A DNA stretch of 64,000 nucleotides from Eledone cirrhosa (taxonomy: Eukaryota). The position numbers and the translations under genes were made by a program. The stretch spans positions 4,712,001-4,776,000 of the forward strand of contig OZ024746.1 in NCBI GenBank assembly GCA_964016885.1. The letters are read 5' to 3'. This document shows, in pieces, positions 1 through 64,000 of the stretch (its first letter is position 1; each line of letters starts with the position of its first letter). The notes below the pieces were generated by a model. It was not told where the DNA came from. It did no database searches and saw only the letters and a program-made list of their open reading frames with translations.

Positions 1-43
1 TGTGAGATGTGAGAAAAAACACAGACCCTCCATCTCAACTCTA

Positions 44-76
44 CTTTTGAAAAGCAGAAGAACTGCGAAACCGGTA

Positions 77-79
<3 letters not shown>
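44..79 (+). ncRNA. Minimal type I hammerhead ribozyme motif, U3-A8 core variant
   Basis: CUU-UUGAAAA-GCAG(AAGAA)CUGC-GAAA-CCGG-UA/AAG; palindromic stem III (ACCGGU); stem I only 3 bp. Confidence 0.6.
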
Positions 80-504
<425 letters not shown>

Positions 505-831
505 ATATATGTATATGTATTACAAATTATAAAGTAAGAAGTAACACACAGATATATACCTATTTTTTCTTCAATGTCCCGACTGTACAGTTTCGCTGGT
601 CACTATGCAACAGTCCTACATCATAGAGATGCAATATTGTTGTGAGGCAAGATACAATGGGCTTCTGCAATTTCCGCCTACCAAATTCCAATAAGGCGTT
701 GGTCAACCCAAGTCTATTGTAGAAGACATGTCTATATTCCATGCAGTGGGGAGTGAAATCAGAGCCACATGGTTGTGTAGCAAACACCTTAACCACACGA
801 TCATACCTGCCGTTAAAATTCATTAAAAGTA

Positions 832-1394
832 CTAGCAGAAAAACCGCCTGTCGGCTGGTTTTCTGCTAGCATGTGTAGTGTGTATATTGATATTATACGC
901 AAGTATATATGCATGTAGATTATACATCAAATAAAATCGTAATTGACAATGTACACAGAAATGGAATGAAGACTGCGTTACCCTGTCTTATGTAATCAGT
1001 AACGTAATCCATGATACATTAAAAAAAGACGCTATTATATATACCTTACGGGGTCGATAAAATAAATTACCAGTAATACACTGGGTAATTGCTGACCTTG
1101 TGCCAAAAGTAGAAACAATTATATATAAACTTCATTAGGAGAAAATTAGTGACGGAAAATATATGAATGTTTATTTAAGCGATCGCAAACCGGAAGTGTT
1201 CACATTTGAGAATTTTAAAGAAGTGAATAAGCAACAATCTTGTTTATATTTAATCAAGAATAACGAAATTTAGTAGATAAATTATGTAATATTAATTCAT
1301 TATTTATTCAAAGTAATCCAACTTATTTTACAAACGGGATAAAAAAAAATATATTCTGGACGCAGTCCCGCACTCTACTTTTAGATAGTTTAGA
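832..1394 (-). mobile_element. Non-autonomous Helitron-like element with nested SINE fragment (about 1043-1121)
   Basis: Minus strand begins A|TC and ends with a hairpin and CTAG|T; closely similar copy at 48859-49347. Confidence 0.7.
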
Positions 1395-1891
1395 TTTTTT
1401 ACTTTATTGTATTAATCATATATGTGTATAGAAAATCATAAGCAGCCCATTTTTCAAGGAACTCAAGCGGTCGATGCATCTCGATACCCCTTGCTTCCTC
1501 ATGGACGCACCGTTTGATAACCACTGTTCTATATACACTGTATGGGGACTAATATATATATTTCAAACAATTATAGATCCCAGTTGTTTTTTAGTCCCAG
1601 GTCATCAATCTCTGATCAAACAAACTTTGGGTTAAAAGTATTCCAACTGTGAACATTCTACGTTAACCAATCTTGTTCAACAGTTTGGTGTCATTCGTTT
1701 AAGATGTAACTATTATTTCTAGCAGATGACTCAACCACCATAAGAATCTCATGCTGAATAGGGCGTATTTAGTTACTTAGATCTGATTAGAAACTAGTAA
1801 TCGTGGAAATTAGAAATGAAGAATAAATATTAAACATGACAAGTATCTTCAGAATTTATGTATTTGACTGATAAAATGACAAGTCAGTCAA

Positions 1892-2240
1892 TCATATTGG
1901 TGGCCTCCCCACAGCCCCGGCGGACAGGATGGAGAAGGCGTTTCCCCGGAGGACGGGAAGGGAGATGCGCTGGAAAAGCCATTCTAACTCGCGAGGCTCA
2001 CACCTGCGGCTGGCCAGCTTAGCGCCTATGGTGGTGAGTAGGGAGGTAACCCTAGGGCCGAGGACACCAGAAGTCTCCACTGCCAAGGGTACAACCGCAA
2101 ACCTGTCGGAAAACGACCGGTATTTAAGAGTTTGGCCTCCTCAGCCCGACGTGCGGCAGAACCTGGGTTAGTCGCAGACTGCACCAGGTTGGGGCTGCAG
2201 AAAGTGTCGGTGCAAGTGGCATCCCAGACGAGAAGAACAA
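1892..2240 (-). mobile_element. CRE-like non-LTR retrotransposon 3' fragment (RLE domain)
   Basis: VWDATCTDTF...AARRAEEAK; AVETSGVLGP...WLFQRISLPVLRGNAFSIL; frameshifted. Confidence 0.7.
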
Positions 2241-2606
2241 CAAACAAGAGAACAAATGACAGCCAATCTCTCTCAAATCACATCTTATTGTCTACATAAA
2301 AGGGACACATTGGACAATTTAGGTCTGGATATATAAGAAGACGTGATAGTCACAGCTAATGTGGGTTTGATTATAGGTCTGCAGGATAAGAGCAGGCCTG
2401 TCTAACAAGAATTGATTCTTTTTAGAAGAATAATTATAGAAAAACAGTCAGGGACGCCTACTCATGAAACTTTAACAGTAAAGAGACTATCAGAGCGAGA
2501 TTAATGGACGATCATTTACAAACGTCCCAGTTCAAGTTTAGTTTGAGTAACTGCTTGCTCCCTCTCTCTCTCTCTATATATATATATATATCACTCTCTC
2601 TCTCTC

Positions 2607-2679
<73 letters not shown>

Positions 2680-2689
2680 CTCTCTCTCG

Positions 2690-2930
2690 AGCCCGAAAGC
2701 CCATCAGGCCGGTACTTATCCCAGTTTCCGTGGCATGAAATGACAGAGTATAAGACATCCCTTCTGGACAGGACGTCAGTCCATCACTGTGATAAACCAC
2801 CAGTTACTACTGGTACTCATTTTCAGCTGAGTATACGGAAGCAACATGAAATGAAGTGTTTTGCTCAAGAACACAACTCACAACCCAGTTCAGGAATCGA
2901 ACCCACGACATTATGATCGCAAGTCCAACA
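2690..2930 (-). mobile_element. tRNA-derived SINE family B (also about 6880-7085 +, 63895-64000 -)
   Basis: B-box GGTTCGATTCC on minus; shared GTGTTCTTGAGCAAAACACTT core in several copies. Confidence 0.65.
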
Positions 2931-2952
2931 CACTATTTATATATATATGGGT

Positions 2953-3024
2953 GATGTGTTGGTGTAAATGGTAGCACAGTGGTCTGGATAACCAAAGATG
3001 TGGGTTCGACTCCCATGTACATCA
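2953..3024 (+). pseudogene. tRNA-like cloverleaf (anticodon GGA, no long variable arm), probable pseudo-tRNA or SINE head
   Basis: Acceptor GATGTGT/GTACATC, D arm GTGT/GCAC, anticodon stem with G-A mismatch, T arm GTGGG-TTCGACT-CCCAT, T5 run at 3034. Confidence 0.5.
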
Positions 3025-3218
3025 ATACTCAACTTTTTCCATTTATCTGAGGGTTCTTAACCCCATTATCAGACTAAAATTTCTTTTGTCAAAAAAGCTA
3101 TTCTATTTTCTAATTTCAAACCTGCTCACTGTAAAATCTCCCCATTTTGCCTCATTTCTCCGTTTTGGAGCACTTTTTTTCATGGTACTCCCCGTTTGGG
3201 TTTTTAGAGGTTGGCAGG

Positions 3219-3259
<41 letters not shown>

Positions 3260-3373
3260 TCTACTTTTGGCACAAGGCCAGCAATTATCCCAGTGCATTA
3301 CTGGTACTTTATCCTTACGTGGTCGATAAAATAAAGTACCAGTAATTGCTGGCCTTGTGCCAAATGTAGAAAC

Positions 3374-3418
<45 letters not shown>

Positions 3419-3496
3419 TATAAGTTTATCCCGGGTTTAATCGGAGGTAACCACAGTAAGTAAGGTACTCAATTCATAGCAGAGTATTAATATTTA

Positions 3497-3612
3497 ATAT
3501 ATAGAAAGGCTTCTACGGGACTAGAACTGTTTCATTCGGTAGAAATCATCAGGCTTCCTGGTGGTTTCTACCGAATTAAACAGTTGTAGTCCTGTAGAAG
3601 CATTTCTATATA
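3497..3612. repeat. Imperfect hairpin made of two head-to-head hammerhead-like copies
   Basis: About 56-bp arms with 6 mismatches; arm consensus gives AGGCUUC-CUGAUGA-..-GAAA-CAG..CUG-UA/GAAGCCU. Confidence 0.7.
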
Positions 3613-3950
3613 TATATATATGTATATATGTATATATATCTATATATATCCCTCTGTCGACCCAACTATGAGGAGTCACTGAGTGGTATAGTGACGGGAG
3701 TGCTGTATCAAGCAACATCTGACTCACACTTCATGAGTCTTCCTATAAATATTTCATTCCATTATTACTTGGCACGCCGTTAGATAATTAATAAGACACA
3801 ATCTCAAACACGACAATAACCAATCAATATAATTATAATATATTTTTTTAAAGAAACGATTTACAAACAACAAAAAGAGAAACAATGCAGAAACAAATTT
3901 CTTAATTCTCTGCTAAAAATGAATATTTCTAAGACAGGCGTAAATATTCG

Positions 3951-3953
3951 CTC

Positions 3954-3985
<32 letters not shown>

Positions 3986-4034
3986 GAGTCAGTCTCTCTC
4001 TCCCTTTCTCTCTCTCACACACACGCAGAGTCAG

Positions 4035-4067
<33 letters not shown>

Positions 4068-4116
4068 GAGTCAGTCTCTCTCTCCCTTTCTCTCTCTCAC
4101 ACACACGCAGAGTCAG

Positions 4117-4149
<33 letters not shown>

Positions 4150-4198
4150 GAGTCAGTCTCTCTCTCTCTTTCTCTCTCTCACACACACGCAGAGTCAG

Positions 4199-4229
<31 letters not shown>

Positions 4230-4278
4230 GAGTCAGTCTCTCTCTCTCTTTCTCTCTCTCACACACACGCAGAGTCAG

Positions 4279-4309
<31 letters not shown>

Positions 4310-4590
4310 GAGTCAGTCTCTCTCTCTCTTTCTCTCTCTCACACACACGCAGAGTCAGTCTCTCTCTCTCACACACACACACTGTCTCTCTCTCTCACAC
4401 ACACACACACAGAGTCAGTCTCTCTCTCTCTTTCTCTCTCTCACACACACGCAGAGTCAGTCTCTCTCTCTCACACACACACACTGTCTCTCTCTCACAC
4501 ACACACACACACAGAGTCAGTCTCTCTCTCTCTTTCTCTCTCTCACACACACGCAGAGTCAGTCTCTCTCTCTCTCTCTCACACACACAT
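3951..4590. repeat. Compound (CT)n(CA)n-GAGTCAGT microsatellite array
   Basis: Direct inspection. Confidence 0.95.
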
Positions 4591-5179
4591 ATATTGTCAT
4601 TCCTATAACCACCACTACTATTTCCAATACTATCATTACCGTAGCCAAACTGCTGCTGTCCCTGTCGTCTAGACCACCACCACACAACACCACCACCACC
4701 ACCACCACAACAACACCACAACACCACCACCACCACCACACCACCACCACCACCACAACAACAACAACAACACCACAATCACCCCACCCCTATTCCCACT
4801 TGCCCACCACCACCACACCACTTATTCCACCCCCATTCTTAGGGACCCGAGAATAAGAGAAAGGAACTTAGGGTATCCTAGAATTGAAACTGGGTTCAGT
4901 TTCATCTTACTAAAAGCTTACCTTTAGCTTTACACCTTTTATCACATCCTTACAATAAACAGTAATTTTGTTTAATATAAAATGTAACTAAATAAATCGA
5001 CCTCAGTATATTACTGGTGCTTAATAAATTGCCTGAATGAATGGAAAATGCAATTAATCTCGGCTGCATCAGAACTCAATAGTTTTAATTAAATAATTTA
5101 GTAATACATTCATTTCAACACTCATCTTAAAATAAATTATTAATAATTACTTTAAATAATTTTATTCCTTCATTTATTT

Positions 5180-6792
5180 GTTTGTGGACCGTAGAATCCT
5201 TTAGTGGAGTCCAGGCTGTTTGTGGACCGTGGGGTCCTTTAGTGGAGTCCAGGCTGTTTGTGGACCGTGGGGTCCTTTAGTGGAGTCCAGGCTGTTTGTG
5301 GGCCCTGGGGTCCTTTAGTGGAGTCCAGGCTGTTTGTGGACCGTGGGGTCCTTTAGTGGAGTCCAGGCTGTTTGTGGGCCGTGGGGTCCTTTAGTGGAGT
5401 CCAGGCTGTTTGTGGACCGTGGGATCCTTTAGTGGAGTCCAGGCTGTTTGTGGACCGTGGGGTCCTTTAGTGGAGTCCAGGCTGTTTGTGGGCCCTGGGG
5501 TCCTTTAGTGGAGTCCAGGCTGTTTGTGGACCGTGGGGTCCTTTAGTGGAGTCCAGGCTGTTTGTGGGCCCTGGGGTCCTTTAGTGGAGTCCAGGCTGTT
5601 TGTGGACCGTGGGGTCCTTTAGTGGAGTCCAGGCTGTTTGTGAGCCGTGGGGTCCTTTAGTGGAGTCCAGGCTGTTTGTGGGCCGTGGGGTCCTTTAGTG
5701 GAGTCCAGGCTGTTTGTGGACCGTGGGGTCCTTTAGTGGAGTCCAGGCTGTTTGTGGGCCCTGGCGTCCTTTAGTGGAGTCCAGGCTGCTTGTGGACCGT
5801 GGGGTCCTTTAGTGGAGTCCAGGCTGTTTGTGGGCCGTGGGGTCCTTTAGTGGAGTCCAGGCTGTTTGTGGACCGTGGGATCCTTTAGTGGAGTCCAGGC
5901 TGTTTGTGGACCGTGGGGTCCTTTAGTGGAGTCCAGGCTGTTTGTGGACCGTGGGGTCCTTTAGTGGAGTCCAGGCTGTTTGTGGGCCCTGGGGTCCTTT
6001 AGTGGAGTCCAGGCTGTTTGTGGACCGTGGGGTCCTTTAGTGGAGTCCAGGCTGTTTGTGGACCGTGGGATCCTTTAGTGGAGTCCAGGCTGTTTGTGGA
6101 CCGTGGGGTCCTTTAGTGGAGTCCAGGCTGTTTGTGGACCGTGGGGTCCTTTAGTGGAGTCCAGGCTGTTTGTGGACCGTGGGATCCTTTAGTGGAGTCC
6201 AGGCTGTTTGTGGGCCGTGGGGTCCTTTAGTGGAGTCCAGGCTGTTTGTGAACCGTGGGGTCCTTTAGTGGAGTCCAGGCTGTTTGTGGGCCGTGGGGTC
6301 CTTTAGTGGAGTCCAGGCTGTTTGTGAACCGTGGGGTCCTTTAGTGGAGTCCAGGCTGTTTGTGGGCCGTGGGGTCCTTTAGTGGAGTCCAGGCTGTTTG
6401 TGGACCGTGGGGTCCTTTAGTGGAGTCCAGGCTGTTTGTGGACCGTGGGGTCCTTTAGTGGAGTCCAGGCTGTTTGTGGACCGTGGGGTCCTTTAGTGGA
6501 GTCCAGGCTGTTTGTGGACCGTGGGATCCTTTAGTGGAGTCCAGGCTGTTTGTGGACCGTGGGGTCCTTTAGTGGAGTCCAGGCTGTTTGTGAGCCGTGG
6601 GGTCCTTTAGTGGAGTCCAGGCTGTTTGTGGGCCGTGGGGTCCTTTAGTGGAGTCCAGGCTGTTTGTGAACCGTGGGATCCTTTAGTGGAGTCCAGGCTG
6701 TTTGTGGACCGTGGGGTCCTTTAGTGGAGTCCAGGCTGTTTGTGGACCGTGGGGTCCTTTAGTGGAGTCCAGGCTGTTTGTGGACCGTGGGG
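5180..6792. repeat. 38-bp minisatellite, about 42 copies
   Basis: Unit GTTTGTGGACCGTGGGGTCCTTTAGTGGAGTCCAGGCT. Confidence 0.97.
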
Positions 6793-9009
6793 TATATTAA
6801 TGGAGTCGAGGCTGTTGCAAGTATTTGGACAGATCTCTGGTCTAAGACTAACTTCTTACTTTCTTCCCATCATCTTCGGACATACCATCACAACGTCATG
6901 GGTTCCATTCATAGTCTGGGTTGTGTTCTTCAGCAAAACACTTCCTTTCACATTGAAAATGAGTAGCAGCAATAGCTGAGAGTTTAACCCTGCGATGGAC
7001 TGACGTCCTGTCCAGGGGGAAGTGTTGTACTCTCAGTCGCTCCATGCCACGAAACCGCGGCTTGACGAACCTTCTGGCTTGAGACTTTAGACTCTCTACA
7101 CTCCGAGTTTAATTCCTGCTAAGGTCAACCTTACTTTTTGTTTTTTTTCTAGGTCGATAAATTAATTACCTAGGGCGGTTGATTAACGAAATTGTTAGGG
7201 CGTCGGGTGGAGTTCTTTGCGGTATACGTACTGGTTCTTTGTACTTTAACGTCAATACCAGCGATGAGACTGGTACCAAACGGTATCTGTCTTTGTTCTT
7301 CCCTTAGATAACATCGGGGACGTGGAGAAGGGAAACATGGACAACTGCTGGTGTTCCATTTAAAAACAAGATTTTTCTGAGCCTTCGTCCTGGAGGAATT
7401 TTTCAGGTATAGATCCATATGTAGGCCCTCATATATGTGTATGTGTGTCCCAATGACATAGATCACTCCAGTAGGATATATCAATTCAATCGTACATCAT
7501 GAATATTTAAATAAAATATCATTCGATTCAAATGACAACCCCCATCCACATGTCCTCTTCGATTATGTGGCCCAATACCACCAATCACTCAAGTTTGGAT
7601 CACACATTGTTTATGTGACATTTCCATAACTCATTCGGGGATAATAGATCTTTCTGCCAACATATTTGTCATAGAGAAAAAAACAACCTAACAGAGCTTA
7701 TCTTTCATCAAGCTATACCCACTGAGGTATTTCAACTCAATATTACGAATTAATATCACCAGATAGAACAAATTTATATATTTTATCCACATACCTTTAA
7801 CCTGATTAGATAGTGATATTTATCAATAATCCTCATACTAAACCATATACATTAATAACTAATAGTTGACTTTGTTCGTTTTCACACAAACATTACACCG
7901 AAATCTGAATGCATACAATTTTCTGGTCGGTGCCGGATAATCTATGACAATAGAGAAAGCATGCTCTCATTTCCTTTCTTAAAGCTAAAATCTGTCTCTG
8001 GGTACAGGAGAACAAATATCTCCCACACTGATACCTAATCTCAAGTGATACTTTGAAGTAAAGCCTCACTCCAGAAAATACATTTCCATACTATATATTC
8101 ATTATATAACGTATAAATACAATCTGGTACTGGCGACAAAGAGGAGAAAGGAAAGTGGGGGGGGGGGGGTCTTTCAGAACCACTCTCTGGAATCCAATCC
8201 AGTATCCGTGGAAAGTGTTAAATTATAATACACGGGCATGTATGTGTTTAAGAAACGATCATCTATTCGTGCAATGTCACATGTAGGTGATGTCATCAAG
8301 AGAAAGCTGGGTCGGTTTAGAAACAACAGTAATCTCCCAACTGAAAATATCGCTAGTTAAGGATTAGGTCTTGTCTTTCATCTATTATGTAACTTTATAC
8401 AAAACACACAAGTATCCAATTTACGGCACCTAATCAAGATCTCCAGCTTGCTAAATATATAACTAAAAGAGACGAATAGAGTTTGTATTGCAGAAAGCAG
8501 CATTAAAGATCAAAAGAATTGTTTAAAACCGAAGATTACTAACTTGCTATTTTGAATAAAAGCCATTATCAGTATGTATATCATGTTTATATTTATGTCA
8601 GTTAGTCACAGCTAGTCGATTTGATGAACAATCCTATGGCGATCATTTCTATCTTATCTTGTAGTTAACTTCCGTTGGTTCATACCAGTTATCTTATCTT
8701 GTAGTTAACTTCCGTTGGTTCATACCAGTTAATAGCAACACAGTAGCAACAGTAATAAATTCCTCATTTACTGAGTCTATAATATAGTTTCGACTCCTAC
8801 CTTTAGTTATTTTACTGACGTTATTAATACGCTTAAGAGATGCAAGAATGTCACAACATCCTTCCATCGTCCTCTAAGGTCAATAACTGTTCTCTTGTTT
8901 ACCTTTAATTATTTGAGGCTAAGTAATTTATTCTATTAGCACAGTTTGTCTGTGAGATATATATTTATCGTGCTAACATTACATACAAATAAACGTACAA
9001 TGTCACGAA

Positions 9010-9762
9010 ATGAGCTTACTTCAAGAGCTTACATCATGAGCTTACTTCATGAGCTTACTTCAAGAGCTTACATCATGAGCTTACTTCATGAGCTTACTCC
9101 ATGAGCTTACATCATGAGCTTACTTCATGAGCTTACATCATGAGCTTACTCCATACTTACTTCATGAGCTTACTTCATGAGCTTACTCCATGAGCTTACT
9201 TCATGAGCTTACTCCATGAGCTTACTTCATGAGTTTACTCCATGAGCTTACTCCATGAGCTTACTTCATGAGCTTACATCATAAGCTTACTTAATGAGCT
9301 TACTCCATGAGCTCACTTCATGAGCTTACTCCATGAGCTTACTCCATGAGCTTACTTCATGAGCTTACATCATGAGCTTACTTCATGAGTTTACTCCATG
9401 AGCTTACTTCATGAGCTTACTCCAAGAGCTTACTTCGTGAGCTTACATCATGGGCTTACTTCATGAGCTTACTTCATGAGCTTACATCATGAGCTTACTT
9501 CATGAGTTTACTCCATGAACTTACTTCATGAGCTTACTCCATGAGCTTACTTCATGAGCTTACAACATGAGCTTACTCCATACTTACTTCATGAGCTTAC
9601 TTCATGAGCTTACATCATGAGCTTACATCATAAGTTTACTCCATGAGCTTACTTCATGAGCTTACTCCATGAGCCTACATCATGAGCTTACTTCATGAGT
9701 TTACTCCATGAGCTTACATCATGAGCTTACTCCATGAGCTTACTCGATGAGCTTACTTCATG
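9010..9762. repeat. 13-bp minisatellite, about 57 copies
   Basis: Unit ATGAGCTTACT(T/C)C. Confidence 0.95.
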
Positions 9763-10421
9763 TGCTTTCTCTGGAGTTTGGAAAAACCGTGCTCCCTCCT
9801 TCGCTTATTAAATTTTACTAATCTATCTCTGGTGAAATTTTATTTTAAGTGGTAGCATTCCTGGGATAATTTTCTTTGGAGATTAAAAAACATACATGAC
9901 AAAAAAAAGTACATTACAAGAAATCCCATATGTTATAAAATAAATAGAATGGGTTGGGGTCTTATTATGTAAACTAAATGACTAATTCTGGTTTGTTTTT
10001 TTAAATCAACGGAAACAACCTAGAAAAATTACTGACTTTCCAGCACCACTTATTCCAACTTCCCTGCTTATTCCCTCCACCCCCTATTATTCCACCCGAA
10101 CCCCTATTATTTGAGACCCGTGCAGAATTCAAGACCAAGCCTATGTCTTCTCACCTCACCCACATTCGTGTTATTTCCCAAATCTGGGAAACCATTTAAC
10201 TCAACAGTTCAATCTCTCTGCAATTTCTTTCATACTTTTAACCATTTACTCATTTCAGTCATTGGACTGCGGCCATACTGGGGCACTTCCACCAAGGGTT
10301 TTAGTCGATCATATCAACCATAGAACATTGTTGTATAGTCAGATTTGATCAAACAACTCTATGACATGTTGGTAGAAGAATAAACGATATAGAGAAGATT
10401 GATCAGTGGGTTTCGCTATCT

Positions 10422-11196
10422 GAAGACAATACGGAATTCCCCGACATACAGTCATGAACCATACGAGATAGTGTGACAGTTGGAAGACAATAGGGAATTC
10501 CCCGACATACAGTCATGAACCATACGAGATAGTGTGACAGTTGGAAGACAATAGGGAATTCCCCGACATACAGTCATGAACCATACGAGGTAGTGTGACA
10601 GTTGGAAGACAATAGGGAATTCCCCGACATACAGTCATGAACCATACGAGATAGTGTGACAGTTGGAAGACAATAGGGAATTCCCCGACATACAGTCATG
10701 AACCATACGAGATAGTGTGACAGTTGGAAGACAATAGGGAATTCCCCGACATACAGTCATGAACCATACGAGGTAGTGTGACAGTTGGAAGACAATAGGG
10801 AATTCCCCGACATACAGTCATGAACCATACGAGGTAGTGTGACAGTTGGAAGACAATAGGGAATTCCCCGACATACAGTCATGAACCATACGAGATAGTG
10901 TGACAGTTGGAAGACAATAGGGAATTCCCCGACATACAGTCATGAACCATACGAGATAGTGTGACAGTTGGAAGACAATAGGGAATTCCCCGACATACAG
11001 TCATGAACCATACAAGATAGTGTGACAGTTGGAAGACAATAGGGAATTCCCCGACATACAGTCATGAACCATACGAGATACAGTGTGACGGAAGACAACA
11101 GGGAATTCTCCGACATACAGCCATGAACCATACGAGATACAGTGTGACAGTTGGAAGACAATACGGAATTCCCCGACATACAGTGAGACAGTTGGA
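10422..11196. repeat. 61-bp minisatellite, about 12 copies
   Basis: Unit GAAGACAATAGGGAATTCCCCGACATACAGTCATGAACCATACGAGATAGTGTGACAGTTG. Confidence 0.95.
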
Positions 11197-11661
11197 ACAT
11201 GCTGCATTGTCTCCATTGCCCAGTCTATTTCTGTAATTGTTTTACACAGTCTTATATAACATTTATGTAGAGAATGGTAGTTATTGTTCCACAGCTATTA
11301 TTGTTGTTGGTGTATATCTCAGCACAGTAATTCGTCATTCGGAAATATTTTATTACATGTACAAACGACAGTTGATATGTATCTACAAGCAGCCAACTCT
11401 AAAACACTTATAAAGGTGAATATTTTTACAAAGTCTACAAACTACTCATATCTAAAATAATTCTAAAAAATACTTCTGTACGCATTTCAATCCGGTACTT
11501 ATTTTATCGATCTCTATTTATCGAAAGGCTAAGCTGCCGTTTTTTTTTTTTTTTTTTTTTTTTTTACTTAAAGAGACGCTGCACCAGCAAAAATAATCAT
11601 TAATACATCTGAACAGTTTCTGACTACTAAAGTTCATTCCTAACGTCAACATGGAACTACA

Positions 11662-11703
<42 letters not shown>

Positions 11704-11987
11704 TTCAAGAGTAACCAATCTTAAAGAGAGAGATGGAGATAGGAGAGGAGAAGAGAGATTGGTGAATTAGTTAGAAGCCAAAAGCGTAAAGGCATGTGCT
11801 CAATGTGCAATATACAGTGGAAGGCAGATAGATGGCTGGGTTCATGCAGAGGTTAGGTGCACAGAGCTGGAAATATTCATTAGTTAAGCAAAACAAGACC
11901 ACAAATTTCACAAGGAAGACATTATTAAAAGATTGTCAACATAGTTTTAGTTTAATGTAAGGAATGTAGAGAATAATAATAATAATA

Positions 11988-12029
<42 letters not shown>

Positions 12030-12821
12030 AGAAATAACAAGACAAAACGATTCAGTACATTGGAAAAAAAAGAATTAGTTTAACGCTTGAAATAGCAGTA
12101 GAAAATACTTTCCCATGGTTTCCAGCCTAGAATCACGCGGTTATAAGAGTTTCTTTCTTATAAAACTATAGAAAGCAATTGCATAGAAGGTGCAGGCGTG
12201 ACTGCAGAGTAAGAAGTTCGTTTCGAAAGCTAATCCTTTTAGTTTTAGTTCCAATGTGTGGCCCCTTGCATATCTTGTACTTTAGCCCCGGTTTGACAAA
12301 TGTATTGTCAGTTAATTGGTTGACTGAAACTGCAGGAGGTTGTGCTTGTAAGGGAAGACACCGTTTATAAAAAAGAATGATTCGACGAAACTTGGGGAGG
12401 GTCATATTGTTGTAATAATATTGCCAGAAATAATAACAGAACACACTCACTGTTTGGTTGGTTTGTTTTCGCTTCTGCATCTTTTATATCTGCATAGTTA
12501 ATTTATTTGGCAATCAATGTTTATCATTGACTGACCAACGGTTAAAAATACAGATATAAGTATATATATATAGTCTAACAAAGTTCTTTCGTTGCACATC
12601 TGCAACATCATCAGTGGTACTATTATCATGTTCCCCCCTATTGTATTGCATTGTGATGTTTACGCCATTTTTATTTTATTTATTTATTTTAATCTCCGTA
12701 AACGTCAGGAAGGACAATTGGTCGAAGTAAACCTGCCTCCATAACTCTCGAATCAACTCATACCAGCATGGAAAGCAAATGTAAAAACGATAGGAGGGTT
12801 ATGGCTTGAATCTTAGATCAT

Positions 12822-13130
12822 AGGTCCGCTGGAGTTGAACTTAACGGAAGTGAAACCGACAAAAGTAACTTATTCTTTTCATCATTGATGGCTCGCCTTA
12901 CTGAGGTGTCAGGTGATGCCCGTGAGGGTGTTTGGTTGTTTCTGCACCTTAGCCTCGCCATCATCTGTGGTGATGTTGCGAGTGTGTTGGCTTGTCTCAA
13001 AGAGTTCCCTTCACCCTTATGGTGTGCGGTCGAATGTCGCACTTGGTGGTGAATTGATGGTCGTTTTTGTTTCCCCCTTTTTTTCTTGTTTTTATTTTCT
13101 CTCTCTATTGTATGCGTTTATAAACGACAT
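12822..13130 (+). mobile_element. CRE-like retrotransposon 3' fragment
   Basis: GVELNGS...LMARLTEVSGDAREGVWLFLHLSLAIICGDVASVLAC matches the C-terminus seen at 1892-2086. Confidence 0.55.
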
Positions 13131-14197
13131 TACCTGAGTTCAAATCCCACCGTGGTTAACTTTGCCTTTCATTTTTACGAGATCGATAAAATAAAATACC
13201 AGTAACGTACTGAGTCGATTTAATTGGTTTCCCTACCCCCAACATTGTTGGCTGTGTGCCTTAATCAGAAACCATTATATTTGTAATGTTCTTCTGAAAG
13301 AATTGCGAGCAAGTTATGTTATTTATAAAACTGTGAATAAAACTTTATTTAAAAACAAAAAACAAAAAAAAAGAATCTTTGGTAACAAAAGTTCTCTGAT
13401 TAAATCATTTGATATTTCTTAGAATGTCGAGCAGAGTTGGTGTTTTGTGCAGATCTGACCTTCGTAGACAGATCAACAGCAGTCTCCCCAAATTCTGGTG
13501 ATCATATTTGGTAATTACCATAATTAGATATATAATGAAATTGGGCGTCAGAAATGATGTGGATTTTGGCTAAATATTTTTTATTGCTTGTGTGGCCCTT
13601 TGATGTTAGACTTCATCTTTCACAGATCCAGGGTTGATCAATAAGAATCATTCGATTCAAATGACAAGACAACTTCACCCCACTCGTCCTCTTCAATTAT
13701 ATGGCCCTAGTGTCAAGTGCCAATGAAAGAAATCTCATTTGGAAATCTTTAGTCTGTTGCATCAGTAATTTCGTTTTTAGCATTGCCTTTATAAAGAAGG
13801 GAGGTGGTTGGTTAAGTCGACCCTTGACCAATTTCAAAATATCAAATACCCGCCAGTTATATCAGCACCCCTACGACTCCATCGGGAATTACCTTTTTAC
13901 AGTGTGATTAGTGACAGGTTTTACTGTTATTTGTAGAGGGAGAGCAACCATGTAAAAAGACCCTAATTAACTTAGAAAATTAAACGTTTTAAACAGCCCT
14001 CTACAGTAAAGCAAATTCAACTGAGAAGAGAAAATGTATTATAAAATAAGTTGGCTGTGAAATTATACTTTCTTTTAGGAACGTTAGAAATATCATACAG
14101 CGTTAATTTTACTCCGAATTTATTACTTTGTAAGGTTAGTTTCTGTCTCTCATTCATAAGAATTTGTTACACTCTCATTGTTTTGTTCCCTGATTAT

Positions 14198-14405
14198 GGC
14201 AGTGGACTGGCAGAATCGATAGAATGTCGGACACCATGCTTTGCGGCATAGAGTTACGGCCATTTACGTTCTGAGTTCAAATCCTGTATAGGTTAGCTTT
14301 GTCTTTCATCCTTACGGGGTCGATAAAATAAAGTACCAGTAACAGACTAGGATCCATTTAATCGACTTTTATCTCCCGTCAAAATTGCTGTCAGAAACCA
14401 TTATT
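14198..14405 (+). mobile_element. SINE family A copy
   Basis: Matches 57694-57883. Confidence 0.75.
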
Positions 14406-16285
14406 TTGTTCCCTTTTAAAAGGCAGTGAGGAGGTAGGAAGAAATTATAACGTTTCCAGTAACATTTGTCAGATTGTCTTTGACGAAAGGCTTTGCTGAA
14501 AACCTGCAGTAAAACAATGTCGGGTTGATAATGGCCTTTACTTGAAACTTCAAGAATTCTTGTCACTCCGTGGTTCATAACTTTATCCAAATTTACCAAC
14601 ACTGTTCAATAATTTGTCAAAAACCACAACTATGTCTTCCCAGCCTCAGCTTTTATCTTCTTTAAACCCATATATATGTAAATGGATGAAAAATGAGTTG
14701 TTTTTTAGCAGTCATGATACATGAAATTTGTCCAGCGCTCTACCAATTTTGCTGTTAGATGATACATATTGAACGCAAAAACCAGTTTTTCTCATTAGTT
14801 TATTAAGTTTAAAATTACATATTAGAATTAATAGTATTTGTAATTTACTAATTTTTAATAGGTTTGTTTTTATGTGGAAACAAACTTCAACAATGAAAGC
14901 TAAAAATTCCTTTTTTGTTTTATTATTTAACAGGAACACAATTCCCTCTGAACATGGCATTAATAGCATCATTGGAATCAAATTAATATTGCTCTATACT
15001 GCCAGAAATTTGACAGAAAATTGTTTGACAAATGCGACCAAACTATAGTTGTTTGTTTTACATATATCGTTTGGCAAATTCATTTTCACACGATAAATTA
15101 CAGTTTTAATGTCATGGACAAGAGAAGTACATAGAAAGCAGCTTAAAGGATTGAAAGCATTCACAATTTTTTTCCTTCTTTTAGCCTTGCCATTATTACC
15201 ATTAGCAATTCCAGGCATGTTTATACTTTACTAGAACATATCTATATTAAAATCTTCAGGCTGATAAATTGGTTCTTAGCAACTGAGAGATTCAGAGATC
15301 CCAACTGAGAGTAATTTAAAAACTTGATGTTAGTTTGGCTGATTTAGTGAGAAATATCTATATTTTAAAGCTTCTCTTTGAATATCTAAATGTCTTGAAG
15401 TATGAAAAGCTCCATGGAGTCTAAAATAGCTACACATAATAATTGTTACACAAAAATGATTTTGATTTTAGATCAAAGGTGATGATGTAAAGAAATATTA
15501 CAAAAAATGTAAACATTTCTTTATTTTTATTCTATTATTTTAATATGTGGTCCAGCCAATAGGCTGAGACCATGCTGGGGCACTGCCATTTATTTTTTCC
15601 AGATTATTTAATCTCGTCTTTTGTGTTATATTTTTCTTGGGCTATTCTCTATCTTAAAGTGTCATATTTCTACATATACATATATAGGAGAGGATTAAAC
15701 TCAGAACATTTATTTCTAATACATTCATTCATTGATAATATCTGCTCACTGTATCACAGTATCATAAGATCTGTATTAGAAGCAGTTCTAAGATCAAACC
15801 TAGTCAATGTATACACAAAATATGGCCGTTGAAAATAATTGGAGAAGAGACTAACTGAAATAACAAATTGCAAATAGTCCATGAAATATATTCACAAAAA
15901 AAAATTGAGGGGAATTAATTATTTATCACAATTATAAACAAAAACATAATTACTAATTGGGTAAATTCTCTGAAAAAATGCAAAGAAATGCCAACTTAGC
16001 ACTTAACTATTGCTACAAATACATAACATTTCTCAAAGTTTGGAAGTTGTATATTCACTATACTTTAACTAAACAGTCATGGGGTGGGGGTTTTTATTTA
16101 AAAAAAGGCTAAAAAAAATTTTAAATTAAAAAAATTCAAAATTTCTTATTCAAACTAAAGAACTTTAATATAAAAAATGTTTATATTTTTTTTGTTTTAA
16201 TCTTCACATTTTACAATAAGGAAGAAACTATAAAACTAAACGGTTCTCCAGATTCCTTAGAAATCAGACTTTAGGTAATTCAAAA

Positions 16286-16475
16286 TAATTGTTTCTACTT
16301 TTGGCACAAGGCCAGCAATTATCCCAGTGCATTACTGGTACTTTATTTTATCGACCCCGTAAAGATGAATGGCAAAGTTAACCTCGACGGGATTTGAACT
16401 CAGATCATAAAGGGCCGTAACTCTATGCATCAAAGCATGGCATCCGACCCTACCGATACTGCCAATCCTCCGCCC
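16286..16475 (-). mobile_element. SINE family A copy
   Basis: Reverse complement of 57694-57883. Confidence 0.8.
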
Positions 16476-16564
16476 TTTGAAAACCAGACATGTCTGGAGA
16501 TGGACATTTTGCTTCTATAGCAGATCAGGTCTCATTCTGTTAGGGATATTACACCTTAGTTTAT

Positions 16565-16619
<55 letters not shown>

Positions 16620-16683
16620 ATACATACACATATATTTCTTCAATGTATTGTGTCGTTTGGTTTGTTATTTCTGTTTATATATA

Positions 16684-16719
<36 letters not shown>

Positions 16720-16809
16720 GTGTATGTATATAAACATATATATATATATATATATAATGTGTATGTATATAAACATATATATATATATATATAATGTGTA
16801 TGTATATAA

Positions 16810-16840
<31 letters not shown>

Positions 16841-16891
16841 GTGTGTGTATATAAACATATATATATAATGTGTGTGTGTATATAAACATAT

Positions 16892-17094
16892 ATATTTAGT
16901 TATGTAATAAACAACATAAGACAATTATTCCATTTACCAAAGGTTTCACGAAGACAGACGGGCCTGACACAGACGTCTGAAATCGCTCATCAGAATGAAA
17001 TTTGATTTCAGACGTCTGTGTCGAGCTCGTCTGTCTTCTTCAAACCTTTGATAAATGGAATAATTGTCTTATGTTGTTTATTACATAACTAAAT
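16892..17094. repeat. Inverted repeat (about 90-bp arms) in a (TA)n-flanked element
   Basis: 16892-16984 pairs with 17005-17094 with few mismatches. Confidence 0.9.
16928..17000 (-). ncRNA. Type I hammerhead ribozyme (complete fold, GUA triplet)
   Basis: UUUCAUU-CUGAUGA-GCGA..CAGACG/CGUCUG..UCGU-GAAA-CC(UUU)GG-UA/AAUGGAA; 7-bp stem I. Confidence 0.78.
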
Positions 17095-17149
17095 AGCTCT
17101 GTAGCCTACATAGAACACTCTCTTTTCCTTTACCTTTCCTTTGGAAACA

Positions 17150-17193
<44 letters not shown>

Positions 17194-17624
17194 AATATTT
17201 GTTATAACAAAATGTATCATCAAGGTACATTACTAATTTTGAAAAGGTATCAAAATATAAAATACCAAAACGAAACCTAAAGACTCTACAATGAATAATA
17301 ATTCTTTTCTTAATGGGAGAAAGAGAGAAAGAATAAATTTTGGAATTGATGTTTAAAATAGAATTTTCTATGTTTAATTTGATTTTCTTTTAATGAGAAA
17401 ACATTTAATATTTTTCATTAAAAACAAATACAAAAGACTTGATGGGATTACATGCAACAAGACAAAATATAAGATGGTTAATTAAACAATTAAATATTAA
17501 CATTTCAGATAATGAGAATGGCAACCACATTTTAATATAGACAAAAATGATTTTATGAAAGGGGTTGTCTTTTATTCAGGATTTTTTTTAAATTTTATTT
17601 AAGTTCTATTTTTTATTTGTTCAA

Positions 17625-18100
17625 GAATATATTTCAAGTATGGCCCAACTTTGAATATATTTCAAGTATGGTCCAACTTTGAATATATTTCAAGTATGGC
17701 CCACCTTTGAATATATTTCAAGTATGGCCCACCTTTGAATATATTTCAAGTATGGTCCAACTTTGAATATATTTCAAGTATAGCCCAACTTTGAATATAT
17801 TTCAAGTATGGTCCACCTTTGATTATATTTCAAGTATGGCCCAACTTTGAATATATTTCAAGTATGGTCCACCTTTGAATATATTTCAAGTATAGCCCAA
17901 CTTTGAATATATTTCAAGTATAGCCCAACTTTGAATATATTTCAAGTATGGTCCACCTTTGAATATATTTCAAGTATGGTCCAACTTTGAATATATTTCA
18001 AGTATAGCCCAACTTTGAATATATTTCAAGTATAGCCCAACTTTGAATATATTTCAAGTATGGTCCAACTTTGAATATATTTTAAGTATGGTCCACCTTT
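17625..18100. repeat. 28-bp minisatellite, about 17 copies
   Basis: Unit GAATATATTTCAAGTATGGYCCAMCTTT. Confidence 0.95.
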
Positions 18101-18610
18101 AAATATAAAGTACTTAAAGTCTCTAAAAAAAATATATATATATATATATAATAAAAAAAAAAGGGAGAGATAAAATACCCACCCCACCCCACACTTACTA
18201 AGAAGAAAAACATTACAAAACGAAATAATATAAAAAATATTGTCATGAGAAAATTGTAATGTAAATGGACATTAAAGAATGTTATTCCATTTCTCATGTT
18301 TCTTCAGAAAGAAAAAAAAGGGCCAAAAGACAAGTATAACATTTTTGATTTGTTTGTTAGTTGGTTTTCCCTCCCACACAGGATATTGGACCACCATCAT
18401 TAGTATTTTAGAAATAGACAATAGATTATATAGCTGGTTGTTTATATACCCATTCATTGTCAAAGGCAACATACTGGCAGTGTGGTTGATGGACTGGAAA
18501 TGACTCAATGGTGTTTTTTTTTCTTTTATTTAAAAAAAAGGGGGGAAGGACAAAAGAGATGGGTTTTAAGGGTAGAATTCAGAATTATTTCTATGTTGTA
18601 ATCCTTGCTT

Positions 18611-18753
18611 CTACTGTGGCTGACAGGAAAGGTAGAATGCAGCACGATCTTTGATTTGCTCCAAGTATACTTCCATCTGATTATTCAATTCATTAAGAGT
18701 TTTAGAAAGATCAGTTACTGCTGCATTGCGCTTGTTGAAACTTTTTATCAAAA
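18611..18753 (-). CDS. LAMB1: Laminin beta terminal coding exon 27
   Basis: [46 protein letters not shown]; C-terminal Cys typical of beta chains; TAG stop at 18613-18611. Confidence 0.9.
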
Positions 18754-21700
18754 CTATAACAAAGAAAAAGAAGAGAAAAAATAAGAATATGAATGTTTAA
18801 TTTCTGTATATTGCTGAATATGTAAGAAGATTGAAACACTACATTATAGATAAGGTGTCAGTGTTTAAACTTAGCTAAAGAGGAATAAAAACTAGTGAGG
18901 CCTTGAAGAATATCAAGGGCTGGAATAAATAATATACTATTACCTTAGTATTTTTGACACTCACAGAGAGAGAAGGGGGATGTTAGAAATAATATTGATC
19001 TTTAGAGCGGGATACTCTTCTTACAACATCCTACTATGTCTCTACTCCTAACAGTAGCAGGCTGTCTGATAACCCTATTATATTGTTTTAATGTTTCATG
19101 ACCATATTTCTAATGAAATGCACAACCAATATGTTTCAATTAATTTTGAAAATAATCCAAGTTTTTGAGGAGTTTACTAAAACAACTATCAAAACTGGGT
19201 TGATAAAACATACTAACCACCCCCCATTTCCTTCTGATATTCTACCTGTCTAACAAATTGTTAGGCAGATTCTTGTAACATATAATATGGAATTATAATG
19301 GATGGTTTTAACCAAATATGAACACTTTAAAATCTGTGATTTTGTTTTATAAAACAAAATGTGGTCTTGGTCATGTTGGCATCAAAAGAGCTAAATTAAG
19401 CACTGACTGAAGTCCCCCCCAACCATCCAACCATCCTTAAATGACAAGACATCATTTCAAGATGTCCATTTTCAGAAATATATGTTTCGTAGTTATATTT
19501 ACACTACTTCATTTCTGCTGTAGTTTTCTTAGAGAAAACAAAATCAAAGAGAACAGAATGAATCATTAAATAAATGTAAAAAGATAGAAGTAAAAATGTT
19601 TAAAATGTTAAACTTACCATCAAGGTCACTGTTCTTCTTCGTAACTGAAACAGCTAATTTATTTGCTCTCTCTTGCAATTCAGAAGCACGTTTCCTTATA
19701 GCAAATGTAGCATTATACTTCATTTTCAGAGTGTCTGATGTACGGGAGTACTTATTCTCTAGAGAACTGGCAAGCTAGGGTCAAGACAAAACGATTCATC
19801 ACAAAACGAAAAATGTTTACAAAACTTACTCAGAGTTAAATCAGAAACATCTCAAAATATATTTAGACTCAACATTTATCCAAATACTAGGTTTGTAGTA
19901 TAAAAAGTGCTCATGGCAAATAAAATTTAGACATGTTAACTGTAGATGGAGATAGTAGATAGGTAATTCTTTTATTTTACTTTTAAATAAGATAAAACTA
20001 AATAAATTAAATTAATATAGACTGCTGATTTCCTTTGTAAAATCAGAAAGACAGCAGCCTAGCATGAGGTGGGGTGGCTGGTGCAGCAGATATCACTGGC
20101 CATTCTCCACAGAGTGTATTTAAAACGCTATTCAGACTGGGGTGTAGGGTCTGTTGTTCCCTTTCTCTTTCACTTTCTTTTATTGCTTAATTCCTTTATT
20201 TTTTTTGTTTCCTTATTGCTATGTAAATTGTACAATTTTTAAATTTAAAATATTATTAAAATTAAATTAAAACTTTCTGTTTATATATTTCTGAAATTTT
20301 ACAAAATGGAAAATAAATCTAAAATAAAAAGCTAATGTAACTGTAATGTAGAAATACATGTAACCAACATGTACTGGGTACATTTATCATGTCTATCAAC
20401 AATGCGAGCAGCACTGTCAATGTATAAAAGAGAGTGTCTATGAAATTCCAATGAACTAAAAAAACTAAAATGGCATAAATTCCTAAGAGCTGTATGCATC
20501 CATATTATACAACAGGATTTTCAAATGTATACGACCTTACCCAATTGCACCTCACAAGGGCGATGACACATGGCTGCGACCTCTGGCGTCACGCAGTAAT
20601 ACAGAAGACCCGACTTCCCATGGGTACAAGCCAAAGTTGAAGCATATAGACAATATTCCCCCACACCCTCCCTCTGCAAAGTGGTCGTGGAAGTGCCACG
20701 GTAAAAAAGCACCCAGCCCACACTGTAAAGTAGACGTGTAGGCGCCATGGAAAAGAGCACCCTGCACTCACTGTAAATGAGGTTGGTGTTAGGAAGGGCA
20801 TCCAGCTGTAGAAATCAAGCCAGAATAAGTTCCTGTATGAGCAAGACAAGGTCAGCTGACTGGACACTGCCCACAACAGGACAACCCGTCTAACCCATGC
20901 TAGCATGGAAGAATGGACGTAAAACGGTAATGATGATACGAGGGGTACTGAAAAATTTCTGCCTTTGGATAAAAGAAAATACAGGACGATCAGTTAATTA
21001 TGATTTTATTCAAGATATTCCCCTCTCAGATTCACACACTTATTGCAGTGGTCCTACCTCCCCTGAAAAAGGTAACAGCTCTACCCTTTCACAGTCCTAC
21101 CTCCCCTGTAAAGGTAACAGCTCTACCCTTTCACAATACCGTTAAAGCCAGGAACTTTTCAGCACCCTGGCCAACCCAAGTGCTTTCCTCCACCCCATCG
21201 CCATTCTCAGGGCGAAGGCTTCAGTTGTGCTCTAAGGACTCAATACCATTAAAGCCAGGAACTTTTCAGTACTCCAGTAAGTTCAGTTCTGAGAAAAGAA
21301 CAATTTAGAAACAATGGAGATGATGAACAAGAAGGGAGGAAGGGGGAAGAGACTAATTTAAAATTTCTAATCTCAAATATTTCAGACAATTTATTGTCCT
21401 GAATATTCCTACATCACGGCCATATTTACCTTCTCAGCTTTCTTTGCAGTTTCCATAGCTTTTTTCGACATTGTATCAGCACGATTTTTATTTCTGGTGT
21501 TTTCGTAATGTTTATTTTTCAGATCTTGAAGTGAGTTGAGAAGGTTTTTGAGAGTATCTAAAGCTGGTTGGGCTTTGTTTTCAGAATTTTTCATAGACTT
21601 ATCAATCTAAAAACAGAGCATATTATTATTATTATTAATTCTAATAATGGTTTCTTTTATTTGGCATAAGACAATGGTTACATGAAATCTATACACATCA

Positions 21701-21765
21701 CACACACACATATATATATATACATATATACATACACAATCACACTCACTCACATATATATACAT

Positions 21766-21801
<36 letters not shown>

Positions 21802-24800
21802 TTGAAATTTATTGAAGCTATTTTTAATGAGCAAAATATCTCAAAAAATATTGTTGCCTGTACATCTGAGTGGCTGCTATGTCAGGTAGATACAGAGGTT
21901 TCTCTTCTCTCTTAAAACTTGAACTTTCACATCCGTTATAACAGTACACTGTGTGACTCACCAGCAGCATTTAGTGGCAAAAATATTGATGGTAGGTTTA
22001 ATGATGTACTGCAGTTAATTATTAAAACTGTGACCAAGCTAAAATCGAATTCTTTGTCTGAACGAATTTTATGTCAATTGTGACTTGATAATGATGATGA
22101 CTATGTGAAGCTTTTGTACCATAATAATTGTTTCTACTTTTGGCACAAGGCCAACAATTACCCATTGTATTACTGGTACTTTATTTTATCGACTCCGTAA
22201 GGATGAAAAGCAAAGTTAACCTCGGCAGGATTTGAACTCAGAATGGCAAGGGCCGTAACTATGGTGCGTCAAAGCATGGTGTCCGACCCTCTACCGATAC
22301 TGCCAATACACCACCTTTTGTACCATAATAATGTATAATGGTAAGCAACCGCGTTGTCCATTTGGTTAAACTATTTGATAGAATAATTATTTCTTTTTTC
22401 AAAACACTCTTTGGCAGGATATCAACCATTACACTGGTTTAAGTTAGGCAGAGTTTTACTGTTCTAGCAGAGAGAAAAGATCATGTAAACATTCTTGCTC
22501 CATTGCATGGAAAACAGATGTAAAAGAAAAAAAGAAACACAGACACATGTCAGAAGATTAAATAGATTGTTTTCTTGTTTACATCAGATGCTAAACAAAC
22601 AGAATAAAAGTAAATTCCTACTACTTTCCTAATCAAGACTTAATTCTCTCAAATTTTTTTAATTCAAAAACATGAAACAAAAAGATACAAAGAGGACCGT
22701 TTGAAAACAGTATCTTAACCTTCAGTGCCCTCTAGGTGCCTTATATCCCCAGTAGAGTAATCTGCCCTAAATACATAATGTAGTGTCAAGGGAAGCAATT
22801 CATAAAAAATTCAGCATGCTAAAGATTAATATACTTACTGAATGTAAGATCTTCCGTAATGCCTTGATATCATCTTCAGCCATTTCAATAGCCTCATGTG
22901 CATAAACTTGTGAGGAATTAGCTTCTTTCAGGGCATCCAAGACTTCATTTGCTCTTTCTAAGACATCTTCAGCCTTCATGCTAAAATGTTAATAAACCAT
23001 TTACATAAAATATTCAACTACTATGAGGGGTACTGAAAAATTCCTGGTTTTTAAGTAAAATAAAATACAGGGGGACCAGTTAATTATAATGTTATTCAAC
23101 ATATTCCCCTCTCAGATTTACACACTTATTGCAGCAGTCCTTCAGTTTGTTTTTCTAAGCTCTGTAGAAAGAACTCAGAAGGTTGGGCCTCCAACTAAGC
23201 CACGCAATATCCTTAAAGCCAGGAACTTTTAAGCACCCCCTCGTAATACTACTACTAATGATTATTATTACTATTGTTGTTGTTGCTATTATTAATATTA
23301 TCATAAACAGAACAGTAAAACAACAGAATCATTAGAACAGCAGATAAAATGCTTTGCAGCATTTGTTTTGGTTCTTTACATTCTGAGATGAAAACCTGCT
23401 GAGGTGAACTGTTTGCATCCTACCAAGGTTGATAAAGTGTCAGCCAAGTACTGGAGTCTGCATACAAACCCTTTCTTGATGAAGTGACTGCAGCGTTAGA
23501 TGTAGTTAAGACTGAGTCATATGTCCTGAGACTTCAATACACATGTTGACACTGAGACGTCAATACACATGTTGACACTGAGACGTCAATACACATGTTG
23601 ACACTGAGACTTCAATACACATGTTGACACTGAGACTTCAATACACATGTTGACACTGAGACTTCAATACACATGTTGACACTGAGACTTCAATACACAT
23701 GTTGACACTGAGCACCTGACATAGAAATGACTGATTGGAAGAAATGGCAACTCTGATCTAAATAAGAATGGAGAGGCCTTATTAGACTTCTAGCAAAGGA
23801 CTCTGTATTATGAACACCTTCTTCCAGGACAGAGACATATACATGGTATAAGGGGAATCAGAGACAGAAAACAATAATTGATTTTGTTATTGTTTCTGAT
23901 CTCTCTGATTCTGTGCTGGATATTTGTGTTAGGAGAGGGGCTGAGCTGTGAACTGATCACCATCTAGTTATCTGCAACATAAGACTACCTAAAGCCAAAG
24001 AAGACCACAAAACTGGCAGATCCAGGGTGACCTGCAGAATAAAGTGGAAAGCATTGGTAGATAAGGAAGTGAGGACCAGGTGTGCAGATACTATTGCATC
24101 CAAAGTCTGAGAACTCCCTGAGTAAACTGAGGATGTTGAGACAGAGTGGAGATTGTTCAGTGAAGCAGTTTCTACTTCAGCTGTTAAATGCTGCAGGCAA
24201 AAGAGGCTTGGTATGGCCCCAGATGGTAGGAGGACATATTGATTCTATTAAGGGGTTAAAGATGTCATCCAAGCAAAGAAGGAGGCCTACAAAGCTTGGC
24301 TTGGAAATAAATTCTCATTGCACTTGCAGTACAAATAGGCAGAGAGACTATATCAGTGGATAGTGGTGGTGTCATGAGAAATAAACCTGGTACACACCGT
24401 CAAGAAGTTGGCAAAAGGGCATCCAGCCAATACTAAAATGGAATCAGTCATCTTACCTACCTTCCTAGCCAATAACAACCTATCTAACCCATACAAGATA
24501 AATAGATGTAAAAATAAATTATAATGATGAACATAAGGTAGTATCAAGTAGAGTTTTTAGCATCATTATTTCTAAATGTTTAAAACTACTATTGGGTCCC
24601 AAATAATAGGAGGCGGTGGAATAAGCAGAGGGTGAGGATGGAATAAGTGGACGTGTTGGAATAAGGGGGAGGAGGAATTTTCTAGGTTGTTTCCATTGAT
24701 TCTTTTTTAAAACCAGAATTAGTCGTTTAGTTTACATATTGAGACCCGACCCATCCTATTTATTTTATAACGTATGTGATTTCTAGTAATATACTTTTTT

Positions 24801-27800
24801 GTCATGTATAATGTTTTTTAATGTACAAAGCAGGAATGCTACCACTTAAAATATAATTTCGCCCGAGATAGATTAGCAAAATTTAATAAGTGGGAGACGG
24901 GGAATAAGAGCGGGGTGGTGGAAAAAAATCTGAAAAGTTAGTAAGCGGGGAGTGGCGATTATTGGAAACCCGAGTATCTAATATATTACTACATTCCAAC
25001 ACAAAGCATATTAAGGCGTGGAAATAAAGGCATAGGAGTAAATATCAATCCAAGGTAGGTAACTCTAAAAAAAACTACAACACAAAATAAGAATTTTTTT
25101 CTTTTTGCTTTTTTTTTTTTTAGTAAAGCTATAATTACAAACCTGACTCGATTTATATAGTTGTTTCTACTTTTGGCACAAGGCCAGCAATTATCCCAGT
25201 ACATTACTGGTACTTTATTTTATCGACCCCGTAAGGATGAAAGGCAAAGTGAATATCGGCGAGATTTGAACTCAGACTATAAAGGGGCGTAACTCTAGGC
25301 TGCAAATCAACCTTCTACCGATACGGCCAATCCTTTCTATATTTTATATCTAACCTTCATTCATAACACTAATGATGTTAGATAGCTTGATGTACTTATA
25401 TAAAAATGCATTTTAAGATAAACTTGACTGCCAATGTGATTTAATGGAATTTATTTCAGCTAAACTAAAGCTTCTTATTGTTTATAATCGCTGGGTTTTA
25501 GGTTTCATGTTAAAGGGAAATAACTCGACAAATTACATTTACATCCCTACAAATGTTTATAAACAACACATTACTAATACGTGATATTAGTGAAAACAAG
25601 AACGACTCACGATGCTGCATCAGCCTTATTCTTCAGTTCCTTTGTTATAGCGAGATTCTTTTCAGTAGCGTTAAGAATATCATCAATGTTTTTCAGTCCA
25701 TTTACTGTATTGTTAATTTTCATGGATAACGTTCGAATTTCCCCAGGTTTCAAAGAGATTTTCATATTTAATGTTTCTTCAGCCAACTGAAATTCATATC
25801 AACATTTAAACTTCTATAATATTTACATTTTAAAATAATATAACTAACGAAAACAAAAGATTATTTTTTTAAAAGGAGGAGTAAGGGAGAGGGGGAATCA
25901 TAGTATTTCAGTGGAACACTGTGATATTAATGAATCATAAATCCTAATTCTGATGTGTGGTTGGCTCTAAAAGGTATCATCTTCATCATCTTCTTCGACC
26001 CCTAGCTGACAATTGAGGGAGACTGTCCTCTCACACTGCTGTGGGTACTGCTGGATGATGGATTCCAAGGACGATGTTCTTCCACACTTTTCTATCCATG
26101 GCACTGACCTTAGTATGATCACGGTCGAGGCACAGCAATTTCAGGTCCTCCTTGATTTTTTCCACCCATGTCTTCTTTGCTGCACTGGATTCTCCAGTAC
26201 AAGCCGAAGCTGAAGCATATAGACAATATGCCCCCAACCACTCACACTGAAAAGTGGTCGTGGAGGTGCCAAGACAAAAAAAAGCACCCAGCCCACACTG
26301 AAAAGTGGACGTGTAGGCACCACGGAAAAAAAGCACCCAGCCCTCACTGTAAATGAGGTTGGTGTTAGGAAGGGCATCCAGCTGTAGAAATCAAGCCAGA
26401 ATCAGTTCCTGTATGAGCAAGACAAGGTCAGCCGACTGGACACTGCCCACAACAGGACAACCCGTCTAACCCATGCTAGCGTGGAAGAACGGACATAAAA
26501 CGGTGATGATGATGATGGGTCATTGTCTTTGACAACAGTTGGTGTGGTAGTCTTCCAGTGCTTATCTTGCAGACGTGACCAAACCACTCTAGCCTGTAAT
26601 TGCCAGATTTGGTCTTGAATGGTTGGCTGCTGCTGGCATTGTTCTTGGATGTTGTTGTTTGAGATTTGGTCGCATAGAGAAACACCAAAGATCTGATGAA
26701 GACATCACATTTGAAACACTTCAAGCTTATTCAGGTCTTGTTTAGGGATTGTCTGAGTCTCAGCACTGCAAAGGAGGATGGGTAGGACCAGTGTGTGGAA
26801 AAGATGGATCTTGGTCCTTAGTGAGTTATAAAGCTTCTTCCAGGCACACCATTAAAGGGGTCCAAATACAGACGTTGCAGACCAGATTTGGAAGTTGAGC
26901 TCCACTGCTGACACCACATTTTTCTTTGTAAGCAGTGATCCAAGATATTTGAACTCCTGGACCTGCTCAATCTGAGTGCCATCAAGATTCACAATGGCCG
27001 CCAAGCCATCTGGTGTTACTTTAGATAATGAAATAGACAGTACTGCTACTACAAATACACTATAATGGTTGGTATTAATGAAAGAAAGACATCCATAAAC
27101 AGTTGAGAGACATTTTAAGGAAACATTGTTATTGTTTAGCTCTAAGTCTTAATCCAGCAGATATATGATCAAAAGTATGACAGTCATGACCATCCCATCT
27201 TATCATTTTATATTGTCTAACCCATGCAAGCATGGGAAAATGGACATAAATATGATGATGATGATGATAGTACACATAAAACTGCATTATTCAAGTTGTT
27301 TTTTGGAAATACAGGGATGGGATTTTAAGTAGGTATAGTTGCTATTCCTAAAAGGTGAAGGAATCAGACAGAAGTTTCCTTGTTGGCTCAAGATTTTTTT
27401 TTTCCTTGTTGCAGACAATGTAACCCATCTAGGAAAGTTAGTTGACACTAAATTGTGTCGCCTTCACCCTCTTTAACATAAGTACAGTGAGGCACAAAGC
27501 CAGTAGACAGGGAACTGTCAATTAAACTGAGGTTCTATAATATGGTTAGAACTTCTAAAAGATGAAAGGATGAGTAACATGGTCAACTGAAGTACAATTT
27601 AGACCCAGAATAAAAAGGAATGTAACCAAATACTGGAAAGTCTTTTGATGTTTCTGTCACTCCCCCACCTCAATTTTTTATAACGACAGCATTAGGATAA
27701 ACACACCACTATGGTGTAATGTATTGTATGGGCATGTCCCTACAGAATTACTATATCATTACATATTGTTGGTTACTATACAAACAAAAGTATCAAATGA

Positions 27801-30521
27801 CTACATCATCAGATATCATATGTTCTCTGAAGGATGAATATGATAATTTGCTCTAATGCTATCCATGGACAACTACAGGTGTCTTCTTGTATGGCATATG
27901 TACAGTAATTACAGAGGCAGGTCAAGACTGGGATGGGAGAGAACAAACTTCATGTGGTTCACCCTGTATGGTATTCATTCTAACTAATGCTATTGCTCAA
28001 TATATGTACACACTTTGTACTACAGGTGTGTACATGGTAGGGTTCCAATCCCTTCCATGTTGACAGGTAGACTACAGAGAGATTTCAATACAGAATACAA
28101 AGGCCAGAAAAAATACCATAAGGCTTTTGCCCAACACTAATGATTCCACAAGACTACTAGCCTAAATTAGTACTGTATTTATTAAACCTGAAAGAATGCA
28201 GAATCTGAAATCAAAATGGAGAAATACAGAATAAATACTGCTAGGAGGCATTTTGTGCAATCTGACCGTGTAGGTAACACGGTAAAAAGCTCCCAGTCCA
28301 GACTGTAAATGCAATTAGTGTTAGGAAGGGCATCCAGCCGTAGAAAACCTGCCAGATAGTCCTATATGAGCGAGACACGGTCACCCGACCAATCTTGCCT
28401 CAAGTGGAACAATTCCCGTGTAACCCATGCTAGCGTTAATCGATGATGATGATGTTCCAATGCTTCTGCAAATTCACATAAATGACATCATATTGATATG
28501 ATTTTACTGATCTGAAATCACTTTTTAACATCTTTCATATACAAATATCATATAAAAATTACCTTCTTCACTTCATCAAGTTTTGCTCTGTCAGAGTTTA
28601 GCAAGTTACTAATCTCCTCCAACATCACCTCAAGTTCATCACGAGCATCTGTTGACTGATTCTTAGCATTTACTGAAGAATTATAAAGAGTTTCAACATC
28701 TTGTTTCACATTCATTGTCTTGGATTTAATATCATTCAGCTAAAAATACAACAAAAAAGTATTAACATTAAATTAAATGGTTTCAATCAGATTTGTTTAA
28801 ATTTAAAAGATAAAGGGAAGTAAAGTGCAGGTTAACTGATATTATCCAAAATATAAGGCTTCTTCTTCTTCTTTGCCCACCCACTCCTGAGAGGGTTGTG
28901 AAGGTAGAGTCCCCAAACACTCCTTCCAGTGGGTCCTGTCAGAAGCAACCGTCTCCAACTGATCCAGCTGGATCCTCAAGCGAGACCAGCCAATCTCATG
29001 GATGTTATCCAACTATCTTGCTCGGGGTCTACCCCAGGGTCTCCTGCCGGTTGGTTTTGCCCATAAAATCTGTCCAGCGATTCTTTCCTGGGACATTCTA
29101 ACCACATGCCCATAGTATCGGGCCTGTGATCTCTCAATTAGGAGAAGTAGTGGCTCTACCTGGAGTGACTTTCTGATATTCGACTACACACTTTATTGAG
29201 TAACATTACTCCAAAGGCCCTTCAGGGAACTCCATTTTAGCTGCTTGTATTCGCGATTGTATTCTTTCTGTCATTACCTAAGATTCATGACCATAGGTAA
29301 AGGTTGGCATAGATACTGAATTGAAGATAGCGAGTCTGGCTTTTACTCCTACCTCCCTTCTCATTACTGAATGTTGAATCTGGCACAACACATGATAGGA
29401 GAGAATACAGGGTAAGAAATGCAGTTGAAACAGCATATCATATCCCCAAAATACAGAGTAACAACATATAACCCCTTTTGAAAGCAAAGAGTCTTATATA
29501 ATTAACAAGTGCTTTGTTAACTTAAAGTGTGTAATAATTGTTTCTACTTTTGGCACAAGGCCAGCAATTACCCAGTGCATTACTGGTACTTTATTTTATC
29601 GACCCCGTAAGGATGAAAGGCAAAGTTAACCTCGGCGTGATTTGAACTCAGAATGGCAAGGGCCGTAACTCTATGTGTCAAAGCGTGGCGTCTGACCCTC
29701 TACCAATACTGCCAAATATATATATGGCATGGTCCTATAACTCCTGGTAGAGACATAGGGCTGCCATATTTACATATGGTATTTCTTGGACATGTTAAGC
29801 CTGCTGGAGCCCACCCCTCTCCACATCTGACTACAGCGGATTTCTTCCAGAGAAAGATAGAAAGGGAAATAGAGGGAGAATTGACTCCAGTAGTTGACTG
29901 GTATTTTGTTATTGACCTCGAAAGGATGAAAGACAAAGCTGACCTTGATAGCATTTGAACTGAGAGAGAAGAGATTGAGAATGAATACCACAAAACATTC
30001 TATTGGATGTTCTATCAACTCTACCAATTTGCCGATCGAATCCTCTCTACATTTTGGTCTTTATATTTATTATTACTATTGTATAAGTTGCTGTTTGTCT
30101 TGTCTCTCACTCCATAGGACAGTGCTTTGACTTGTATCAGACCTCAGTGACCCCGGGGTGGATCAGCAGTACCATTGGTAGGGGTCAAAACTGCTAAAGT
30201 CCATCTCAATAGCCTGGAGTTATGTCTTTTGATTGTATTTTTATTTTCAAAAAATAATTTTTAAATGTTTCCCCTTAAAACAGTTTTTCATTTGTTGTCT
30301 TGTCCTCTCTTTTTGATTTTCCTAAGTTTATATATATAAATAGTTGGGTTTTTTTCACCCTAGCGAATCTGGTCCCTTACGATTTGAACACATATACATT
30401 TATATCTGTGTTTATCTCTCTTTTATATTCAATCATATTACACGGCTCAGAAAAAGATCTTTCTTTGAGCTATTTAATTGTAAGAGACTATTTTGAGTTT
30501 CTAACTCAATATATACCTTTG

Positions 30522-30553
<32 letters not shown>

Positions 30554-33500
30554 GTATATATATATATATAGAGAGAGAGAGAGGGGGGGGAGATGGAGGG
30601 GGGGGAGATTGGGAGAGAGGAGGAGGGAGAGAGAGAGACGGAGAGAGAGAGGAGGAGGAGGGGGGGGAGAGAGAGAGACGGAGAGAGAGAGGAGGAGGAG
30701 GGAGAGAGAGGAGGAGGAGGGAGAGAGAGAGGAGGAGGGAGAGAGAGAGGAGGAGGAGGGAGAGAGATAGGAGGAGGGAGAGAGAGAGGGGGGTTTAAAC
30801 ATGGATACAAGATTTTGTCTTATGGTCTAGAAACAAGGATATACATGACTAAAACTAGGTGAATGTATTACTCACTTTGTTAACAATCCTTGGTATCTTT
30901 AAACTTCTCTCTCGTAGCTTGTCCCGAGCCTTTTCAGCAACATCCAAAGCATTCGCTGCATCTGTTGTAGCTCCACTACAACTAAAACCTCCACATTTGT
31001 CACAGCCACCACCACCACACAGTGAATCACAAGGGTCTCCTCTTCCACCACAGACCTTAAAGAAATTTATATGAAGTGATGTGAGGTTTATATAAGTGAT
31101 GTGAGGTTTATATGAGGTGATGTGAGGTTAATATGAGGTGATGTGAGGTTTATATGAGGTGATGTGAGGTTTATATGAGGTGATGTGTGGTTTATATGAG
31201 GTGATGTGAGGTTTATATGAGGTTTATATGAGGTGATGTGAGGTTTATATGAGGTGATATGAGGTGATGTGAGGTTTATATGAGGTGATGTGAGGTTTAT
31301 ATGAGGTGATGTGAGGTTTATATGAGGTGATGTGAGGTTTATATGAGGTGATGTGAGGTTTATATGAGGTAATGTGAGGTTTATATGAGGTGATGTGAGG
31401 TTTATATGAGGTGATGTGAGGTTTATATGAGGTGATGTGAGGTTTATATGAGGTGATGTGAGGTTTATATGAGGTAATGTGTGGTTTATATGAGGTAATG
31501 TGTGGTTTATATGAGGTGATGTGAGGTTTATATGAGGTGATGTGAGGTTAATATGAGGTGATGTGAGGTTTATATGAGGAAATGTGTGGTTTATATGAGG
31601 TGATGTGAGGTTTATATGAGGTGATGTGAGGTTTATATGAGGTGATGTGAGGTTAATATGAGGTGATGTGAGGTTTATATGAGGTAATGTGTGGTTTATA
31701 TGAGGTGATGTGAGGTTTATATGAGGTGATGTGAGGTTTATATGAGGTGATGTGTGGTTTATATGAGGTGATGTGTGGTTTATATGAGGTGATGTGTGGT
31801 TTATATGAGGTGATGTGAGGTTTATATGAGGTGATGTGTGGTTTATATGAGGTGATGTGAGGTTTGTATGAGGTGATGTGTGGTTTATATGAGGTGATGT
31901 GAGGTTTATATGAGGTGATGTGAGGTTTATATGAGGTGATGTGAGGTTTATATGAGGTGATGTGTGGTATATATGAGGTGATGTGTGGTTTATATGAGGT
32001 GATGTGTGGTTTATATGAGGTGATGTGAGGTTTATATGAGGTGATGTGTGGTTTATATGAGGTGATGTGAGGTTTATATGAGGTGATGTGAGGTTTATAT
32101 GAGGTGATGTGAGGTTTATATGAGGTAATGTGAGGTTTATATGAGGTGATGTGTGGTTTATATGAGGTGATGTATGGTTTATATGAGGTGATGTGTGGTT
32201 TATATGAGGTGATGTGTGGTTTATATGAGGTGATGTGAGGTTTATATGAGGTAATGTGTGGTTTATATGAGGTAATGTGTGGTATATATGAGGTGATGTG
32301 TGGTTTATATGAGGTGATGTGAGGTTTACATGAGGTGATGTGAGGTTTATATGAGGTAATGTGTGGTTTATATGAGGTGATGTGAGGTTTATATGAGGTG
32401 ATGTGAGGTTTATATGAGGTAATGTGAGGTTTATATGAGGTGATGTGTGGTTTATATGAGGTGATGTGTGGTTTATATGAGGTGATGTGTGGTTTATATG
32501 AGGTGATGTGAGGTTTACATGAGGTGATGTGAGGTTTATATGAGGTAATGTGTGGTTTATATGAGGTAATGTGTGGTTTATATGAGGTAATGTGTGGTTT
32601 ATATGAGGTAATGTGTGGTTTATATGAGGTAATGTGTGGTATATATGAGGTGATGTGTGGTTTATATGAGGTAATGTGTGGTTTATATGAGGTGATGTGT
32701 GGTTTATATGAGGTGATGTGAGGTTTATATGAGGTAATGTGTGGTTTATATGAGGTAATGTGAGGTTTATATGAGGTGATGTGAGGTTTATATGAGGTGA
32801 TGTGAGGCTTATATGAGGTAATGTGTGGTTTATATGAGGTGATGTGAGGTTTATATGAGGTGATGTGAGGTTTATATGTTAACATGAGGTGATGTGAGGT
32901 TTATATGAGGTGATGTGAGGTTTATATGAGGTGATGTGAGGTTTATATGAGGTGATGTGAGGTTTATATGAGGTGATGTGAGGTTTATATGAGGTAATGT
33001 GTGGTTTATATGAGGTAATGTGTGGTTTATATGAGGTGATGTGAGGTTTATATGAGGTGATGTGAGGTTAATATGAGGTGATGTGAGGTTTATATGAGGA
33101 AATGTGTGGTTTATATGAGGTGATGTGAGGTTTATATGAGGTGATGTGAGGTTTATATGAGGTGATGTGAGGTTAATATGAGGTGATGTGAGGTTTATAT
33201 GAGGTAATGTGTGGTTTATATGAGGTGATGTGAGGTTTATATGAGGTGATGTGAGGTTTATATGAGGTGATGTGTGGTTTATATGAGGTGATGTGTGGTT
33301 TATATGAGGTGATGTGTGGTTTATATGAGGTGATGTGAGGTTTATATGAGGTGATGTGTGGTTTATATGAGGTGATGTGAGGTTTGTATGAGGTGATGTG
33401 TGGTTTATATGAGGTGATGTGAGGTTTATATGAGGTGATGTGAGGTTTATATGAGGTGATGTGTGGTATATATGAGGTGATGTGTGGTTTATATGAGGTG

Positions 33501-36500
33501 ATGTGTGGTTTATATGAGGTGATGTGAGGTTTATATGAGGTGATGTGTGGTTTATATGAGGTGATGTGAGGTTTATATGAGGTGATGTGAGGTTTATATG
33601 AGGTGATGTGAGGTTTATATGAGGTAATGTGAGGTTTATATGAGGTGATGTGTGGTTTATATGAGGTGATGTATGGTTTATATGAGGTGATGTGTGGTTT
33701 ATATGAGGTGATGTGTGGTTTATATGAGGTGATGTGAGGTTTATATGAGGTAATGTGTGGTTTATATGAGGTAATGTGTGGTATATATGAGGTGATGTGT
33801 GGTTTATATGAGGTGATGTGAGGTTTACATGAGGTGATGTGAGGTTTATATGAGGTAATGTGTGGTTTATATGAGGTGATGTGAGGTTTATATGAGGTGA
33901 TGTGAGGTTTATATGAGGTAATGTGAGGTTTATATGAGGTGATGTGTGGTTTATATGAGGTGATGTGTGGTTTATATGAGGTGATGTGTGGTTTATATGA
34001 GGTGATGTGTGGTTTATATGAGGTGATGTGAGGTTTACATGAGGTGATGTGAGGTTTATATGAGGTAATGTGTGGTTTATATGAGGTAATGTGTGGTTTA
34101 TATGAGGTAATGTGTGGTTTATATGAGGTAATGTGTGGTATATATGAGGTGATGTGTGGTTTATATGAGGTAATGTGTGGTTTATATGAGGTGATGTGAG
34201 GTTTATATGAGGTAATGTGTGGTTTATATGAGGTAATGTGAGGTTTATATGAGGTGATGTGAGGTTTATATGAGGTGATGTGAGGCTTATATGAGGTAAT
34301 GTGTGGTTTATATGAGGTGATGTGAGGTTTATATGAGGTGATGTGAGGTTTATATGTTAACATGAGGTGATGTGAGGTTTATATGAGGTGATGTGAGGTT
34401 TATATGAGGTGATGTGAGGTTTATATGAGGTGATGTGAGGTTTATATGAGGTGATGTGAGGTTTATATGAGGTAATGTGTGGTTTATATGTTAACATGAG
34501 GTGATGTGAGGTTTATATGAGGTAATGTGAGGTTTATATGAGGTAATGTGTGGCTTATATGAGGTGATGTGAGGTCTATATGAGGTGATGTGAGGTTTAT
34601 ATGAGGTGATGTGAGATTTATATGAGGTAATGTGTGGTTTATATGAGGTGATGTGAGGTTTATATGTTTATATGAAGTTTGTGTGTTAATATAAGGTGAT
34701 GTGGGGGGGGAGTATGGAGACAAGGTTTTATAGAATAACTTACATTTTCATTGATATCCAACAATTTTTCATCAAGATCATTGACATTACTGTCAAGTTT
34801 ATCCAGCTTGCGTTTCTCATCATTAAGTTGAAATTTGAAAGAACTTTCACCACGAGCAATCTCTCTTTCAACATCGTTACGGTTATCTTCAGAATTTTCC
34901 ACTGTCTTCATGGCTCTGCGGACAATATGATCAGCTTTATCTGACATCTGCTTCGCTTCTAATGTTATATTGTAGGCCCCTGTTATGGATATAAACAATC
35001 ATAGGTGTAAACAGAAGCCAAGTCCCACAATCTGTCTAAATTTTCCTCACTATAAACTTCACCCTTCGGATTCTTCTTTTACTCCGTTTTCATCAAACCC
35101 CAATTTTTTCAGCTACTTTATTCCTACATAATTTAATATCCCCAGAGAGAGAGAGAGAGTGTGTGTGTGTGCGTGTGTGTGAGTGTGTGCGTGTGTGTGT
35201 GTACCTAATGGTGGTCAATGATTGGGCCAAACAAAGACTGTTAAATAAATAAAAATTCATTAAGCATAAATGGTAATAATATATAAAATAGTAAATAGAT
35301 TTGGAATTAGACACACACCAGAAATACCATTAACAACACACAACACCAATACCACAACAACATTAACACCAACAGTGACACAACACCACAACAACACTGA
35401 CATCACAACAGCACCAACACCACAACAGTGACACAACACCAACACTGACATCACAACAGTGATACAACATCAACAACACTGACATCAGAACAGTGACACA
35501 ACACCACAACAACACTGACATCACAACACCAACATCACAACAGCACCAACACAACAACAACACCAACATCACAACAGCACCAACACCACAACAACACTGA
35601 CATCACAACAGTGACACACCACCACAACACTGACATCACAACGGCACCAACACCACAACAACACTGACATCACAACAGTGACACAACACCACCACAACAC
35701 TGACATCACAACAGCACCAACACCACAACATTAAGACAGACATACATGATCATCAATAAACTATTCCTCCTTTAGAACAAGAAATGTTACTCACCTTCAT
35801 AATCATTTTCTTTTATTATTTGAGCACTAGCATTCAAGTTGTTAGCAAGCTCTCTTAAATCTTTTATATCAAGTTTTAATGCTTCCAGTTTGTTCTTGTA
35901 GTTCAATACACTGGCAGACGTTTCATGTAGCTTATCTTCAGCTTTATCAACCAATCTGTTATTGACACTTAAATTCTTCCTGAATACATAAACAAAAGAC
36001 ATTCTATATCTATTTGCCATCTGGAGAACAGGTTCCATTTAATTCAAATCAAGTTATTATTTTTAGATACCACATTAAGGGGAATGGTTTAACAGTATCG
36101 CTTGGGCATCAGACAACATGCTTTGCAGCATAGAGTTAAGGCGCTTTACGTTCTAAAATTAAAGATAGCAAGTTTGGTTTTTACACCTACCTCCCTTCTT
36201 CTGATTACTGAATATGTATTCAACTATATTTTTTAATTTATTTGATTAAAAATAACACTTACTTGATTGTTTCAAGCATGTTATCCAATTCAGCCACAGT
36301 ATCTGAAGAACCACCAACATCCATGATAATCTGTCTAACTTCATCTAAGTTCTGTCTCATTGCACGGAATTCACTATCAAAAGCTCCCGCAGCTCCAGTA
36401 ATGGTGATATTCTTTACCTTATTAACCATGTCATGGGTACGAACTGATCACAAAAAAGTTTGAAAATTGAAAATGAATTAATCAGAACAATTGTGAAATC

Positions 36501-38807
36501 TAATAAATATAAGTTTCTTTGTCGTCTCTCTGAGTTTGGAGAGAGACTCTGAAAGAAACACAAATCCATAGAATATATGTAGAGATGATTGTTTCATTAA
36601 TCTCAAGCTCTGCCACTAGTCTTAAACTTTGACCTGAGATGCTAACCCTCTCAAATATATGTGAAACATTTGAGGCAGTTATACCATCCACTAACCAAGT
36701 GAAATATGATTGTAAGTATCGCAGGCAATTTCAGAGCCTTTCATTCTATAGGAACAGATTGGACCATAAAATAGATGTTTAAAAATGCTATGGTCTGTCC
36801 CAGCTATCAGGATGATTAGGTAGGTGTTTATCACTTGTTTCATTTTTCTTTAGCTTTACACAACTTTGGCAGGATGCCAGTCTATTGCAGAGTTAACCAG
36901 GATACCAGTCTTTTGCAGAGTTAACCCCCAGCTATTACTGGTACCCATTTTCAGCTGATTGTATTCAAGCAATGTGTTCTAGTCTTAGATAAGTTAAACG
37001 ACAATATGGTCATGACAAACATTTTTATTAAAGACCTGCAATCAGACTGACCTAGGGCTAAACAAAAACAACAATCAATAAGTAGTATACATATGTAAAA
37101 TTCTGATGAGGAAGGAATTTGCAGAGAGGTTTACTATAATTTTAATAAAGTCTTAATACCAGTTATATAGTCATATATTCATATATCTAGAAACTTAACC
37201 TCTCAGAAATATTTTTTAAGATTATAACAAATTGAAAAAATTAATTTGAAATAAATATCACACAAAAATAACTATAATTAAATGTTATATGATTGAAGCT
37301 ATAATTATATATTTTAATATTTTTAACTGTTTTAGCAGCTTCTGAAGGTGTATAATTTTTAAAACAATATTATTTGGTTTCAAAACTTTAATGCTTCATA
37401 TACTTTCAAAACTTTAATGCTTCTGTATATATCTTTGTGTTTCATTTTAGGTTTATATTCATATTTGAAACTGAAACTAATTTTTAAAAAAATAAATAAA
37501 TAAATAAATAAATATTATAATTTTTTTTTTTTTTTTTAAATTAGTTTCAGTTTCAAATATGAATATAAACCTAAAATGAAACACAAAGATATATACAGAG
37601 CCTATGAAAAATGAGATAAGAACAGAATGCAAATATTTCAATTTTTATATTAGCTACACACCTCTTTATGAAAATGTAATGGTATATAAGATGGCTCAAC
37701 CTTACACTAGAAATGTATATTAGATGGTTCAATCTTACACTAGAAATGTATATTAGATGGTTCAATCTTACACTAGAAATGTATATTAGATGGTTCAACC
37801 TTACACTAGAAATGTATATTAGATGGCTCAACCTTACACTAGAAATGTATATTAGATGGTTCAATCTTACACTAGAAATGTATATTAGATGGTTCAATCT
37901 TACACTAGAAATGTATATTAGATGGTTCAACCTTACACTAGAAATGTATATTAGATGGCTCAACCTTACACTAGAAATGTATATAAGATGGCTCAACCTT
38001 ACACTAGAAATGTATATTAGATTGTTCAATCTTACACTAGAAATGTATATTAGATGGTTCAATCTTACACTACCCAACAATTTAATCTAATTGGAAGCTG
38101 CAGTAGACCAAAGAAGACTTAGGTAGAAGTGGTTAAAGCAGATCTCAAAATGCTAAACCTCTCAGAGGAGATGATGAAGGAACACAGGAAGTGGAAGGAA
38201 GCTGTGAAAAGACAAGCATAAAAGGATGATGATGATAATATCAAATATTCAATGACAAACTTACCACTAAGATCGCGTACAACTCTATCCCAATTATCGA
38301 AACATTCACCGCATGATTTACAGTTAGGTAATTTCCCAATAGTTCCACGGGCACATTTATCACAGTTGTGACCTGTGACACCAGGAATGCAAGTACACTG
38401 TCCTGTGCGACGACTACACTGTGTTGAGATTGAGCCTTCTCGGGAACAGTTGCAAGCTGGAAAAGAAAAATATGAATAATAATAAACTTTCTTCTGTGAG
38501 ATTATATTTTAAAAAGCAGTCTTAATTACTAACAAATATATGTAGAGTTTGTAAATGTTGATAAATTTGTATGTTATAGGAAAAGAAACAAAACTCTTTG
38601 TTGAAATGAAAAATATTTTTCTATCTTTAATAAAAAGTTCTGCTCAAAACCTTAGGATTCCCATTTCCCTATCATATACAAGCTTATCAAAATTTATAAA
38701 CTTCACTAAATAATTTTTGCTGAGAAAGACCAACACTTGGTTCTACAGTTTTTATTTTTATATAAGCGTATGTATGTACGTGTATATATATATATATATA
38801 TATACAC

Positions 38808-38869
<62 letters not shown>

Positions 38870-39687
38870 GTACATCAGGTACAAAATTTACCCATCTCAT
38901 TACAGTTGAAAATTGCAAAATTGACTGTCACCACATATTATGAACCTGAAGATTGCGAAAGCATGAAAGTACTTGTTCAATTAACACTTAGAATTTAATA
39001 TTCTATCATACTATTTCATTATAATACCATTATAAATTTTAAAGGATTGTAAATAAAACGAGTAAATCAGACAAAGTTGGAATTCCTCTTATTAATATAT
39101 ATATATAGTAATAATAATAAATTTGAAGACTAAAATCCAAAGAGGGCTCGATAAGGATAAATATATATCCAATATATAAGAACCCTAGAGCAAATATTTA
39201 TTAAAATAACAGATTAAAGTTTAATCTGTTATTTTAATAAATATATATTTATATATATATATATATATTTGTGGTAAGGTTGCTAGGATGCGTCCATAGG
39301 CGATATGCCAGTTGAGAACTCTATGCTTCTTCGGAGCAGAGTATGATAATATGGAAAACAAAGAATCAGTGATGCATTGGAACACAATTTATTACGTATT
39401 ACAAATGTTTCTCCGGTGAACAGCTCGAGGTGCGATCTATTTGTGGATCAAACCTGACTCTGGATTCGCAAGTTCCTCAGATAAGTTTGGCAGATGATAG
39501 AAATTCAAAGGGCAGAGTCCAGCAGAAAGAGGATTTGCTTCGAAATCACTAGACATAGCTGAGGAACTTGCGAACCCAGAGTCAGGTTCGATCCACAAAC
39601 AGATCGCACCTCGAGCTGTTCACCGGAGAAACATTTGTAATACGTAATAAATTTGTGTTCTGATGCATCACTGATTCTTCATTTTAC

Positions 39688-39737
<50 letters not shown>

Positions 39738-42700
39738 CACACACAGACAAAAGCATGGTTATGAATTTATGTCTACTTAGATAATGTTCAGTTGAGATAT
39801 TTCTTCTAGCAGATGAGACTATAGAGCTTCAAAGTTCCTAAGGACTTCACTAGTCTCTCAACTCTGAAGTTATATCAGAGGATACAGTAGTGAGAATGTG
39901 TAGCAAAAACATCATAAATTGTTTTAATATAGAGACATGTAATTTGTATAAATTTGAGAGAATGGGTACTTACGAAAGCATTGGACGGCGGGATCTCCCC
40001 AGTAATAATCCTCACAATCACTACATGTACGTCCACCACGTCCAGTTTTACACTGACACTGACCATCGATCTGTAAGAAGTTATTTTAATCACATATTAT
40101 TAAACATTTTAATATCTAAAGAATTTGTATGTTTTAATTTACAGAGTGTACAGGGTTCATTTAATCATGGCACAGGTAATAAGGAGGTTGTGATGTCCTT
40201 GACACAATTGAAGAGTCCCTTCAATCCTTTGTTAGGCAGGGTTTCTAGGGCTGGATGCCCTCCCTAACACCAACCACTTTACAGAAGCAAAGAACACATA
40301 ACGAGGGTGTAGAGCAAGACTGTTCCTTCACATATATAGTAATTGTTTTGGTACCATCGAAGGAGACTGAATGGTTGTGCCCTCAATGGAAGTTTTTCAA
40401 ATCTCTTCTATTCATGTCTGGCATAAAATGTTTAGATTGCATCATCAACCTGACACCCCACTGACATAACCAACTATATAACAAAAAAGTTAAAATTTAT
40501 GGTTAAAATAAGTTTTCTATTGGACCCGCAACTCCAGATAGAGTCATAGGAACTATTCCCTCTCCAGCTCTGAACACAGCCAATTTCTACTCCACTACTG
40601 GACTGGTACTTTTTTTATCAACCTCAAACAGTGAAAGGCAAAGTTCACCTCAGTGGGATTTAATCCTTTCATGACCATATTGCTAATTAAATACACTCTA
40701 TTTTAATTAATTAATGAAGAATTTTGAGGAATCTACTAAAATAATAACTTAATGTAAAGTTCTTATATAAAATTATGTTTGAAGATTTTAATTTAAATTG
40801 GAAACCTTTAAAATGGGTGGTTTTATTTCATAGAACCAGAGTTGGTTTTGGTTGGGTTAGTAACTAAAGGGGTAAAATAGGTGGTTTTATTTCATAGAAC
40901 CAGAGTTGGTTTTGGTTGGGTTAGTAACTAAAGGGGTAAAATAGGTGGTTTTATTTCATAGAACCAGAGTTGGTTTTGGTTGGTTTAGTAACTAAAGGGG
41001 TAAAATAGGTGGTTTTATTTCATAGAATCAGAACTGCTTTTGGCTGGGTTGGTAACTAAAGGGGTAAACTCAGAGAGCACAGAAGGCCAGAAGAAATACT
41101 ATAAAGCATTATATCTGACAGTCTAAAAACTCTGCCGATTTACTACCTAAAAATAAAATAAAATCCAACTGAGTTGATTTCTTACTTGATTACATTGTTG
41201 AGAAAATGAACCCATTGGATCACAGTCACACCGTTCACAGCCATCACCACTGGCAATATTCCAGTGGTTCACAGCACACTGATCACATTCTCTTCCAACA
41301 ACATTGGGATGACAGTGACATTGACCAGTAACTCTGTCACAAAGACTCTTTGATGAGTTGGTGCCAAGGTAATTACAAACACAGGCTAAATAGAAGCAAA
41401 AAAAAAACAGAATTTCAAATAACATTTGATATATTAGTTACTTCCTGCCACTTATAGACATTAATAGAGAGATAAACAAACAACAGCAATACAACAAAAT
41501 GAACCAAGGAAGATTTTGTGGCTTATCAACCTGCTAGAAACTGCAGCTAAATCTCCCTCAAATCACACATTAAAAAAAAAATGAAATGAAACATAAGATT
41601 ATGTAGTCCAAGATAATCTATGCCAGAAATCTAAGTTAAACAATTGGTATTATTATTGTACATACATTGACAATTCTGTTGAGTGGCATCTCCATAGTAA
41701 TTTGCTTCACAGTGTTCACAGTTGAAACCAGTTGTCTGGAAACGACATTTAAGACATTCTCCAGTTATTGCATCACAGCTTCCAGAAACACTGCTGTCAA
41801 TGTTACCATTGCAGTCACAGGCCTTACAAGTTCCAAGTTCAGGGGTACCAAAGTAATTTTGGGCACAGCTATCACAGTGAAAACCTAATAAAACAAATAT
41901 ATAGACACATTATATAGAGAGAGAAAATGATATGAAAAAAATACTAGACTGTTTCTCAGTTGATATATCTTCATATATATTATTTACAAATACATTATAG
42001 ATGCTCTCAACAGAAGTTTATTGAGCTTTTACTGAGAAACGTTATTGATATTTTATATGTATTGATAAAACCAAGAATATACTTATTTCTACTCCTAATT
42101 TCTCTAAATTAAAGTTGACTAAAATGGATTCACCTGGTGTTCTTTCTAGCACACCTTAATCCTGTCCTGTATATCAACCCTTCTATAATACACATACATA
42201 TATATGTATATATATATATATATACAAATATAGACCTATCGACTCACAATTATATGTCACAGAGAAGACAGTACTGAGTCCTTCAAGGTAAGATTTTTTT
42301 TTTTACATAATTTTATAATTGTTTCTACTTTTGGCACAAGGCCAGCAATTATCCCAGTACATTACTGGTACTTTATTTTATCGACCCCATAAGGATGAAA
42401 GGCAAAGTTAACCTCGGCAGGATTTGAACTCAGATCATAAAGGGCCGTAACTCTTTGCTGCAAAGCATGGCGTCAGACCCTCTACCAATACTGCCAATCC
42501 ACCATCATTTTATATAATATTCTTTAATTTCATCTAGAGGAGATAAATGTATCTGATAGAGCTTATTGGACTTGGTTTTAATCTTTTCTTCTACTCTAGA
42601 TATTATGTGTGGGTGTATAAAAAATACAACCCAGAAAAATATATAATTATGTACTACTGTGACTTGATATATAATTGACATACCTGAATATCCTTCATGG

Positions 42701-45700
42701 CAATAACAGACTACAGACTGTTTACGAAGATCAAAGGAGCAACTATCAGCCCGTTGGTTGCTATCTTGTGGACCATTTGGACAATAACATGGTTGACAAG
42801 CAATACTTCCAGTAACACGGGGATCCTGATAATAGCCGTTACTACATCTGGAAATAGAAATATATTAGTGCAATATTATAAGATGTGCCAGCTTCAGCAT
42901 TCGGTAATCAGAAGAGGGGAGGTAGGTGTAAAAGCCAAACTCTTCAATTTGGTTTTCGTGCCAACCCTTACCTATAGTTATGAATCTGCGGTATTGGTCA
43001 AAAGAATGTGATCGTGAATACAAGCGGCCAAAATGGGATTCCTCTGAAGGGTCTTTGGAGTAATGTTATTCGATAGAGTGCTTAGCTTGGAGATCAGAGA
43101 GTCGCTACATGTAGAGCTGCTACTTCTCCGAATTGAGTGATCACATCTCCGATATTATGGGCATGTGGTTAGAATGTCTCAGGAAAGAATCACTGGACAG
43201 ATTTTACAGGTAAAACCAAGTAGCAGGAGACCCAATGGTAGACCCTGAGCAAGATGGTTGGATAACATCCATGAGCTTGGTCACGCTTGTGGATCCAGCC
43301 AGATCAGGTGGAGACAGATGCTTTTGATATGACCTACTGGAAGGAGTGTTTGAGGACTCTACCCACACGACCCTCTCAGGAATAAGTGGACAAAGAAGAA
43401 CAACAACAGCAACAAAAGAAGTGCCACTACTACTTCAGAAGAATACTTTGTATTTTAATTAATTAATGAAGAATTTAGGAAAGATTTACTAAAATTACAA
43501 AGTCCTGAAAATGATATTTGTAACATAATGAAATGTTATAAAACTATGTTAGAAGGTCTTAATTTAGGCAGGAATCCTTTAAAATGAGTGGTTTTCTTTC
43601 CTAGAAACAAAGACAGTTTTGGGTGGGTTGGTATCAAAAGTATTAAGAAAATTCAATTAGTAAGGTCTGTCTTTATAAATTTATATATTTGCACATCCAA
43701 CCATAAAAACATTAACAATAGATATTTCCCAGTATAGGAAGCCAGTTTAGGTATCACATACTAGACTATATGTTACTTATTTTAACAGTTAGGCAAATTA
43801 AAACTGCCAATGATAACACCTCAATATGACTGCTTGTTCTTCTAGAAATAGCAGTTGAATATCCCTCACGTCAGACCTTATCATCTTCAAGAAGGATACA
43901 GTGATTAATTTGATCCTAGGTATACGGTGCCTAAGAAAAAGACATGTTGGAATGGATCCTAACTCTGCTCAATTAAGGTAGACATGAGGCTGAAGAACAA
44001 AATTTAAATGCCTATATCAGATATGAAATGTTGATCCATATAAATTCATCCTGTCAGCTATTTAGAACTTTTTAATTTGGTATTAACTAAAGAAAAAAAG
44101 AAATATTTCATGTTGACTCTTTAGCATTTACATTATTCTATATTTACAATATTTTTATGGTAAAGGCTTTACATAATTATCTCATGTAATATTGAATCTA
44201 TGAGATTTTGATATTATTTATTTTGAGAACAATACCTTCACATCAGTATGAGTGGCCAGCTACAGCCGGTTTGAACAGAAATAGGTGAGAAAATTCTGGC
44301 TGGATATGGCCAGTTTAAATGCTAAAGGGTTAAACCTTGAAATTCTTGTTTCAAATCTAGAACTCTAAGTTGACCTACCTGTCACAATACTGCCCACTGG
44401 TAAAATCTCGGCAATTAATACAGTGTCCATCGTCATTGTTACAAGTATCTGCCATACCATTACATTGACACTTTCGACAATTAGGGAAGTTCCAGTAACC
44501 TTCAGCACATATGTCACAAGTGCGGCCCTCAACATTTGGGGCACATAGACAATGGCCTGACTGAGGGTTACAAAAGTTGTTCCTTGACCCTTGCGGATCA
44601 CAGTTACAAGCTGAAAAAACAAGAAATTAAGAGGTCATTTGATTTCAGCAATAAATAGTATAATTATATTCACTGATAATAGAATATGTTGCTAACATCA
44701 TCACAGGTATTTGACCTCAGAAGTATGAAAGATTAAGTGTACCTGAGCAACATTTAATGTCCAGATAGAAGGACCATACTTTGTCTGATATTAACAATTC
44801 TGCCAACCACTACCCATAAAACTACACTACGTATTTCTACCAAGGATTTCAGTTCATAATTATTAGAGTTATTTCCCATACTTGTAGTTTTTTTTAGGAT
44901 AATTTCAGTTAATGTTTTTCAGTTCACTATATTACATTTCTGAGGCCCTCATGCACAAAGTGCAACTTGTTAGAATTCAATTTACGAGAATTCTTTGTAA
45001 TATTAAAAAAAAAAAAAATCATTAAAAAACCGTTTAATTCTGAATAAGAGAAAATTAGAAATAAACATTGAAAAAAAAAAAACTGGACGCAGCTGGTTTC
45101 CCATCACCACTGGAACCAGCAGGCCTTGACCATGGAGATGGCAAGTATTCCAATGGAATCACCCTCTTCCCATTCGAAGGAGGTAGATCCCTCATCTGGG
45201 ACACCACCAGTTGCGAAATGTTGTCTGCCCCCAATTTAGTTGCTTCGGCCACCTTGCAGAGGCCACTGTCAAGACGTCAGGTATACTTGGAGCCTGTACA
45301 GTCAAGCTCCTCCACAAGATCGGAACGTCGGCAACCCACCGCATCCTAGGCCCAAACCCTAATCAGCCTTCACTTTCCCCCCTCCACTAAAATTCTTGCC
45401 ATTTTCTCCCCTTCACGTTTTTTTCTTTTTCTCTTTTTTCTCTATATTTTCCTATTTTATATTCCATTCCTCTCAATCTAAACTTTCTTCTTTATTTTTT
45501 TTATTTTTCTATTAAATTGTATTTTCATGATATATTCCATAAATTATTACCTTAGGGAAGATAAAAAGGGAGGTAATACAGAGTTTAAGGGAGGTAAGTT
45601 GTAGTATATTATGGCGGATGAGAAAAGAGATAATGAAGAGTTTAAGGGAGGTAAGTTGTTACATATGAACGGTAAAGAAAATAATTCTACACTTACGTGA

Positions 45701-48700
45701 ACAACCAGAAGGTCCGAAGTTGTAGGTTCCAGGAGCACATTGGTCACATTTACGACCAACAACGTTTTCTTTACAGTGACAATGACCACCAAGGTCATCA
45801 CATTCAGCATTCATAGATCCAGTAAGGTCGCAATTACATTCTAAAAAACAATTTAAAACAGAATTAGGGTACATTGGACATTATTGAAAAAAAAGGTTGT
45901 CATGGCTTAAATGTCTCTAATCATAATTCTGTTTGCTAGAAGTTGACATGGGGTTAAACAACAACCGATCATACAGTTTCTCTTATGGCACTAAATCTTA
46001 CTAACTCTAAATGAAATATTAATGAGGAACTATATGATAATAGAAAGATGTTTTTAAAAAGGTCATAAATATTTTAGTTGTGACATTAGATAATAGTTTC
46101 TGATTTAGGCACAAAGCCAGTAATTTTGGGGGAGGGGATGTCGATAAAATAAAGTACCAGTGTATTACTGGTACTTTATTTTATCAGCTTCATAAGGCTG
46201 AAAGGCAAAGCTAACCTCTAAACAAATGACTAATATAATTGTTTCTACTTTTGGCACAAGGCCAGCAATTATCCCAGTGTATTACTGGTACTTTATTTAT
46301 CGACTCTGTAAGGATGAAAGGCTAAGTTAACTGCGGCGGGATTTGAACTCAGACCATAAAGGGCCGTAACTCTATGCTGCAAAGCATGGCGTCTGACCAA
46401 TCCACCGCCCAAATGAAGTGTGTTTACTTAATTTTGAAATAAAACAAATGTTTGTTTTATTTCATTGATTTCAGATTTAGGCACAAGGCCAGCAATTTGG
46501 GGGCAAGGGAAAGTCGATTAAATTGACCCCAGTGCTTTACTGGTACTTTATTTTATCAACCTCGTAAGGATGAAAGGCAAAGTTCACTTTGGCAGGATTT
46601 GAACTTAGAATGTAAAGGGTCGTAACTTTATGCCGCGAAGCATGGTGTCCAATGCTCTACCGATAACTACCGATCCACCGCCCTTGTCACATTAGATAAT
46701 AAGATTGTGTTGTAATGAGAGTTATTGGAAAGTATACATACTTATAGCCTGAAGATGTAAAACTGATGAAATACTGAAGAAGAGTGATTTACAGATCTCA
46801 GGAATTTCAGGAGTATTTGCAGAATATTGGGTTTCAGCACAACGGTACCGAATGTATTCATTCTTCAAGTAAGACGGTAGCTGGGGGCCTTGGAAGATGG
46901 GAATGCTGTTTGTGCTGGGGATGAGTACTACCTAGATAAAAATATGTAAAGCTCCAGTAATGTTGTTCTTTTTTTATACAAAGACAACAAAGAGATGTAA
47001 ATACAATACAAAATAAATATATAAAATGATTTGTGATATATATATATATATCATCATTATTTGTATGCATGTGTGTGTGGAAGAGAATGTTTTGACTGAG
47101 CAGTCTTTTTAGGGGTTGAACACATTATTTGTCACTTTACAGCCCTTGCGAGGCAATAACAAGATCATCATCATCATCGTTTAACATCCATTTTTCCACA
47201 CTAGGGTGGATTAGATGAGTTGTCCCATTGTGAGACACAGGTGATCATGTCTTGCTCATACACAACTGTTTCTGGCTTGGTTTTTACACCTGGATGCATT
47301 CCTTAATACCAACCACATTTACAGTATGGACTGGGTATTTTTTATCGTGGCATGGGCTGGGTTCCTTTTGCTGTACCTTCAACACAACCACTTTACAGGG
47401 CAGGCTGAGAGCTTCTTGTCATGGCTCCAAAACAACCACTTTTCAGTATGGGCTGGACGCTTTTGTCAATCTACTAAGTTAGCTAAGATCCAAATAAGCA
47501 GAGACATTAAAAATATGAAATATTAAATCCCAATAATAAATCTTCATCATTTCATTAAAGATAAAACTACCAAAGGTAAAATAAAATAGTTTGGAAAATG
47601 TTGCATGTTAATGGTTCTCAATAAAATATGTTTGCTGTTACTTTCATTAATGTTCTGTCAATTGGTTCTTGTATTCTCCTGATTATTTTACTAAAAACAT
47701 AATTGTTTCTACTTTTTTGGCACAAGGCCAGCAATTACCCCAGTGCATCACTGGTACTTTATTTAATCGACTCCATAAGGATGAAAGGCAAAGTTAACCT
47801 CGGCGGGATTTGAATTCAGATCGTAAAGGGCCGTAACTCTATGCTGCAAAGCATGGCGTCCAACCCTCTACCGATACTGCCAATCCGACCCTCTTTTACT
47901 AAAAACATAATAAAACCTAAACAGACTTTACCTAAAGAGAGAGAGGGTAGGAATATAAAAAGAAAGGTACCACTTACTGAATCAATAAGAGCTGATGCTC
48001 GGAGTGTTGTTTGTCCACTTCTGTACCGGTTGAATATCAACTTAATGGTGTAGGTAACTCCTTTCTCAAGACATGATGGAGGACGGACAACGGTATATTG
48101 TGAATCTATAAAACAGATATTTTATATTAAGCTCAGCAGTGAAAACAGTTTAAGTATCAAGTGTAAAGTACTGAAGACATTACATCTTGTTATTAACATA
48201 GAGTGATTCATGGAGGAGTACATGAAGGCATTAAAAACATGTTTATATACAATAAGCATGTATGTCTTGTTATGATCATGTCACAGCTATCTCAGGAGCC
48301 ATGTGAGAACACTAGACGTTTCAGGATCTTTATCCATCATCAGCAACATGGTATTGAAACAAGAATAAATCTCAGAACCGAGTCAATGTCACTAGAAATA
48401 TGGTTAATCCTTTAGAATCTACATTACTCTATATTTACTATCATATTTTCACAGTAAAGTCTTTATCTCACATAATATCGAATCTATGAGATTTTTATAT
48501 TATTTATTTTGAGAACAATACTTTAACATCAGTATGATTGACCATTTACAGCTGGTTTGAACAAAGAGAGGTGAGAGAATTCTGGCCGGATATGGCCAGT
48601 TTAAATGCTAAAGGGTTAATGAAAGAATTTAAATAGTTATGATAGTAAAGCTGGCGATGGAGAAATAAAGTGAAGAGATTTACCAGGAGTCATTGTTGTT

Positions 48701-50356
48701 GATTTGTAGTCATTCTGAGGAATAGTATTGGCACAAGGACCTGATTGATTTACTGGTCCAGGTCGATCAATTACAACACGGATATCTTCCCACATCTCTG
48801 GCATCTGGCAATAGAAGAGACAACATTACAAAAGGAAAATAACAATATATTATGAGTACTAGCAGAAAAACCACCCCACGAGTGGTTTTTCTGCTAGTAT
48901 ATGTAGTGTGCGTATTGATATTATACGCAGGTATATATACATGTAGATACGATACACCAAATAAAATCGTAATTGATAATATCCACAGAAATTGAACGAA
49001 GACTGCGTTACACTGTCTTATGTAATCAGTAACGTAATCCATGATACATTAAAAAAAGACAATATTATATATAAACTGCATTAGGAGAAAATTAGTGACG
49101 GAAATATATAAATGTTTATTTAAGCGATCGCTAACCGGAAGTGTTGACATTTGAACATTTTAAAGAAGTGAATCTTAAAATAAGTAACAAAATTATTTAT
49201 ATTTAATCAAGAATAACGAAAATTAGTAGATAAATTATGTAATATTCATTCATTATTTATTCAAAGTAATCCAACTTATTTTACAAACGGGATAAAAAAA
49301 TTTATTCTGGGCGCAGTCCTGCACTCCTTACTTTATTATAGTTTAGATTTTCTCATACTGACACGAGGAAGTTCTTTGAAATCCAAGATAATGAAGCTGC
49401 GTCTATATACAATAAACCTTAAAGCTATCAAATCTATAAAGGTGTCAGATTCTGGGGAGATGTGTGAAATGTTTGTGATAAAAAAGAATGAATATTGAAT
49501 AAAATCTTAACTGATCCTCCTGTATTTTCAGCCCCCCCCCCCCTCGTACGTACAATCATGTCTGTACCTAATACAATATACAGCAGCACTGATCTATTAA
49601 TACATATACAATAACCCCCACCCCTCACCCCTGCCTTTGGTACACCTATTATGTTAATTAAGATAGACAAACAAATCTACATACCTCTGGTTTGTATCGA
49701 ATGACAATATCATAGTCCATGGAAGCTGTTAAATTGGTGACAGTGAAGTCAATAGTATCACCTTCCAATACCTTCATATACCCTGATCCAGTGAAGCTAA
49801 TGGGTTGGTCGGGATCAGGTTCCCGGATCACAACATGAGCATTCTGAAATTAATCAACAATGTAATCAATGAATATAAACAATTAAAAACAATAAACAAA
49901 ACATTATAACTTAAAAAAGTGATATCTTCACGTAAAGACACTGAATTAGCAGAACCATTACACCATCAGATAAAATGGCTTGTGGTATATATCGTCATCA
50001 TCACCGTTATATATATATATATATTAATGTTGATTTGGTAATCAATATTAATATTATTGGGCACCCACTGAAGAATTATAAGAGCCCACTTGTATAAGTA
50101 TCTGTTGATCTTATACAAGCTTCTACATAATTTGGTATAATTTCACCCAACTTGTAGAAATCTTATAATGAAACGATTCGTCTGGGAAATGAGATATTTG
50201 ATATATCTCATATGAAATGATACAGCCAATTATCCACACAATACAATTAGTTAGCACCCCGAACGTTTAATTAGGAATATACTCAGATATTTGCTAATGT
50301 TTGTTGAGTGAGTTGGAATTTGGCCGGAGTATCGCTATTAGCTTTCTCCGTTTATG

Positions 50357-50415
<59 letters not shown>

Positions 50416-53400
50416 GTTTGTGTATGTATGTATATATATATTGGGTTTTCATCGTTCAAGTGTACATAGAATAATTGTTTCTACTTTTGGCACAAAGCCA
50501 GCAATTACCCCAGTGCATTACTGGTACTTTATTTTATCGACCAAAGTTAACCTCGGCGCTATTTGAACTCAGATAATAAAGGGCCGTAACTCTATGCTGT
50601 AAAGCATGGCATCCGACCCTCTACCGATACTGCCAATCCGTACATAGAATAATGTACAAATTTAAGGAAAGTGAACAATGCATGAGTCATGATATACACT
50701 CACAGACACTCACACACACACACACGTGTGCGTGTGTATGGAAGGGGAATATCAGGAGTAGTGTTGACGAATTTCGGGAAGCATGGAAGTAGTTTTTTTT
50801 ATCGAATATAATTTAAACCCAGAAACTTAATATGAACAAAAGGATAAAAAGTCTTACCCCTAAACCATGGCTAAATTCTGCCTCAAAACGCAATATATCG
50901 AGAGATGGGGTGAAAAATAGAGGTACTGGTCTATCACACTTCCTGCCATAAATGTTAGGACGACACTTGCACTGGCCAGTTGCTTGGTCACAAGACTCAC
51001 TGTAGGCACCACCAATATCACAGTCACAAGGCTTACATCCATTTATATCATTGCTTAAGCCCCAATATCCTGGCTGAAAATAAGAAAAGAAAAACGAAAT
51101 CACAATCATTTAATATTCATCATTATTTTCAAATATTATAAATATATCAATAACATCAATTATACAGACTATATATATATATCGCACGCCATCTCACAGT
51201 CTGTGACCTACTCCAGTGCCACGGAACACCCGCCCATCGCCTTACGGTCAAACAACGCACTATCTTCATCTTACAGACCCACACTCCCCCCGGCCTGAAC
51301 TCCCCACCCTTATTCCTTTAGCGTTCGACCGCCCCCTCCCCCCACACTTATCCCCCACTAACACCACTAACACACCCCTCCTTTTCACCGCCCACCCCAC
51401 ACTAACAATACTAACACCTCCACTCCACCCCTCATCTGACCACCCTTCCCCAACTAACATACTAACATCCCTTCCCTCCCCCCTCCTTATCACACGCACA
51501 CACTTACACCACCCACCCCACACGCAACTAAAATCACTAACACCCCCCAACCCCACGCACACGTACCCACCACCCTCGTTCACCACCAACTCTACACACC
51601 CTACCACCACTAACCCCCACTCACACCTGCATTCCACCCCTCCCCACCTCCCGTATACTAACACCCACTAACACCTCTTCACCAAACTACACACACACCA
51701 GTACACCACACTCCCTCCATAGAACCACACACACCCTTCTCTCCCCGCTCCACACTCACTTATCCCACTAACACCCCTACTAATACACACACACACACAC
51801 CCTCCTCACTCCAACTCTCACACCTACCCATCCTCGCCTCCCTACCATTCCGCCGACTGCTGCTATGCCCTTCCGACCACCTCTCAGCACCAACTGACCA
51901 CAGCACTCCCACTGCTGACCACTTCCTGTTGCGCGCACACCCCACATCTCTCCTCTTCCGACCACCGCTTCTTGGATTACCCACACGCGAAATTGACTTC
52001 TAACCATATCTCCAAACATCCGTGGAACTTACCAACTTTTCAACCATCCTCTTACACCATCACCTATATAACTCACCCCCACACACACCCCCCAAAAAAT
52101 TTTTTTTATCCACAATCCACCCACACCCACAACACGCTTAAACCACACACACGTGCTTCCCACCACATATTTACACCCTCAGCCTCCTGATTCCTCTCCC
52201 CCCACCCCCCTATCCACACACGCACAGACACTCCGACCCACAAAAACACCCCCCACACACACCTTCCTGAACATGCAACCCCGTTCTTCCCCCAACCCTC
52301 ACTTTCACATACACACACACACACGCACACCTAACCACACACACCACCTTCAGCCCTCCCCGCTCGGACACCCCGTCTCCCTCTCCCCACTCCACCCGCC
52401 TCCACCTCTACTCACCCCACACCCTTCCACCACCTGTTTACCCCCCTTTTAATTTCAGTTTATTTTGATCATGCCTTTATTTTTAAATTTTCTCATTCCT
52501 TGTATTTTGATCATGCTTCATTTTTATTTATTATATTTTTTATCTTTATTTGTTAATTTTTCATTCGCACTGTTTCCTTTCGCTATATGTCTCTCCACCA
52601 CTCCCCTACACACCTTCTGAACTCTGTTCCCACACACTTCTCACCTGAAGAAGGGCTTATGCCCGAAACGTCGTCCCCCACCTACCCCCCACTCTCCTGA
52701 GCGTGAATTTAATAAACATTTATTGTACTGCCTCTCTGTTCTGTCCCTGTTCAATTTTTCATTATATATATATATATACATACATACACACACACATATA
52801 TATATATATACAGATGTTATGTGAATAGTTGTCCATTAGATATAAAAAGATCACTTACGAAACATTGGTCACACTGTTTTCCTGTGACATAACGTTTGCA
52901 GAAACAATCTCCAGAGTTCTTGTCACAACTGTTGCCAGTACTGGTACCAACAGCATTGCATACACACGCTAGTAAAGGAACAAATGTTACGTCAGCAAAC
53001 AATTACTAACACACCCTCCCACTATATACACATACGTCAGAGCACAAACACAAAGTACAGTGCAGAAAACACATATATAACACATATACATACTTTTAAT
53101 GTATTAAAGAACCCACTCCACACTGGGAGTGCTGGTGACACAACAAAAAGCACCCAGTCTACCCTGTAGGTGGTTGTGCTGGTGACACAACAAAAAGCAC
53201 CCAGTCTACCCTGTAGATGGCCGTGCTAGTGACACAACAAAAAGCACCCAGTCTACCCTGTAGATGGTCGTGCTGGTGACACAACAAAAAGCACCCAATC
53301 TACCCTGTAGATGGTCGTGCTAGTGACACAACAAAAAGCACCCAGTCTACCCTGTAGATGGTCGTGCTGGTGACACAACAAAAAGCACCCAATCTACCCT

Positions 53401-56400
53401 GTAGATGGTCGTGCTAGTGACACAACAAAAAATAACCAGTCTACCCTGTAGATGGTTGTGCTGGTGCCACCATGAAAAAGCTTCCACTCCACTCTGTAGG
53501 TGGTCATGTTGGTGACACAACAAAAAGCACCCAGTCTACCCTGTAGATGGTCATGCTGGTGACACAACAAAAAGCACCCAGTCTACCCTGTAGATGGTCG
53601 TGTTGGTGACACAACAAAAAGAACCCAGTCTACCCTGTAGATGGTCGTGTTGGTGACACAACAAAAAGAACCCAGTCTACCCTGTAGATGGTTATGCTGG
53701 TACCACCATGAAAAAGCACTCAGCAAAATAGAGGACAAGGAAGACCTGGGCAGAGGTTGTGCGGACCTCTAGTCGCTAAGACTGGCAGAGGAGATTACAA
53801 AGGAATGTGACAAGTGGAGAGGTGTCATGCTGAGAAGGACCCATCCAACCCATGCAAGCATGGAAAAGCAAACGTAAATTCGCTGATGATATGAGCCAAA
53901 CACTATACTTGCTAAAATATGAACCTTCTCAAAGCTAGATACACTCAACTGAAAATTATTTCTTCCAACAACAGTTTTAACAGTTTGAAGTTGTAAAAGT
54001 AATAATAGATCCTCCAGCTGTTTTAACGAGTATTCCAACATTCAATCAATTAACCCTTTAGTTACCTACCCAGCCAACACCAGCTCTGGTTCAATGAAAT
54101 AAAACCACACATATGTATATCTTCCAATATAATTTTATATAAGAACTTTACATTAAGTTACTATCTTATTAATGAAATCATCATCATCATCATTTCATTG
54201 TACGTCCACTTTTCCCTGCTTTTCCCTGGTGGGACGGGAACTGATTCTGGCTTGATTTCTACAGCTGGATGCCCTTCCTAACACCAACCTCATTTACAGT
54301 GAGTGCTGGGTTCTTTTTTGCCGTGGCACCTCCACGACCACTTAATTAATAATTTTAGTAAATTCCTCGAAATTCTTCATTAATTAATTAGAATAGAGTG
54401 TATTTCATTAGAAATGTTGTCATGGAAGGATTAAACATCCGTGGCTCAATCTAAGATCATGGTAAAGGTTCTTGCCCAAGATGCTAGACAGTGGAATTGT
54501 GAAGCAAACTTCTCAACCAGTTGTAAAAAATGCACAACCCATGATAAAAATCAAAAATAAAAAGTCAACATAAAGTATTAGTAAAAAGATAACATCAACT
54601 GTCTACCTTCACATCCATATGTATTGTCAGTCTGTAAATTCCAGTAACCATTAGCACAGGTATCACAACGGTTTCCTGATACATAGCGCTTACATTCACA
54701 TTTTCCAGCTTGATAACGTCCATCAAGACTTGTATGACCATGACACTCACCACCCTTCTTAGAACCAGAAGGATCACAATCACAATCTGAAAATTATAAA
54801 GAGAAAGTATATTTTTATTTATAGTAAGGTTTGTATTGCATACAATTTACAAATAAGTTATTAAAACCAAAACACATAAATACATAAATAATATCAAATG
54901 TGAAAGATTTCTTTCAGTGTACTATATTTCATTTAAACCACAACCAGGGACAACTTTGACTTTCTTCTTCTTTGCCCACTTATTCCTGGGAGGGTCATGA
55001 TGGCAGAGTCCTCAAACACTCCTTCAAGCAGGTCTAGTCAGAAGCAACTTTCTCCAACTGATCTGGCTGGGTCCCCAAGCAAGATCAACCAAGTTAATGG
55101 ATGTTATCCAACCATCTTGCTTGGGTCTACCTCTGGATTTCCTGCCAGTTATTTTTGCCCATAAAATCTGTCCAGCAATTCTTTCCTGAGACATTCTACT
55201 CACATGTCCATAGAATCGGAGCTGAGATCCCTCAATTCGGAGAAGTAGTGGTTCAACCTGATATTAAAAGCCAAAATATTGAAGAAATATACTTTGAGCT
55301 GAATAAATATATTTTTCTCTATAATCAGCAATGTGGTTGGTTGTTATAATTATTTCTCTTTAATAACATTTTAATACAAATACTCCATATAAATTACTAA
55401 ATATTACTTTTGAAGATATGTTTAGTTACAAGGACATAGTAGACAAATCTCATACTTACGTCGGCAAACATCATAATCAGTGATAAGCCTGTTGGGATCT
55501 TTGTAGAAAAATGGTTTGCAGAACTGGCAGTTACGTCCCATGGTATTGTGAGTACAATTATCACAGACGCCACCACTAACACGACCAGTTAATTCATAAA
55601 CAGCAGGGTCAAAATGGCAATGGGTTGCATGGTTGTTACAATTACACTCTATAGAAAAGTAAAAATCATGAAAATAATACAAAAAATGTGTGATAGCATG
55701 TAATGTATGCATGATAGCATGTAATGTGTGACAGCATGTAACGTATGATAGCATGTAATGTGTGAGTCATAGCATGTAATGTGTGAGTGACAGCATGTAA
55801 TGTGTAAGTAACAGCATGTAATGTGTGATAGCATGTAGTGTGTGGTAGCATGTAATGTGTGATGGCATGTAATGTGTGGTAGCATGTAATGTGTGATAAC
55901 ATGTAATGTGTGATAACATGTAATGTGTGATGGCATGTAATGTGTATGGCATGTAATGTGTATGGCATGTAGTGTGTGATAGCATGTAATGTGTGATAGC
56001 ATGTAGTGTGTGATAGCATGTAATGTGTGATAGCATGTAGTGTGTGATAGCATGTAATGTGTGATAGCATGTAATGTGTGATAGCATGTAGTGTGTGATA
56101 GCATGTAATGTGTGATAGCATGTAATGTGTGATAGCATGTAGTGTGTGATAGCATGTAATGTGTGATAGCATGTAATGTGTGATGGCATGTAATGTGTGA
56201 TAGCATGTAATGTGTGATGGCATGTAATGTGTGATGGCATGTAATGTGTGATAGCATGTAATGTGTGATAGCATGTAATGTGTGATGGCATGTAATGTGT
56301 GATGGCATGTAATGTGTGATAGCATGTAATGTGTGATAGCATGTAATGTGTGATAGCATGAAGTGTGTGATAGCATGTAATGTGTGATAGCATGTAATGT

Positions 56401-59311
56401 GTGATGGCATGTAATGTGTGATAGCATGTAATGTGTGATGGCATGTAATGTGTGATGGCATGTAATGTGTGATAGCATGTAATGTGTGATAGCATGTAAT
56501 GTGTGATAGCATGTAATGTGTGATAGCATGTAATGTGTGATGGCATGTAGTGTGTGATAGCATGTAATGTGTGATAGCATGTAATGTGTGATAGCATGTA
56601 GTGTGTGATAGCATGTAATGTGTGATAGCATGTAGTGTGTGATAGCATGTAGTGTGTGATAGCATGTAATGTGTGATAGCATGTAATGTGTGATAGCATG
56701 TAATGTGTGATGGCATGTAATGTGTGATAGCATGTAATGTGTGATGGCATGTAATGTGTGATAGCATGTAATGTGTGATAGCATGTAATGTGTGATAGCA
56801 TGTAATGTGTGATAGCATGTAATGTGTGATAGCATGTAATGTGTGATGGCATGTAATGTGTGATAGCATGTAATGTGTGATAGCATGTAGTGTGTGATAG
56901 CATGTAATGTGTGATAGCATGTAATGTGTGATGGCATGTAATGTGTGAGAAAGAACAAAAGAAAAGGAATTGAAAAACAATACAAGCAACTGAATAAAAA
57001 TTGACTAGATAATAAGTCAGAGAATTGATAAAATTCAAATACTCATGGGTCTCAAATAATTGTCTCTCCTACCCCCCACATATTAATTTTTCAGATTTTT
57101 TCCACCACCCCCACTCCACTCCCATTAAATTTTGCTAATCTATCTCCGGTGAAATTTTATTTTAAGTGGTAGCATTCCTGCAACAATTTTCTTTAAACAT
57201 TTAAAAAACATTATACACGATAAAAAAGTACATTACTAGAAATCCTATATGTAATAAAATAAATAGGATGGGTTGGGGTCTCAATATGTAAATTAAATGA
57301 CTAATTCTGGTTTTTAAAAACTCAATGAAGATGACTTAGAAAAATTACTGATTTTCTATACACACCCCTTATTTTAACCCCCAATCCACCACACATCCTA
57401 CTTATTTCCACCCACCACTCCCTACTTGTTCCAACTCTCTTGTATTCCAACGGAGACAGTTTGGGCCAGATTGGTAACTAAAGAGTTAAGCCTTCTAATC
57501 TTCTCTTCTATGCTGGAGGTTGTTATCTTCTACAAAAATAGCTTCTTTTCCTAAGCCTATATTTATAAATAGTTAAGATAATACAAGTATAAAAGAATTT
57601 AACTCCCCTACAATAGTAGGAAATATGTTGAGACAATAAATTTATCTTTGTACATTCCTCATAACATTTTCATCATTATTAATGTGGCCTCTAGGGCGGT
57701 GGACTGGCAGTATCGGTAGAGGGTCGGACGCCATGCTTTCCAGCATAGTTACGTCCCTTTACGATCTGAGTTCAAATCCCGCCGAGGTTGACTTTGCCTT
57801 TCATCCTTACGGGGTCGATAAAATAAAGTACCAGTAATGCACTGGGTATTTGCTGGCCTTGTGCCTAACGTAGAAACAATTATTAATGTGGCCTGTGCAA
57901 CAAATGAATATTACTATTGTTGTTATTGTTGTGATATTTACTTAAAGGTCTTTATGTTCTGCTGAGGTCAATTATGCCTTTTATCACTCTGGAATTGAGT
58001 AAATAAAGTACCAGTCAAGTACTGGAGTTGATTTAACCCTTTAGTTACCAGCCCGGCCAAAACTGGATTTGGTTCTATGAAATAAAGCCACCCATTTTAA
58101 AGGTTTCCAATTTAAATTAAAATTTTCCAACATAAGAACCTTACTGATGAAATAATTAATAATTTTAGCAATCCCTCAAAATTCTTCATTAACTAATTGA
58201 AATAGAGTATTTTTCATTAAAAATATGGGCATGAGAGGGCTAATCAACTTTGTCACTTCTCCAGATATGAAGCCATATGCCTATCACATCATTGTGAGGC
58301 AAACTTCTTAACCATTCAGTCGTACCTTAATATATGACAGGCTTCTGCATAGTCCCCATCTCTATAGTAGAAAATATAAATACAGTTAATACTTACTTCG
58401 ACATGCATTTGGTTGCTTTTCTCTTGCAGGTCTCCATGGAAGATCATTATAGAAATCTTCACATCTTTCACAATTGAAACCTGTTGTCCAGTGTGTACAG
58501 TTACATTTACCATGAATCTGAAAGAAGAAGACATTAATTCAGCAGCTGATAGCTTATTCTGCAAATGGCTTCTTTTTTTAATTTAGGAAGAAAATGTGTG
58601 AATGAAAACTGAAGTAGAATTAGTGTAATGTAAGATAGATGAATGAGGTGTATATATCATGTAGATCACCAACACTAGGGAGAGTGTCATATCTTTCACA
58701 CAACTGAAGTCATGTCACCAACACAAGGGAGATTGTTCTGTCTTTGACACAACTGATGGCACCAACACAAGGGAGACTGTCCTGTCTTTGACACAACTGA
58801 TGGCACCAACACAAGGGAGACTGTCCTGTCTTTGACACAACTGATGGCACCAACACAAGGGAGATTGTTCTGTCTTTGACACAACTGATGGCACCAGCAC
58901 AAGGGAGACTGTCCTGTCTTTGACACAAAGGTTCTCTTGATCTTTAGTTTAGCAACCTTTTTACAACTGGATCTCCTCTTATCACCAATGCTCTTCAAAA
59001 ATCTTGTTGATATGCAGTGTGTCTGGGCAGAGATCTTTCTTCTATAGGCTACAGACTATAGCTGTAAAGCATCAGTTTTTGTGTGATGATAGCTGAAACC
59101 TATATTGTCAGGAGTTTAATACAAGTAAAGTAAAAGACAAACACACTTACCATATCCCTAGCAGATACTCCAACAGATGCAGCATTGATGTTAATAGGAG
59201 AACAATGTGAAGAATGGCCATAACAAGAACAACTTCCACGAACAGTCATATCATACATTGCATAATAGTATTTCTTTTTGGTGTCACCTTTATCATGAAG
59301 TAATACATCAC
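18611..59311 (-). CDS. LAMB1: Laminin subunit beta (beta-1-like), 27 exons in window, 5' part missing
   Basis: Manually spliced exons all have GT..AG ends and matching phases. The product runs [20 protein letters not shown] (LN end), LE repeats, LF domain, LE repeats, coiled coil with Cys-rich beta-knob, and ends FYLSCQPQ*. This order is diagnostic of laminin beta chains. Confidence 0.96.
19618..19774 (-). CDS. LAMB1: Laminin beta exon 26 (coiled coil)
   Basis: [16 protein letters not shown]...[15 protein letters not shown]; TAG/GTAAGT. Confidence 0.88.
20540..20938 (+). mobile_element. SINE family C with (GAT)n tail (also about 26200-26518 +, 28280-28455 +, 47165-47460 -, 54178-54341 -, 63703-63870 -)
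   Basis: Shared GTTGGTGTTAGGAAGGGCATCCAGCTGTAGAAA core and CCCATGCTAGCATGGAA..GGACGTAAAA-(GAT)n end. Confidence 0.7.
21430..21606 (-). CDS. LAMB1: Laminin beta exon 25 (coiled coil)
   Basis: [36 protein letters not shown]...KKAEK; TAG/GTAAAT. Confidence 0.88.
22124..22315 (-). mobile_element. SINE family A copy with TSD TTTTGTACCATAATAAT
   Basis: Sequence match and flanking direct repeat. Confidence 0.8.
22839..22980 (-). CDS. LAMB1: Laminin beta exon 24 (coiled coil)
   Basis: [38 protein letters not shown]; TAG/GTAAGT, phase 2-0. Confidence 0.9.
23022..23245. mobile_element. Mariner-type MITE (truncated copy at about 20937-21167)
   Basis: TIRs TA-YGAGGGGTRCTGAAAAR..CCTGG / CCAGGAACTTTT.AGCACCCCCTCG-TA. 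Confidence 0.7.
23480..24355 (+). mobile_element. RTE-type LINE fragment (APE endonuclease region), degenerate, with internal 26-bp tandem repeat (about 23526-23712)
   Basis: [44 protein letters not shown] motifs. Confidence 0.7.
24587..24976. mobile_element. TIR-bearing MITE (partial copies about 9775-10122, 57038-57440)
   Basis: Termini TACT..GGGTCYCAAATAAT / ATTATTGGAAACCCGAGTA; internal sequence shared among three loci. Confidence 0.6.
25160..25332 (-). mobile_element. SINE family A copy
   Basis: Sequence match. Confidence 0.75.
25611..25786 (-). CDS. LAMB1: Laminin beta exon 23 (coiled coil)
   Basis: [41 protein letters not shown]; CAG/GTGAGT. Confidence 0.9.
26520..27020 (-). mobile_element. 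RTE-type LINE RT/C-terminal fragment
   Basis: [37 protein letters not shown]. Confidence 0.7.
28563..28739 (-). CDS. LAMB1: Laminin beta exon 22 (coiled coil)
   Basis: [15 protein letters not shown]...[19 protein letters not shown]; TAG/GTAATT. Confidence 0.88.
28859..29392 (-). mobile_element. RTE-type LINE 3' fragment with (GAA)n tail
   Basis: [22 protein letters not shown]; YGHVVRM; homologous to 42883-43420. Confidence 0.75.
29534..29715 (-). mobile_element. SINE family A copy
   Basis: Sequence match. Confidence 0.8.
30876..31055 (-). CDS. LAMB1: Laminin beta exon 21 (beta-knob)
   Basis: [29 protein letters not shown]; AAG acceptor, GTGAGT donor. Confidence 0.92.
31064..34700. repeat. 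21-bp satellite, about 170 copies, filling a laminin intron
   Basis: Unit GAGGTGATGTG(A/T)GGTTTATAT. Confidence 0.98.
34744..34979 (-). CDS. LAMB1: Laminin beta exon 20 (coiled coil)
   Basis: [16 protein letters not shown]...[11 protein letters not shown]; CAG/GTAAGT. Confidence 0.9.
35795..35979 (-). CDS. LAMB1: Laminin beta exon 19 (coiled coil)
   Basis: [17 protein letters not shown]...[10 protein letters not shown]; CAG/GTGAGT, phase 2-1. Confidence 0.9.
36263..36443 (-). CDS. LAMB1: Laminin beta exon 18 (coiled coil)
   Basis: [39 protein letters not shown]; CAG/GTAAGT, phase 1-2. Confidence 0.9.
37422..37599. repeat. Perfect inverted repeat (about 61-bp arms) around an A-rich/T-rich spacer
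   Basis: TCTGTATATATC...GAAACTAATTT mirrored at 37538-37599. Confidence 0.9.
37682..38071. repeat. 33-bp minisatellite, about 12 copies
   Basis: Unit GTATATTAGATGGTTCAATCTTACACTAGAAAT. Confidence 0.95.
38265..38456 (-). CDS. LAMB1: Laminin beta exon 17 (LE13, coiled-coil start)
   Basis: [22 protein letters not shown]...CDKCARG...[16 protein letters not shown]; CAG/GTAAGT. Confidence 0.94.
38941..38979 (+). ncRNA. Minimal type I hammerhead ribozyme (CUU triplet)
   Basis: UGAAC-CUGAAGA-UUGC(GAAA)GCAU-GAAA-GUAC-UU/GUUCA; palindromic AAGUACUU stem III. Confidence 0.72.
39361..39679. repeat. Inverted repeat (about 120-bp arms) with degenerate hammerhead cores, (TA)n-flanked
   Basis: 39361-39480 pairs with 39559-39679; each arm reads CUGAGGA...GAAAC(AUUU)GUA. 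Confidence 0.85.
39974..40070 (-). CDS. LAMB1: Laminin beta exon 16 (LE12)
   Basis: [32 protein letters not shown]; CAG/GTAAGT. Confidence 0.93.
40660..41068. mobile_element. piggyBac-type (TTAA) MITE whose 64-bp end is tandemly repeated 4 times
   Basis: Homologous to 54050-54434 and 58032-58243. Confidence 0.6.
41186..41385 (-). CDS. LAMB1: Laminin beta exon 15 (LE11-12)
   Basis: [49 protein letters not shown]; TAG/GTAAGA. Confidence 0.95.
41666..41884 (-). CDS. LAMB1: Laminin beta exon 14 (LE9-10)
   Basis: [29 protein letters not shown]...[11 protein letters not shown]; TAG/GTATGT. Confidence 0.93.
42316..42503 (-). mobile_element. SINE family A copy
   Basis: Sequence match. Confidence 0.8.
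42684..42847 (-). CDS. LAMB1: Laminin beta exon 13 (LE8-9)
   Basis: [26 protein letters not shown]...[10 protein letters not shown]; CAG/GTATGT. Confidence 0.93.
42883..43420 (+). mobile_element. RTE-type LINE 3' fragment
   Basis: [39 protein letters not shown]. Confidence 0.75.
44379..44610 (-). CDS. LAMB1: Laminin beta exon 12 (LE7-8)
   Basis: [22 protein letters not shown]...[20 protein letters not shown]...GQYCD; CAG/GTAGGT. Confidence 0.94.
45083..45350 (+). mobile_element. CRE-like retrotransposon RLE fragment
   Basis: [42 protein letters not shown] (degenerate PD..D RLE region). Confidence 0.6.
45697..45840 (-). CDS. LAMB1: Laminin beta exon 11 (LE6)
   Basis: [47 protein letters not shown]; TAG/GTAAGT. 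Confidence 0.95.
46092..46683 (-). mobile_element. Cluster of three SINE family A copies/fragments
   Basis: Copies at about 46092-46220, 46236-46410 and 46467-46683. Confidence 0.75.
46742..46931 (-). CDS. LAMB1: Laminin beta exon 10 (LF end)
   Basis: [15 protein letters not shown]...EYIRYRC...[20 protein letters not shown]; TAG/GTATGT. Confidence 0.92.
47699..47892 (-). mobile_element. SINE family A copy with TSD TTTTACTAAAAACATAAT
   Basis: Sequence match and flanking direct repeat. Confidence 0.8.
47978..48105 (-). CDS. LAMB1: Laminin beta exon 9 (LF)
   Basis: [27 protein letters not shown]...ALIDS; TAG/GTAAGT. Confidence 0.92.
48309..48349 (-). ncRNA. Minimal type I hammerhead motif (GUC triplet)
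   Basis: AUGUUG-CUGAUGA-UGGAU(AAAG)AUCCU-GAAA-CG-UC/UAGUGU; wobble-rich stem I. Confidence 0.55.
48404..48619. mobile_element. Second piggyBac-type MITE family (also about 44112-44333)
   Basis: TTAA-TCCTTTAG ... CTAAAGGG-TTAA; two similar copies. Confidence 0.6.
48684..48804 (-). CDS. LAMB1: Laminin beta exon 8 (LF)
   Basis: [32 protein letters not shown]; CAG/GTAAAT. Confidence 0.92.
48859..49347 (-). mobile_element. Non-autonomous Helitron-like element, second copy
   Basis: Same termini and internal sequence as 832-1394, without the SINE. Confidence 0.7.
49685..49843 (-). CDS. LAMB1: Laminin beta exon 7 (LF / IV type B)
   Basis: [25 protein letters not shown]...[13 protein letters not shown]; CAG/GTATGT. 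Confidence 0.92.
50064..50186 (+). ncRNA. Type I hammerhead ribozyme with branched stem II (GUC triplet)
   Basis: CCCA-CUGAAGA-AUUAUAAGA[two hairpins]UCUUAUAAU-GAAA-CG(AUU)CG-UC/UGGG. Confidence 0.78.
50470..50640 (-). mobile_element. SINE family A copy with TSD GTACATAGAATAAT
   Basis: Sequence match and flanking direct repeat. Confidence 0.8.
50858..51073 (-). CDS. LAMB1: Laminin beta exon 6 (LE4/LE5, LF start)
   Basis: [23 protein letters not shown]...[12 protein letters not shown]; CAG/GTAAGA. Confidence 0.94.
51181..52762 (+). mobile_element. Penelope-like element 3' fragment (GIY-YIG C-terminus, C/A-rich UTR, hammerhead core, AATAAA)
   Basis: 51181-51300 reads [40 protein letters not shown]; CTGAAGAAGGGCTTATGCCCGAAACGTC at 52645-52672; (TA)n on both sides. 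Confidence 0.72.
52859..52968 (-). CDS. LAMB1: Laminin beta exon 5 (LE4)
   Basis: [36 protein letters not shown]; TAG/GTAAGT. Confidence 0.93.
53129..53720. repeat. 47-bp minisatellite, about 12 copies, derived from the SINE C internal repeat
   Basis: Unit GTGCTGGTGACACAACAAAAAGCACCCAGTCTACCCTGTAGATGGTC; SINE C tail at about 53840-53890. Confidence 0.9.
54050..54434. mobile_element. piggyBac-type MITE with nested SINE C (also 58032-58243)
   Basis: TTAA-CCCTTTAG ... GAAGGA-TTAA termini. Confidence 0.6.
54607..54786 (-). CDS. LAMB1: Laminin beta exon 4 (LE3)
   Basis: [14 protein letters not shown]...[25 protein letters not shown]; CAG/GTAGAC. Confidence 0.92.
54962..55260 (-). mobile_element. 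RTE-type LINE 3' fragment
   Basis: Homologous to 28859-29160, (GAA)n tail. Confidence 0.7.
55460..55648 (-). CDS. LAMB1: Laminin beta exon 3 (LE2)
   Basis: [48 protein letters not shown]; TAG/GTAAGT. Confidence 0.95.
55686..56947. repeat. 17-bp minisatellite, about 74 copies
   Basis: Unit GATAGCATGTAATGTGT. Confidence 0.97.
57694..57883 (+). mobile_element. tRNA-derived SINE family A, full copy with 16-bp TSD
   Basis: A/B-box-like head (GAGTTCAAATCC), core CCTTTCATCCTTACGGGGTCGATAAAATAAAGTACCAG, (ATT) tail; TSD ATTATTAATGTGGCCT at 57675-57690 and 57879-57894. Confidence 0.85.
58397..58517 (-). CDS. LAMB1: Laminin beta exon 2 (LE1)
   Basis: [40 protein letters not shown]; CAG/GTAAGT. Confidence 0.93.
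58717..58928. repeat. 44-bp tandem repeat, about 5 copies
   Basis: Unit ACCAACACAAGGGAGACTGTCCTGTCTTTGACACAACTGATGGC. Confidence 0.92.
59151..59311 (-). CDS. LAMB1: Laminin beta exon 1 in window (LN end / LE1 start)
   Basis: [37 protein letters not shown]...RDM; TAG acceptor, GTAAGT donor. Confidence 0.93.
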
Positions 59312-60025
59312 CTAAAATACAGAGAAAATAGATTGTCTTAAAAATATGATTATATCAGTATTGCTTTATTCTTCAACTTTTAGCAACTTCCCATTTATCC
59401 AGTCTCTCCCCTTGGGACCAAATTTACACCTGATGGGGCGGGGGAACACTTCAGGTTTGATGGGCCCCTCATACCAAAGATATATTAAACACCCAAATTT
59501 ACATGAAAATTAGCTTGGTCTGTGTAATTGGAATTGACAAGGTATACATACAGTTGTTAAATATTAAATAAAATCAAACATTTTACATCAATTTTCCACA
59601 CTAGCATGGGTTGGACAGGTTGTCACAGTCTGGGATTAGACAGAATGAAGCAACCTCACTTTACTCATACATTACATATGTGGCATGGTTTCTACAGCTG
59701 GATACCCTTCCTAACATAACCACTTTACTTTTTTGTGTTTTGTGAGGCACCAGCAATAAAGAGGTTGTTACATACTCAGCAAGATATGTGTCTGAATCTT
59801 GGGTAAAATTATGAACTGTGGGTAAAATGTTGATGAACCAGAGCTGATTTGGGCCTGATTGGTGACTAAAGGGTTAAATAAATAAACAAGGAACTCTACT
59901 AGCAGCTGCAATTATTTACACTGTCTTTCACTCAATTTGATCTTTATTAGAGAACTACAAATATGTCACTGTTGGAAAGGGTCTATTAGATTTCAGTAAA
60001 ATTCTTCAGTCTAAAAATAAATATA

Positions 60026-60080
<55 letters not shown>

Positions 60081-60709
60081 TTATATATGTGGTGTGGTGT
60101 TGATAGTATATGTGGTGTGGTGTTGATAGTATATGTGGTGTGATGTGGTGTGGTGTTGGAGGGAATGAGCCTTAAGAAGAGAAAGTAAAGAAATATATAC
60201 AAAAGTAAAATAAAATAAAAAGGTAAAATGTTGCTTGGTAACTCAAGAAAAACTAATGAAACTATTTCACTTAAGGATCTCATGAAATAGCTAAAGATTT
60301 TCACAAATATTTTACATACTTTTATATACACACACACCACACACAGACAGACACATATAAACACACTCACATGCATACACACACACACATACACACACAT
60401 ATAAACATACTCACATGCACACATACACATACATGCACGCACACACATACATACATTATACATATACTCATTCAGAAAATGATATAAACTCCATGAGAGA
60501 ATTACATACACACATCTCCAAAATATTCACACACAAACACACATATACACACACACATACACACATATACACACACACACATTCACACACACATTCACAC
60601 ATACACACACATATACACACACACACAGACACAATTAATCACACACAAACACACACACATTTAGGATTTTTTTTAATAAGACCTAATTCAAAAAAGAAAA
60701 TGCAAAGGG

Positions 60710-60750
<41 letters not shown>

Positions 60751-61143
60751 CACATGCACATACATACATACACACAAACACATAGAGAGGGAAAAGACAC
60801 CCTGAAGATAGTTGTGTGTGTGTGTGTGTGTGTGTATATGAAGTGGGGGAAGTGAGAGGTGAAGTGAGAGGTGGAGCGGGGGTGAAAGGGGGGTGAATGG
60901 GGGTGAAGTGGGAGGTGAAGTATGGGGGGTGAAGTGGGAGGTGAAGTGTGGGGGGGTGAAGTGGTGGGGTGAAGTGGTGGGGGGGGGGGGGGGGGGGTGA
61001 AGTGGGATGGGGGAGTGGGAGGGGAAATAGAAGGAGGGAATGACTGATTCTCACCAAACTAAAGAAAATGTCAAGCTGTAAAAAGATCTAAAAAAAAATA
61101 AACACTGTGAATCCAGGGATAGAGATTAGCAGAGAGGAAGAGA

Positions 61144-61630
61144 GTGTGTGTGTGTGTGTAGCTGTCTGTGTGTGTAGCTGTCTCTGTGTGTGTAGCTGTC
61201 TCTGTGTGTAGCTGTCTGTGTGTGTAGCTGTCTGTGTGTGTAGCTGTCTGTGTGTGTAGCTGTCTGTGTGTGTAGCTGTCTGTGTGTGTAGCTGTCTGTG
61301 TGTGTAGCTGTCTCTGTGTGTAGCTGTCTCTGTGTGTAGCTGTCTCTGTGTGTAGCTGTCTCTGTGTGTAGCTGTCTCTGTGTGTAGCTGTCTCTGTGTG
61401 TAGCTGTCTCTGTGTGTAGCTGTCTGTGTGTGTAGCTGTCTGTGTGTGTGTCTGTCTGTGTGTGTGTCTGTCTGTGTGTGTGTCTGTCTGTCTGTCTGTG
61501 TGTGTCTGTCTGTGTGTGTGTCTGTCTCTCTGTGTGTGTCTGTCTCTGTGTGTGTGTCTGTCTCTGTGTGTGTGCATGTGTGTGTATGTCTGTGTATATT
61601 TGTGTGTGTATGTGTGAGTGTATGTGTATG
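61144..61630. repeat. 16-bp GTGTAGCTGTCT(G/C)TGT array grading into (GT)n/(GTCT)n
   Basis: Direct inspection. Confidence 0.92.
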
Positions 61631-62199
61631 TAAAAACGGTAATGAAAATAAGATTTCTAGTATAATGATTAGAAATAGAATTAAATGAAATGAGTTTAGA
61701 TTTGTGCTGTGGACAGGAGTACTTATGGAGCCCTCTTCTTGGTGAGACAACTGTGACAAAGTAAAGGAAGAATACTCAATTATATCCACTCAGTATTCAT
61801 TGGTTCATATTTTATCGACCCTCGGAAGGATAAAGGATAAGTTGAAACTAAATGCCAATTTCCAATATAGACACAAAACCCCAAAAATTGTGGCAGTAAG
61901 GTTGACTACATCTACCCCAGTGTTTGACTGGTACTTAATTTTTTTCAAACCAAGAATGATAAAACCAAAGTTGGCATTGGTACAATTTGAACTCGCATTT
62001 CAAAGGCTAAGTACCACCAAGACATTTTGTGTGAAGCTCAAATAATTCCAACAATCTACAATTGGTTACATAAGATGTTCAGTGGGGAGGGGTAATTTAT
62101 CAATGTATGCATAGGAAAAAGAGCAAACAAAATAGAGAAAAAAAAATTAAATAGCGAAAGTAAGAGTAAAAAGGAGGGCGTGGCTGACTACACTCTAGG

Positions 62200-62880
62200 A
62201 GGTATATCTCAGCTGCACCCTGTGGACAACATGGGAAAGGCATTGACATGGAGAACAGCCAGTGACACCTGCTGCATCAACCACACTACCTCACTGGACT
62301 CCATCCTCAAGAAGGATACACTCCTCCTTATATGGAGAACAACAGCAATTCAGGTGCCGAGGACACTAAGGTATTCAATGGCAACTATCATGCAAAGCTA
62401 TATCTTCCTCTTCTCTCAATTATGGCTGGCAGTGCCCAGGTTTCTGGCCAAAATGGCAAGGTTGCAGGAAGAGAATGTGTCACATGTGGCATTCTAAATT
62501 AGCAGTTTACCTCCCTTAAATGAGAAATGGATTATCCCACCTGGGCACTTACCATCACCACGGTTGCGGTTGACTGGCTCCAGTTGTGACAGGAAACCAG
62601 CTGTGTCAAGGCTCCTACTGATTGATGTTGTTCAATGCAGTGTGTCAAGGGAACCACCTGCACAGTGGCAGCAAGAGAATGGGTGTTGTTTGACCTCATC
62701 AACCATGGTTCCATTAGGGCATTTGTATGGCTCATACACATGGAGGCCAAGATTGTGGGCCATTCTGAAGCAGGTGCTTTCATCATCAAAGAGGGTATTG
62801 GTTGATGAGGAAGCACCGAATTGAGCCAAGCACTGTTATTTGGCTGTGTGGAAGAATGAGGGTAGGTGAGATGGTGTTGA
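62200..62880 (-). mobile_element. CRE-like retrotransposon fragment (zinc knuckle plus RLE)
   Basis: LGLHVYEPYKCPNGTMVDEVKQHPFSC and QQVSLAVLHVNAFPML; degenerate. Confidence 0.55.
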
Positions 62881-63662
62881 TTCAATACTATGACCACATC
62901 TCATTAAAAATGTAAGTCTTCTCTCTAATACAGCAAATTGTCACATCAAACATTTGAACTAACTTGTTTTTAGATATGTTCTGCCCAATCATTACAAGAT
63001 GTTAAGAGTTAAAGTAAGTGTACTCTAAATGAAGGTAATTTCTTTTATTAGCTAACCAGAAAGGGGAGGGAACAGAGCCCACAATCTTTGTAAGCACTCC
63101 TAAACTTGTGAGATTGGCTGGCTTAACTTTAATAGATCAACAACTGCAGAAATAAATGTGAGGACAGAGGGAACTCCATTATTGCTGCAACTATAGGGCA
63201 GGATGTTTAAATTATTTTTCTTTTACTAATTTCAGTCATTGGGTAGTAGTCATGCAGGTGCACTAACTTCAAGGGGTTTACCAATTTTATTGCTCTCATT
63301 ATTTTGCCTGATACATATTTTATTGATATCAAAACTCTACTAAAGTGGGTGTAACTTGACAAGTATATGTGTTCAATGCTACAATTTATCATGAACACAC
63401 TCATACATACATATAAAGGGCTTTACAAAGGGTTTATGTCATACACATAGTTACACAAATATATATAATCATCATCAACAGTTATACAAGCAGATTTGTC
63501 CATATTGGAATGAGTTGGAGGCAGAATTCTATGACCAGTTTCCTCACACCATCCTTTTTAAAGTAACATACAGGTAACTGCATGTCTAACTGTTAAGCTG
63601 CCAGGTTCCTGATTATGTAGTACATAGACAAATATCTCCACATGTGATAACCATACACACAC

Positions 63663-63704
<42 letters not shown>

Positions 63705-64000
63705 TTATCATCATTATCATTTTTACGTCCGCTTTTTCCATGCTTGCAAGGGTGGGACGGGAACTGATTCTGGCTTGATTTCTACAGCTGGATGCCCTTC
63801 CTAACACCAACCTCATTTACAGTGAGTGCTGGGTGCTTTTTTTGCCGTGTCACCTCCACGACCACTTTGCAGTGGAATGATAGGGACCCCAGTCTTTATC
63901 ATCTCATTTCTACAGCTGAGTAAACTGGAGCAATGTGAAATAAAGTGTCTTGCTCAAGGAAACAACACATCACCCGGTCTGAGAATTGAACTCACAACCT

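Follow-up and report, generated by a model that had tools for sequence, protein, structure and literature searches.

According to the accessible sections of Craig et al. 2021 (PMC8557442), insertions of Penelope-type elements (PLEs) are heavily 5′-truncated, often have a second, truncated copy in inverted orientation at the 5′ end, bear a tail of 30-40 bp at one end, and use (TA)n tracts as targets. For Poseidon PAc of the green anole, the portions of Frangieh et al. 2024 at hand (PMC11167929) report a tail that spans the segment from one RT start site to the other, cutting and extension of both strands of an AT-rich target, and a hammerhead ribozyme that depends on the protein and that insertion in vitro can do without. 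PLE hammerheads, in the excerpted account of Cervera and de la Pena 2014 (PMC4209133), are mostly solitary and truncated, with some opposite-strand pairs 100-700 bp apart, and those of metazoans with a short helix III cleave poorly as monomers. Hammerheads in the 3′-UTRs of Clec2 genes are described in excerpts of PMC2950038 as being conserved across mammals and as lowering reporter output.

Here, we analyzed a window of 64,000 nucleotides (nts) from Eledone cirrhosa (assembly GCA_964016885.1, contig OZ024746.1, positions 4,712,001 to 4,776,000), in which a hammerhead motif lies on the sense strand of a laminin beta gene. The element carrying it is very probably a dispersed hammerhead repeat that was inserted by a PLE RT into a (TA)n tract, with its antisense arm a likely by-product of insertion, and it likely sits within the laminin-beta 3′ UTR or immediately beyond it. 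Its 5′ truncation, head-to-head copy, one-ended tail, microsatellite target and hammerhead near the 3′ end agree with PLE insertions as far as PMC8557442 portrays them, whereas the family tail is longer (~60 nt versus 30-40), and no ORF or partial tandem was found in the family. With the PLE hammerheads presented in the excerpts of PMC4209133, the element shares a type I motif and, in the window copy, a short helix III; it differs from them in a longer, interrupted stem II, a non-palindromic 3-nt loop III, and a G-U, A-U or U-A pair replacing the conserved G10.1-C11.1. As in the PAc sections of PMC11167929, the tail is defined by two fixed points and the target is AT-rich; unlike autonomous PAc, whose ORF starts in the hammerhead, no open frame starts there in the present element. 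Like the Clec2 ribozymes, the motif follows a host stop codon in the sense direction; in contrast to them, as excerpted in PMC2950038, it is one copy of a repeat and is predicted to be locked in a hairpin. Neither this family nor the masking of a PLE hammerhead by an antisense arm was described in the literature consulted, and the element libraries of PMC8557442 and PMC4209133 may hold the family.

Anatomy of the insertion and its hammerhead motif

Through repeat comparison, the whole insertion (16893-17150) was resolved into two 5′-truncated copies, lying head to head, of a Penelope-type repeat's 3′ end (subfamily A), placed between TA-rich microsatellites: a TA/CA-rich low-complexity tract at the short end (16650-16892) and a (TA)n/(TC)n microsatellite, likely the target site, at the tail end (17151-17206). 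The short, tail-less arm (16897-17008, minus strand; reference positions 147-262, with the short end at 16897) carries the complete hammerhead in laminin sense, and the long, tailed arm (17004-17150, plus strand; reference positions 171-322) forms the antisense “mask” of a laminin-sense RNA. By comparison with the family, a tail of ~60 nt, the Penelope tail signature, was found on the long arm only (17092-17150, plus strand), and this continuation of the element to 17150 had been missed in an earlier note on the same DNA. Because the long arm is truncated before CUGAUGA and its G12 is changed (17041), it has no functional hammerhead of its own.

The earlier note had proposed that a minus-strand transcript makes the inverted arm first and that this arm can pair with most of the ribozyme, which was borne out by two inverted arms (17004-17102 and 16886-16984) of 99 nt that are 91% complementary and 19 nt apart. 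The upstream arm is complementary to all of the ribozyme from stem II onwards, and by inverted-repeat and fold analysis CUGAUGA is left, together with the 5′ strand of stem I, in the 19-nt loop between the arms (16985-17003, minus strand). Over an 85-nt core, each arm has three private changes, none common to both; in the laminin-sense arm all three fall in the distal loop, sparing core and stems, and the other arm has lost G12. At three changes, this sparing is a weak but not nil sign of selection.

Located from sequence and, for the stems, also from folding, the motif is a type I hammerhead in C-G-S order (16927-17001, minus strand), with its core extending over 16993-16935. Stem I (17001-16994/16934-16927) pairs 17000-16994 with 16934-16928 as 7 bp including one G-U, followed by an eighth pair, 17001/16927; next come the CUGAUGA block (16993-16987), stem II (16986-16948), the GAAA block (16947-16944), stem III (16943-16937), in which two C-G pairs close UUU on the minus strand, and the GUA site (16937-16935) with the cut between 16935 and 16934. 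Stem II begins with a 4-bp proximal helix (16986-16983/16951-16948), which a 3x3 internal loop separates from the distal helix. CUGANGA, GAAA and UH were thus all found in C-G-S order with three stems, and a complete hammerhead on the laminin sense strand 1.6 kb beyond the stop, a 7-bp stem I, an extended stem II and a GUA cleavage site are all located on the minus strand as the earlier note had described them.

The G-U at pair 10.1-11.1, where hammerheads usually have G10.1-C11.1, had escaped the earlier note, and together with the 2-bp stem III it leads us to predict a weak ribozyme in the window copy. An Rfam scan of the window element returned no hammerhead family at the gathering score or among the 17 matches at E≤10, and the microRNA-precursor matches below the gathering score merely reflect the long hairpin. 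A scrambled (SGC) reading was rejected on the C-G-S block order, that of an ordinary type I motif and unlike that of the scrambled hammerheads in the excerpts of PMC10085705.

Elsewhere in the window, short motifs of the form CUGANGA...GAAACGUC, similar to minimal PLE hammerheads, were observed in laminin introns at +52645 and −48343; a third at −35941 lies inside a coding exon and is likely due to chance. A tRNA-like match (2953-3024, plus strand; Rfam 50 bits) is possibly a tRNA-derived repeat.

A dispersed family with a common inverted, one-tailed layout

Genome-wide searching of the 3.0-Gb genome gave 1709 candidate places for the 217-nt palindrome, 40 of which were scored and were 86-100% identical on the better strand, and 1464 candidate places for a single arm (40 scored). 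A 25-nt core had 977 exact matches (475 + 502), as compared with 0 for the reversed control. The first 30 of these 977 matches by position served as a positional sample and represented 23 insertions by our grouping. Head-to-head arms of at least 25 nt were found in 18/23 insertions and single arms in the remaining 5/23; 17 of the 18 pairs were seen inside their locus, and one (L192/L193) was paired from coordinates 1.85 kb apart.

All 18 pairs bear the ~60-nt tail on one arm only: this arm runs to the tail end in 15, stops five bases short of it in 1, and in 2 the alignment stops mid-tail. The partner arm stops at the short end in 13 pairs and up to 55 nt before it in the other 5. Inner truncation points differ between the sampled insertions, and the flanks are mostly (TA)n. 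The window copy follows this layout, its plus arm being tailed to 17150 and lacking CUGAUGA, and its minus arm ending at 16897. At L099, L127, L239 and many other loci, the (TA)n tracts are nests of unrelated palindromic elements lying side by side.

Across 26 palindromic loci, the two arms of an insertion have 38 private variants in common, against 10.2 (maximum 20) when arms were exchanged among the 26 loci 2000 times. This indicates that both arms were copied from one template, or were homogenised later. Defining an intact hammerhead by its core, at least 7 pairs in stem I, 4 in stem II and 2 in stem III, we found one in 7/23 sampled insertions, and in 6 of the 7 it is overlapped by the upstream antisense arm. 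With an intact hammerhead behind an antisense arm in 6/23 insertions, the laminin copy is not special.

Subfamilies retain the fold with different sequences

Two further subfamilies have the same inverted, one-tailed layout as subfamily A. Subfamily B (815 candidates) has a stem I that is one base shorter on both strands and a C-G to U-A replacement in distal stem II; subfamily C (1071 candidates, of which the top 40 are 99-100% identical) has an unrelated yet fully paired stem II and a CUGAGGA core block. The fold is thus kept in B and C despite different stem II sequences, which indicates that the ribozyme is the element's own. In the 78 subfamily A arms that have both core blocks, pair 10.1-11.1 is G-U in 53, A-U in 21, G-C in 2 and C-U in 2, and in subfamily C it is U-A. 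Fewer than four contiguous proximal stem II pairs remain in 20/22 subfamily B arms, and in six copies tested the active fold was predicted to lie 3.0-7.5 kcal/mol above the ensemble. These traits, the unusual 10.1-11.1 pairs included, speak against strong activity.

Most subfamily B copies (L141-L170) lack proximal stem II pairing and are yet widely spread, which suggests that cleavage is dispensable for copying. Subfamily C (L225-L249, for example L232:1500-1810) appears very young, with copies 99% identical and a fully paired stem II that starts with U-A. In A and B, loop II letters could pair over 4-5 bp with a stretch ~10 nt upstream of stem I; the letters differ between the two subfamilies, and this pairing, seen by eye only, may be a chance one.

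Search for an encoding partner

PLEs with a C-terminal GIY-YIG domain abound in the genome (10597 GIY-YIG candidates), and long ORFs that combine RT, a CxxC linker and, C-terminally, GIY-YIG are present, which are Neptune-like going by the description in the accessible part of PMC8557442. The family 3′ end was absent from the 30 GIY-YIG loci and 20 long-ORF loci examined (50 of the 10597 candidates), the window copy has no RT/GIY-YIG ORF between pseudo-LTRs, and neither upstream walking nor four further stretches yielded an encoding partner. PLE protein matches within family loci are short pieces rather than a body joined to the element. Because no RT/GIY-YIG ORF was linked to the family, we infer its mobilisation by PLEs from the anatomy.

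The family body, 0.5 to 1.5 kb upstream, is microsatellite-rich and non-coding, holds no second hammerhead, and dissolves into microsatellites containing nested repeats. A 1.2-kb block common to L099, L122 and L123 is apparently another element, which may have a Helitron-like start. Behind the Neptune-like ORFs at L201, L215 and L219 lie 3′ regions that are long and rich in microsatellites; in style they resemble the family body, but they do not align with it. A window motif at +38946 has an identical counterpart in a GIY-YIG retroelement family (L204, L208 and L216), located ~380 nt past the ORF, and is probably left over from the 3′ end of this family.

RNA-like coverage behind the laminin stop codon

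The adjoining gene encodes a laminin beta chain, as Pfam detected EGF_laminin in 4/6 exon frames tested and LAMININ_IV_B in 1/6, and found nothing specific in the last coiled-coil exons. From the Pfam exon scans and a spliced contig of run X4, the last coding exon was placed at 18611-18753 (minus strand), with the stop codon at 18613-18611. Run X4, one sample of one study, was taken as RNA-like from its spliced joints only, and strand, RNA ends and editing are not readable from its assembled contigs. The last laminin introns are spliced on the minus strand in this run, and a 6031-nt contig joins the last exons and extends to ~18153, beyond the AATAAA at 18530. A 390-nt contig (depth 48) matches the unique flank at 17207-17553 without differences and extends 43 nt more, to ~17164, into the microsatellite adjoining the element. 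This indicates that some RNA reaches the element edge. No contig at ≥97% was listed over 16961-17035 or 17554-17610, gaps that are uninformative on RNA ends and on presence of the insertion, and no differing letters were listed, which is equally uninformative on editing.

The AATAAA hexamers that the earlier note had placed upstream of the element were located at 18530, 17617, 17599 and 17576, and seven more lie between 16347 and 15520. The antisense arm contributes its own AATAAA upstream of the hammerhead (17082-17077, minus strand), unnoticed before, and to judge from its position this hexamer could end the RNA before the ribozyme. Between the stop codon and the element (17600-18100) lies an array of ~18 copies of a 28-nt unit, which is probably inside the long 3′ end because RNA-like contigs occur on both sides. 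At another locus, a 302-nt X4 contig (depth 183) enters a family copy from the tail side, which indicates that the antisense arm is transcribed at other loci too.

Predicted folding of the two arms

The region was predicted to fold as a single hairpin (−140 kcal/mol), with the active ribozyme fold costing ~58 kcal/mol when the arm is present; in stepwise folding, the hairpin was predicted to take over before the ribozyme is complete. Coverage by the RNA-like run up to the element, in which strand is not readable, makes a ~100-bp hairpin in a long 3′ end plausible. The earlier suggestion that read-through laminin RNA forms a silencing duplex thus stands in its structural part, on the predicted hairpin preference and the RNA-like flank coverage; as a design for laminin it falls, since the layout is the family standard, with an arm in 18/23 insertions and an intact masked hammerhead in 6/23. 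That RNAs lacking the arm could cleave is doubtful, because the isolated motif is predicted to misfold, its active fold lying 3.6 kcal/mol above the ensemble, and because metazoan PLE hammerheads with short helix III are poor monomer cutters in the excerpts of PMC4209133. By analogy with other palindromic repeats (PMC5625713, in part), editing of the hairpin would be expected if it is transcribed.

Discussion

Variable 5′ truncation with an inverted copy (18/23), a one-ended tail (18/18) and a (TA)n target were all found in the family, as in PLE insertions. Under such a mechanism, both strands of a TA target would be nicked, copying of the element RNA would begin at two fixed points ~60 nt apart and stop early, and two truncated copies of one template would be joined head to head; alternatively, the first copy may fold back and copy itself. 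The hammerhead would be the ribozyme of the element's own 3′ repeat, and in laminin read-through RNA the arms may zip into a ~100-bp hairpin, which would block the ribozyme and be open to editing as in any palindromic repeat. We propose that the host tolerates a sense-strand cutter because the ribozyme is both weak and locked. The effect on the host is likely neutral, and an effect may still exist, since RNA reaches the element edge.

Other origins of the family agree less well with its layout. Its palindromic structure, length of ~250 bp and high copy number recall a DNA transposon of the MITE or foldback type, with a hammerhead-like motif present by chance in its terminal inverted repeats; the outer ends are unequal and the apex shifts between copies, observations that largely refute this origin, and with single arms in 5/23 insertions and a hammerhead fold that covaries between subfamilies we regard it as extremely unlikely. 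Copying of a short circular-RNA monomer into the genome, as for non-LTR retrozymes, is improbable rather than absurd: the family is non-coding and has a type I hammerhead with a short helix III, and the animal non-LTR retrozymes, non-coding carriers of type I hammerheads themselves, have been proposed to be PLE derivatives (PMC7229834; bioRxiv 10.64898/2026.07.22.740005, both in excerpt). Unlike these, which the same excerpts define by tandem monomers, the family has no head-to-tail monomer arrays in 125 loci holding the 3′ part and was therefore not classed as a retrozyme; 10 same-strand second pieces are short-ended arms, read as separate insertions, and the body 0.5 to 1.5 kb upstream has no second hammerhead.

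As to function, it is very unlikely that the arm is a co-opted switch that silences the ribozyme in the long laminin 3′ end and lets shorter or unwound RNAs cleave, affecting 3′-end formation or termination. Arguments for it are the complete core on the sense strand, an RNA-like contig extending as far as the element, the sparing of the core by private changes in the laminin-sense arm, and the precedent of the Clec2 3′-UTR hammerheads (PMC2950038, in part); against it, 6/23 sampled insertions have the same layout, and a laminin transcript must make the arm before the ribozyme. Further, the predicted 58 kcal/mol barrier, the predicted misfolding of the isolated motif, its G-U at 10.1-11.1 and its 2-bp stem III argue against such a switch, and editing would likely strike core adenosines too. 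The insertion may instead matter to laminin only as the donor of a poly(A) signal (17082-17077), the long isoform ending before the ribozyme, or as a hyper-edited hairpin. With an AATAAA inside the arm, an X4 contig abutting the arm, and palindromic repeats being favoured ADAR targets in the excerpts of PMC5625713, this is a minor but real prospect, against which stand contigs that cannot show ends, strand or editing, and a hexamer that is family-wide and accompanied by four AATAAA upstream and seven between 16347 and 15520. Also a long shot is that the long laminin-beta 3′ end acts as a conditional cutter, its hammerhead silenced by the duplex until editing or a helicase opens it, with head-to-head insertion serving as a general safety lock; if true, hundreds of ribozyme-bearing copies would be tolerated in host transcripts uncut.

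Under the preferred reading, insertion of a dispersed hammerhead repeat by a PLE RT, the “mask” probably arose in the ordinary course of insertion rather than as a switch made for laminin, and the single laminin locus is unremarkable; it would gain greater weight only if this copy changes mRNA ends or levels. As a family, the element provides a clean natural data set for PLE insertion, with tailed and tail-less arms paired in 18/18 cases, arms derived from a common template and, in one subfamily, very young copies (99% identical), and it accounts for a way in which host 3′ ends can acquire palindromic, ADAR-prone repeats.
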